64,000 nucleotides of DNA. Origin: Macrostomum lignano. Its lineage: Eukaryota. Positions 1 through 64,000 of this stretch are shown piece by piece (position 1 is the first letter of the stretch; each line of letters opens with the position of its first letter). The notes under the pieces are model-generated. The model saw only the letters and a list, made by a program, of their open reading frames with translations. It was not told where the DNA came from and made no database searches. The stretch lies in the NCBI GenBank assembly GCA_002269645.1, contig NIVC01000412.1, positions 124,001 to 188,000 on the forward strand. The letters are read 5' to 3'. The translations under genes and the position numbers were made by a program.

Positions 1-161
1 CATCCGCCTTTGTTTGTCTTTGACTGAGGTGTCTGAAAAATAAATTTTTAGTGGTGGCTTTTTTAATTTAATAGCGCTTTGCGGATTTTTATCTATTAAT
101 AACAATAATTAATGTAATTGATCACACCTGCCCTAATGACCACATGTGCAACCGACAGCTC

Positions 162-379
162 ATCTCAAGGCTGCGCACGGCTGTTCAGTCCAAGGACTGG
201 GGGGTCGCCACACAACCTTCAATTACCCCAGCTAATGCTGGCACCCATTTTACTGCAGGGTGAACTGAAGCAATTCAGAGTTAAGTGTCTTGCTCAAGGA
301 CACAAATTATTCCGGTGGGATCGGGAATCGATCCCCGACCTTAAAGTCTTGAGTCCGACGCTTTAATCACTAGGCTACA
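162..379 (-). mobile_element. tRNA-derived CORE-type SINE, family A, copy 1
   Basis: Minus strand begins TGTAGCCTAGTGATTAAAGCG (A-box-like) and GGATCGATTCCCG (B-box-like), followed by TGTGTCCTTGAGCAAGACACTTAACTCT...CAGTAAAATGGG, which resembles the CORE domain. Near-identical copy at 33585-33784. Confidence 0.75.
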
Positions 380-563
380 ATCCTCTTTTTAATATGCATT
401 TGATATATCTGGAATATAATACAATAAACCACGTTGAGGCATGATAATATTTTCATCATGTGTCTTATAACGAATCTACCGTTTTTCAGACGACAAGTAA
501 TAGAAACCTTTCTCCCCTCACACATAAAAATGGTTAGGACGAAGGATAAAACTATGGCTAGAG

Positions 564-3500
564 TTACCATCGATCAATCCTAAAACCCTTCAATGTACGG
601 CGTCCTACACCCGGGTCTGACAGGAATTTTGTTATAATAAAAGCGATACTCACACGAGTAGCAGCCGAATCTGTATCGCCCTGCGACTTCAGCAAGTCCT
701 GCACCTCCCGGTAAAGACTGTTCATTAGCAAGCCGGTCTCGGAGAGTCCGTCGCATCCTTCGGTGAGATCGTGTAACAATTGCGCCTCCTCGTCCAGGCC
801 GGTTTCTGCGGCGTCGATTTGATAGCATTCGCTCGCGTCAACAGCCGCTTGCTCGCTAATGTCGTTTGCGTCCGCTGCCGGCGTGCCGTCCGCGTCGGTG
901 CCGACAGCCACGGCGGTTGCCGTTGTCTGACTTTGCGGCAAAGGAGACGCCCACCAACGATTTTCGCTTTCACCGGTGCAGTCTGGCAGTGCCGCTTCTT
1001 TAGACAATAAATTCAACGCTTCTTTAGCGGACGTTCGAGTCCCATCGCCGACTGCTAGGCAGTCTTGCTGGCGCTGCTGAGCCCGGATCCGCTGCACCTT
1101 GCGGAACGTGACAAAGCAGCTGTTGGTGTTGCTCATGTTGCTCTTGTTCTTCGGCTTGTTGCGCATTGCAGACTTTCGGGCGGCCTTCTTGGCCTCAATG
1201 ATGGCGGCCGCTGACGGCTGCTTGCCAACGCGGAAGTGCAGCTGCATGGACTTAATCTTCGCCACCTCCTCCAGCATCTCCTTGGATAGGTAGGTCCAGC
1301 CGTCTTTGATTGAGTTGAATTCCTGGACAACCCCAATTTTGATGTCGTTAAACTTCGTCTGCAGTCGATAATTAACGGTGAAGTCGACGGTGTTTGCTGG
1401 GAATGGTGGAAAGTTTGAATTGACAAAGAACACGAGCTCCTTCGAGTGGAGCAGAATCCGTGTGAGAAGGGCTATCATTTTAGAGATGTTGGCTACGGAA
1501 GCAAGGCGCCGGTTTTCCAGCATTTTGTGCTCCTCGAGGTGCTGGAATTTCTTATAGCCAGACTGGATCTTGGCAAATATGACGTCCAGCTTTTCCTGCT
1601 CGCGTTGGATCATGTTGAGCACTAGAGTGACCACATTGCGTAGGTCGCGAGCCCGCGATGAGTCCGCTGGCAGTCGTTCGCCGTTTACAAAGAAGCCGCG
1701 CTTGCTGAGAACAATAATTGAATCCAGGCACACCTGAAATTCAGTTTGGTACTTTATGAGAACTCGACAACCCAACAATGTCTCGCGATCTGATCGTCTT
1801 TGGCACGTGGTTCTCGGGTGTGTACTGGACTCATGACGAAATGACAAGCACGGCATCATCCCTTACAAAACTACAAAACTACACCAGACCCCCAGCGTAC
1901 CTGCATCCTCTTGCTAGTCTTGTCCTTCTCCAACGCGTAGTACAACACCCGGAGAGCTTCCGACACGTAATTGCGCGGCTTTTTCTTCTTCTTAGCGGCC
2001 GCGCTGACGTTCCGTTGCTGGCTCTGTGCGTCAGCCGTTGAGGCGCTGCCCGCATTTGTGGCGCTGTTGTTAGCGTTGACAGCTAGCAGTCGCTGCTGAC
2101 GGGTGTCCGGCTCAACCGCCCACAGCCTGTCCGGTAGGCGCGGACGGCCGAGGCCGCAGCTGCGCCACCAACCGCTGATGGACGCGGCCGAGTTGGCAAC
2201 GTTGCTGGCGTTGCGCAGGGCGGCGGTGGCAGCGTTGTTTTCGTTCTCTTCGGCTGCCTCCTTGTCAGCTACGTAGCCGTCGTAGTCTTGGGCCTTGCGT
2301 GAGGAATGAATTTGTTTTTTTGAGACATTAGATGCCTATTCTATCCATTAAAACACCTCGCGGGGTGATTATTTAAATTTAAACCAACACCAGAAAAAAA
2401 CTGAATTTTACCTTTACCCATAATCTATGTTTCTATAACAGTGTTTTTAACTAATTTTATGACTAGTAATCTCACCTGAATCATGAGTATCTCCGGGTTG
2501 AGTCCAACCGCGGTAGCCTCTCTCTTCAGGGCGGCCACTTCAATGGCGCAACTGCGCATCTGCAGGTAGCGATCGTAGTCCTCGGCCATCTCCAATAGGG
2601 AACGAACTCCAACCATTTTAGTACCGACTGGCAGCTCTTCTACGTCAATTAGACCGGTAGGAACGCGCTGCTTGGGCGTTGGCGGCAGCAGGTTAGTAGT
2701 CGGTAGCATCAGGAACTTGTAGATGGTCATGTTGCGGGTCATATTCAGGATCAGCGACTGCAGCGGGTAGAGGGGTCGCTCGGACAGCAGGCCGAGTGCC
2801 GCCTCCAGCCAGTCGTAGAAGTAGAAGGCTCTCCGCTCGAAGCGGCGTCGCATGGGCAGCGCCAGCGGCTGCGTGGGGTTCCAGCCGGCCTGTTGGAGGC
2901 TGACCGTGGACTCGAAGCAGTACATGCGCAGCATGATCACGCACGGCGGGAATGCGTGAAAGTCGCCGTATTTCAAATCCTGCAGATGTGAAGCAAACTG
3001 CGGCTCGTATGGGCTGCCAACGACTGCGCCGTACGGGTCTTTGTGGAACAAGATCAGGTCGATCAGAGGAAGCTGAAATGTGCCAGTGGGTAAGTTTTCA
3101 TGCAGCGGTTTTGCATTATTTTCTTAATGCTTTTAAATAACTCTCATCTGGAAAAGTGAAAATAAAATTACAGGCAAATAACTAACAATCGATCGAGTGC
3201 CCCCCTTCGGGGCGGCCAATAAGCAAGGGACGAGAATTTTTATGTGAATCCTATTTGCCTTGACATCTCAGCAATTCCCCCCCCCCCGTAGGCATTGACC
3301 TCTCAACGATTCCCCTCACCTATCCTTGACATTTCAGCAATTCCCCTAAACAAACCTTGACATCTCAGCAATTCCTAGTTATAGGCAAGTAAATAAGGTT
3401 AAAAAATAAAAAAAATTCTAGGAGGGCTGTCGGCACCCCAGAGAAACGTCGTAGACATCACCACACAGCCAGCGCCGCCGAGGCAATTGTGCTCATTTCG

Positions 3501-4016
3501 CTGACTCCTGTCGCACGACAACCCACGACAAAATTTTGTACATAAGCCCCAAACAAATAAATTTAGTCAAGCACGGATGCCACGGTCATCATTGATAACA
3601 GTTTAACTGTTAAGTGAGCAAGCTCTCTAACTGATCTCCAACGCAAACCTTTTGAAGGCCTATTAATTAAATAAATAAATACTCACGCTACGAAGATAAA
3701 TAGATATGCCCAAAGCTGTCAGGTAGAGCACACTCTGCCGCTTAAACATCGGAGTAACAGACGGATCATCGGGCAGGTAGAGTTTCGGATGGTCCACCAT
3801 CTGGAAGTAGCGACCTTTGAACAGCTCTGGATTCAGCTCGATCTTCCGCTTGACCTGGTCCTCCTCCTTGGCCTTGATCATGGCGATCAACCAGCGAGTG
3901 TTCGGGTGGTGGAAGCCGAAGAATCTCGGCACAGCGTAGTAATAGCAGGACTCGATCTCGATGAGCGGATCGAGAAAGGCTGGCGCCGCTGGCACGATGA
4001 GGTTGGTGGATGACAT
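564..4016 (-). CDS. Four-exon hypothetical protein, ~829 aa, no recognised family
   Basis: Exons 4016-3687, 3072-2476, 2293-1901 and 1733-564 are joined by GT-AG introns, all phase 0, into one open frame; exons 1, 2 and 4 match ORF-track ORFs and exon 3 was translated by hand. Confidence 0.75.
3195..3376. mobile_element. Dispersed non-autonomous element with hairpin end and internal 27-bp-type repeats (HINE/Helentron-MITE-like)
   Basis: CCCCCTTCGGGGCGGCCAATAAGCAAG..TCCTATTTG.CTTGACATCTCAGCAATTCCC is shared with 50660-51010. Family assignment is inference. Confidence 0.55.
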
Positions 4017-5053
4017 GGCGACCGCGGGGCGAGATTGTGGCGAAGTCTAATTTAGGTTAAAAAATGGCTGCCAATGAAACGCATGAAAGTTATTAGATTA
4101 AATACTTTCAAGCTACACAATAAAGCGGTGCTGGATTTAGTCTTCACTTGAGACTGTTTGAATTTCAATAGAGGAAATTAGCAGTAGGATCGGCCATAGA
4201 CACATGCGTGATTTAATTAAAGAGTTACTTGAAGAGTTGTGTAGCTTGAATTAACGGATTGAGGAATTTGTGTTAAAAGTTTTCTTAGTTTTAAGGTTGC
4301 TTTTTTCCTATTACGCTTGATGATGTCGCCGAAAGCGAACCTCCTGCGAATACTGTATTAATTAAGGAATGAACAAGGCTGATGAAAGATATCCTACCTA
4401 CATGTACATCATGTAACTAGGGTGTGGGGTGTACACTCACCTTCACCTTTAGACATTACCGCGACTGCAGTCTCCTAAAAGTCGACTCAAATCTACCTAG
4501 AGTCTAGCAGGTTTGAGCAGCGATATTGTGCATGAATTGTAGTTCGCATGTGAAAGTTTCACGTCCCCTTTATTCCAAAGTTGTCGGAATTCTACACCCG
4601 CTCTCTTATCAGAATACAGATAATAAAATTATTAATTTAATAAGAACTTAAATTATAAAGAATCACAATTATTTTTTCGTGCAAAAGTATAGAAAAATTA
4701 TTTTGGCTTTACTAGTATATTGATAGCATATGTTTTGACTAAGAATTAGACAGATTTTAAAAATAGAGAAGCCACACTTAAACGCACAAGGAAAATGCAT
4801 ATTTTTATTGATTAAACAGCAGAGTGTGCTAAAATGAATGCAAATGCGTAAATTGGAAAATAGCAGAAAATGCCTTAAATTAACAGGATATGTTAGTTTA
4901 ATAAATAATGAATTAGCAAGCGGCATATTTAGAACGGTGTACAAATTAAATAGCAAAAATAAAAAATGAATAAAATTTTGGAGAACACACGCTATGATGA
5001 CGAATCCATAAGACATTGGATTACGTATGGTTTCATGGCTATTAAATAAGTCC

Positions 5054-6371
5054 CTAAATTTGCAATTTAGCGACTTCCTCAGCAACAGTGTTACCCTTTG
5101 CCGGCATCCGCTGCTCAACCGGTGGGGCTAACTGAATCGGCCCTAGCGGCTTCTTGTTGCCAGGCGACAGCGCACCAGCCAGACAGGTGTCGGAGTAGCC
5201 GCACAGAATCATGTCCCGCTTTTCGTCCCAAACTCGACGCATCGAGGCCAGATCGAGCCCGGCGTCCAGGATGAGCACCGGGGCGCCCAGGTCTGAGCTG
5301 GTGATCCAGCGCTCGTGCAGGTCGTGCAGCCGCTCGATCAGCCCGATGGGCAGGCAGCTCTCCTCAGAGCGGGACCGCGACAGGATGCGCTCGTAGCACA
5401 CCTGTGAGGTGGGGACGGATGGTGCTGGCTGCGTCAGGTGTGCGGCCAGACTGGGATCTGGGAGGCTGGCCCAGCAACTGAGGATTCGAGAGGCTGGACC
5501 AGCAACTGGGGATCTGAGAGGCTGGCCCAGCAACTGAGGATCTGGGAGGCTGGCTCAGCAACTGGGGATCTGAGAGGCTGGCCCAGCAACTGAGGATCTG
5601 GGAGGCTGGCTCAGCAACTGAGGATCCGGGAGGCTGGCCCAGCAGCTGAGGATCTGGGAGGCTGGCTCAGCAACTGAGGATCCGGGAGGATGGCCCAGCA
5701 ACTGAGGATCCGGGAGGATGGCCCAGCAACTGACACTCTGGGAGGCTGGCCCAGCAACTGACGATCTGGGAGGCTGGCCCAGCAACTGACGAATCTGGGA
5801 GGCTGGCCCATCAACTGAGGATCTGAGAGGCTGGAGGCTGGCCTGGCCTAGCAACTGAGGATCTGGGATCAGGCTGTCCCAGGAAGTGGGGATCTGGGAG
5901 AGTATGGGATGTTAAATATCAATGCTAAATATCACAAACCTGAGGCGGCGCTCTCAGGTACACATAGAGGTCAACCCGCACATCCGCAGGCCTGTACTGC
6001 AGCAAGTGCTCATAGTACTTTACTAGCACTGAATACTCGGCAGAGCAGAGGCTGCCGTCAGCAAAGGAGCTCTCAACAAAGCAGTGCCTGGTGCTGTGCA
6101 GGGAGCGCTCAAGCAGCCGGACAGGCCTGATGGATTCGGCCTGGTGCATCCGCAGGCGGGTGAGCATGGCGTACAGGTTGAACGACAGCGACCAGCGCTT
6201 GGGGTCCTCGTACAGCCGGCGCAGAGGGTTGGTGCCGCACAGGTTGCACCACTGCTCAAGGGGTTCGCGAATGTCCGTAACGAATGGCGACGAGCTGAAG
6301 TGCTCAAGCAGGGTGCTCTTGCCCGACCCGATGTTGCCTTCGATGGACACGGTGAATCGGCTGCGCTGCAT
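5054..6371 (-). CDS. Deoxynucleoside kinase (dNK/TK2-like), 2 exons, ~259 aa
   Basis: P-loop IEGNIGSGKST, EPLEQW, LERS, YLRAPPQ|VCYERI..RSRSEE lid region. Exons 6371-5940 and 5401-5054, phase-0 GT-AG intron. Confidence 0.9.
5445..5870. repeat. 28-bp minisatellite in dNK intron
   Basis: Unit GAGGCTGGCCCAGCAACTGAGGATCTGG; same family as 38480-38628. Confidence 0.95.
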
Positions 6372-6416
6372 GGCTGCTGCGGCTGCGATAAATATTGAGA
6401 TAGGAGGGGAGATTTG

Positions 6417-7010
6417 AATGATGAAGCTGGATTGGGATCTGATGAGGCTGGACTGGGATCTGATGATGCTAATTTGGGATCTGATGATGCTAATTTGGGA
6501 TCTGATGATGCTGGATTGGGATCTGATGATGCTGGACTGGGATCTGATGATGCTAATTTGGGATTTGATGATGCTGGACTGGGATCTGATGATGCTAATT
6601 TGGGATTTGATGATGCTGGACTGGGATCTGATGATGCTGGATTGGGATCTGATGATGCTGGATTGGGATCTGATGATGCTGGACTGGGATCTGATGATGC
6701 TGGATTGGGATCTGATGATGCTGGATTGGGATCTGATGATGCTGGACTGGGATCTGATGATGCTGGACTGGGATCTGATGATGCTGGACTGGGATCTGAT
6801 GATGCTAATTTGGGATCTGATGATGCTGAACTGGGATCTGATGATGCTGGATTGGGATATGATGATGCTGGACTGGGATCTGATGATGCTGGACTGGGAT
6901 CTGATCTGATGATGCTGGACTGGGAGCTGATGATGCTGGACTGGAATCTGATGATACTGGACTAGGATCTGATGATGCTGGACTGGGATCTGATGATGAA
7001 GGACTGTGAT
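6417..7010. repeat. 21-bp minisatellite
   Basis: Unit GATGATGCTGGA(C/T)TGGGATCT, about 28 copies. Confidence 0.95.
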
Positions 7011-7257
7011 CTGTTGCTAGTGCAGGCGAATTTTCGAAACTGGCAATGAAACAAGGGCAAAAATTCTTAGATAAAAATTAATTCAACAAACTAGAAAAAT
7101 TTAAACGCGATAAAAATAAAAAGGTGTATCATATTTATAATTGCTGCAGGTGAGTTGAAGAGACATTTAACCAAAATGCGCGAAAAAGATTTGGAAGTCA
7201 GTAAATTTTTAAGCGAAAATTTTCAATTATCGATAGCGGTTAGAGGTGGAAAATCTA

Positions 7258-8387
7258 TCAACTATATCGGGCCACATAGTCAATATCGGCGTCCATATCG
7301 CATTCGGTGACGGCCAGTTCCGCCAGTTCAATATCTGCTTCCGGTGTGGAAGCAAGCCGGCTCAGCGACTGAGTCGCCAGCCTGCGCAGCTCAAGTCTGG
7401 CAGCAGACACTGAGGTTGAGCTGGGGCAGGCAGACTCGGACTCGTTCGCCTCCCGGACTTCATCTGCCGTACAGCGGCGCTTGGCTTCTGGCGGCGTGTC
7501 TAGCGGGTTAGAGAGCCCTTCCGGCGGAGTCTGGAAGTTCAGAGTCTCGCTACTATTGTTGCTGCTTTCGCTAGTTTCTTTGTTGTCGTCTTCTTTTGCT
7601 TTTGCTGCTTGACCGCATTTGATAGCGCTGGAACAGTTGCAGATCGTGTCATTAAAATGGAACCAAAGGCTTGGATGGATAAGGACCATAGACAACTGAA
7701 GTAGAGGGATGCCATACACTCGGATTTTCTTAGAAACGCATAGCCCTGAATGTGGTTTTGCCATAGACAAATTCGCTGATAGCATTTTCAGTCTTTCGCA
7801 CTGGGGAAAATCTAGATGGTACAGGACTACTTTCATTGGCTGAGCCTGGGGTCGTGTCCTCAGCTTTTGCTTGTTGGGCCGCTCTGATTGGCTGGTAAAA
7901 CATTACAAACTGGATGGAAGCTTTCAGGGCCAAAATGCATATTACTGAAAGAATAAAACACGGTTACTAACCCTTCATCAAGAGTCTGTTCCGGACTAAT
8001 TGATGTTAAGCGAGCCAGGGCATGGGCTGCGGCGGCTGCAGGAGTGCGGCACGGCAGCACCAGAGTGCAGTAGTGCCCGCAGTCCATCAGGGGATTGAGC
8101 TGGCCCAGTGACAGCAGATGCCGCTGAAGTCCAGTCGCTGAGCCGTTAGCTGACTGTTTCAAACGATGAAACACAGCAGGACCAGCTAAAAAGTTCTGAC
8201 TGCGACTCACTGCAAACAGGTCGGCGTCGCTGCTCAACTCCGACGCGGTTGTGGCAGCTTTGTAGACGGAAATCAGGTCTGAGCAGCTCTGGTCTATATT
8301 ATAATTATTATTATCTGATTCGTCAGTGGACAGCTCTCTGAGCAATTGGCTGAGCGGGCCTGAGCTACGAGGTGACTGAGACCACAT
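7258..8387 (-). CDS. Hypothetical protein, probably spliced; exon joins unresolved
   Basis: Three successive minus-strand ORFs (8387-7860, 7933-7730, 7836-7258) with coding-like composition and an acceptor-like TTCAG 9 nt before the ATG. No recognised motif. Confidence 0.4.
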
Positions 8388-8469
8388 TCAGTGCTGCTGA
8401 AGCATTTAACAGTGGATTTTTTATATTAGACACTGACTTAATTATTGCCTACGTTTACCAAGCGGTTAA

Positions 8470-8990
8470 GAACCAATCTGAATGTACACCTAGCGGTTGA
8501 GAACCCATCTGAAAGTACACCTAGCGGTTGAGAACCCATCTGAAAGTAGACATAGCGGTTGAGAACCCATCTGAAAGTAGACATAGCGGTTGAGATGAGA
8601 ACCCATCTGAAAGTAGACATAGCGGTTGAGAACCCATCTGAAAGTAGACATAGCGGTTGAGAACCCATCTGAAAGTAGACATAGCGGTTGAGAACCCATC
8701 TAAAAGTAGACATAGCGGTTGAGAACCCATCTGAAAGTACACCTAGCGGTTGAGAACCCATCTGAAAGTACACCTAGCGGTTGAGAACCCATCTGAAAGT
8801 ACACCTAGCGGTTGAGAACCCATCTGAAAGTAGACATAGCGGTTGAGAACCCATCTGAAAGTAGACATAGCGGTTGAGAACCCATCTGAAAGTAGACATA
8901 GCGGTTGAGAACCCATCTGAAAGTAGACATAGCGGTTGAGAACCCATCTAAAAGTAGACATAGCGGTTGAGAACCCATCTGAAGGTACAC
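8470..8990. repeat. 31-bp minisatellite
   Basis: Unit AGCGGTTGAGAACCCATCTGAAAGTAGACAT. Confidence 0.95.
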
Positions 8991-9287
8991 CTGGGGCTGA
9001 TAAACCATCTCAAAGTACACCTGTTGACAGCCTGTACCCGAAGACACAGGCCATGTATCGCATTCAAGAATCAATCTAACCTTAATTATAACCAAGTACA
9101 CATAAAGCAATTCGTGACTGAGAAGCAAAAAAACGAACAAGTGGAAAACATCTCCAACAAAGCATCAGAGCGCGTCAGCGATTCAAGAGAAACGCCTGGC
9201 TAAACAATTCTTGTATTTAGCAATCATTTCCCAGCCACACGCTGCCAGCATAGACCGATGGTTCAGTCAAATCAATTATCACCCCAT

Positions 9288-10454
9288 CTATTCGCCTCGC
9301 AGCTTAGCCTTCTTAAGCTTCTTCTTGCTCTCCTTCTTCTTCGCCGTGGTCTCCTCGGTGTCCGCGGCCCGGGCTACCACCTGTTCGTGCTCGTTTAGAA
9401 TCACTTCAACGTGGCACGGCGAAGACATGTAGGGCCCGATGCGGCCGTGGGCGCGGTACGTGCGCCGGCGCATCTTAGGGGCGCGGTTCACCTGAGACCG
9501 AGGTGGAAAGGGCGCGCTTTTTTACCTTAATAATAGAGAACTTTCTTCTGCTCCCCTACCAAGAAACTGCCTCTTGTGCTCTACCCTCAGCTGTTGAGAA
9601 TCTGCCTCTCTTCTGCTCTCACTTAGCTGTTGAGAATCTGCCTCTCTTCTGCTCTCACTTAGCTGTTGAGAATCTGCCTCTCTGCTCTCACTTAGCTGTT
9701 GAGAATCTGCCTCTCTTCTGCTCTCACTTAGCTGTTGAGAATCTGCCTCTCTTCTGCTCTCACTTAGCTGTTGAGAATCTGCCTCTCTTCTGCTCTCACT
9801 TAGCTGTTGAGAATCTGCCTCTCTTCTGCTCTCACTTAGCTGTTGAGAATCTGCCTCTCTGCTCTCACTTAGCTGTTGAGAATCTGCCTCTCTTCTGCTC
9901 TCACTTAGCTGTTGAGAATCTACCTCTCTTCTGCTCTCACTTAGCTGTTGAGAATCTGCCTCTCTTCTGCTCTCACTTAGCTGTTGAGAATCTGCCTCTC
10001 TTCTGCTCTCACTTAGCTGTTGAGAATCTGCCTCTCTGCTCTCACTTAGCTGTTGAGAATCTGCCTCTCTACTCTCTGCAGACATTTAAGCCAGCCACAC
10101 CTGGATGTGATCGATAACCAGGTGATCAGCGTCCAATCCCTTGAACTCAGCGTTGCTCTCGCAGTTCTTGAGCAACTGCAGCAGAAATTCGCAGGACTTC
10201 TTCGGCCAGCGGCCAGTGGCTGTGCCCCACACCTTAGACTGGGCATGCCGGCCAGTGCCGCCCATAAAGCGCCTGAACGGCACAATTTCCTTCTTGGCGA
10301 TGACATTCTTCAGGTAGCGCTGCGCCCGTTTTAGTGGCATGCCGCGCACCGCGCCAGCAGCCTCGCGCGTATTCTTGAAATGCACGCGCAGATAGGAGCC
10401 GCGTGCTTTGGCGCACTTTGAAGCGCTCTCTGGCTTGACACTGTAGCGACCCAT
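9288..10454 (-). CDS. RPL17: 60S ribosomal protein L17 (uL22), 2 exons, ~185 aa
   Basis: MGRYS...[10 protein letters not shown]...GRWPKKS...VIDHIQ|[29 protein letters not shown]. Exons 10454-10101 and 9491-9288. Confidence 0.97.
9580..10075. repeat. 36-bp minisatellite (33-bp variant) in RPL17 intron
   Basis: Unit AGCTGTTGAGAATCTGCCTCTCTTCTGCTCTCACTT. Confidence 0.95.
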
Positions 10455-11449
10455 AGATTCTGAGTAATCAGCTTTCTTTGCTGCTTTTGGCTCTCTTTCT
10501 CTGCTTCGGTCCCGGTTAAGCCACCCGGCTGATGCTCTGCAGAGCAATTTGAATGATAGCTTTGACAGAGGCTAAAATTCCCTAATCAATTAACATCGCT
10601 ACTGGATGAAAGAAAATGTCAACTCTGTACTAAAGATATAGTCTTTGGATATCAGAATTGCAGAGCTGAGTGGAATTCTCAGCTCTGCAATTTTAGATTA
10701 GCAAACTATAAACTAGCCTACAAAACAATGAGGACTAAGAGACTGCCAGATACTATATTAATATGACAAGCTATAACCTATAGATATGCCTTATAAAGGT
10801 AAGCCTATTTGTAGGCTGCCTACTTTATTTACTACTTAGTCTTAGTAAAGACAGGTTTAAATTTAACTATCAACATTATTATTTCCTCTAGTTTTAGGTT
10901 TATCAAAGCTACTTAGCTAGCCTTACCTTCTAATATAGAGGCTTACCTTCTATATTAGCCTTCTATATTATTATATTAGCTAGCCTTACCTTCTAATATA
11001 CCTTCTAATATAAAGGGTCAAGATTCCAATTTTTGCTATAATCCTAAAATTTTAGGATTAGTATCTTTATTTTATACATGGGAAGTATTCAATCTTTTGT
11101 TTTATATATATAGATTGAAATTTAAACTAAAATTAGAATATGAATACTACTTTTGCATAAATAGTACTAGACCTTTATATTTAATTTTAATTATCATATT
11201 GAGTTTTTTTCATCTTAGTATATAATAAGCTAAAAGCTAAGAGCAAAAAAGAAGCTAATAGAGCCTAGTATATTAGAAGGTAAAACTGATGCATATGACT
11301 CTTGCAAGTATTATCTCTAAGGTTTTGGCTAATCTGGTTAAATAAGATTTTTTATCAATAAATAAGGGATTAAAAGGCTTAAAATGATTTATTTGGCATA
11401 AAAACTGGTTATGTTAAATAAAAATGATCACAATATTAAAAAGCAATAT

Positions 11450-12515
11450 ACAAGAAGCACTAAAAAAGTTCTGAGCCAAGCCTGACCAAGATCTCATTGT
11501 TACAAAGCGTGAAAATCAAAGCTCTAACACAATAATATGATATAGTCTTTGACAAAATTTTCAGCTCTCTAGACATTACTTAAGTTCCATAGCACCTTAA
11601 TATTTTTAGCTAATCTATCTATCTATCTATCTATCTATCTATAGCAAATTCTCAAGGACTAAAACTTAAGTATAGGGCAGTGATCAAATTCTTGACCTTG
11701 CAAGGCTCAAAACCTGCTGAAATCCAAAGTTGCATGGCTGGCATATATACTAGGGCTGCCCCCATATATGCCACTGTCAAGTGTTAGGCAGCCAAGTTCA
11801 AATTTGGCCAAGACTCTTGGAGATAACCCTCAATGCAAATGCCCCCAGGCTGCTGTCACTGCTGAAAAAAATCTAGCACATTGAGGCCTTGGTTGATGGT
11901 TTGCATAGTGATTGGCAGGTAAAGGTCAGGGAACTTGCGGCAAACACTGGGCTTTTTGACCCATAGGTCATCGAGATCCTACACTAGCATTTTCATTTGT
12001 CAAAGGTTTCAGCCTAATGGATCCTGCAAATCTTGACAAGCAACTAAAAGTCTATATGGTTATAATATGCAAAGCTTGTCCTACAAACTTATAGTCTAGA
12101 TTATGCCAAATTTTTATTCTACTATGACTAGTAATGAGACATAGATCTACCACCATAATCACAAATCAAGAAGAATCAAAGTAGTGACTGCCAGTTGGTG
12201 CACCTGCATCACTGAAGGCACATATTAGATATAGTGCAGTCAAGATAATGCTCAGTCTTTTGGGATGCCAAAGGCCCACTACTACTAGACTTTTTTCTAT
12301 ATAAACAGATAGTCATAGGTGCCTACTATGCTAATCTGTTCACCTATCTGTACAAGACAATCAAGGATAATTAGTAGGCAAAGGCAGCTATCAGCATTGC
12401 AGGGTTCTAAGAGCTGCCATACCTTGCTTATTCATTTGACCTTGACCTGAGCAACTTTTACCTATTTTTGCATCTCAAGCAAGGGGCAAGCATACTTTAA
12501 AATCCCACTATAAGT
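11450..12515 (+). pseudogene. Degenerate mariner-type (Tc1/mariner) transposon relic
   Basis: Translated fragments YRAVIKFLT, YATVKC*AAKFK, VSA*WI, MTSNET*IYH (for V/ITGDETWIYH), FWDAKGPLLLDF, GAYYANL; many stops and frameshifts; ends approximate. Confidence 0.85.
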
Positions 12516-12554
12516 ATAAAAAAATGACAACTAGGCCTAGGCCTAATAGTCTTT

Positions 12555-12670
12555 ATGGCTATCCTGTAGTTTTGCACGTTAAATTATTTTACGGAATTAT
12601 TTCGCCCTCTATTCAAGGGTGGTGGGGGGTGGGGGTTATAATTAAACGTGCGAAACTACAGGATAGCCAT
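12555..12670. mobile_element. 116-bp MITE-like hairpin element
   Basis: Terminal inverted repeat ATGGCTATCCTGTAGTTT(T/C)GCACGTT.AATTAT at both ends. Confidence 0.7.
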
Positions 12671-14159
12671 CTTTACAACTTTGTAAATAGTCATTATAAA
12701 GTTTCTTTTTTATTTTGACTTTTGAAATCAACAAGAACTCAATTTTCACTCTTCACTAAATTTTAAGGTGCATTTGCCAAAATGGTCAGCTTTAAAAGTT
12801 TAAACAAAATGGTTATTGCAAAAGTATTTTTGCTATTATTGACTTTCACCAAAAATTCCTTCATCAAAGCAGGTTGAAATTATGCAAATAGGATATTAGG
12901 GGCTAAAGTTAGAATAAATTCTTTTATTTTCAATTCAAAGGAGCTTTTGAGTCTGACTCTCTAGACTAAACTTAGGGATCTTGAAAGATTATTAGAGATT
13001 TTTGATATTAGGCCTACATGCAACAAAAGAGAAAGGAAAAAAGTGAAAGAAAAGGAAAAATAAAAGAAAAAAAAGAAAAGACAAAAAAAAGATAGAAAAG
13101 AAGACTAAAGACAACTGGACAAGGAACAAAGCAGGCATGAGCCTAGGGAAAGATGATTCAAATTTAAAATTTTTACTGATATAGACATTAAAGTCAAAGA
13201 AAAGCAAGTTTAGATATGCCTACTAGTATATGAATATGCCAAATATTGAAAACATAGGCAGAAAAGCCTACTAGGCCTAAAAAATAAAAATATAGATTAG
13301 GCCTATAGTATAAGCCTATGTCTATATTTTATAGACATAGGCTTATAGGCCCCTAGTACTAATTAAATGAAGAAGTATTTAGTCTTAATAGGCCTTAGTA
13401 GGCCTATGGTCATAGTTACTCTTGTTCTACCATTTATCCATAACTAGGCCTATATTATTAACTTTTGCTTCAGGTTTTCTTTCATACATGGGCTAGGCTA
13501 GTGCATAGCCTAGGGGGCCTAGCGCCCTAGGCCTACCAGGCGCCTGCCACCTAGCCTAGGTAAATTGCATTTTTGGTCAAAAAGTAAGTTTCAATTCATG
13601 GCTAGTGTAAATCAGGACCCAGGGGAGTTGCACATGTATGAGTGTATGACTAGTGCTATAGATATATTCTGCATTGCTTGGGGAAAGCAAGAGGTTCTAA
13701 TTAGGGATGTCAATTCCCTAGAAATTTTTTTCACCAAAAAAATCGCTCCCTGGCCCTGGGCCTGGGGTCCTCCGGTCCTGGGGATTTTTTAGCTAAAACC
13801 CTGGGGTCCCACTACCAATATAAAATGTGTATACAAAACATGTTCAACAATCGTGATTTTAATTAATCTGTCTGAGAATCCGTCACTCTTAGGGTACATT
13901 TGAGAAGCTTAAAATAGCTTCTTGGACTTATAGTGAGGTAGGCCTAAACCTGATTTTTAATTGTCTTAATTTTATTAACAACGATTATCTTAACCTTTCA
14001 AATAGTTATACTAAAACAAAGAGTAGCTAGGCCTATACATGCTGCTTTTAAATTGCTCAAATGGTATACTACTTTAACATATGTATTTTCTTTGAGTAAA
14101 AAGTATTGTTAAATGAATAAAGAAGATTTAACAACATTTTTTCATTATCAAGATAGCTT

Positions 14160-14579
14160 GGGTGCATTCGAGTAGCTTAAATGGCTTAAAATAACTGTGA
14201 CGAGTTTATTTAGTTCGAGAACATGGGACTGATGCGCGTGCTGAGTCTGAGTGTTGATCTTGACCTAGGTAGGCCAATATACGTATTATTAATTTAACAA
14301 CTCAATTGCTAGTCTGAATAATGGCGAGTAGGTCAGAAGCAGTATGGCAATGCCAACTATTTACCAAAGGTAATCTGAGACGATAATATAATGCTAATGC
14401 CACCAAGCCTACGGGTACTAAGACCAACACACAGAGCGCAGGACACCATAAATACGAAATTGAACATTTTCAATACAGAAGCGACGACGTTACATAACTT
14501 AAAATTACTTAAAATGATTTTAAGCAGCGGCGCCATTTTAAGCCAATTTAAGCCATTTTAAGCCACTCGAACGCACCCC
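14160..14579. mobile_element. ~420-bp MITE (Harbinger-like termini)
   Basis: Left end GGGTGCATTCGAGTAGCTTAAATGGCTTAAA matches the reverse complement of the right end GGGTGCGTTCGAGTGGCTTAAAATGGCTTAAA. Superfamily is inferred. Confidence 0.7.
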
Positions 14580-17049
14580 TTATTTTAAACTTAATGGGCC
14601 TAATTGTAAAAATATTTTTAAACTGATTGCATGTGAAGAATATTTTGAATATCACCACATTTATCAAATCATTATCATCATCTCCATGGGGGCGCAGAGA
14701 CAAATCCATCTCCAATGGAAGCGGTGGAAGCAAAATACAAATGCAGAAAAAAAGTTTTTTGCCCTCCAGGGCTCCAATTTTTTAAAAATCATCATCTAAC
14801 ATCTAAATTTGCATTTAGAAATTTCTGAAATAGGCCTATGGAAAATCAAAATCAAAATTAAAATTTTATAAAACCTTTAGGGCCTTTTTGGCTATAGTCT
14901 AATCAGGGTTCTCTTTTTTGCCAAAACAAAGTACAAAATGCACTCTATGTTCAATTTCAAAGTGCAATTTCTCTTTTTTAAATTAAAACAATACAAATAA
15001 AGCTTCATTAGAAAAATAGGTTATGAGACTGCACTTAAACTGCATCCATTTTTTAATTTTGAGGTAGGGGCCTACAATTTTAAAATTTAGGATAGGCCTA
15101 CATAGGCCGCCCATGCACATTCTGTGCACGAAAATAAACCCTAAGTGTTAAGTCTAGTTAAACAATATTTTGAATTTTAGTAAAGTAGGCCTAGACCTTG
15201 GCTTATACTTAGCATTTAGCAGAATATTAAAGTTGCTACTCCAAAACCAATGGTCAACTTTCCTTAGATCTGAGCTGTGACTTTGTCCAAGTGATGCAAC
15301 AATTCACACTATATTTGTAGGCTTATATGGGTTGATTTTGTAATTAAGCTAATATGAAGAAAAATAAACTAATATTAGGCCTAATGACAATGTATTGTCA
15401 ATGATAATATTAAAAATTGATTAATTCATCAGTTGACCACTAGACTAGCCTAGCTTTGAGATAGAAACTTTAACATGTTTCTAAGTATATATTAGGCCTA
15501 ATTATTAAAAAACTATCTTGGAAGGCTTGATAATTAAAGATAGTTTGGTTAAAAAGGCAAAGGCCTAAAGTAAAAATGAATTTTAGCTAATTTAATTAGC
15601 TTTTAATGTAATAGGCCTAGAAAAGCTCTTAACCTAAGTCATTTTATAGTCATAAGCAACAAAAAATTCAATGTTTTAGGTCATAAGCTTAATACATATA
15701 GTAGTACATAGTATAAGTAGAGATAAAAGACTAATAATTAAGATAAATACAGAAGTCATTTAAGCCTCTAAAGCTAAAGCTTAATACCATGACTTAGCAA
15801 TAGAAATTTTTAATATAACATGCATATTATGATTGGGGTAACTTGGTAAGGCTAAAGATAAGATGATTCTTGCTAATGAGTAGGCCCTAATAAGTAGGCC
15901 TAAAACTATTGTTATCATTTTACTTTATTATAATTTATATCATGGTAAATAAGAAAAAAATGTTTCTATTATATTTAACTTTAAATTAAATTCATTAGAT
16001 TCATTGGATTTATTATAAGAAGCTACAAAATAAGTAGCTGTAGATAAACATATAGATATAAAAGAATCATATAAGAAATTGATGTTTATTGGTATAGATA
16101 TAGAAGAATTTTGGTTGTAATAGGACTAATAGTCTTTAGTAAGGACAAAATTAAAAGCATATTAATTGTTTTTATATATATGTGCACAATCCCCTTGATT
16201 TATACTAGCCATGAAATTTGTCTAGGAAAGAAACCCTCAATGCAAAAATAGACCAATTTTAGATAAATTGCAAGAATAACTGTGACTGTCTTATTATAGC
16301 TAAGTGCCTTATAATCTAACTAGTAATATGTCTATTCTTTTGAATAGGCATTTTTGTGATTTATCCCTAGTCTACCACAATTTATAGTGGCCTTATCAGC
16401 CAAGTTAGCAGCAGTTTCATATGTTTGTTTTAATATATATGTTATGAGGCCTTCAAGTCTAATCTACCTATTAAAGGGCCTATTTATTTAAATGCATATT
16501 TAACCATAGGCAGACAAATAGTATTTTTTCACTCTGTCTATATTTGAGCTAGATGGCATAAAATATATCTTTATTATATGAGCTAGATTTATTATCTCTT
16601 ACTATAGCTATTCCTAATAACTAGAAGCCAAGATCTCAGATAGAAAGTCTATTAGAGAATAGATTATTATATATAACTATATATATGTATATAATATAGA
16701 ACTTCTCTTTTATCGATGTATACTATATAACTCATTAATAAGGCTAGGATATTTTGTCATAATGAAAAATGAAGTACATATAAAGTAAATGGTTTATAAT
16801 CAATTTATAGCCACTATGCAACATATGCTAAGAGATTGTTCTAAATGAAAAATTCCTATGGTTGCTAAATAGTACAAATGTATATTTTTATTGAATTTAA
16901 TGAAGAAAAAGAATGGAGTTATTATGTGTATGAAATAAGTTGGACAATAATAGTATGATACTATGTTAGTCTGCAATGCAACAAAAGTAATGAAATATAT
17001 AAACTAATAAACTAGGTAGGGATAGTTACATATACACATTAGAAATGTC

Positions 17050-18330
17050 CAATATACAAGCAATTGTTTTAAGTATAATTGGCACTAAAGCATGCACCAA
17101 GGCACAGAGCTAGCCTCCTTAGACATATGATGCAAACAAAGATCAGGTCAGAGCTCCTTCCTTGGATGCCTTAGTGGGCAAATGTTGAGAAGCAGCAGGC
17201 GGCCCATCACCTGTGCCAGTTGGCACTGCTGCTGCAGCTGGAGGATTAGTTCAGCATCAGGCAATAACAGTTTCTGCAACTAGAATATCTAGCACCTTGC
17301 ACAAGAAATGCAGAAAAGACATGCTGCTGCCATGGTAGTTGTACAAGATCAAGGTGCTGTGGACTGTATAGCTTGGTACAGCTTGATACTCAACTTGCTT
17401 TTCTTGGAGGGAATGTACTGTCTAAACAGTACCCATCCTTTGTACATGACCAGAGTCTTGTCAATTGATAGTTACTGATCTGGTATGTAATTGTTCCAAC
17501 AGGCATGCTGCACAAGAGCAAGGAATGGAATGATTTTGTCCACAGGGCTTTGAGGAGTGGGACCAGTGCTACTGTAGAAGCAGGAGAGAATCTGCTTTAA
17601 AACAGTTACACAAAATTGAATGCGGTTGAGCCAAAAATGTGCAGTGGTACACAGGATCCTTTGCCTAGTACAAGCTGATCTCTGGCTAGTCATCAATGCC
17701 AATCAGCTTTTTCATCTCGTCAACACTGTAATCCTTCCATGTAGACACAAACTTTGGTACCTCATCAACTGACCTTTCCTTAGCAAAACTCCAAGCCCAT
17801 TCGGTCGTCCAACTGGCAATGTTTTCAAATAGCTCGTCGGTTAGGTGCAAAAAGGCTGACTCACTGCCATTCGCTGATTTGTGGTGGTACCAGCCCATGA
17901 ACTCTCGGGCAGCCGTGGCTTGTCGTGTCCATCCCTTTGATAGCTTGGTGCCACACGTGCTCTTCCTCCTTTTCGATGTCCTCATCTGAGCTGCTTGCGC
18001 TTTCGACGTTGTCACCATCCTACTCACTGGGCCTTTTATAACAATATAAATGATCCATCCTCGTTGTCAGTGAGCAAATTGTTTTCAGAGTCCGATGTTT
18101 AGATCCATAACTAGTCGTCGCTGTCAGAAGTAAGATGCTCGTATAAAGCAATCAGTAGAAATAAAGTATATTAGCATTAGCAAACAGACACTAAATTTAA
18201 GTGAGACTATACGGAGGGTGGTGGTAGCAGCAGCATTCATGATCGTAGCTTCGGAAACTATTTTGGACCTATCTGTCGGGAATGGTTATATAAGTGTAAG
18301 TGTCTAAACTGCAGTCAAATAGAGGTTAAA
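17050..18330 (-). pseudogene. piggyBac-family transposase relic with internal deletion
   Basis: Acidic N-terminus; LTDELFENIASWT..TWKDYSVDEMKKLIGI; LSIDKTLVMYKGWVLFRQYIPSKKSKLSIKLY (for SIDE.MV.FKGR..FRQYIPSK...GIK). TTAA-CCTC-type end near 18326. Confidence 0.85.
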
Positions 18331-18372
18331 TATTATTGTTGAAATGCAATTTTAAGGCTTATATTCATACAT

Positions 18373-18526
18373 GCGCAACCTTGGGAATCACTCGGCCGTT
18401 TCTATTGGCAACACACACGTAAGTCGCTATTGGCTGAGAGCAGTCACGTGACTACTATTCCGTCCAATAGCGACTTAAATGTGTGTGTTGTCAATAGAAA
18501 CGGCCGGGTGAATCCCTAGGTTGCGC
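18373..18526. other. 154-bp inverted-repeat element (MITE-like) upstream of the RRM/ZnF gene
   Basis: ~60-bp arms (GCGCAACC.TGGGA.TCAC.CGGCCGTTTCTATTG.CAACACACAC..TAAGTCGCTATTGG) around a central GTCACGTGAC palindrome. Confidence 0.7.
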
Positions 18527-18682
18527 CCAAGCATGCTTATATTAATTAATTAGACATTAATCAGACAATCTGTCTTAATGACGAACACGTCTTATTTACA
18601 ACTTATTGATTGCAGATCCTAGTGCAACTCAATCCTGATTCAATCTGTAACTAAGTTGGCAGCAGAAACAAGTTATTAAACA

Positions 18683-20002
18683 ATGCAGGTCAATCCGCAC
18701 ATGCCTGGCATGATGCCAATGGCCCCAGTTAGCAGTATGCAGCAGAGCATGCCAATGGTGCAGCAGCAGCCTATGACGCATCCGGGCCAGATGCCAATGA
18801 TGGCTTATGGCCAGCAGCCGCCGCAGCAGCAGCAGCAGCCGTTTATGGCCTACCCGCAGCCGGGGCCGCCCATGCCTGGCGTGATGCCGCCGCCTCCGCC
18901 GCCCCAGATGCAAATGCAAGGCCCAGGCCCTATGGATATGCAGTTCATGATGCAGCAACAGCAGCAGCCTCCGCAAATGCTGCATCATCAGCATGGACCC
19001 CAGAATCATCGCCAGCATCACGGAGGCGGCGGCGGCGGCGGCGGAGGTGGAAGCGGCCAGAATCCCAAGGGTCGCGTGTTCATTGGCAATCTGAACACGA
19101 ACGAGCTGGGCCGAGCCGATCTGGAGCGAATATTCAGCAAATACGGCAGCCTGACGGAAGTCAACGTCCATAACGGCTTCGCTTTCGTGCAGTTTGTCGA
19201 AGAGCCGGCAGCTCGGTCCGCTTGCAAACGCGAGGACGGCCGCGTCTACGCCGGCCAGACCATCGACGTGAACATCGCGTCTGAGCCCAAGAATCGGCGA
19301 GACCGACACGGCGGCGGCAGCGGCTCGTCGGCGTCGAGCGTTGTCAGCGGCGGCGGCGGTGGCGGTAGCAGCGGCCTCAGTGTGAAGGAGCGTCTGGGAC
19401 CCCGACGGCTCGGCAGTCAGGACGACAGCGGCGGTTTCGACTCCGGCAAGCTGTCTCAAGTTGGCGCCTCGCGCGATAGAATCAGCGGCGGCCGGGACTA
19501 CTTGGTCTGCGGCAACTGCAAGGACGTTTTCGACAACCTGGACCGGCTCAGTTCGCACAAGCAGGACGGCTGCCGACGCCGGTTTGTCTGCCTGTGCAAG
19601 CTGAAGGGTGAACCCAGGATGCTGGACTGCGCCAAGTGCGGCAAGCAGTTTCTCAGCAGCTGGGAGCTGCTGCGCCACTGCCAGGCTGAGCATGAGATTG
19701 GCGTGTACACCAACTGCGTCTTCGCTGCCGGCATTGGCGGCGGCGAGACCGCGGCCTCCGCCGCCGCTGCCTCATCTGTCGGCGGCAGTGCCAACACCAG
19801 CGGCGAAATCGCGGCGGCCACGGTTGAAGGCAGCGGCGGCGACGGCCCTGTTGGTGCTGCCGCCGGCGCTGAACTGTCCTCAGCCGCGGCCTCGGAGACT
19901 GAGCCTGAGCCCGCTGGCGGCAGTCGGCGCCGCGGCGAGATGGAAGACGATGAAGCCACTGACGAAGATGAGGACGATGATGATAGCGATAAGAATGACT
20001 GA
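18683..20002 (+). CDS. Intronless protein, 439 aa: Q/P/M-rich N-terminus, hnRNP-C/RALY-type RRM, BCL11-type CCHC and C2H2 zinc fingers, acidic tail
   Basis: RVFIGNLNT..IFSKYG..VHNGFAFVQF..EDGRVYAGQTIDVNIASEPK (hnRNP C RRM); LVCGNCKDVF..LSSHKQDGC; CAKCGKQFLSSWELLRHCQAEHEIGVY. Confidence 0.88.
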   Translation: MQVNPHMPGMMPMAPVSSMQQSMPMVQQQPMTHPGQMPMMAYGQQPPQQQQQPFMAYPQPGPPMPGVMPPPPPPQMQMQGPGPMDMQFMMQQQQQPPQMLHHQHGPQNHRQHHGGGGGGGGGGSGQNPKGRVFIGNLNTNELGRADLERIFSKYGSLTEVNVHNGFAFVQFVEEPAARSACKREDGRVYAGQTIDVNIASEPKNRRDRHGGGSGSSASSVVSGGGGGGSSGLSVKERLGPRRLGSQDDSGGFDSGKLSQVGASRDRISGGRDYLVCGNCKDVFDNLDRLSSHKQDGCRRRFVCLCKLKGEPRMLDCAKCGKQFLSSWELLRHCQAEHEIGVYTNCVFAAGIGGGETAASAAAASSVGGSANTSGEIAAATVEGSGGDGPVGAAAGAELSSAAASETEPEPAGGSRRRGEMEDDEATDEDEDDDDSDKND

Positions 20003-21526
20003 GCGATTGGTGGGGTGACTGAATGGTCATAAGAGCACTTAATAGTCATTAGAGTGACTGAACGGCCATATGAGTGACAGGATGATCATTAATATGAGTA
20101 AGTGGTCATGTAAGTGACTGAAGGATTTTATGAACGAAGTGAATGGTCATAGGAATGATGATGACTGTGGGATTCGCTGGCATTTATTATTCCATCAATA
20201 GTAAAGCTCGTTCAAAATATTCAATTAAGTATAATTTCTACAAACAGCTTGAATTGAAATTGGTTTACTAATTATTGCGAATATTTTCTGGGTAGTCAAA
20301 CCACTGCTTATTGTTACTCTTAGTAGTGTGGTTAGTATGGCGTTGTTATAATTGTTATTAACTATCCGGTGTTATTTAGTGCGCATGGTCTGTCAATTCT
20401 CGTGTGAGAATTTCTTGACAGGAAATAAATATTTAATATAAAAATATTTCTGTAAATATGCCTGACAATGGTCTAAATCAATGTTAGATTACAACTCTGT
20501 CAAAATCCTTGCTTCTCAAATCTTAACAATTTTAATAAACGAGTTTTGAGAAGACTTTAAGTAATAAAAAAGCAATTAAGCTACTGTTTTAAAGTTTCAG
20601 GATCAAGAAAATGAAGTTTGTTTGTACGCTTGTTACTGACTTGTTCTGTTTTTGCCTTTATAGTTGTTTAGCGAACTATAACTATTCGATATTTGTTGTT
20701 CGGGACCCTCTGGTGCTAACTGAATCGTCACTATTTAATTAATTATATATGCCTTAGATGTTGATTCAACTTTGCCACCATGCTTCCACTTAGGTTAGTC
20801 TTGAGTAATGCAAAAGAAGCAGCCTGTTCTTATCAGAGATTTCGGGTTTTGGCTAATAGGGGTTTACGCCGAAGGTCTGTTACTCGTCTTTCCGTCTCTT
20901 GATCTCTTCTCTCTCAGCTAGCTAAGATCTGGTGCCGCCGTTTCATTGGCTAAGCAATTTTCCACTCGTCCTGATATCGGTGGGGGCCTTCGCTAGCTGG
21001 CTATCAGATTTAAGCTGGCTTGGCGTACTCATTATTCGGTCCACTCAGTTGTGAGAGCAGTGTTTGTCTCTGTGCAGCCCTGTCTTTGTGTGCGCGTGTG
21101 TACACTGACTGACATTACCCCTGAGCCTGAGGCTTTGCAGGTAAGACCTGGAAACTGGGGTTTAGGTGCTTCAACAGGCTATTATTCCAATTTTCTATTC
21201 TCCTCTGTCTTCGCCTATTTTTCTTATTTTGTTCTCTCTCTTATCTAGCTGTGACTTTGTCGAATTGCTGTTAATTGCAAGGCATTGCAGCCTCCCCATT
21301 TTTTTCTATTTAACTGTTTAGCAGCTTCATCAAAAAGCTCTCTAGTAAGCCTGCTTCGCAAATCTCTGTAACCGAAGCAAATACACCGCAGTATTAAATA
21401 ATTTTAAGAACCAGGATCGACATTGAATCTTGCTGTTTCAGACTGGCCGCTGTTGCTAGGGCCTGGTGCTGAGAGAACCCCCCGCTGAAACAAGTCATGC
21501 CGTGAGGATTTTTTATTGAATTCACG

Positions 21527-44870
<23,344 letters not shown>

Positions 44871-45029
44871 GCTCAATAATTGCGAAGCTTTCTTGGAACA
44901 AATTGACTGAACAACTTTTATGGAGTTTCTCTGCTTTCTCACTATTCTCACCTGCGATCTGTATTCTAGTGCTTGCCTTTTGCGACAGGGTTTCATTGGC
45001 AAACAAGCTGGCAATCGGGATAGGGAAAC

Positions 45030-45330
45030 CCCAACCCTCGAAAGGGGGAATCCCTACCATTAAATTAGGGAATCCCTACCATTAAATTAGGAAATCCCTA
45101 CCATTGAATTATGGATTCCCTACCATTGATTTGGGGAATCCCGATCTTTGAATTGGGGAATCCCCATCCTTGAATAGGGGAATCCCCATCCTTGAATTGG
45201 AGAATCCCGATCTTTGAATAGGGGAATCCGGGAATCCCCATCCTTGAACTGGGGAATCCCCATCCTTAAATTGGGGAATCCCGACTCTTGAACTGGGGAA
45301 CACCAACTCTTGAATCGGGGAATCCCGATA
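45030..45330. repeat. ~22-bp degenerate array downstream of plexin
   Basis: Unit GAATTGGGGAATCCCCATCCTT. Confidence 0.85.
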
Positions 45331-45784
45331 CTTTTTAGATTTCTCGCAGCCAGGTATTGTTATGTCTATTGCATTTCGCGATCGCTGTTATTAAATACGG
45401 TAACGCAAGAAAATATTTTACTTATTTTACTACTGTTACATGTGTGCTTATTTAACCGATTTAGTGGATTTTTTAACATCATTCTGCAAGCCAACCACGC
45501 TGTGTGACCATTCCACTTCCGCTTCGCTCAATTTTACTGAGGATTTTATTACCTAACCAGTTTCTGTAAATTTGCCAAAAATGATCGTCCATCGATCTGC
45601 CTGCCCTCGCATTTCTACCTGTAGCCAATTCACTCTACGAGTATTGAGTCTTGTGGGCGGCGTAACCGCTACGCTAGTGTCGCTTCTGAGCTCCCTGCTT
45701 GCTCACCCAGCTGCTCTGCCACCTTCACGCTTTTGTCTTCTCCATCCCTCTTATCTTTCATCGCCTTTCCCTCTCTTCCCCTTC

Positions 45785-46200
45785 ATCTCCCTCTCCACTC
45801 TACCCTCTCCCTCTCCACTCTAATCTCTCCCTCTCCACTCTACCCTCTCCCTCTCCACTCTACCCTCTCCCTCTCCACTCTACTCTCTCCCTCTCCACTC
45901 TACTCTCTCCCTCTCCACTCTACTCTCTCCCTCTCCACTCTACCCTCTCCCTCTCCACTCTACTCTCTCCCTCTCCACTCTACTCTCTCCCTCTCCACTC
46001 TACTCTCTCCCTCTCCACTCTACCCTCTCCCTCTCCACTCTACTCTCTCCCTCTCCATTCTACTCTCTCCCTCTCCACTCTACCCTCTCCCTCTCCACTC
46101 TACCCTCTCCCTCTCCACTCTACCCTCTCCCTCTCCACTCTACTATCTACCCTCTCCACTCGACTCTCTCTATCTACCCTCTCCCTCTCCCCTACATCTG
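45785..46200. repeat. 20-bp polypyrimidine minisatellite
   Basis: Unit CTCCACTCTACCCTCTCCCT. Confidence 0.95.
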
Positions 46201-46884
46201 TCTCTATAATCTCTATAATCTATATATTGCATTAGGCATTCGCTCTCATCAGTTTATTACCATTCCCTATAGCCGCATCAGCCGCATGCAGAATTCTGAT
46301 CTCCAAGAGGTCGCAGCAGCCCCAGAGCCAATAAATCCTTCACTACTGATTTCAACACCCTCAAAAATGCTGTGTGCACTTTTTTGGCCTTCTTCATTCG
46401 TACTTTTATTGTAACCGGTTCTTTTGCAGATATTTTGCTTCCATTTCTGTGTCACTAACTCGCTATTGATTTCTCTGCTAGCATGGAATTGCTACTTGTG
46501 AATTTTTGCGAATTTGTCTAATTGTACGAGTATTTTGAAGCTATTATGTTTTAATGTATTCCAAACTTGCAGGCAGTACTATGAGTAAATATTGCTCATC
46601 TATTTCTTAAACATGAATATTCTGACTTTATTTAACTTTTGTTACACGTTTAAATTCGTGCGACAGATGGATTGCGAAGAATTGTTTGTCTGTTTGTTTG
46701 AATTAACAAATAAATCATCAACCTCATTGCATCGCCTGTGCTAACATTATTCATGCTTGCACCACCTGCTCCTGAACACTGACGGAATATTGCCAGAATA
46801 TTTTAGTGCTTTGCTTCTTGATTTGTTGTTTTTACTTTCATTAACGACTCCCAGCCATTCCACAATTTGGTCAATGCACTCTAG

Positions 46885-47505
46885 CTAGCCCACCTCACTC
46901 CGTCACAAACACCTCACTCCATCACAAACACCTCACTCCATCACACCCACCTCACTCCGTCACACCCACTTCACTCCGTCAACACCCACCTCACTCCATC
47001 ACACCCACTTCACTCCGTCAACACCCACCTCACTCCGTCACACCCACCTCCCTCCGTCACATCCACCTCCCTCCATCACAAACACCTCACTCCGTCACAC
47101 CCACCTCACTCCGTCACACCCACCTCACTCCGTCACACCCACCTCACTCCATAACACCCACCTCACTCCGTCACAAACACCTCACTCCGTCACACCCACC
47201 TCACTTGAATCACACCCACCTCACTCCATAACACCCACCTCACTCCATCACAAACACCTCACTCCGTCACACCCACCTCACTTCAATCACACCCACCTCA
47301 CTCCATCACACCCACCTCACTCCATCACAAACACCTCACTCCGTCACACCCACCTCACTTCAATCACACCCACCTCACTCCATCACACCCACCTCACTCC
47401 ATCACAAACACCTCACTCCGTCACACCCACCTCACTTCAATCACACCCACCTCACTCCATCACACCCACTTCACTCCGTCACAAACACCTCACTCCATCA
47501 CATAA
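46885..47505. repeat. 19-bp minisatellite
   Basis: Unit CACCTCACTCC(G/A)TCACACC. Confidence 0.93.
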
Positions 47506-48839
47506 GCCCAATTTTAGTATGTATGAAATAGTCTTCATTCTTCTTTAGCCAGGTAACTTGCTTATTATGTTTGCCGGACCTCACAGCTTACACTTTGTAA
47601 GCATTTCTTTCTTCCACTGTGTCTCAACAGTCGAACACATTTTTCTGTGCAGTAAATTTGAAGTGTGCTCGATAGATGCAGGTCTTTTTACTTTCTCATT
47701 TAGTTCGAGCTGTTCGCAGTGCTGCGTGTTCACTTCAAATAAGACCATTGACGTGGCGCGTTCTTTAAGATTTTTTTACAACTTTTTTTCCAGCGTGTGG
47801 GGACGCGAGGGTTATTAGACCATTGCTGGCTTGCTCACTTTTGTTGAGTTGCTCAACTTGTATTGTCGGCAATAAAACTTGTTTAAACGGCTTGCTATTA
47901 GCGAATGCCTAAAATGGAAAATGAAGTTCTGCTAAGGGTGAACTGTCCCAGGTGCTTCGTTGAATATGGAATCTCTTTCTCTTCATGGTTTGTGGATATC
48001 AATGGTCGCTACAAAGTAAATTAAGAAGCGAATTTCAGCATAAAAGTTGCTTTCTTAGAAACAGTTTTTAACAGCGCTACACTTTTGTAGTTTTGTATCT
48101 TTTTTGCTTTCTGCCCTTTCATTTCTTGTAGATCAGGTAAACCAGCTAGTACCCGATTTCAGATTGTGAAGCAATAGGCCTCACTGCTATATTAACCTAC
48201 TCTACGTTACTAGACTCTGGTAACAGGCCGTTTAGTAGGTAGCTTGTGTGCTAATGCCTAAGTTTGGCTTTTTAACTGCCATGGCAACATGCTAGAGCTA
48301 GACGAGTTTTAAGCAAATTTAGCATTGACCATAATATATATGACTCAGCTGCCTGAGGTCGCACACCGAGTCACTAGGGGGAGGGGTTGTTCACTTGCCT
48401 GCACTGCACGCACAAGTCTGTAAAAGCAGTTTTGCCTCTGCTGCCGCCCTCCATTTGTGCCCCCTTACACAAATGCCCCCCTTATACCCGCCTAATATCT
48501 GCCTGCTCTCTCGAGTGGTTCAACTGCGCAAGCCTCTCCGTGCGCGTGTTGCGTGTTTTGCACCGACACACCCCATCGGACCACTGCTGGAGTGGTGGGG
48601 CCGGGGGGGCGACATGCAGAATGGGCCTCGGAGCAGAGTACACCTGAGTTGAGGCTGTTTGGTTGTATGTTTTCGCTACCCTAGCCGAACTATGGCATGC
48701 CATTCGAAACTAGATTGGCTAACATACCTCGTATATTTAACCGTTCTTTGCAGCTTCTGTTTTTGGACTAATTTCTCTCCGTTATTTTCTTGCTCCGGAA
48801 ATCGCTGCTAGTGTTTGTTATTGTCACTTGACACGCAAA

Positions 48840-51800
48840 ATGCCCTGGGACTCCGGCAGCGCTGGCAGCGTAGCCGCCGCGGCCAGCCATCCGATGCCGC
48901 CTCAGCTCAGCCCGGGAGCGGAGCCGGCTTATCCCGCTGTGCCGCAGGCCAGCAGTTCGGGTCAGTCGCCGCGGCACCGTCGGAGAACAACGTCAACGGG
49001 ATCGTCTAACGAGTCGCTGGTGCGTCAGAGTGTTGAGTTCGAGTCGCAGCAGCAGCAGCAGCAACAGCAGCAGCCCCTGCAGAAGCAGCAGCCACAGCAG
49101 CAGCATCAGAAACCGGCAGGTGGCATGTCAATCAGAACCATGCTCTACTCACCGCAACCCTCGCAGTTTTCTAGCCGTCAAGATATGGACAACTTTGAGT
49201 CGCCCGACAATCAGCAGCAACAGCATCACGGTGGCAGCGGCAAGTCCAGCTCCGGTCCGATCATCGTGACTGCCAACTCCGCCTCGTCCGCCACAGCCGC
49301 CGCTGCCGCAGCCGCTGCCTCGGCCGCCTCAACGCAGCAGCAACATTCTGCTGTAGCCGAGTGTCCGATTGTGGTCAAGCGAACCCACAGTCTGAAGGAC
49401 GACCTCATCAAGCGGTTTCGATCTAAGCTTGCCAACGGAAAGGCCGGCGGTGTCGCTGGCGGCTCTGAGCAGCAGCAGCAGCAGCAGCAGATCACTCGCA
49501 GCCGTCCAGGCAGTCTTCGCAACGGAAATTCCGCCACCGCAGCAGCAGCGCAGTCAGAAAATGGTGCAACAACCTCCGTAGCGTCAGTTGTGGTGAAAGT
49601 GCTGCCAGACAAGAAGCTCATCAGCAAGGCCAGCAGCAGCGAGAATCTGGGCCCCGGCAGCAGCTCAGCGGCCGCGTCAGATCTCAACAACCTCACTTCG
49701 CTGGTCCTGAGAAAGCGGGACCGTTCGCAAGACAGCGCCGACTCGTCAAACGGCGGCAGTCCTCCAAGGCGCCCGGCTCGCGTCCGCAAAGCCCCAGCGC
49801 CGCCGCCGCCGCCTACTTCAACAACATCGACAGCCTCGCTGACGTCAGCCGCCTTCGTGGACGGCACCGCCTCCGCCGCAGACGACGCGTCGATCATCGC
49901 CGTAGCCTCGGCTCGCAAGATGAAGCCGCCGAGCGGCCGGCCGCGCCCTCTGCCGTCGGAGGAGAGCTCCGAGCCGGAGGAGAGCCGCAGCCGCGATTCG
50001 CCCGTCGACGAGGGAAGCGCCGCGGCTCTGGGGCACCACCGGTCCAGCAGCTTCGAGTTTCTGCAGGTAAGAAAGACTACTCGCTCGAAGTTGAGCTTGA
50101 AGTTTACCTGCTTTAGGCAAGTTTTCGACAGCTAATCAATGCCAGTAGTCATGCGTTTGCCATTGTGTCCTCCCGACAAAAGGTTCCCACGAAAACATTT
50201 CAACACAGGGCTACCAGAGAAAGAGCATCTTCCCTTTTTCAAAATTTTACTGTACATTATAAACTGGTGGGGAATCTAAATGTGAGATAAACTGTTTTGC
50301 ATTGTTGTTTAGTTTGAGCATAAGTAACAGAACTTATCAACTTGACCCGGGTGCACGACAGTTGACTGCTTCAATTTGACTGCCACAATTTGACTGCCGA
50401 CAAAATGACTGCCGACAAAATGACTGCCGACAAAATGACTGCGGCAATTTGACTGCCGACAAAATGACTGCGGCAATTTGACTGCCGACAAAATGACTGC
50501 GGCAATTTGACTGCCGACAAAATCTGAAAGAATCAATAAGATTCAAGTATGAGATTAATATGACATGGGAGAAAGAAAACTCTATAAACAGAAACAGCAT
50601 TCATTGAACACAGTTACATGTGCATGTAAAATATCTGTCTGAACATTAGGAGCAATCTTGCGCCCCCCTTCGGGGCGGCCAATAAGCAAGAGACGAAAAT
50701 TATTAATGTGTATCCTATTTGTCTTGACATCTCAGCAATTCCCTCAAGCCTTGATATCTCAGCAATTCCCGCAAGCCTTGATATCTCAGCAATTCCCGCA
50801 AGCCTTGATATCTCAGCAATTCCCGCAAGCCTTGATATCTCAGCAATTCCCGCAAGCCTTGATATCTCAGCAATTCCCGCAAGCCTTGATATCTCAGCAA
50901 TTCCCGCAAGCCTTGATATCTTAGCAATTCCCGCAAGCCTTGATATCTCAGCAATTCCCGCAAGCCTTGATATCTCAGCAATTCCCGCAAGCCTTGATAT
51001 CTTAGCAATTGCCCCCGTAAGCCTTAACATCGCAAGACGTCAACATTTGTAACTGACGCTTCCTTTATATTTTAGATTACGTTTCTTCTATGTGTTACCT
51101 TACGCTGCTTTTATGTTTGATAAAGGTTCTTTTATGTTTTACTTGACTCAATTTATGTTTGACATGACTTCGCTTCTCTTTTTTGACATGACGCTTATTT
51201 TCCTAGTAGATATACATGCACGTATTGTTGAAAGCCAATTGTAGCTTGCATTTTTGCTCATGTAAAAAGCCTTGCTAGCCTTGCATAAATACGATCAGAG
51301 CCTGGAGTGTTTTTTGACAGTCATTTTGTTGGCAGTCAAACTGCCGCAGTCAAATTGTCCGCAGTCAAATTGTGGCAGTCAACTGTCGTGGACCACTTGA
51401 CCCATACAGAGCTGCTGCTGTGATGCTCAAATGTTGTTGACTGTTGAGCACTCCATTTCGGTTATTGCTTTATGAGCTTCTTGAGAAATGTACAATGTGA
51501 GAAAAAGGTGCCTGAAAGCATCAATAAAATCGGGTTTAGGGTCATTAGGTTGAGTTTGCTCTCTCTTGTTTAATTGCTCAGACTTTGCCAGCCTGACTTC
51601 ATTGCTCTGATTCATACTCAGGTAATAATCATATTTTAGCGCGCACTTGAGGCATTAATATAAAATTGGTATTCATTGCATGCAATTCGCCACTTCAGTG
51701 CACTTTATGATGCGTAGGTAGGCTTTAAATATTCACTCCATCATCAGTTGCGCAGTCATGTGACTTGCAGCACACACTGCACCGTAGCTGGGACTCGCAT

Positions 51801-54096
51801 GCAGAACCCCCACGGGTCGCGCGGTTTTGTCCGAGAACCACTGCCTTCTCACTCTGTTCCGTGGGTGTTGTTCAAGCAAGTTTTTAAAGAGTTCCATTGT
51901 GTGCTCGTCTTAAAGCTCCGAGTATAGTGTCACTCGCGGTGGCCCCCGAGACGCTACATACGCTCGTACTCGGAGCACAAAAAATATTGTTTAAGTGAAA
52001 GACGTTCTGAGTGAAATTTGCAGAATACGCCGACTTATATGACTGATTCTAATGGATATCATGGACGAGTTATTTAACACCATCTACGTAGCAAGGCTAT
52101 ATTGCTCAAAGTTTTTCAATCTTGTAAGTGCTGCACTCTCGAGCATACAAGTCCCAGCGCTCACACTGTCACTGGAGCGTGAGAGAATTAATTAGCTAAT
52201 GAGCACAAAAGTAGAGTACAGACACTGAGACTCAGCCAGATTCCTAATTGATTGGCAGCAGGGGCTGTCTAAGCTGAGGTGTAACGGAGGCCAGCTAGGA
52301 AGGGATCGAGGCCAGCTAGGAAGGGATCGAGGGCAGCTAAGAAGGGATCGAGGGCAGTGATAAATTAAATTCGCTGGCACAAGGAATAAAAAGATCTTAA
52401 AACATTTGCTTGAAATTGAACACGTAGGTAGAGGTAGAGGTACTAAAAAATCTGTTTCTAAGAAAACCTTTTAAATCTTTCTTTACTCGAAAAGTAAACT
52501 GTCAAGATAGAAAGGAGCCTGATATTTTTTCAGAATTTCGGCGAATATTCTGAAATCTTTATTTTTCGCGAAAAAGAGTCATAAAAACGTTTTTAAGTCA
52601 AGCATAATAGGCTATCTATTGTAATAAGTAAATTAGAAACTCTCTCATTTTCATAGTTTAATGCTAATCGGTGAACTAATCGGCATGGCCGTGCAGAGCA
52701 GAGCCAATAAGCTGGAGCGAAGGGGAAGGCCAAGGTCACAGCGAGGCGGGGGGAGAGAGAAATGGGGACTGCCCCGGCCCTGCCAATCGGCTGGCTCCGC
52801 CGGGCACAAGACCTAGGCTGGAGCGAAGGGGAAGGCTAGGGTCACAGCGAGGCAGGGGGAGAGAGAAATGGGGACTGCCCCGGCCCTGCCAATCGGCTGG
52901 CTCCGCCGGGCACAAGACCTAGGCTGGAGCGAAGGGGAAGGCTAGGGTCACAGCGAGGCAGGGGGAGAGAGAAATGGGGACTGCCCCGGCCCAGCCAATC
53001 GGCTGTCGCCGCGAGGGGAAGCTTAACCAGCTAGCGAAGCCAATTAGTCGGAACTAGGCAGGGCCGAGACTGGACTATGACTGCTAAAGAACTCAATGAA
53101 AAACAATGGCTAAAACCGCGCGCACAAGTACGTCACCATGCCCTACGTATAAACACAAAAGCCCGTCAGTACATAGAGTGCAATTGAGCAAATCGGGGCC
53201 TGAATGAATAAACTGAAAACTCGATAAACGAAAACTTCTTAGCTAGTCAACGAATTTAGCAGTGAAAAAGCGGGATCCTCTCGCCACCTCCTTGAAGGAT
53301 GCCGTCCAGTCCAGGACAGCCCCGAAAATCAGGCAGCCCAGCGCGATCCGCAAGATTTCCGACTCCAATCCGGCGCCGCAGCATCCGCGCGACGCCAGCC
53401 CGTGCAAGGCCACTCCGTACGGCAGCAGTCCGCCTAAGACCGTCTCCTTCAACCCCACCGATGAGATCCTCACCTACGACGGTGCGCCATCGAGAAAGTC
53501 GCATCACAGGCAGGGGCAGAGCTCGAGAAATCAGCTGTCAAAGCTGGGGGATAAGTGAGTGTCCGTTAATTAATTACCTCTTAGTCTCTTACTGAGAGTT
53601 CATTCACGAGCTCATGAACTCATTGAACTTATACTCACATGAACTTCATGAACTCATTGAACTTATACTCACATGAACTTCATGAACTCATTGAACTTAT
53701 ACTCACATGAACTTCATGAACTCATTGAACTTATACTCACATGAACTTCATTAACTCATTGAACTTATACTCACATGAACTTCATGAACTCATTGAACTT
53801 ATACTCACATGAACTTCATGAACTCATTGAACTTATACTCACATGAACTTCATGAAGTCATTCACGCATTCGGTCACTCTCATCCTCCTTCCAGCGCCCT
53901 AATCGACGTTCACGGCACCATGGTGGAGATGATGGAGCGAATTGTCTCAAACCAGCGCCAACTGTTGAGCCAGGTCCGCGAGGGCAGCATCAGCGTGGCC
54001 AGCTATCGCGAGGACACCAAGAGCCTGCTGACTATGCAGACTCGAACCATACAGAAAATATTGGACACTATTCAAGCCAACGAGAGAGACTCTTGA
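48840..54096 (+). CDS. Hypothetical low-complexity (Q/A/S-rich) protein with a helical C-terminal exon; at least 3 exons
   Basis: Exon 48840-50066 (donor CAG|GTAAGA), exon ~53260-53554 (donor AA|GTGAGT) and exon 53895-54096 (phase-2 join works). The first join is out of phase, so an exon may be missing. Confidence 0.6.
50349..51394. mobile_element. Mutator/foldback-type non-autonomous element
   Basis: Inverted termini built of subrepeats (CACGACAGTTGACTGC..CAATTTGACTGC), GG...CC ends, and a 9-bp direct repeat ACTTGACCC at 50340-50348 and 51395-51403. Confidence 0.8.
50660..51010. mobile_element. Nested element of the 3195-3376 family with an expanded 27-bp array
   Basis: Shared ~80-bp head, then about 10 copies of CCTTGATATCTCAGCAATTCCCGCAAG. 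Confidence 0.65.
52711..53010. repeat. 106-bp GC-rich tandem repeat, about 2.8 copies
   Basis: GCTGGAGCGAAGGGGAAGG recurs at 52711, 52817 and 52923. Confidence 0.9.
53610..53835. repeat. 34-bp minisatellite
   Basis: Unit CATGAACTTCATGAACTCATTGAACTTATACTCA. Confidence 0.93.
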
Positions 54097-55759
54097 TTTT
54101 CTAATGCTATTCTCTGATATAGAGTACTAAAAGTAGTTTGTAACAGCTATTTTTTTAAATGAAATTTAACTGTGTTTTCTGAACTTATTCAGAAATTGCA
54201 CTTTTATTATTTCATTCTTTGCTTCAGCTGACGTGGCCTTTATAACGATAATTACATGACAGCCAACTATAACATAATATTTTTCAGTCAAAATTTATTA
54301 TTTAGATGGTAATATTCGGTGTGCGCTAATTACTTACTTTGCGGAAACCGACTCTAGCTAGTGATCATCATGCTTTCTATTTATGCCTTGCAACTCTGAA
54401 CAGGTTCATTCAATAATCATAAATTCTATTCGTATTAACTGTCATGCATATGCAGTTCATCAATTTCGTTTTCGTTTGCGAATAAAATAATGCTTGATAA
54501 TTTTAAGTTGGACTTGTCGCTTCAAAGTGTACATATAGCGGTTTTCTAAATGCTAAAATTAACATTGTACGAGTGTGTTAATAAACGCTTTTGTTGCCTT
54601 TGAGTCTTCAGTAAATGATGCAGTTTTGAATATTTTGCTGCTAAATCTTCTCTCATGATTGCAGAACATCTACCAAGGTAGTTTGCTTTTCAGAGAATTC
54701 TATTCAATAATCATTGCTAAGCCTTCATATTCTTTAATTCCATCCACAGATACTAGAATAACTATCTAGATGGGCCAATCACAGCATCTTTGCGTGCAAG
54801 CTACTTTCAGTTCAGTAGTAAGTTAAACAGAAGCATTTTAATGTATTTTTAAAGACAAGGCCTATTTTATTGGCTCTTACCCCCCCCCAAGCTTAAACCC
54901 TTAAACTCCACACTGAACCTCTACCCCTACCCCGCCACCCAATTTTTATTACCTTAGTTGTTCCAGCCTAAATCTGCAATGTACATTTTGGTGGCAAATG
55001 TACATTATTGCTGAACCAATAAGCAAGCCGTTTACGTCTGCAATCTTGGGCTTCTAAACCAATCAAAGTTATCTCAGCTGCCTTTATTCTTATGAAGTAA
55101 AAAATAGCTTATGTATTCTTCATTGCTACTGAACTGAAAGTAGACAGCTGTTTTGCTAAGTATAAATGCCTTGAGTGGCCCATCTCGTTATATCTGTGAT
55201 TCCATCCAGTCATTATGAATGACTTTGAACTAAAGAAAAACACCATGAAAAACTACTAACAGTAGAGCAGTGCGTTAATTGTTCAATTTAAGTTCTATTG
55301 CTCCATTGCTGCGGAAGAGCAGAGCTGAGCAGCTGTCACTCTGATGTAAAAAAGAAAACGTATAAAAAGTTTATTTGTATGAAACATTGGTCGCGAATTC
55401 GAAGTTTTAGCTGTGGGAGTTAATTGCAGAAAAAAAACTTTAGGCAATTAAAACTATTGTCTGTTCTTGCGGATCGACAAATTTATACTCTGAAATAAAG
55501 ATTAATAATTTAAATTTTACTTTCACAGCAAATACTTTGTAAAACATGAGCAAATATTTTTTCAGTTAAATCTGTTTAAAATACCTTAACATTTACTATA
55601 ACAAAAGTCTCGTAACAAAACACGATTTGGAGTGTCCTAAAAAATTTTTGTTAACATTTTTGGCGCTGGCAAGAGCTGAAAGGCTCAACAGTACCTGCTG
55701 CAGCTAGTGGGGCTGTCTGCCATCCTCTGGGAGTCGCCATCCCCTGTATGCAATGTGGT

Positions 55760-55950
55760 TGTCCAGTCATGGGGTTGTCCAGTCATGGGGTTGTCCAGTC
55801 ATGGGGTTGTCCAGTCATGGGGTTGTCCAGTCATGGGGTTGTCCAGTCATGGGTTGTTCAGTCATGGGGTTGTCCAGTCATGGGGTTGTCCAGTCATGGG
55901 TTGTCCAGTCATGGGGTTGTCCAGTCATGGGTTGTTCAGTCATGGGGTTG
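55760..55950. repeat. 16-bp minisatellite
   Basis: Unit AGTCATGGGGTTGTCC. Confidence 0.93.
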
Positions 55951-56330
55951 TTCCGGTTTCAGATGAAGTCCTTTAAAACTTAAACATGTCAACAAGCAGT
56001 TCGGAAAAGTCGAAATCATAGTGCACGGCTCGTGCCGAAACAATAAATTTGGTAAAACAAACTTTTTTTCAAAAAGGAAGGGTCGCTACCTACGAATGCA
56101 TTTGGTTGCCAATGCTTCTATGCAATTTAAAGCAGCTTCGTTGAACTAAAAAGACAAAAAAAACAAGAAATATTGTCCAATGGTGCTTCTTAAAGCAGAA
56201 ATATTTCAACACAGTTTTAAAATCAGTAAAAAGGTGCGTCAATGGGAAACGGTAACGGCTGCTTGCTTGTTGTCTTACGTAGGGTTACATGTAGCTAGTT
56301 GCTATGCAAAAACTCAGGGCCAGCTTCTCT

Positions 56331-59300
56331 CTACGCAATGACGGCAGCAGCGCTCGCAGCTGCCTGCTCGTTCACTTCGCTTCGACTCCTGCGATGCTGG
56401 CCTGGTCGAATTGAGTAGCCAGGAAATTCCTGAAGCTGTTGCTGCTGCTGCTGCTGCTGTTGCTGCTGTTGCTGTTGTTGTTGCTGTTGCTTTTGTTGGT
56501 TTTTCGTCTTTCTCTGCTCCCACCAGGACTCCTGCTTTCGTGACTGGTGCTGCTGCTGTTGCTGTTGCTGTTGTTGTTGCTCCGACGGTTCAAGCAGAGT
56601 GGTATCCAGTACGGATCCCCTTGGCAGCAGAGGTGTGCTCCGCATCCTCATTGACCTGTTGATGTCGTGCTCCCCGATGCCGAAGCCTCCGTTTGGCAGT
56701 CGAAGCTCCTTGGACATGTCGGCATTGGCTTGATATCGCGGCTCGTTCTGCAGGCGCATGGCTTGAGCGGTCAGGCTGCTGCTCAGAGTGTTGTCCATGG
56801 CCCGGTAGATGGCTCTGGGCGCCAGGGCCAGCGGGATTACCACCGCTTGGGCGAGCCAGAACACCGGATTGCTCAGATTGCGAATGATCTGATAGTACGG
56901 ATTCTCCGGGTGCAAGCAGTTGGTGCAAATGGCGCTGAAGCACATCGCGATGAGAATCCAGCCGACTATAGGACTGCCTGAAGGGCGAAGTTATGGTAAG
57001 TTCTGCAAAGCCTTTTCTGCCGGTACAGAATAACCGCAAGAACAACACACTGACTGAAGTGCTTGAAGATAACTCAAACCTATAATATTTATGACTTTTT
57101 GTAAATAGAACTATAGCCGATGGCCCAAACTTGGACGTGAAACCTACTCATCCAGTTTTTGTTATACCTGGTCAAACCTAGCTCATACGCAATGATAAGT
57201 TCAATAAACAGCCTGGTCTTTTTACAGACAAAATGCTTCTTTCTCAAGTGACAAAGCTTTGCAATAGTTTGCTAAACTGGCTATCGTTGGAAATGGTGGG
57301 AGAACATTTCAAGTAAGAATAACTGATGTAATTTTGGAACATCAGATGCAGCCGTGTTGAATCGTGGTCGTAGAAGTCCTTGCTAAGCGGCTATTTTGTT
57401 TGAAACCCAACGGGAATAGAGTCCAAGATAGATTTAATTAGGAGAAAATGATAAGAGATAAGCAGAGAGCTTTAAAACATACCAACAAAGGAGAACCAGT
57501 GAACCAGCATCCAGCCCTTGACCTCAATGGCATTGTGCAGCACCGAAGTTATGACGGCAGCTCCGATCACCATGTCGCCGAAGCTGAAAATATCCCAATC
57601 GGAGTCTGCGATGACAAAGTAGGGCACCATGAACATCACCAGCGACTGCCACACCGAGTCGGAAATGTTGTACCAGAAGTGCGAGGCCTGATAGCCCTTG
57701 GAATCCATGGGGTCGCGGTACAGAACCGGATTAGCCATCAGGACGTCGGCGCGGATGTGCTTGTCAAGAATGCCCATCACCAGAGGCGGCAGAGACGTCA
57801 TGACCAAGTTGAAGAACAGCTGGTAGATCTGGCCTATGTTGACCTGGCCGCTGAATCCGTTGAACACTTGATACCAGAACAGCAGGAAGCAGTACAGGGT
57901 GTTCTTGTAGAACAGTAGTAGGGCTGCAAGAGCAGATAGTAGATGGGATGTCTGTAGTCTGCTTCTCAATCTGCATCTAGCGCTCCCTCTGTATCTAGCA
58001 GCCTCTTTTATTACTTTCTTTAGAGGCAGGGGGCTGTGTGCACCTTGGCGCTCTTTAAACGACATTGTCGCACAACCGGCGAGAGGCGTTACTGCCCATT
58101 TCGCCGACTCCCCTGAGCAGGCGGATACGTACGCAGTCATATGCACAGGCACACACTCACACTGGAGTGTACAGCAGCCCTAACTTTATTTATTATTAGG
58201 CATGTACACTTCACTGTGCCTTGGGGTTAATTTCACAAAAAGACCCAAGCCGAGATTCCAATTTAGCCCCAACTTAATTTGACTGCACATGGAATCGAGC
58301 CTAACATCGAGTGGTAACACACCTTTAATTTATCAGCTTCTGCTCTGATTCTGATACTATCCAACAAGTCAAGGACTACTAAGCCAACGTCGTTCTTACC
58401 CAACCGAGCCAGCCGGTCGTAGCACCAGTGCCCGTGCACCAGCAGCAGACGTTTTAAGAAGCGAAACCTGGCCAATGCAAAATCGGCCGCCATCACGGCC
58501 TGCATGCCCTCCTGGCCGGAGATCCCGACACCGACGTCCGCAGTCTGGATCATGTTGACGTCGTTGGCGCCGTCGCCGATGGCAAGGGTTCGGACGCCTT
58601 TGGTCTTCACTAGGGACACCACGGCCGCCTTCTGGCGCGGCGCTGCCCGACAGCAGATCACGGAGCCGCACTGCTCGGCGAGGCGTAGGAAATCGGGGCG
58701 CAAGTCGTCCTGCTCTGGATCGTCACTACCGACAGCAGGGGCGGTGGTGTCGTTGCTTCTGCTGGTGCCCGCGCCGCTTCGAAACGTAGCTTCTGTAAAT
58801 TTATCAAGCATGGGAGTAAAATCAATAGATATTCGTAGGACTGCCCATTCATGGCTCCTGAGCACATACTGTACACAGACACACGGTGTACAGCGGCTCT
58901 GAGTTTCCAAACGTCAGGCATGTACACTTTCTGTGCCTTGGCAACTGGTCCTAATAGGTGGGAATCGAGGCGATGCGGGGAATACGGGGAATGCGGGGAA
59001 TAACTCGTACCATAATAACTCATACATATTCCCTATAGCCGGTCCTTGTTATACTACTGCTTGAGGGGCTGAGGGAACATAGGACTTGAGATTAGATTAT
59101 ATACTGGGGTGCTATCAGCATAGTTCATGCACGAGTTTACAAGTGGTATGGGATGCTTAAGTGGCACTTTTCTTCGCCCCAATTAGGATAGACTGTCATG
59201 TTACATTAGCGCTTGTTGTAACAACAATGGTAACTTCTAGTGGTCCCTGGATGTCCTTGAATGGACCTTTACTGCAACAGCACTTACCGCCGCCACCGAC

Positions 59301-62300
59301 AGTATTTGAGACATCCGCATTAACAGCTGCACGTCGCCACTTTGGCTTATTAAGGCAGTGCTTCAGAGTGTCGCCGTCCACCACTAGAGCCAGCTCTGGG
59401 CGAATCCTGCTTGAGCTCTTGTTCTCAGACGAGACTTCCGGTGCTCCTGGTGGCCGGTAGCGGCGCAGTTTGTCCAGAAACCGGTTCAGCAGACGGCGAC
59501 AATCGGCGCGCGACTCGCTGGCATTCAGGCACAGAAGGGTCTGCCGGGACGAGCGTAGCTTTGCCTCCAGAGCCACCTGGAGTGCAGTCTCCTGTTAACG
59601 GTTATTTTGGAGAAGCTTTGGTGATTATGTAAAATTTCACAGACTTAACAAAGAACAAAGCTTTTCTATTTTTCGAGCGTAGCCTAAAATTTAAGCTTCA
59701 AGTCAACAGCTATTGAAATTGTTATAAAGGACATGGAGCATTTAATGTTACCCTTAAACATCAGTACAAATGTGAAAGGTTATAGCTTCAAGTCTGACCT
59801 TGAGATCATCACCAAAGGGAATGCCTCGTGTTAGAAGTCTCTGACCTTGAGATCACGACCAAAGGGAATGCCCCATGTTAGAAGTCTCTGTCCTTGAGAT
59901 CACGACCGAAGGGAATGCCCCATGTTAGAAGTCTCTGTCCTTGAGATCACGACCAAAGGGAATGCCTCGTGTTAGAAGTCTCTGACCTTGAGATCACGAC
60001 CAAAGGGAATGCCCTATGTTAGAAATCTCTGTCCTTGAGATCACGACCGAAGGGAATGCCCCATGTTAGAAGTCTCTGTCCTTGAGATCACGACCAAAGG
60101 GAATGCCCCATGTTAGAAGTCTCTGTCCTTGAGATCACGACCAAAGGGAATGCCCCATGTTAGAAGTCTCTGACCTTGAGATCACGACCAAAGGGAATGC
60201 CCTATGTTAGAAGTCTCTGACCTTGAGATCACAACCGAATGGAATGCCTCGTGTTAGAATTCGTATTAAAAAAACTACAAATGTTGGCTGTCAAGCTACA
60301 GAAGCTCACCTGTTTGTCTCCTGTGAGCACCCAAACGCTCATTCCGGCGTCTCTAAGACTGGCAATCGTGTCCTGCACGCCCTCCTGTAGCCGGTCCTCG
60401 ATACCAGCAACGCCGAGCAGCTGCAGGTCGCGTTCCAGCAGGCAAGCGAGTCGCTTCAGCGCGGCGCCGCGACCAGCGGACATGGACTGGTCGGCTCGAC
60501 GGTGCTGCGCGAGCCAGTCAGCGTACTCCTCGGAACCGAGAGTCCTGCTGGCCAAGCAGAGGGTTCGAAGGCCGTGGTTGGCGTAGGACTTCAAGTGCAG
60601 CTCGGTGTGGCAGCGAATCTTTGCCTCGTCGCTTTTCGGATCTAATTGGGTGGTTATTCGGATTATAGCGTTGCATAAATGTACTAAAAGGAAAATGTAC
60701 GCTTGTAAGCCAGGATTATTAGGTTAGAATTTTGCCAATAACACCTAGTTTTCAGAGTTTTCAGTTTTCAGAGACATAATTCATGCCCCCATTTCACCGA
60801 CTATTGAGCATCTATTTAAGGATACGCACGCAGTCACACTCCCACGGCGTACAGCGACCCTGACTTTCTCATTTTTCAGACATGTAAGCACTCTGTGCCC
60901 TGGGGGTTGGCCATCATGACTGTGAATATGCCATAAATGAATGTGGCCATCGAACCAAGGGTCGTGGCGCGAAAGGCGGACGCGTTTTCCGTTAAGCTAC
61001 GCTCGTACTCTGGCCCCTGTGGAACATCTGTAGAACGTCTAGCGTACTTCCCGAAATGTGTGATCTATGACTGTAATCGCCAAGCTCAAGGCACAGATTT
61101 AGAGTTGCGCCGGAGTCACTACAATTTGGAATGATTACCGTTAGACTGAGGCGCCTCCAGCAGACTAAGGATGGCACTGTCGGCACCCTTAGTCAGCAGC
61201 GTCAGCTCCTTGGTCAGCGGGTGCCGGACCACCACGGACATCCGTTTGCGCTCCGAGTCGAAAGGCAGCGTGTGCAGCAGGCGGACTCGAACCGGGCCAT
61301 GGCCTGGAAGCCAAACCACGCACCGGTGCGGACCGCGCTGCACCAGCTTCACGCCGAGCCGGCAGGCCGCCGACACCAGCGCGGCCTCGTCTGGACTGTC
61401 GGAGATGTACGCCGCCTGAAGCTCCTGGTCAGTCAGCTCCTGATTGGCTCGGCGCTGCCTCCGACGGGCCTCGCGACGTTCCCGACGTAGCGACGTGGCA
61501 GCTTCCGGACCATCATCCTGACGGCCGAAGCCTCCGCCGTTGTTGTCCTCATCGTCGTCCCCGATGAGATCGGACATTTGAATGCCGCTCGGCGCACGGG
61601 GCGTCGAGGTGACATCGTCGCTGGCTGTGGCGGCCGCTTGCGCCTTGCGCACCGAGACCAGAACCGAGTTGCAGAGCGCCAGCACCAGACAATAGTCCAC
61701 CAGGCGGTTGTCCTGATTCGCCTGCTCCTGCTGCCTGTGCTCGCAGAACACTTGGCCGACTTTTCTTTGCAATCGTTCCATCGGGATTTTCTGCACTGTA
61801 GAATCCCGGGATTTAAACGCAACGGGCGACATGTCGCGATGGTTTTTGCCGCTTCGCAAGGTGGCAGCGCCGTTGACTGGCGCGTTAGCAGCGTTCAGCG
61901 TGCCGTTGGTTATTGGAGACTCTTCAGAGGTTAGAGTACATGAGGACCTTTTAATTTAGGCTTTTGCATTCAAAACAGTCTAGTTTCAAAAGTTTCAGCA
62001 AGGTGACTTTGCACATTTTTTAAATTTGATTGACATTAAAATTTCATTCGCTTTACATTTTATTATAAAATCTGCTTTATATAATCGGTCAGACACTGCC
62101 TGTTCGCTCACTAGTTGGCATAGCAGCCCGTCAGCACGGGAAATCTCACTGTTGGATATTCGTCACATGAAGACGTTATTTTTACGGCACTGCAGGTATT
62201 TGTGATATTATTACTATAAGGACATTTCAGAATATTTGTTTGATGAATCTTAACTAATTAACAGTAAGAATACCAAACTATCTTTGGGCACCAAGTGGGG

Positions 62301-64000
62301 AATTACAGCTGATTGAGCCTCGACACGACCCCCACACGGCACTTTGGACAGGTCCTGTTCTCGTTGAGGATCCTTGGTCTCGCAGTCCTCATTGTTTTGC
62401 CGGAATTTTACGGTTTGCTAATCTAAACTCTGACTAGATGTGCTTGAATTCTGGATTGGAAATTTCTAGGACATAATTTTCGGCTGAGTAGTACCATTTA
62501 AGGCTAGTAGTAAGTAGTACTTGCTTTGTGTGTTCTGAATGATTTTTCTACTCGTCCCTGTTGACAGTTTTGCATTATTTTGCGAATTCATCTTAGTTGT
62601 GATGCCAACCTCAGTGTAAACTGCTCTGAGCAGGCGCCATATCTGTCAGTATTTTGGCGATCCTCCCGATTCGGTAAAGGCGGTAGAATTTCCATAGAAA
62701 AACAGACACTCACTTCCTTCCGCGTAGTCCATGCCGTTAATCGAGCACCGTTTGAGCACCATCTCATTTTCGGTGAGGGTGCCCGTCTTGTCGCAGAACA
62801 CGTATTGAATCTGTCCCAGGTCCTCCGTGATGTTCCACGCCTTGCACTCGGCCATGGTTTTGCGGACCGGATCGTACAGCTGCATGTCGTGCTCAATGTA
62901 CATGATTTGGCCCATTTTGACAAACTCAATGGTCAGGTAGAGACCCAGAGGGATCATGGCCTGCAAATGAGTTTTTGGGTTGTTATTGACGTCATTTGGG
63001 TATAAATAAGTTCAACTGCGTTCGAATAGCGACCTCTCTCAAGTCTCACCTGGTAGATGATCACGTAGGTCCAGAAGTTTATGAAGGCCTGCATCGCAGG
63101 TGACGACGAGGAGTCGCCGTCTACCAAAGCCAGAAAAATCACCGCCGATGGGTTCGAAAATGAGGCAGTCCAAATTCCGTTGGCTGAGTTTAAAAAATAT
63201 ATTTGCGTTACATGTCTGGTTTTGATATTTTGACAAAAGACGGAACTCTGTGCAAATTCGTTTTGAAAGCATGGTCAGCTGAAGCAGAAGAACGCTGCAC
63301 AATGCGTTGGCGAGATAGGAAGCTTCAGGCAAAGTTTCTTCGTTTCCGTGTTTCTGTGACCCACGACATTCATTTGTGGCTTGTGGGAGTTGTCGTGTGA
63401 TTAACACCCACGAGGACCAGCCCCCAAGGCACTGAGACTGTACATGCCTGATGATTACAAAGTCGGTGCTGCTCGTGGGACAATCCCACCGAAGGCGTCG
63501 CCCCAGTGTTCGCAACCTTTGTCGGAATATTTTATTTTAGTAATCGCCCTATTCTTTCCGCTCTCCAATATAATTTTTTGCGACAAAGCTATCAATCAAT
63601 GTCGGAAGATACTCATACCAGTACCTGTCCAGCACTTGCTCAGAAATCTGGTGAGTGAGTGAGAAGGTGAATGAGTGTAGAGAGCGTGAAATTAGAGCGA
63701 ATTAGAAGTTTTCTATATTACGAATTTGTTTTGAAGCGAAAATCGGCCTCCAGAAAAAACTTGCACGAGTTGCAAGACCAGCCTTTCTGCTTCAGCTGTC
63801 CATGTAATTAAATCCTGGTCAAGAAACTAAAATTTTTCTTGGTCCTCTTACACAATTAAGTGTTGCTTTTTAACCATAAATACTCACCAATCGCTCCACA
63901 GAAGCACATTATGAACAGCAGAACAATGCACCACACGACGCTATTATTGATCTGCTGCTCCAGCTTGCTTCTCTTGAACCTGGCCCCCTGATTGTTGAGC
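56331..64000 (-). CDS. P4-type phospholipid-flipping ATPase, ATP10-like; 5' part lies outside the window
   Basis: Exons >64000-63888, 63183-63050, 62960-62714, ~61920-61139, 60641-60310, 59591-59288, 58792-58400, 57923-57483, 56977-56331. Motifs [81 protein letters not shown]. Confidence 0.93.
58000..58310 (-). mobile_element. Putative SINE family B copy
   Basis: GGCTCGATTCC, then CCCCAAGGCACAG..TACATG.CT.A.AA..AAAGTTAGGGCTGCTGTACAC..GACTGCGTACGTATCC, matching 60820-61005. Confidence 0.55.
59790..60255. repeat. 47-bp minisatellite in ATPase intron
   Basis: Unit CCTTGAGATCACGACCAAAGGGAATGCCCCATGTTAGAAGTCTCTGT. Confidence 0.95.
60820..61005 (-). mobile_element. tRNA-derived SINE family B copy
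   Basis: TAGCTTAACGG (A box) and GGTTCGATGGCC (B box), then a body shared with 58000-58310. Confidence 0.6.

What the first reader, a model, noticed from the sequence alone, without database searches (positions are those of the whole stretch)
10600..17700. RIP-like hypermutated block: CpG and CpA/TpG converted to TpA in an animal genome
Seen: by hand count only 3 CpG in 10601-12554, none in 12671-13520 and 1 in 15130-17100, whereas similarly AT-rich DNA elsewhere (4.1-5.0 kb, 54.1-55.7 kb) keeps CpG. CTAG and TA are abundant, and TAGGCCTA occurs about 17 times in 12.5-15.9 kb, with GG/CC preserved. In the mariner relic, departures from conserved motifs are explained by C>T/G>A at CpG or CpA/TpG if ancestral codons are inferred from the motifs: TGDETW reads ACT AGT AAT GAG ACA TAG (12127-12144, three TG>TA); VSARW has TAA (12015, CGA>TAA); KRWAAE reads AAG TGT TAG GCA GCC AAG; QTVTG reads CAG ATA GTC ATA GGT (two ACA>ATA). 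Established: ordinary 5mCpG decay stops at TpG/CpA; CpA>TpA is the hallmark of fungal RIP; AID/APOBEC enzymes select on 5' context, not on a 3' A/G. Inference: a repeat-targeted, CpR-specific mutational or genome-defence process (RIP-like, or heavy CpA methylation followed by deamination) operates in this lineage.
Basis: partly seen in the sequence, partly recalled or inferred. Interest (0 to 1): 0.9.

Follow-up and report, generated by a model that had tools for sequence, protein, structure and literature searches.

The report
Decayed transposon graveyard, not RIP
This 7-kb stretch between two genes of the flatworm Macrostomum lignano is an old heap of dead transposons whose CpG sites are still decaying in the way methylated DNA does. 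The repeated word TAGGCCTA comes from 6-base insertions at TA sites, so it is not evidence of a fungal-style repeat-killing (RIP) mutation system.

Summary
The window is Macrostomum lignano, and the block is the spacer between RPL17 and an RRM gene.

RIP is not supported:
- The RIP indices fail; the composite index is negative everywhere.
- Long tandem arrays and three 98-99% identical homeologous copies are not hypermutated.
- 40 of 55 ancestral CpGs stopped at TpG/CpA, and only 8 became TpA.
- A piggyBac relic straddles the right boundary and shows pure CpG>TpG/CpA decay inside it.
- In a young MITE, all three differences between copies are CpG transitions, so the decay is continuing.

Against intact copies of the same mariner family, 146 of 202 changes in the relic are C>T. 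The rates per site run CpG .52 > CpA .33 > CpT .22 > CpC .13, and CAG/CAC exceed CAA. This is a gradient, not CpR specificity.

TAGGCCTA is not a survivor of mutation. Two clean TA versus TA-GGCC-TA indels between homeologs show that it is inserted at TA sites, probably as a transposon excision footprint. No donor element was found.

Best reading: a germline-methylated domain undergoing 5mC decay plus AT-biased drift, possibly with some non-CpG methylation.

The parts
10600..17700 (.). CpG-void, AT-rich intergenic block between RPL17 (9288-10529, minus strand) and the RRM/zinc-finger gene (18683-20002, plus strand)
   Evidence: CpG o/e 0.11-0.13, GC 31%. Gene calls. Dense CpG stops at 10526 (a last single one at 10597) and resumes at 17718/17802.
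11449..12480 (+). Dead mariner copy. It is 3'-truncated, has an internal deletion and multiple stop codons, and its 5' end is TA|CAAGAAGCACTAAAAAAGTTCTGAGCC.
   Evidence: 73% DNA identity to intact family members L004-L009, including the M. lignano copy L005/PAA84702.1. 146 of 202 differences from the consensus are C>T.
12532..15902 (.). Cluster of 17 exact TAGGCCTA (TA + GGCC + TA) with unrelated flanks. Longer variants also occur, such as TAGGCCCCTA, TAGGGGCCTA and TAGGCCCTA.
15493..15500 (.). Polymorphic TAGGCCTA. It is present in the window and in L003; L002 has a plain TA at this site.
   Evidence: Three-way alignment
16016..17017 (.). The start of this interval, 16016-16017, is the empty TA site at which homeolog L002 alone carries TA-GGCC-TA. 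The rest of the interval is the most AT-rich part of the block (GC 25-28%) and has no motif.
12557..12668 (.). Young hAT-like MITE: 33-nt terminal inverted repeats, 8-bp target-site duplication GTCTTTAC at 12549-12556 and 12669-12676. It is absent from L002. All three differences between the window and L003 copies are CpG>TpG/CpA, derived in the window.
14178..14582 (.). CpG-bearing MITE with GGGTGCATTCGAG... inverted repeats and a 3-bp target-site duplication. It carries a 303-bp internal segment found only in the window. A decayed copy of the same inverted repeat lies at 13892-13920.
17200..18050 (-). piggyBac-type transposase relic that straddles the 17.7-kb boundary. Below 17700 it has no CpG and is rich in TG/CA; above 17700 CpG is retained.
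   Evidence: Pfam PF13843, 34.2 bits against a cut-off of 22.4. Frames. Composition.

Best explanation
The block is the 7-kb spacer between two divergently transcribed genes of the flatworm Macrostomum lignano. It is filled with old, dead DNA transposons: a mariner, a piggyBac and MITE remnants.

Inferred: the block lies in a domain that is cytosine-methylated in the germ line and is bounded by the two CpG-retaining promoter regions.

Shown:
- CpGs are lost by transition to TpG/CpA, and this is still happening.
- Over a much longer time, cytosines in every context drift to thymine under a strong, continuing AT-biased pressure. The rates rank CpG >> CpA (mainly CAG/CAC) > CpT > CpC. This raises TpA and lowers GC towards about 25-30%.
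- The 17 TAGGCCTA words have a separate origin. Each is a TA site that gained GGCC plus a second TA.

Inferred: the CpA > CpT > CpC ranking reflects some DNMT3-type non-CpG methylation on top of ordinary deamination. The TAGGCCTA words are most likely the excision footprint of a TA-targeting cut-and-paste element with G-rich termini.

Nothing senses repeats.

CpG decay:
- 40 of 55 ancestral CpGs in the relic are now CA or TG, 8 are TA and 2 remain CG.
- 17101-17700 has CpG o/e .06, with TG+CA at 116 against 74 expected and TA at 31 against 44.
- The same piggyBac relic keeps CpG (o/e .75) just across the boundary.
- Ongoing CpG-specific hypermutability: the young MITE has 8 CpGs in L003 and 5 in the window, and these are the only three differences (OR 113, p=7e-6).

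Continuing process rather than a burst:
- Changes inside the relic since the homeolog split, polarised by the family consensus, are at least 10 C>T against at most 2 T>C (p=.002).
- In the AT-rich remainder of the block, CA>TA (5) and TA>CA (4) are balanced.

Gradient:
- CpG .52, CpA .33, CpT .215, CpC .13. The changes are spread evenly over codon positions and over both strands, with no 5' neighbour effect.
- CAG .45 and CAC .39 against CAA .09.

No repeat targeting:
- In consensus-polarised tandem arrays, C>T is only 29% of the changes, and CpA .29 compares with CpC .21 and CpT .16.
- The RIP indices are negative.

Methylation machinery:
- DNMT1 and DNMT3 are retained and 5mC is present at low levels in M. 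lignano (PMC11292947, PMC9246332).

TAGGCCTA:
- Two clean 6-bp TAGGCC indels lie at TA sites between the homeologs.
- The flanks of the 17 sites are unrelated.
- 17 observed against 0.26-0.88 expected.

Generality:
- A second CpG-void AT-rich block, with a TAGGCCTA close to it, lies on another contig (L005).
Against: - No methylation data were examined. Methylation of this block is inferred only from its mutational signature and from published reports of DNMT genes.
- The context gradient rests on a single 1-kb relic.
- The Harbinger-like MITE (14178-14582) has about 6 CpGs that are identical in all three copies, which is fewer changes than the rate in the young MITE predicts (not significant).
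- No donor element with TA-flanked GG...CC ends was found in about 100 kb of M. lignano sequence. The local mariner ends in CGAG.
- The two polymorphic TAGGCC events cannot be polarised without an outgroup.
- 17 near-identical footprints in 3.4 kb is unusually dense for excision scars.
Confidence: 0.6

Rival explanations
1. RIP-like genome defence: a machinery detects duplicated DNA and converts C to T at CpG/CpA in the repeats, as in Neurospora.
For: - 72% of relic changes are C>T, with CpA above CpC/CpT.
- Intact family members keep the C/G alleles.
- TpA/ApT is 0.97-1.17 in the block against 0.76 in the rest of the window.
Against: - (CpA+TpG)/(ApC+GpT) is 1.67 in the relic, equal to the intact copies, and the composite RIP index is negative everywhere.
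- Preference for CpA is only 1.5-2.5-fold over CpT/CpC.
- Only 8 of 55 CpGs reached TpA.
- Tandem arrays at 87-98% identity and up to 1.6 kb long, three homeologs at 98-99% identity over more than 10 kb, and the young MITEs are not hypermutated.
- The mutation continues in what is now a unique, diverged sequence.
- The boundary cuts through a single piggyBac relic.
- TAGGCCTA is an insertion, not a survivor of mutation.
Confidence: 0.06
2. Plain regional AT-biased drift with no contribution from non-CpG methylation. CpG is lost by 5mC deamination, and every other C>T reflects ordinary spontaneous deamination or repair bias that happens to rank CpA > CpT > CpC.
For: - The same mild ranking is seen in tandem arrays outside the block: CpA .29, CpC .21, CpT .16.
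- There is no strand asymmetry and no 5' context effect.
- In the piggyBac portion, CpG is gone with no gain in TpA, which suggests that non-CpG change is simply slow.
Against: - The CAG/CAC against CAA contrast (37/87 against 2/22, p=.003) matches the known flank preference of DNMT3 enzymes (from general knowledge, not tested here).
- C>T outnumbers C transversions about 5:1 at non-CpG sites in the relic, against about 1:1 in the arrays.
Confidence: 0.22
3. Editing by an AID/APOBEC-like cytidine deaminase acting on transposon DNA.
For: The relic's spectrum is dominated by C>T.
Against: - There is no 5' neighbour preference: ApC .25, CpC .25, GpC .21, TpC .28.
- Both strands are hit equally (70/270 C>T, 83/239 G>A).
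- The changes are spread along the whole element.
- The effect is regional and cuts across elements.
Confidence: 0.03
4. For the TAGGCCTA cluster only: the words are not transposon scars. They are either a functional homotypic cluster of a palindromic binding site in a bidirectional intergenic region, or the product of an unknown templated micro-insertion process.
For: - The motif is strikingly uniform: 17 exact copies against 10 one-mismatch variants.
- It is confined to 3.4 kb between two promoters.
- No donor element was found.
Against: - Gain or loss is by a clean 6-bp indel at TA, with TA duplicated. That is the geometry of a Tc1/mariner-type target duplication plus terminal nucleotides; Minos is known to leave TA plus 4 nt (from general knowledge).
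- Variants with extra G or C exist.
- A copy occurs at an unrelated locus (L005:730).
Confidence: 0.3

Closest known systems
CpG decay by 5-methylcytosine deamination in germline-methylated DNA (as in vertebrate genomes and in methylated compartments of invertebrates with mosaic methylation)
   Same: - CpG is almost absent, with reciprocal TpG/CpA products.
- Boundaries at CpG-retaining promoter regions are sharp.
- Young insertions still carry CpG and are losing it about 100-fold faster than other sites change.
- DNMT1 and DNMT3 are reported in the species.
   Different: - The affected compartment here is intergenic transposon debris, not gene bodies, which are the usual target in invertebrates.
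- Non-CpG C>T is also unusually strong and ranks CpA > CpT > CpC.
- Methylation itself was not measured.
Fungal repeat-induced point mutation (RIP; Neurospora RID/DIM-2)
   Same: Dead transposon copies are riddled with C:G>T:A transitions and stop codons. TpA/ApT is raised. CpA is hit more than CpC/CpT. The result is an AT-rich block next to GC-normal genes.
   Different: - There is no link to duplication.
- Dinucleotide preference is weak.
- CpA/TpG are not depleted and the RIP indices are negative.
- Most CpGs stop at TpG/CpA.
- The process is gradual and continuing, and it is bounded by a chromosomal domain rather than by a repeat.
Methylation-linked C>T decay of plant transposons methylated at CG, CHG and CHH, and DNMT3 non-CpG methylation (mCAC/mCAG) in vertebrates
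   Same: The ranking CG > CA(G/C) > CT > CC of C>T rates mirrors the known context preferences of de novo methyltransferases.
   Different: Non-CpG methylation has not been shown in this flatworm. The evidence here is a single 1-kb relic.
Tc1/mariner-superfamily excision footprints (for example Minos: TA + 4 terminal nucleotides; Sleeping Beauty: TAC(A/T)GTA)
   Same: A TA target site is duplicated around a few extra nucleotides. The net insertion is 6 bp, as for Minos. Presence and absence are polymorphic between otherwise identical sequences.
   Different: - No donor element with GG...CC or GGCC termini was identified.
- The scars are unusually uniform and dense: 17 in 3.4 kb.
- The resident mariner family has CGAG termini and cannot be the source.

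Membership tests
Fungal-type RIP | Depletion of the target dinucleotide: (CpA+TpG)/(ApC+GpT) below about 1.03 and composite RIP index above 0 | tested here: not met
   The ratio is 1.26-1.73 in all sub-blocks and 1.67 in the relic, against 1.64-1.68 in intact copies. The composite index runs from -0.09 to -0.92.
Fungal-type RIP | Product enrichment: TpA/ApT above about 0.89 | tested here: met
   0.97 in the relic and 1.05-1.17 in the AT-rich sub-blocks, against 0.76 in the rest of the window. 17101-17700 has only 0.82.
Fungal-type RIP | Mutation is triggered by, and confined to, duplicated sequence | tested here: not met
   - Tandem arrays show C>T as 29% of changes and no hypermutation.
- Homeologs at 98-99% identity differ by 0.3-0.8% with Ts:Tv of 33:23.
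- The boundary cuts through one piggyBac relic.
Fungal-type RIP | Almost exclusively C:G>T:A, with a strong preference for one dinucleotide | tested here: inconclusive
   72% of relic changes are C>T, but CpA is only 1.5x CpT and 2.5x CpC.
Fungal-type RIP | RID/Masc1-type methyltransferase homologue acting premeiotically | not testable with these tools
   No proteome or genome-wide search of M. lignano was available.
5mC-deamination CpG decay in a methylated domain | CpG loss with reciprocal TpG/CpA gain | tested here: met
   40 of 55 ancestral CpGs became CA or TG. In 17101-17700, TG+CA is 116 against 74 expected and CpG is 2 against 31 expected.
5mC-deamination CpG decay in a methylated domain | Present-day CpG-specific hypermutability of CpGs newly arrived in the domain | tested here: met
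   The young MITE lost 3 of its 8 CpGs on the window's branch, and these are the only differences (OR 113, p=7e-6).
5mC-deamination CpG decay in a methylated domain | Maintenance and de novo DNA methyltransferases present in the species | not tested
   Taken from the literature only: DNMT1 and DNMT3 are conserved and 5mC levels are low (PMC11292947, PMC9246332, PMC10658182).
5mC-deamination CpG decay in a methylated domain | Cytosines of the domain are actually methylated in the germ line | not testable with these tools
   No methylome data were available. The 2022 review states that methylation patterns in free-living flatworms are unknown.
AID/APOBEC-type editing | 5' neighbour motif and strand-coordinated clusters | tested here: not met
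   ApC .25, CpC .25, GpC .21, TpC .28. C>T is 70/270 and G>A is 83/239.
Non-CpG (DNMT3-type) methylation signature | C>T ranking CpA > CpT > CpC with CAG/CAC preferred | tested here: met
   Rates are .33.215 and .13. CAG is .45, CAC .39, CAT .27 and CAA .09 (p=.0075). This rests on one relic only.
Tc1/mariner-type excision footprint | TA target duplicated around a few residual nucleotides, with a matching empty TA site | tested here: met
   Two independent events at window 15493 and 16016.
Tc1/mariner-type excision footprint | Residual nucleotides equal the termini of an identifiable element | tested here: inconclusive
   No TA-flanked GG...CC element was found in the window, L002, L003 or L005. 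The resident mariner ends in CGAG...CTCG. The whole genome could not be searched.

The most novel reading that the evidence does not exclude
A chromosomal-domain-based genome defence that does not sense repeats operates in a flatworm. Under this reading, DNMT1/DNMT3 methylate transposon-filled intergenic domains at CpG and at CAG/CAC, and deamination then irreversibly kills the elements. The outcome resembles RIP but arises by a different logic. In the same domains, a very active TA-targeting element leaves uniform GGCC scars.
Probability: 0.2. Interest if true: 0.6.

Novelty: new member of a known kind. Interest (0 to 1): 0.38.

Why it matters
Published reviews say that methylation patterns in free-living flatworms are unknown (PMC9246332). 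This locus gives a concrete, testable prediction: M. lignano methylates transposon-filled intergenic domains, and perhaps CAG/CAC as well as CpG, while sparing promoters. It also predicts that the marks are mutagenic enough to erase CpG and inactivate elements.

The case also shows why RIP-like composition should not be read from sequence alone. The most eye-catching clue, TAGGCCTA, turned out to be an insertion scar. If those scars are excision footprints, their density points to a highly mobile TA-targeting element in a model organism for which transposon-based transgenesis tools are of practical interest.

Tried and rejected
- The conceptual translation of the piggyBac relic found no close relative, so that relic could not be polarised. 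Only composition on either side of the boundary was used.
- Wasik et al. 2015, the primary source on methylation in this species, is not held.
- A full-text search for TAGGCCTA returned only primers and unrelated oligonucleotides. A search for Macrostomum Tc1 elements gave nothing usable.
- Donor search. All TAGG...CCTA pairs with matching inverted repeats were screened in the window, L002 and L005. The only strong hit, L005:179-633, lies inside the long inverted repeat of a MITE with a 9-bp target duplication, so it is not a TA element.
- The idea that TAGCTA, TAGGCTA and TAGCCTA form a graded series of footprints was dropped. Under a first-order Markov model they are not enriched: 8 against 6.3 and 5 against 2.5.
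- Removing the footprints hardly changes the dinucleotide profile. The high GpC o/e (about 1.7) is shared by other AT-rich DNA in the window, so it is not specific to the block.
- The intact M. lignano mariner copy L005 was tried as a control for the neutral spectrum. It shows C>T equal to T>C, but it is an intact ORF at compositional equilibrium, so it says nothing about mutation bias.
- An apparent contrast between the 'historic' Ts:Tv of 5 and the 'recent' 1.4 first suggested a burst. Polarising recent changes inside the relic showed the same C>T bias continuing, so the burst idea was dropped.

Full report
**What the window is.** The 439-aa ORF at 18683-20002 is found exactly on two contigs of GCA_002269645.1. 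Its cluster mate is annotated BOX15_Mlig006178g1 of Macrostomum lignano. The window equals NIVC01000412.1 (L001 = window 8683-30002). Two further copies of the locus exist: L002 on NIVC01003561.1 and L003 on NIVC01000129.1. They are collinear with the window at 97-99.5% identity. The block at 10.6-17.7 kb is the spacer between an RPL17 gene (Ribosomal_L22; window 9288-10529, minus strand) and the RRM/zinc-finger gene (plus strand). The two genes are therefore transcribed divergently.

**Observation.**
The AT-rich comparator segments keep their CpG.
- TAGGCCTA occurs 17 times, all in 12532-15902, against 0.88 expected.
- Over the block, CG o/e is .13, TA 1.04, CA/TG .98, AC/GT .73, CC/GG 1.33 and GC 1.73. 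GGCC is 9x expectation and CTAG 2.7x.
- GpC is equally enriched in other AT-rich DNA of the window, so that feature is not specific to the block.
- Two segments inside the block, 12556-12669 and 14197-14493, have CpG at expectation. They are young insertions, absent from one or two of the homeologs.

**TAGGCCTA is an insertion, not a survivor.**
- The 17 sites share nothing beyond the 8-mer.
- In the three-way alignment, two of the roughly 25 indels are exactly TAGGCC at a TA site.
  - At window 15493, the window and L003 read TATAT-TAGGCC-TAATT where L002 reads TATAT-TAATT.
  - At window 16016, only L002 reads TTATTA-TAGGCC-TAAGAAG.
- So the motif is TA + GGCC + TA, a duplicated TA around four extra bases. 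This is the geometry of a Tc1/mariner-superfamily target duplication plus terminal nucleotides left on excision. From general knowledge, Minos leaves TA plus 4 nt.
- Longer variants occur: TAGGCCCCTA, TAGGGGCCTA, TAGGGGGCCTA and TAGGCCCTA.
- The ratio of 17 exact to 10 one-mismatch copies suggests that the motifs are younger than the surrounding debris.
- I found no donor element. The resident mariner family ends in CGAG...CTCG. Screens for TA-GG...CC-TA elements in about 100 kb of M. lignano DNA were negative. The footprint reading is therefore an inference. That the motif arises by insertion is shown.

- The conceptual translation of the relic found an intact 356-aa transposase. Its 90% cluster contains M. 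lignano PAA84702.1. The DNA of six copies was fetched.
- The relic (window 11449-12480) aligns at 73% identity to these copies, which have GC 51-55% and CpG o/e .65-.77.
- Against the consensus of at least 3 of 4 intact copies there are 202 differences: C>T 146, T>C 16 and transversions 40.
- C>T per ancestral C by 3' base is CpG 53/102 (.52), CpA 48/144 (.33), CpT 28/130 (.215) and CpC 17/128 (.13). CpA against CpC+CpT gives OR 2.4, p=5e-4.
- The changes are spread evenly over codon positions (.315/.274/.308), so they lie on the relic's lineage.
- They are symmetric between strands (70/270 C>T, 83/239 G>A) and show no 5' neighbour effect.
- The +2 base matters: CAG .45, CAC .39, CAT .27 and CAA .09 (p=.0075).

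**Why it is not RIP.**
1. *Fate of the 55 ancestral CpGs.* 27 became CA, 13 TG, 8 TA and 2 remain CG. Most stop where ordinary 5mC decay stops.
2. *RIP indices.* (CpA+TpG)/(ApC+GpT) is 1.67 in the relic, the same as in intact copies (1.64-1.68). The composite RIP index is negative in every sub-block.
3. *Repeats are not targeted.*
   - The window is packed with tandem arrays. Polarised against their consensus, C>T is 72 of 251 variants, with CpA .29, CpC .21, CpT .16 and CpG .44 per site.
   - The three homeologs differ by only 0.3-0.8% in the block, with Ts:Tv of 33:23.
4. *The process is continuing, not a burst.*
   - Inside the relic, changes since the homeolog split, polarised by the family consensus, are at least 10 C>T against at most 2 T>C, plus 5 transversions (p=.002).
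   - In the already AT-rich remainder of the block, CA>TA (5) and TA>CA (4) are balanced. That is what a sequence near compositional equilibrium should show.
5. *The effect is regional.*
   - A piggyBac-type relic (PF13843, 34 bits) runs on the minus strand across the 17.7-kb boundary.
   - At 17101-17700 it has CpG o/e .06, TG+CA o/e 1.56 and TA o/e .71. This is pure CpG>TpG/CpA decay with no TpA gain.
   - At 17701-18100 it keeps CpG (o/e .75).
   - A process that senses repeats would not stop in the middle of an element. A methylation domain ending at a promoter would.
6. *CpG-specific hypermutability is visible now.* The hAT-like MITE at 12557-12668 (8-bp target duplication GTCTTTAC, absent from L002) has 8 CpGs in L003 and 5 in the window. 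Those three CpG>TpG/CpA changes are the only differences between the two copies (OR 113, p=7e-6).

**Mechanism.**
- Shown: CpG is lost by transition, and the loss is ongoing.
- Shown: C>T-biased decay continues, with the ranking CpG >> CpA > CpT > CpC.
- Shown: the domain boundaries lie at the two promoters.
- Shown: TAGGCCTA arises by a 6-bp insertion at TA.
- Inferred: the block is methylated in the germ line. M. lignano retains DNMT1 and DNMT3 and has low-level 5mC (PMC11292947, PMC9246332, PMC10658182).
- Inferred: the CAG/CAC preference reflects some non-CpG methylation by a DNMT3-type enzyme.
- Inferred: the GGCC scars come from a TA-targeting cut-and-paste element.
- A second CpG-void AT-rich block (L005:1001-3000, CpG o/e .02), with a TAGGCCTA close to it at L005:730, lies beside the intact mariner on another contig. 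This kind of compartment is therefore recurrent in the genome.

**Comparison and verdict.** The block works like a methylated, CpG-decaying compartment of a genome with mosaic methylation. Two things are added: unusually strong AT-biased decay of dead transposons, and a separate overlay of insertion scars. It resembles RIP only in outcome, and it fails the two defining tests of RIP, duplication dependence and CpA depletion. It is a new instance of known kinds of process in a species whose methylation landscape has not been described. Interest is moderate. The most novel reading that is still open is domain-wide methylation at both CpG and CAG/CAC acting as an irreversible transposon-killing defence. 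I rate that at about 0.2.

**Limits.**
- The context analysis rests on one relic of about 1 kb.
- The recent-change counts are small.
- The primary methylation paper for the species (Wasik et al. 2015) is not held, and no methylome data could be examined.
- The whole M. lignano genome could not be searched.
- The two polymorphic TAGGCC events cannot be polarised.

Noticed in passing
window 17200-18050, minus strand: piggyBac-type transposase relic (Pfam PF13843) upstream of the RRM gene. One half retains CpG and the other has none, which makes it a natural marker of a domain boundary. No close relative turned up in the protein search.
   Followed up: partly
window 12549-12676: 112-bp hAT-like MITE with 33-nt inverted repeats and an 8-bp target duplication GTCTTTAC. 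It is present in the window and L003 and absent from L002, so it inserted after the first homeolog split.
   Followed up: yes
window 14178-14582 and 13892-13920: MITE with GGGTGCATTCGAG... inverted repeats and a 3-bp target duplication (Harbinger-like). The window copy carries an extra 303-bp internal segment missing from L002 and L003. A decayed copy of the same inverted repeat lies 260 bp upstream.
   Followed up: partly
L002:1039-2820 (opposite window 10975-11048): A CpG-bearing insertion of about 1.7 kb found only in homeolog L002. It contains internal 69-bp tandem repeats and a (CAGA)n tract.
   Followed up: no
L004, L006-L009 (metagenome and SRA-derived contigs): Intact copies of the same mariner family, 93-98% identical to one another, occur on short contigs from JGI, ENA and Logan samples. 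They are only 84% identical to the M. lignano copy L005. Either Macrostomum-like DNA is present in those samples or the family has moved horizontally. The termini are TA|CGAG...CTCG|TA, the same four terminal bases as Minos.
   Followed up: partly
whole window, e.g. 21840-23462, 27471-29013, 31463-32724, 38976-39454: Extreme density of minisatellite and microsatellite arrays (81 TRF rows). Many are GC-rich and retain CpG and CpA, in contrast to the block.
   Followed up: partly
L005:152-650: MITE of about 480 bp with very long (about 80 nt) inverted repeats GGCAGTGCTTATCCCCACGG... and a 9-bp target duplication ATATTAATA (Mutator- or Merlin-like). It sits in an AT-rich block beside the intact mariner.
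   Followed up: no
window 18629-19693, minus strand, against 18683-20002, plus strand: A 354-aa antisense ORF overlaps the RRM gene. It is probably an artefact of the low-complexity Q/P/G-rich coding sequence.
   Followed up: no
tandem arrays across the window: In consensus-polarised array variants, C preceded by G mutates to T about 3-fold less often (3/38) than C after A, C or T (62/253). This would help explain the genome-wide GpC excess, but the relic does not show the effect (.21 against .25-.28).
   Followed up: partly
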